DNA of 32,000 nt, from positions 570,001 to 602,000 of the forward strand of contig CP085695.1 of NCBI GenBank assembly GCA_029715105.1, written 5' to 3'. Shown one piece after another: positions 1 through 32,000 of the stretch. The first letter of the stretch is position 1. Every line of letters begins with the position of its first letter. The stretch is from Candidatus Saccharimonadota bacterium. GTDB lineage: Bacteria > Pseudomonadota > Alphaproteobacteria > Rickettsiales > Anaplasmataceae. The notes beneath the pieces were generated by a model. That model was not told where the DNA came from. It was given only the letters and a program-made list of their open reading frames with translations, and searched no databases. The position numbers were made by a program, and so were the translations under genes.

Positions 1-141
1 TGCCTTAAAGTCCACTCCATCTGGACCATCAACAAATAAATAAAACAATATGCCAGATAAATAAAAGCAAAATTCTAATACGCTAAAAGCTATAATTCCT
101 CCTATTAAAATATTACGTAAATGATTATTACTACTACTCAT
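1..141 (-). CDS. virD4: VirD4-like type IV coupling protein; only the N-terminal 47 codons are present because the gene runs off the left edge
   Basis: ATG at 139-141 on the minus strand, 17 nt downstream of the virB11 stop. The translation MSSSNNHLRNILIGGIIAFSVLEFCFYLSGILFYLFVDG... is a hydrophobic N-terminal segment. The call rests mainly on the conserved virB8-B9-B10-B11-virD4 gene order; the fragment is too short for motif support. Confidence 0.55.
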   Translation of the reverse strand, partial: MSSSNNHLRNILIGGIIAFSVLEFCFYLSGILFYLFVDGPDGVDFKA

Positions 142-158
142 AAATAATCTATTAAAAA

Positions 159-1151
159 TTAAGAATTTAAATCTGATAATCTGGTAAATAATATTTCAGA
201 AACATTTCTCTTTCCACAACTAGTTCTTTTTAATTGAACAACAATATCAATTACATTTCTAATGTATGGTACAATTTGATCCGGTAAAATACCAAGATTT
301 GCTTGCATAACCATAAGTTTTATTTGTTCAATAGCCATTTCTGGATTATCTGCATGAAGAGTCGATATCGAACCTGGATGACCAGTATTTACTGCTCTAA
401 GAAAACTAAAAGCTTCAACCCCACGTAACTCTCCAACTATTATTCTATCTGGTCTCAAACGTAAACATGCTTCTATCAAATCTTGAATTGTTACTTTTGC
501 CCTACCTTGTCCTCCCTTAGAAGCAATTAAATGCACTTTATTTGGGTGATCACTTAAAATAATTTCTCTTGTATCTTCAACAGTAATAATTCTCTCCTGA
601 GATGGAATAACACGTAAAATTGCATTAATAAAAGTAGTTTTACCAGTAGATGTTCCGCCGCTAATTATAATATTCTTTTTATTTATTAAAGCATATTCTA
701 AAAATTCCTTTATTCTTCTTTGTTTTAATAACAATCCAAGACGACGATCCACAGGATTACCAACTATTTCCACAACAGTTTTAGAAAAGGCTCCCATTTT
801 TTCGTAATCATCTAATGACAATCGGATACTAGAAGGTCTACGAATTGACATTATTACTTTATCAGATTCGCATGCTGGTGGAAATACTATCTGTATACGA
901 CACCCATTCGGCAATGTAGCTGAAAGCAAAGGTGTTTCTTCACTTAATCTTTGTTCTGTTGCTTGAGCAATTAATCTACCAAGAGATCTTAAATGATTAA
1001 AATCAAACACCTCTAATTTCTCGCATCTTATCTTACCTCGATTTTCAATCCATACTTCTCTAGGCCTATTTATTGATATTTCACTTACACCTTCCTCCTG
1101 AAAAAGCCCTTGTAATGGTTCTAAGTACGTATCTAGTGCAGCATACTTCAT
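159..1151 (-). CDS. virB11: Type IV secretion ATPase VirB11
   Basis: 330-aa ORF with Walker A GGTSTGKTT, an Asp/Glu box (IITVEDTREI) and the VirB11 His box (NTGHPGSISTLHA). It follows virB10. Confidence 0.95.
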   Translation of the reverse strand: MKYAALDTYLEPLQGLFQEEGVSEISINRPREVWIENRGKIRCEKLEVFDFNHLRSLGRLIAQATEQRLSEETPLLSATLPNGCRIQIVFPPACESDKVIMSIRRPSSIRLSLDDYEKMGAFSKTVVEIVGNPVDRRLGLLLKQRRIKEFLEYALINKKNIIISGGTSTGKTTFINAILRVIPSQERIITVEDTREIILSDHPNKVHLIASKGGQGRAKVTIQDLIEACLRLRPDRIIVGELRGVEAFSFLRAVNTGHPGSISTLHADNPEMAIEQIKLMVMQANLGILPDQIVPYIRNVIDIVVQLKRTSCGKRNVSEILFTRLSDLNS

Positions 1152-1170
1152 CTCTTCCCTTTCCTTCTTT

Positions 1171-2646
1171 TTACTTTAACACTGCTTGTAATGGAAATAT
1201 TATGTCTTGTTTAACAAAAACTTTCAACGCAGTACCTTGACTTATAAAAACAGTTATCTTTTTATCTATAGATCTATTAATTAAATCTCGCATATCTTTA
1301 GAAAAATCACCGATCAATCTATTGACAGCTTCATCATAAATAGATTTATTTTTTTTAAAAAATTGTTGCAATAGCTGGTTTATATTTTCTAAATTTATAT
1401 TTATCTCACCTTTCTCAATTTCTAACGCACTTGCTATTTCCTCTTTTATTATATTCAACAAATCTTTCTCATTTTTAGCGCTCTTAATTCTTCCAATAGC
1501 TTCAAAGTCCAATTTCCATTTATCACTAGGTATCTCTTTTCCTAGTTTAATAATATCTTTAAGTGAATAAAAATCTATTGCAGTTGCAGTAATAGATCTC
1601 ACCGCATCCATAAAAGTTAATGAGTCAACAAAATTAGAAACCTTTTGCCCTATAACAGATGATCCGATCGAAACTCCTGCAAGCAATATAGAAGAAAATA
1701 ACGCATTTGTTATCTTATTATCTACTATTCCAGTTATTCCGGCACTGCCAAGTTCATCAATACCAGATGATGAAATAGCAATGTCTATCCCATGAGGAAG
1801 AATAATCCTATTCCAATTTATATTTACACGAGCTTTCGTAATATTTGAATCAAATGAATAGCTACCTATCAATCTTGATCCTCTCGGTATTAAAACCGTA
1901 TCACCAGATTCTGCATAAACATTACTACTAACTATTGCACGTAACATTCCTTGCAAATCAGAATTTATTGCGGTTTCAAGAACTGCATCAATAATCTTAC
2001 CTTGAGTAATCATAAACCCAAGTTTTCCTACTTTCGTAGCTACATTCGGCTGCGCCGAAGTATTAAATAAAATAGTATCAACAACCTTGTCATTTTTAGG
2101 ATTATTTGAAATTACTAACATTTGTACACCACGTCTATCTTTAGGATAACCACTGTCACCTATTATAGGAAATGAATTTGATAAATCACTAGTAATAATA
2201 TTATTACCATGACGACTTTGCTTCGGTAAAGAAGGCGCATTTGTTGATACATATGTTTCTATTGGTTTTTCATCTCTTTTTTTTAATGAAACATCTTCTT
2301 TCTCAATTTGTTCCACTTCTGGTATTCCATGTGGAATAGGAAGAGGAGGCAAAGATGGCAGATCAGTTATTATCCTCTCATCATAAGTTATTACATCATC
2401 TGGCACATGTTCTAGTTTTCCTTTTAATTCTTGAATATTTTGCTCAATTTCCTCTTCTCTAAAAATTTTCACACTCTTCTCATCAGGGGATAAATTAAAA
2501 TAATAATACGTTATTACTCCACCAACCAGAAGTATAAAAATAATAACCACTAATACCCTATAACCTTGATTAGAACCAAATATTACTATCTTGCTCTCTA
2601 CTTCCGATTCATTCCTAGAATTATCAAGCTCTTCTTTACTCTTCAT
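1171..2646 (-). CDS. virB10: Type IV secretion protein VirB10
   Basis: 491 aa with an N-terminal TM helix, a Pro-rich linker (LPSLPPLPIPHGIPE) and a C-terminal TrbI/VirB10-like region (IPRGSRLIGSY...). It lies between virB9 and virB11. Confidence 0.9.
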   Translation of the reverse strand: MKSKEELDNSRNESEVESKIVIFGSNQGYRVLVVIIFILLVGGVITYYYFNLSPDEKSVKIFREEEIEQNIQELKGKLEHVPDDVITYDERIITDLPSLPPLPIPHGIPEVEQIEKEDVSLKKRDEKPIETYVSTNAPSLPKQSRHGNNIITSDLSNSFPIIGDSGYPKDRRGVQMLVISNNPKNDKVVDTILFNTSAQPNVATKVGKLGFMITQGKIIDAVLETAINSDLQGMLRAIVSSNVYAESGDTVLIPRGSRLIGSYSFDSNITKARVNINWNRIILPHGIDIAISSSGIDELGSAGITGIVDNKITNALFSSILLAGVSIGSSVIGQKVSNFVDSLTFMDAVRSITATAIDFYSLKDIIKLGKEIPSDKWKLDFEAIGRIKSAKNEKDLLNIIKEEIASALEIEKGEININLENINQLLQQFFKKNKSIYDEAVNRLIGDFSKDMRDLINRSIDKKITVFISQGTALKVFVKQDIIFPLQAVLK

Positions 2647-2678
2647 ATACTTTCTTCATTTTTATATATCCCAGGTAA

Positions 2679-3485
2679 CTAAAGCGATTTATTTATAATT
2701 TCAACTTCATTATCTTCGTAGCGCATAAACAATCTCTTATGAACCCCTTTTATTACAATATAACCGTCAAACAACAATCTCCTACAAGGTAATTTAATTT
2801 TACCTTCTCCTGCAAAAATCTGAGGTATTTTATCATTATCTATAAACTTAAAATAAGTTAAATAACCATCATCAAACAGTTCAATCGGAATCATACTAAT
2901 ATCAACACCATTATCAATATAAACATAATTATACTGTGTATCATTTTTTTGAATTAGACTTTCTGGTTTACTTGTAAAGTATTGCGTTTGAGTAAGCATT
3001 AATACTTCATCATCAATATCAAGCTCATCTTCTTCTCGGGGATAATGAAAACGCACTACATAAAATATATCTTTTTCACGGTAATGATTACTGTCTATCT
3101 TTTCAGTATTAGAATCCGAATATTTATCAGAATTTGGTTTTGAAATTAAATCAAAAATATAACTTCTTTTTTTAGTTGTTGTAATAATCATATTAGTACG
3201 TCCACTAACCTCAAACGGCATAATAAGTAATTTATTATCATAAGGACTAATATTCCAACTTGAAGCATCGCCAATAGCAATATTTTTTATTTTTTCTCCT
3301 TCTGCAAACTCAATATAAGAATAATAACCTTGACTAAAAACAACTTCAAAAATCTCATTGGGATTGTATACAAAAGTTTTTATTCTTTTATCTACGGAAG
3401 AAAACTTACTGTAATCAAATGATACAGTTAAATTACTGTGCAATAGTATGATAAAAATCAACAAAATTTTAAACATATTCATCAT
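2679..3485 (-). CDS. virB9: Type IV secretion protein VirB9, with a signal peptide
   Basis: 268 aa with an N-terminal signal-like segment (MMNMFKILLIFIILLHSNLTVS). Its size and its position between virB8 and virB10 fit VirB9, and its start overlaps the virB8 stop by 17 nt. Confidence 0.85.
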   Translation of the reverse strand: MMNMFKILLIFIILLHSNLTVSFDYSKFSSVDKRIKTFVYNPNEIFEVVFSQGYYSYIEFAEGEKIKNIAIGDASSWNISPYDNKLLIMPFEVSGRTNMIITTTKKRSYIFDLISKPNSDKYSDSNTEKIDSNHYREKDIFYVVRFHYPREEDELDIDDEVLMLTQTQYFTSKPESLIQKNDTQYNYVYIDNGVDISMIPIELFDDGYLTYFKFIDNDKIPQIFAGEGKIKLPCRRLLFDGYIVIKGVHKRLFMRYEDNEVEIINKSL

Positions 3486-4149
3486 CTACCCTATAAGAAG
3501 TAACTTGAAATCCTAATGGATTAACATATCTTTGTTGATCATTCATTTCAAGCGACACATATTTATAAGACATAATAGCTATTTTATTTCTCTTTACAGA
3601 ACTCCTATCTTTCCGTATAAATTCCACAGTAAACCTTATCTGAAAAGTATTATCATATAATCTCTGAATTGAACGAATCTTAAATTCACTTCTAACAAAA
3701 CCTGAGTATAGATTAAAAAGGTCATCAATATTTTGTGAATTTATATAATTTTTAAATTCACTATATACATTTGGTGAAGAAAATAATCTTACCTTTGTAT
3801 AATAATTATAATTATAATTATATTGGTCAAACACTTCTCTTGCTTTTATATACTCTGCAATGAAATGATTATTCAATACCTTATCTGCAGAATATAATTT
3901 TACTGTAACAGGATCAACTAACTGCACTATCCCAGATTTTTTCTCAATTTCTATAACAAACGGTTCAATAGTACTATTTGTACTAATTTTAAATATAACT
4001 AATATGCTTACAAAAACTATTACCAATAATACCAGTATAAATAAAAATAAAACGTTCCTTTGAGCGACAATTACGCTATAACGATCCGAATTCCAATTTG
4101 TATCCTCGTCTAATGCTCTACTATTCCTTTGTTTTAAAAATCTCAACAC
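3469..4149 (-). CDS. virB8: Type IV secretion protein VirB8 (intact copy)
   Basis: 226 aa with a GTG start, a short cytoplasmic tail plus a single TM (VLFLFILVLLVIVFVSILVIF), and a periplasmic domain of typical size. It is the first gene of the B8-B11 block. Confidence 0.85.
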   Translation of the reverse strand: MLRFLKQRNSRALDEDTNWNSDRYSVIVAQRNVLFLFILVLLVIVFVSILVIFKISTNSTIEPFVIEIEKKSGIVQLVDPVTVKLYSADKVLNNHFIAEYIKAREVFDQYNYNYNYYTKVRLFSSPNVYSEFKNYINSQNIDDLFNLYSGFVRSEFKIRSIQRLYDNTFQIRFTVEFIRKDRSSVKRNKIAIMSYKYVSLEMNDQQRYVNPLGFQVTSYRVDDEYV

Positions 4150-4207
4150 CTCGATTTTCTAAAATCCAAATCAACAACCAAACCCCTATATAAAATACAA
4201 ACTAAAT

Positions 4208-5296
4208 CTAAAAAACTTTTAATTTGTGACCTAGCTTAGCAAATTTTGTTTTCATATATGAACAATTATATTGATTAAACTCCATAACAAGCGGCAAACA
4301 CTTTGTAATCTCTATACCATTACTTTTTAACTCTGATAATTTTCTACCATTATTTGTAAGTAATTGAATCCTCTTAAGATCTAATTTTTTAAGTATTTTA
4401 GCTGCAATAACAAAATCCCTTTCATCATCCTTAAAACCCAACACTTTATTCGCATCTACAGTATCAAGATCATATCTTCTTTGCATATCATATGCCCTTA
4501 ATTTATTAATCAACCCAATACCCCTACCATCCTGCATGAGATATATTATGACACCACCTCCAGAATCAACCATTATTTGAATTGCTTTATGTAATTGACT
4601 TCTACAATCACACGATAAACTCCCCAACAAATCACCTGTGTAACATGAAGAATGTATTCTTACCAAAGGCTCACCATCTCTATTTGGATTACCAACAATA
4701 ATTGCATAATGTTCTCTGCAGCTACCACCTTTAATTCTATAAGATAGAATTTTTACTTCCTGAGTCTGCTTTAAAAAAAATGATGTTTCACATATTTCAT
4801 ATAAATCACGATCTAAACAAAAATTTTTTATAAACGATATATTCAGTGTAATAACATCATTTTTTTCACACCAATCATACATCTCTTTTTCATCTTTAAA
4901 AGATGAATCAATTATTAATGCATATGGTAATAACTCCGATAATTTAAGTAAATCAATAGCATATTTATCTATCACCCCTGAACAATACAGTTCTTTCATT
5001 CTATCGAAAACTGAATAATTCATTAAATGAAGCAACTCATCAAAACTATTTATCTGTAAACGTTTGTTATTATTTTTCTCGTTTTGAAACGAATATTGCA
5101 CCTTACTAGAAGTCAAAGTAACAAATAAATTACCTGATATAAACTTATACTGATCGAATAAACTTCTCTCTAAAATCTCAGCAGCAGTAAACAATAAATA
5201 ATTACCTTTATCATCATATATCATAACTGGAGAGCCACGTCTGACTTCACTAACTGCCCTATCTATTCTATTCCTGTTCTGATTTCCTATTAACAT
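4208..5296 (-). CDS. ribA: GTP cyclohydrolase II with an N-terminal RibB-like (apparently degenerate) domain, copy A
   Basis: The C-terminal half matches RibA motifs (RIHSSCYTGDLLGSLSCDCRSQL zinc/GTP site, QDGRGIGLINKLRAYDMQ, DERDF, LLTNN). The N-terminal ~170 aa resemble the start of DHBP synthase (RGSPVMIYDD) but lack the acidic REnEGD-type active-site stretch. Confidence 0.9.
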   Translation of the reverse strand: MLIGNQNRNRIDRAVSEVRRGSPVMIYDDKGNYLLFTAAEILERSLFDQYKFISGNLFVTLTSSKVQYSFQNEKNNNKRLQINSFDELLHLMNYSVFDRMKELYCSGVIDKYAIDLLKLSELLPYALIIDSSFKDEKEMYDWCEKNDVITLNISFIKNFCLDRDLYEICETSFFLKQTQEVKILSYRIKGGSCREHYAIIVGNPNRDGEPLVRIHSSCYTGDLLGSLSCDCRSQLHKAIQIMVDSGGGVIIYLMQDGRGIGLINKLRAYDMQRRYDLDTVDANKVLGFKDDERDFVIAAKILKKLDLKRIQLLTNNGRKLSELKSNGIEITKCLPLVMEFNQYNCSYMKTKFAKLGHKLKVF

Positions 5297-5324
5297 TTCA
5301 CTTATATTAAATGAATAAATCTGA

Positions 5325-5413
5325 TACGGTCGAGAAGACTTGAACTTCCAAAGCCAAATTTAGGGCCACAGCGACCTCAACGCTGCATGTCTACCAAATT
5401 CCATCACGACCGC
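5325..5413 (-). tRNA. tRNA-Leu, anticodon GAG, class II with long variable arm, copy A
   Basis: Folded by hand from the reverse complement GCGGTCG-TG-ATG-GAATTTGGTAGA-CAT-G-CAGCG-TTGAGGT-CGCTG-(19-nt variable arm TGGCCCTAAATTTGGCTTT)-GGAAG-TTCAAGT-CTTCT-CGACCGT-A. It has a 7-bp acceptor stem (G1:U72 wobble), U33, G37, a TTCAAGT T-loop and discriminator A73. CCA is not encoded. Confidence 0.9.
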
Positions 5414-5440
5414 ACTTTTAAACTTAAATCGCACTCAACC

Positions 5441-5469
5441 ATTTTAAAATTCTTTACCTAAAATGTCAA
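5441..5469 (-). promoter_or_regulatory. Sigma-70-like promoter TTGACA-N17-TAAAAT reading into tRNA-Leu copy A, ribA and virB8
   Basis: On the minus strand, TTGACA lies at 5469-5464, followed by a 17-nt spacer and TAAAAT at 5446-5441. The -10 element ends 27 nt upstream of the mature tRNA 5' end. AT-rich background raises the false-positive risk. Confidence 0.45.
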
Positions 5470-5533
5470 TTCTTATATAACTTGGAATAATTTATAAATT
5501 GTTTTATAAATCCTTTATAATACTTATATAATA

Positions 5534-5562
5534 TTGACATATAGAGATAGTTTTCTTATCTA
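5534..5562 (+). promoter_or_regulatory. Duplicated copy of the plus-strand promoter, with a weakened -10 (TTGACA-N17-TATCTA)
   Basis: Same element as 7112-7140, but position 5560 is C instead of A. It points antisense into the virB8 remnant and ribA copy B. Confidence 0.2.
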
Positions 5563-5727
5563 AGAATAGATACCGTGTAATATGCTTACAAAAAGTATTA
5601 CCAATAATACCAGTATAAATAAAAATAAAACGTTCCTTTGAGCGACAATTACGCTATAACGATCCGAATTCCAATTTGTATCCTCGTCTAATGCTCTACT
5701 ATTCCTTTGTTTTAAAAATCTCAACAC
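5560..5727 (-). pseudogene. virB8: Truncated virB8 remnant: 50 N-terminal codons plus a 5-codon novel tail (HGIYS) and TAG
   Basis: Hand translation from the GTG at 5727: MLRFLKQRNSRALDEDTNWNSDRYSVIVAQRNVLFLFILVLLVILFVSILHGIYS*. It is identical to virB8 codons 1-50 except V45L (5595 G versus 4017 C). It keeps the same upstream spacer as the intact gene, and the frame leaves virB8 sequence at the duplication junction. Confidence 0.85.
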
Positions 5728-5785
5728 CTCGATTTTCTAAAATCCAAATCAACAACCAAACCCCTATATAAAATACAAACTAAAT

Positions 5786-6874
5786 CTAAAAAACTTTTAA
5801 TTTGTGACCTAGCTTAGCAAATTTTGTTTTCATATATGAACAATTATATTGATTAAACTCCATAACAAGCGGCAAACACTTTGTAATCTCTATACCATTA
5901 CTTTTTAACTCTGATAATTTTCTACCATTATTTGTAAGTAATTGAATCCTCTTAAGATCTAATTTTTTAAGTATTTTAGCTGCAATAACAAAATCCCTTT
6001 CATCATCCTTAAAACCCAACACTTTATTCGCATCTACAGTATCAAGATCATATCTTCTTTGCATATCATATGCCCTTAATTTATTAATCAACCCAATACC
6101 CCTACCATCCTGCATGAGATATATTATGACACCACCTCCAGAATCAACCATTATTTGAATTGCTTTATGTAATTGACTTCTACAATCACACGATAAACTC
6201 CCCAACAAATCACCTGTGTAACATGAAGAATGTATTCTTACCAAAGGCTCACCATCTCTATTTGGATTACCAACAATAATTGCATAATGTTCTCTGCAGC
6301 TACCACCTTTAATTCTATAAGATAGAATTTTTACTTCCTGAGTCTGCTTTAAAAAAAATGATGTTTCACATATTTCATATAAATCACGATCTAAACAAAA
6401 ATTTTTTATAAACGATATATTCAGTGTAATAACATCATTTTTTTCACACCAATCATACATCTCTTTTTCATCTTTAAAAGATGAATCAATTATTAATGCA
6501 TATGGTAATAACTCCGATAATTTAAGTAAATCAATAGCATATTTATCTATCACCCCTGAACAATACAGTTCTTTCATTCTATCGAAAACTGAATAATTCA
6601 TTAAATGAAGCAACTCATCAAAACTATTTATCTGTAAACGTTTGTTATTATTTTTCTCGTTTTGAAACGAATATTGCACCTTACTAGAAGTCAAAGTAAC
6701 AAATAAATTACCTGATATAAACTTATACTGATCGAATAAACTTCTCTCTAAAATCTCAGCAGCAGTAAACAATAAATAATTACCTTTATCATCATATATC
6801 ATAACTGGAGAGCCACGTCTGACTTCACTAACTGCCCTATCTATTCTATTCCTGTTCTGATTTCCTATTAACAT
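5786..6874 (-). CDS. ribA: GTP cyclohydrolase II (RibB-like N-terminal domain), copy B, identical to copy A
   Basis: The ORF-track protein is identical to 4208-5296. By visual comparison at an offset of 1578 nt, the DNA is also identical. Confidence 0.9.
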   Translation of the reverse strand: MLIGNQNRNRIDRAVSEVRRGSPVMIYDDKGNYLLFTAAEILERSLFDQYKFISGNLFVTLTSSKVQYSFQNEKNNNKRLQINSFDELLHLMNYSVFDRMKELYCSGVIDKYAIDLLKLSELLPYALIIDSSFKDEKEMYDWCEKNDVITLNISFIKNFCLDRDLYEICETSFFLKQTQEVKILSYRIKGGSCREHYAIIVGNPNRDGEPLVRIHSSCYTGDLLGSLSCDCRSQLHKAIQIMVDSGGGVIIYLMQDGRGIGLINKLRAYDMQRRYDLDTVDANKVLGFKDDERDFVIAAKILKKLDLKRIQLLTNNGRKLSELKSNGIEITKCLPLVMEFNQYNCSYMKTKFAKLGHKLKVF

Positions 6875-6902
6875 TTCACTTATATTAAATGAATAAATCT
6901 GA

Positions 6903-6991
6903 TACGGTCGAGAAGACTTGAACTTCCAAAGCCAAATTTAGGGCCACAGCGACCTCAACGCTGCATGTCTACCAAATTCCATCACGACCGC
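6903..6991 (-). tRNA. tRNA-Leu, anticodon GAG, copy B
   Basis: Identical 89-nt sequence to 5325-5413, offset by 1578 nt. Confidence 0.9.
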
Positions 6992-7018
6992 ACTTTTAAA
7001 CTTAAATCGCACTCAACC

Positions 7019-7047
7019 ATTTTAAAATTCTTTACCTAAAATGTCAA
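7019..7047 (-). promoter_or_regulatory. Sigma-70-like promoter TTGACA-N17-TAAAAT reading into tRNA-Leu copy B and ribA copy B
   Basis: Identical copy of 5441-5469: TTGACA at 7047-7042 and TAAAAT at 7024-7019 on the minus strand. Confidence 0.45.
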
Positions 7048-7111
7048 TTCTTATATAACTTGGAATAATTTATAAATTGTTTTATAAATCCTTTATAATA
7101 CTTATATAATA

Positions 7112-7140
7112 TTGACATATAGAGATAGTTTTCTTATATA
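7112..7140 (+). promoter_or_regulatory. Sigma-70-like promoter TTGACA-N17-TATATA reading toward the metallophosphoesterase gene
   Basis: TTGACA at 7112-7117, a 17-nt spacer and TATATA at 7135-7140, 120 nt upstream of the ATG at 7260. It is divergent from the tRNA promoter. Confidence 0.35.
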
Positions 7141-7259
7141 AGAATAGATACCGTATATTATATTAAATTAAGGTAGGACAAAATTAAGTTTTAGAAAATT
7201 AAAAGCTCAACTTAAAATACTTCAATTGTTTAAGCTCAGAGCCTCCTCTATTTCTAATT

Positions 7260-30794: not shown

Positions 30795-31509
30795 ATATTT
30801 GATACTTTTAAAAGTAAGAAAAGTACCATAATGGAAAATAGAGTAGATAAAATTAAATCCCTCTACAAGAAACTTTAAACCTACTAAAACTATTCCAGAG
30901 TATTAAATTAATGTAACCCTATTTTTATAGTACTCATGCTAAACTAAAGTTTACTAAAATTTAACTTAAGATATAATTATTATTAATACGAAAGACCTAT
31001 ATTAATTTTATATAAACATATTAAATATAATTTATTCAAATGATAAAAAAGGATGAGTTTAATATAAGAATCATTAGAAAATTTCGTCATATTTCCACTT
31101 ACAAAATGGCACTAAAATTTTATAAATTTCATAAATGAAAAGCTACACTATACTAAATTATATAATTTTTGATTCTAAAATTAGAAAATAACTTTTTATT
31201 AGAGATAGAAAATTCAACATAAATAGCACTATATAAGAATATAATAAAAAATATCTACTAAAATTTTATGTTCAAATAGAACATTAAAATAAGAATAATA
31301 TTCATTTAATAAAATTATTTTACAACTAAAAACCAATAATTAATTTAAGATTGATTTTTAATTCCATGATCAACTTGATTAAATAACAATAAAATATATT
31401 AGAAACTAGATATAATTACTCATAAATTAACTCGATATTCTAAAACTGTTCAAACTTATAAATTATATTATATTGCCTTAATTTTATGTAAAATCTTTAA
31501 AACTAAATC

Positions 31510-31538
31510 TTGATATTTTATCAAACGTATTTTATCAT
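31510..31538 (+). promoter_or_regulatory. Candidate promoter TTGATA-N17-TATCAT upstream of rsmH
   Basis: Hexamers at 31510-31515 and 31533-31538, 58 nt upstream of the ATG at 31596. Confidence 0.25.
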
Positions 31539-31595
31539 ATCTTCCAACAGAAAATAACATTTTATCAAAACAGCCTCTTGAAAGAATTATTCATT

Positions 31596-32000
31596 ATGAC
31601 ACATGTTCCAATTTTATTAAAAGAAATGCTATTACAGCTCTTACCACAAAATGGTAGTGTTTATGTAGATGCTACTTTTGGAGCTGGAGGATATAGTGAA
31701 GCTATATTAAAATCAGCCGATTGCAAAATATACGCAATCGATAGAGATGAAACAGTTATCAAATTTTACAATGACCTAAGTACTAGATATCCTAATAGGA
31801 TAGAACTATCTATTGAAAAATTTAGTAAAATTAAAAGCATTTTAAAAAAAAAATTAAAATATCCAACGCTGAAATCCGAAAAAAAATACAATAAAACTAT
31901 TGAATGTGTAGACGGAGTTATATTTGATGTCGGAACATCATCTATGCAGCTTGATGAAGGAAATAGAGGATTTTCTTTTCTACGTAACGGTTATCTTGAT
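31596..32000 (+). CDS. rsmH: 16S rRNA (cytosine1402-N4)-methyltransferase; the N-terminal 135 codons are present and the gene continues past the right edge
   Basis: Hand translation: MTHVPILLKEMLLQLLPQNGSVYVDATFGAGGYSEAIL…DGVIFDVGTSSMQLDEGNRGFSF, which is a typical RsmH/MraW SAM-binding and catalytic motif set. Confidence 0.88.
   Translation, partial: MTHVPILLKEMLLQLLPQNGSVYVDATFGAGGYSEAILKSADCKIYAIDRDETVIKFYNDLSTRYPNRIELSIEKFSKIKSILKKKLKYPTLKSEKKYNKTIECVDGVIFDVGTSSMQLDEGNRGFSFLRNGYLD

Follow-up and report, generated by a model that had tools for sequence, protein, structure and literature searches.

A probable 1,578-bp head-to-tail duplication carrying promoter, tRNA-Leu(GAG) and ribA beside the virB8 operon of Wolbachia wMeur1

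A segment upstream of the type IV secretion genes occurs twice in direct succession in the 32,000-nt stretch of CP085695 analysed here (the window), at about 574,000-577,155 of that sequence. The locus raises the question whether this pair is a genuine duplication and, if so, how it arose and what follows from it. An offset-1578 comparison of the window bears out what a preliminary description had read by eye, namely two direct, abutting copies in head to tail orientation (Table 1) with a unit size of 1,578 bp and a copy-to-copy identity above 99.8%. The same pair at spacing 1578 was also seeded by a separate repeat search of the window; TRF did not report it in the window because its longest period is 500. 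A 1.58-kb match at this identity cannot have arisen by chance. Past the unit end the match runs on for 2 nt (TA at 4000-01, 5578-79 and 7156-57) and then stops, hence there are exactly two copies without a partial third, as had been proposed. The two internal substitutions counted previously are likewise found (4017C/5595G and 5560C/7138A), although a third mismatch, at the unit-boundary base (5577G against 7155A, with C at base 3999 in the left flank), has to be added to that count. None of the three inter-unit differences is more than 18 nt away from the central junction between 5577 and 5578. For the two internal substitutions such clustering has P = (36/1578)^2 = 5e-4 if placement is uniform. 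This clustering is a point beyond the preliminary description.

Table 1. Features of the duplicated locus (window coordinates).
Feature	Position	Strand	Evidence and remarks
virB11	159-1151	-	Pfam T2SSE; single copy
virB10	1171-2646	-	Pfam TrbI; single copy
virB9	2679-3485	-	Pfam CagX; single copy
Full-length virB8	3469..4149	-	226 aa; Pfam VirB8 E = 4e-52; GenBank WFW29605.1; first 150 nt within unit 1
Duplication unit 1	4000..5577		Offset-1578 identity; adjoins virB operon, seamless onto remainder of virB8
ribA copy 1	4208..5296	-	GTP cyclohydrolase II, 362 aa, intact; Pfam GTP_cyclohydro2 E = 2.5e-49
tRNA-Leu(GAG) copy 1	about 5322-5414	-	ARAGORN (92 nt; 89 nt without CCA)
Shortened promoter-tRNA spacer	5414..5440 and 6992-7018	-	17-nt deletion relative to other Wolbachia (alignment, per-locus mismatch counts)
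Sigma-70-type promoter TTGACA-17-TAAAAT, copy 1	5441..5469	-	11/12 consensus positions; upstream of tRNA-Leu/ribA
Novel junction (5577 to 5578)	5560..5595		Variant bases 5560C, 5577G, 5595G; TA microhomology 5578-5579
Truncated virB8 stump	5560..5727	-	55 codons, at end of upstream unit
Duplication unit 2	5578..7155		Offset-1578 identity; adjoins phosphoesterase gene
ribA copy 2	5786..6874	-	Product identical to copy 1
tRNA-Leu(GAG) copy 2	about 6900-6992	-	ARAGORN and covariance model
Sigma-70-type promoter, copy 2	7019..7047	-	Same element as copy 1
Calcineurin-like phosphoesterase gene	7260..8507	+	Pfam Metallophos; divergent, conserved upstream neighbour, outside duplication

Each unit consists of the first 150 nt of virB8 (4000-4149), a 58-nt spacer, a complete ribA, the tRNA-Leu(GAG) gene and about 163 nt of upstream DNA, in agreement with the contents described before; all ORFs of at least 40 aa in the unit are accounted for. 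The RibA protein scores 206.9 bits against the NCBIfam RibA subfamily NF001591 (cut-off 148). Its catalytic domain is intact, with PDB matches 4rl4 and 2bz0, and it keeps every residue that is invariant in an alignment of 16 Wolbachia RibA proteins, including C218, C229 and C231. The tRNA gene scores 91.8 bits across the full model length of a family-specific covariance model built from 28 Anaplasmataceae orthologues. The truncated virB8 ORF, which had been noted together with the doubling of ribA, tRNA and promoter, encodes 55 aa: residues 1-50 of VirB8, which comprise the cytoplasmic tail plus the transmembrane helix and carry V45L, followed by the junction-encoded residues HGIYS and a stop. 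This stump has no Pfam match, and no such protein is found in the public protein collection. Downstream, virB9, virB10 and virB11 (159..3485, - strand) complete the type IV secretion operon, with synteny as in all relatives compared.

The window RibA is 100% identical to a protein of Wolbachia wMeur1, the symbiont of the chewing (bird) louse Menacanthus eurysternus, and only 41% identical to Ehrlichia ruminantium proteins, which contradicts the earlier tentative assignment to the E. ruminantium group. According to its published genome description, wMeur1 is a highly reduced, bacteriocyte-dwelling symbiont that has lost most recombination and repair genes, harbors 0 transposases and 0 mobile elements, and retains riboflavin synthesis as its only ancestral B-vitamin pathway. 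The ribA-virB8-virB9-virB10-virB11-virD4 locus is conserved in Wolbachia and Anaplasmataceae (Rances et al. 2008; Li & Carlow 2012, PMC3518464; Moriyama et al. 2015, PMC4659472). In the comparison with orthologous loci that had been proposed as a check, each of 26 other Wolbachia loci has a single copy of the arrangement phosphoesterase, tRNA-Leu(GAG), ribA, virB8-virB11, and no direct repeat occurs at ribA in any of them; in nearly all other Anaplasmataceae loci checked, tRNA-Leu(GAG), ribA and virB8-B11 likewise follow one another in this order as single copies. The duplication is therefore specific to the wMeur1 lineage.

A variable repeat of the E. ruminantium type, whether mobile or driven by recombination, or an amplification flanked by IS elements or other repeats as in Octomom, was considered and is effectively refuted. 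Its likeness to the locus is superficial, being limited to an AT-rich member of the Anaplasmataceae, a ribA-virB8 synteny shared with E. ruminantium and a gene fragment at the repeat end. Against it stand the identity of the organism, the single-copy state of two E. ruminantium loci, and a genome reported to be without mobile elements and depleted in recombination genes. As already noted in the preliminary description, the unit contains no transposase or integrase (ORF survey and Pfam) and no inverted repeats at either of its two termini; nor is the duplication flanked by any direct repeat of more than 2 nt. The related proposals of ongoing homogenisation and actively variable copy number find no support. 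With most recombination genes reported lost, the duplication should be comparatively stable once formed.

Whether the pair exists at all depends on the assembly. CP085695 is a metaSPAdes short-read de Bruijn assembly of 2x251-nt reads. The 1.58-kb repeat therefore constitutes a graph loop that no read spans, such that its existence rests on junction k-mers and its copy number on loop resolution. It is quite unlikely, in our judgement, that only one real unit exists, with chimeric or erroneous reads creating a back-edge and metaSPAdes walking the loop twice. Such an artefact is favored by the source of the sequence and by a unit that exceeds any read. Three junction-specific bases within 36 nt also resemble a poor chimeric read; differences this close to the junction would be expected if a few error-bearing chimeric reads had made a false junction. 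The authors' eggNOG table, moreover, lists only one GTP cyclohydrolase II entry for wMeur1. On the other hand, the breakpoints are clean and show TA microhomology, and a false loop would require a unit depth of twice the flank depth. Where a genome is deeply covered, assemblers normally drop chimeric edges of low coverage, and they estimate loop copy number from coverage. Nor is the pair an artefact of circularisation, since the Illumina contig ends in a split 16S rRNA gene and was closed manually there, away from the ribA locus. A second, fresh louse yielded an independent Nanopore assembly (Flye, racon, medaka) that is colinear with the Illumina one and, at 734,125 bp versus 733,850 bp, is 275 bp longer rather than about 1.6 kb shorter; this agreement is suggestive only, as the two wMeur1 assemblies share only 98% identity and 1.6 kb could hide among other indels.

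Item 14 of the authors' Pseudofinder table (574207-576874, - strand) flags two 'RibBA' genes, 00489 and 00491, as one pseudogene. The coordinates equal those of the two ribA genes in the window plus 570,000, hence both the authors' final sequence and their two sets of gene calls contain the duplication. GenBank lists the one RibA sequence under two accessions, WFW29606.1 and WFW29607.1; despite these, no discussion of a ribA duplication was found in the published papers. Taken together, we consider a genuine, lineage-specific 1,578-bp head-to-tail duplication in the wMeur1 chromosome the probable reading.

The age of the duplication is a separate matter. Because variants specific to one copy are lost from the interior of a 1.5-kb repeat in a short-read de Bruijn assembly, the identity within the units may result from collapse, and near-zero divergence is no safe ground for the very recent event proposed earlier. 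The duplication could be real and old, its diverged interiors having been collapsed by bubble popping and the same consensus written twice, with variants surviving only near the boundaries. The positions of both internal substitutions, 17-18 nt from a unit end with none in the other ~1,540 nt, are exactly as predicted for metaSPAdes, whose largest default k is 55. We nevertheless hold an older origin to be unlikely. Error-prone synthesis at a fresh junction would produce this clustering too, as would an assembly artefact, and 5577G is unlike either parent, which speaks for a junction event rather than later drift. In addition, a 15-nt inverted repeat (7044-7058 / 7134-7148) is intact in the outer copy and broken by 5560C in the junction-side copy, which suggests that the junction-side allele would be the derived one.

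For a genuine duplication, the best fit is the illegitimate-recombination or slippage origin that had been put forward. The junction reads 5'-GATACCGTGTAATATGC-3' (window + strand), and just beyond its 2-nt microhomology 7 of 12 bases match. A single illegitimate, homology-independent event would have fused a site in the phosphoesterase-tRNA spacer with one inside virB8 codon 50, likely by replication slippage or template switching at the TA dinucleotide. The lack of a transposase and of terminal inverted repeats, together with a microhomology of only 2 nt, fits such a RecA-independent event in a genome reported to be poor in recombination genes.

The outcome is two complete promoter/tRNA-Leu(GAG)/ribA modules in series, upstream of an untouched virB8-virB9-virB10-virB11 operon. 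Judged by gene content, the arrangement would double the template dose for GTP cyclohydrolase II, the enzyme of the first committed step in riboflavin synthesis, and for the tRNA reading CUU/CUC. Each module would be driven by its own copy of a Wolbachia-conserved promoter. As no intrinsic terminator is predicted within the unit, transcripts that start in the upstream module probably continue through its downstream counterpart and on into the secretion operon. The divergent promoter pair described earlier stands only in part: the promoter directed towards tRNA and ribA can be recognised as conserved ahead of the tRNA in 26/26 Wolbachia loci, and in most of these a strict pattern places it at -72..-43 relative to the tRNA. 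The other promoter is not backed by conservation, and the conserved block adjoining the phosphoesterase gene falls outside the duplicated unit. The 17-nt deletion in the wMeur1 spacer takes out a 20-nt sequence that equals the minimal wBmxR1/wBmxR2 binding site, defined in wBm at a promoter that both proteins activate (PMC3518464). In the window this site has no match at up to 3 mismatches.

These features make it possible, though doubtful, that the duplication is a selected dosage amplification, in which two promoter-ribA modules raise a rate-limiting enzyme after loss of the activator site and the riboflavin benefits a louse on a vitamin-poor diet. The unit boundaries take in the whole promoter, tRNA and ribA module, the activator site is deleted, and the symbiont inhabits bacteriocytes with riboflavin as its sole retained ancestral B-vitamin pathway. 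Elsewhere, ribA copy number lifts riboflavin yield in E. coli (PMC11111574), and riboflavin supplied by Wolbachia raises bedbug host fitness (PMC4659472). Selection is countered by the restriction to a single genome; any random 1.6-kb duplication must hold something, and no other rib gene is duplicated in the window. The virB8 stump and the tRNA carried along point to accident rather than design, and a lower promoter output in wMeur1 after loss of the activator site is an assumption only.

The wMeur1 locus shares with the conserved Wolbachia/Anaplasmataceae locus its gene order, orientation, upstream phosphoesterase gene and dnaA, and with other Wolbachia both a tRNA-Leu(GAG) that precedes ribA by about 30 nt and a promoter at -72..-43 from the tRNA. 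It differs in that only wMeur1 has the promoter-tRNA-ribA-virB8' segment twice and only wMeur1 has cleanly deleted the 17-nt segment with the wBmxR1/R2 site. In Buchnera, tandem trpEG repeats and leuABCD plasmids reportedly amplify rate-limiting nutrient genes. There, too, a reduced obligate bacteriocyte symbiont has head-to-tail repeats, each with a complete gene for a first committed or rate-limiting step, whereas the wMeur1 duplication is chromosomal rather than on a plasmid, has 2 copies instead of 4-16, also carries a tRNA and a secretion-gene fragment, and is found in one genome only. Octomom, said to be amplified in Wolbachia wMelPop, is likewise a tandem copy-number change of a chromosomal Wolbachia segment with a presumed dosage phenotype. 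Octomom is reportedly about 20 kb, repeat-flanked and demonstrably variable in copy number, in a genome with proficient recombination and abundant mobile elements, while the wMeur1 unit is 1.58 kb without flanking repeats in a genome without mobile elements. The reportedly actively variable tandem repeats of Ehrlichia ruminantium, the comparison drawn in the preliminary description, also leave truncated gene fragments in an AT-rich member of the Anaplasmataceae; that is a different genus, and the two sampled genomes have a single ribA/tRNA-Leu unit at the locus. A further counterpart is the engineered, drug-selected tandem ribA amplification in E. coli, with 1.4-kb units each comprising promoter and ribA, in which more copies go with higher riboflavin output and the copy number stays fixed once recA is lost (PMC11111574). 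The wMeur1 units are of similar size and each likewise combines promoter and ribA, in this case in a natural genome.

When the window is compared with a copy of itself shifted by 1578 nt, positions 4000-5577 and 5578-7155 prove to be direct, abutting copies of a single sequence that meet at the junction 5577|5578. No partial third copy was found by this comparison, and two substitutions (4017C/5595G and 5560C/7138A) are the only internal differences between the units, which bears out the preliminary description in each of these respects. The sequence across the junction is AGATACCGTG|TAATATGCTTACAAAAAG. The terminal base of the unit differs as well (5577G vs 7155A) and, since C flanks unit 1 on its left side (position 3999), the junction base is unlike either parent. 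The match extends 2 nt beyond the unit, with TA at 4000-01, 5578-79 and 7156-57 constituting a 2-nt microhomology. Of the bases just beyond the breakpoints 7 out of 12 match, compared to a background mean of 3.6 (P = 0.04). The breakpoints therefore combine a microhomology of a few nt with the lack of long flanking repeats, as is characteristic of illegitimate recombination.

The two RibA copies encoded in the units are identical to each other and 100% identical to GTP cyclohydrolase II of the Wolbachia endosymbiont of Menacanthus eurysternus (wMeur1). The next-best relatives are from supergroup F Wolbachia (72%), and Ehrlichia ruminantium, to which the DNA had initially been likened, reaches only 41%; that attribution is therefore dropped. 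GenBank lists two accessions for the one RibA sequence (WFW29606.1 and WFW29607.1), directly after VirB8 (WFW29605.1). The wMeur1 genome (CP085695; 733,850 bp, 28% GC) is reported to contain 0 transposases, phage genes and mobile elements and to have lost most recombination and repair genes, and is described as static, being without mobile elements and with few recombination genes (Rihova et al. 2023, PMC9903615). The symbiont resides in bacteriocytes and has kept riboflavin synthesis as its sole ancestral B-vitamin pathway. Its pantothenate genes were gained horizontally (PMC9903615), and these acquired genes are the argument for the proposal that, among insect Wolbachia, wMeur1 is the first whose shift to obligate nutritional mutualism is complete.

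The duplication is already contained in the published sequence, scored as a fragmented pseudogene: pseudogene 14 of the Pseudofinder list in PMC9903615 (574207-576874, minus strand) combines the Prokka genes 00489 and 00491, each annotated as 'RibBA', and its coordinates are those of the two ribA genes of the window plus 570,000, which puts the window at 570,001-602,000 of the genome. Contrary to this scoring, both copies are full-length. Pseudofinder merges neighbouring ORFs that match one reference protein, which would explain the assignment. No discussion of the duplication was found in PMC9903615 or in the other literature searched; the ribA duplication of wMeur1 is thus undiscussed in the literature and mis-scored as a pseudogene. 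We note that the eggNOG table of the same paper contains one GTP cyclohydrolase II for wMeur1 and the Prokka/Pseudofinder table two RibBA entries at this locus, a mismatch that may result from de-duplication of identical names or sequences. Elsewhere in the window, the split purA gene (adenylosuccinate synthetase; Table) corresponds to pseudogene 15 (582036-582330) of PMC9903615. The glutamine-synthetase-like ORF scores 83 bits with the NCBIfam GlnA model, far under its cut-off of 429 bits, and is probably a gene remnant; it is absent from the published list of 17 pseudogenes.

Table. Coordinates of the repeat units, of sites within them and of other features in the window.
Feature	Position	Strand	Description
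Repeat unit, two copies	4000-5577; 5578-7155		First 150 nt of virB8, 58-nt spacer, ribA (362 aa), short spacer, tRNA-Leu(GAG), about 163 nt of upstream DNA
virB8 stump	5560-5727	-	55-codon ORF: VirB8 residues 1-50 (tail and transmembrane helix, V45L), then HGIYS and stop
Region of the 17-nt deletion upstream of tRNA-Leu	5414-5440; 6992-7018	-	wBmxR1/wBmxR2 site removed
Phosphoesterase-directed promoter-like site	5503-5532; 7081-7110		Consensus-like
Glutamine-synthetase-like ORF	10432-11202	+	256 aa; mid catalytic domain, Pfam 94-278/344
purA (adenylosuccinate synthetase), split	12037-13308	-	ORFs of 318 aa (profile 1-313) and 97 aa (322-416)
ORF upstream of glyQ	15027-15776	+	249 aa; no Pfam or NCBIfam match
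Degenerate 24-nt tandem repeat	30707-30787		3.2 copies, 61% matches; 3' end of yajC-like ORF (30366-30794)

The contents of the unit, as listed in the preliminary description, were recovered from ORFs, Pfam, ARAGORN and a covariance model. RibA contains the complete Pfam domain PF00925 (profile positions 13-164 of 165, E = 2.5e-49), exceeds the cut-off of the NCBIfam RibA subfamily model NF001591, and has retained all residues that show no variation in the Wolbachia alignment, including C218, C229 and C231, which we take to be the zinc-binding cysteines. Its motifs HSSCYTGD and YLMQDGRG are sufficiently conserved to serve as scan patterns. Over residues 1-179 (window 4760-5296), the DHBP-synthase profile PF00926 reaches just 11 bits where 26.4 is its cut-off (E = 0.3), and the scores with the NCBIfam bifunctional models are all far under threshold; the label of a 'bifunctional' RibBA used by Prokka, RAST and the paper on wBm looks doubtful in the light of these profile scores. 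Both copies of tRNA-Leu(GAG), for which ARAGORN gives the anticodon gag, score 91.8 bits over positions 1-88 of a covariance model built from 28 orthologues. The relatives score 103-115 bits, hence the tRNA of wMeur1 is the most diverged member of the set, yet intact. Rfam model RF00005 matches neither copy even at E <= 1, both within window positions 5200-5600 and in a scan of the whole window. The wPaur orthologue obtains 47.7 bits under RF00005. The wMeur1 tRNA differs from its relatives in a G1-U72 pair, a compensatory pair A10-U25, a D loop with one additional U and a longer variable arm, and has AUCA where the relatives encode ACCA. A special demand for this tRNA was considered and discarded: CUU and CUC together account for an unremarkable 24% of the Leu codons in the genes of the window.

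The virB8-B11 operon is intact and its immediate upstream context of 1.58 kb is unchanged. The unit contains neither a transposase nor an integrase, its ORFs of at least 40 aa with a family match are limited to ribA and the virB8 stump, and no terminal inverted repeats pair its ends. Together with the 0 transposases reported for the genome, this agrees with the earlier view that the duplication is not a mobile element. Likewise, the unit lacks a predicted intrinsic terminator, and no FMN riboswitch or other Rfam element was found there.

A scan of species-representative genomes with the Wolbachia RibA alignment resulted in 79 loci, wMeur1 not being among them. In the 26 Wolbachia loci, the gene order is phosphoesterase (minus strand), tRNA-Leu(GAG), ribA, virB8, virB9, virB10 and virB11, each occurring once (tblastn, ARAGORN), except that no phosphoesterase gene was detected in L008. 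The wMeur1 window follows the Wolbachia ribA-virB8-D4 gene order. That tRNA gene also lies directly before ribA in those other Anaplasmataceae loci in which tRNA genes were looked for, Mesenet, Neoehrlichia, Anaplasma and Ehrlichia among them, and nearly all of these have a single-copy virB8-B11 downstream. A direct repeat at ribA is absent from each of the 26 Wolbachia loci, so the duplication is specific to the wMeur1 lineage. In Anaplasma phagocytophilum str. Webster (L029), the 3' three-quarters of ribA is present as a 927-bp inverted copy, roughly 2.9 kb upstream of the complete gene (10143-11069 vs 7278-6352, 99.9% identical), and virB8-B11 does not follow ribA. Duplication of the ribA region has thus also occurred independently in another member of the family.

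Upstream of the tRNA, a predicted sigma-70-type promoter, TTGACA(C)-17-TAAAAT, is recognisably conserved in 26 of 26 Wolbachia loci. In most of them it is located by a strict pattern search at -72..-43 relative to the tRNA. In wMeur1 TTGACA-17-TAAAAT is the top promoter-like site of the region (11 of 12 positions) and is found in both units. At the ribA promoter of wBm, the site bound by the activators wBmxR1 and wBmxR2 was mapped to a minimal sequence, TATATAAAAACTAGAATAAA (Li & Carlow, PMC3518464). According to the alignment of upstream regions, this 20-mer sits between the -10 box and the tRNA, and 19 of the 26 Wolbachia loci contain it with 0-3 mismatches (for example L038:1744-1763 and L004:4086-4105). 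The site is removed in both wMeur1 units by a 17-nt deletion: the window contains no match with up to 3 mismatches, and the best candidate upstream of the wMeur1 tRNA has mismatches at 7 of 20 positions. Degraded versions of the site also occur in wMmer (L020) and three further divergent loci (L022, L023 and L025). We note that the tRNA gene abutting the site is never mentioned in the wBm paper (PMC3518464). One wBmxR1 homologue is retained in wMeur1. Given the deletion of the site, both modules are probably active without activator input through it, and it is tempting, if unproven, to regard the duplication as compensating by dosage for its loss. Each unit also harbors a promoter-like site directed towards the phosphoesterase gene. 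A duplicated promoter of that gene was rejected as an interpretation, as the site is not conserved in relatives and the conserved block adjacent to the phosphoesterase lies outside the unit.

The wMeur1 sequence is a metaSPAdes assembly of 2x251-nt reads. A tandem repeat of 1.58 kb forms a loop in the assembly graph that the assembler must resolve, and the second unit could therefore be an assembly artefact. We consider this improbable, however, on two grounds. The Illumina contig (732,857 bp) was closed manually by 993 bp using aTRAM and PCR, and the closure site is a split 16S rRNA gene away from the ribA locus. Furthermore, a Nanopore assembly (Flye, racon and medaka) from a different, fresh louse is colinear with the Illumina assembly and, at 734,125 bp, 275 bp longer rather than 1.6 kb shorter; as the assemblies are only 98% identical, this size is supportive, not decisive, and would also be compatible with one copy or three. 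[quoted passage not shown] The window yielded no rRNA, with no Rfam match at all in a scan that also missed both tRNA genes. The collections searched contain one wMeur1 assembly. Exact look-ups of RibA and of the 55-aa stump gave no match in other contigs or read assemblies, the RibA protein cluster consists of the GenBank record only, without a read-derived (Logan) copy, and a 33-mer spanning the junction is absent from the JGI metagenomes. Overall, we have good confidence that the duplication is real.

All three differences between the units lie no more than 18 nt from the central junction. Under uniform placement, such proximity of the two internal substitutions has a probability of P = 5e-4. 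Error-prone synthesis at a fresh junction is one possible explanation. It would fit 5577G, which is unlike both parents, and 5560C, which disrupts a 15-nt inverted repeat that is still intact in the outer copy, such that the junction-side alleles look derived. It is also possible that the units are diverged throughout and that this divergence was collapsed by the de Bruijn assembler, with only boundary-phased variants surviving, or that the junction was assembled from poor chimeric reads. Because such a collapse could hide divergence inside the units, the claim that near-zero divergence implies a very recent event is unsafe. The substitution at 4017/5595 encodes V in full VirB8, L in the stump and I in relatives, and is therefore not polarisable with outgroups. 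5577G and 5595G extend a GTAATA/TATTAC stem. A quasi-palindromic (hairpin-templated) origin of the junction variants was rejected, since 5595G gives only a G-T pair and 5560C is without a partner.

The duplication is likely to represent a real, lineage-specific and homology-independent tandem duplication of the promoter-tRNA-Leu-ribA module in wMeur1, resulting in two complete modules in series, followed by virB8-B11. It would have originated in a single illegitimate join at the TA microhomology, by slippage or template switching. Such a join fits a genome without mobile elements and, as far as the wMeur1 entries listed in the authors' tables go (PMC9903615), without annotated RecA, RuvA, RecF and MutS. 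Once formed, the duplication may have been relatively stable, and it would double the template dose for RibA and tRNA-Leu(GAG). Tandem ribA arrays in E. coli become fixed in copy number once recA is deleted, and the riboflavin yield tracks ribA copy number, with three copies giving a 3.5-fold yield (PMC11111574). A selected, stable dosage amplification, in which the activator site and apparently RecA-dependent recombination were lost and the second module was fixed, raising flux through the initial committed step of riboflavin synthesis for the louse, remains a rather unlikely scenario. If it held, no earlier case of a nutrient gene amplified on the chromosome would have been described in Wolbachia, and riboflavin, beyond the acquired pantothenate pathway, would underlie the mutualism.

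Provided that the duplication is real, static reduced genomes can still gain DNA via illegitimate duplication, and a testable link exists between gene dosage and riboflavin supply in the louse symbiosis. The published pseudogene count would also need correction, as item 14 of 17 represents two intact ribA genes and not a broken gene. If it is an artefact, the 'complete' sequence CP085695 contains 1.6 kb of false sequence with a spurious tRNA and a spurious gene. The ribA locus would be a handy PCR marker of structural variation in wMeur1 populations on four continents.

With respect to known systems, the duplication is neither an instance of the variable repeats of E. ruminantium, as had been suggested, nor a mobile element. 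The wMeur1 duplication is unlike the Wolbachia Octomom region, whose copy number demonstrably varies and which is flanked by repeats in a genome with many mobile elements. In Buchnera, trpEG represents a case of amplified rate-limiting nutrient genes in an obligate symbiont. The wMeur1 case differs from trpEG in being chromosomal and in having two copies. The likeness is that the wMeur1 duplication acts like other tandem gene amplifications and that, as in trpEG, each unit holds an intact rate-limiting biosynthetic gene together with its own promoter.
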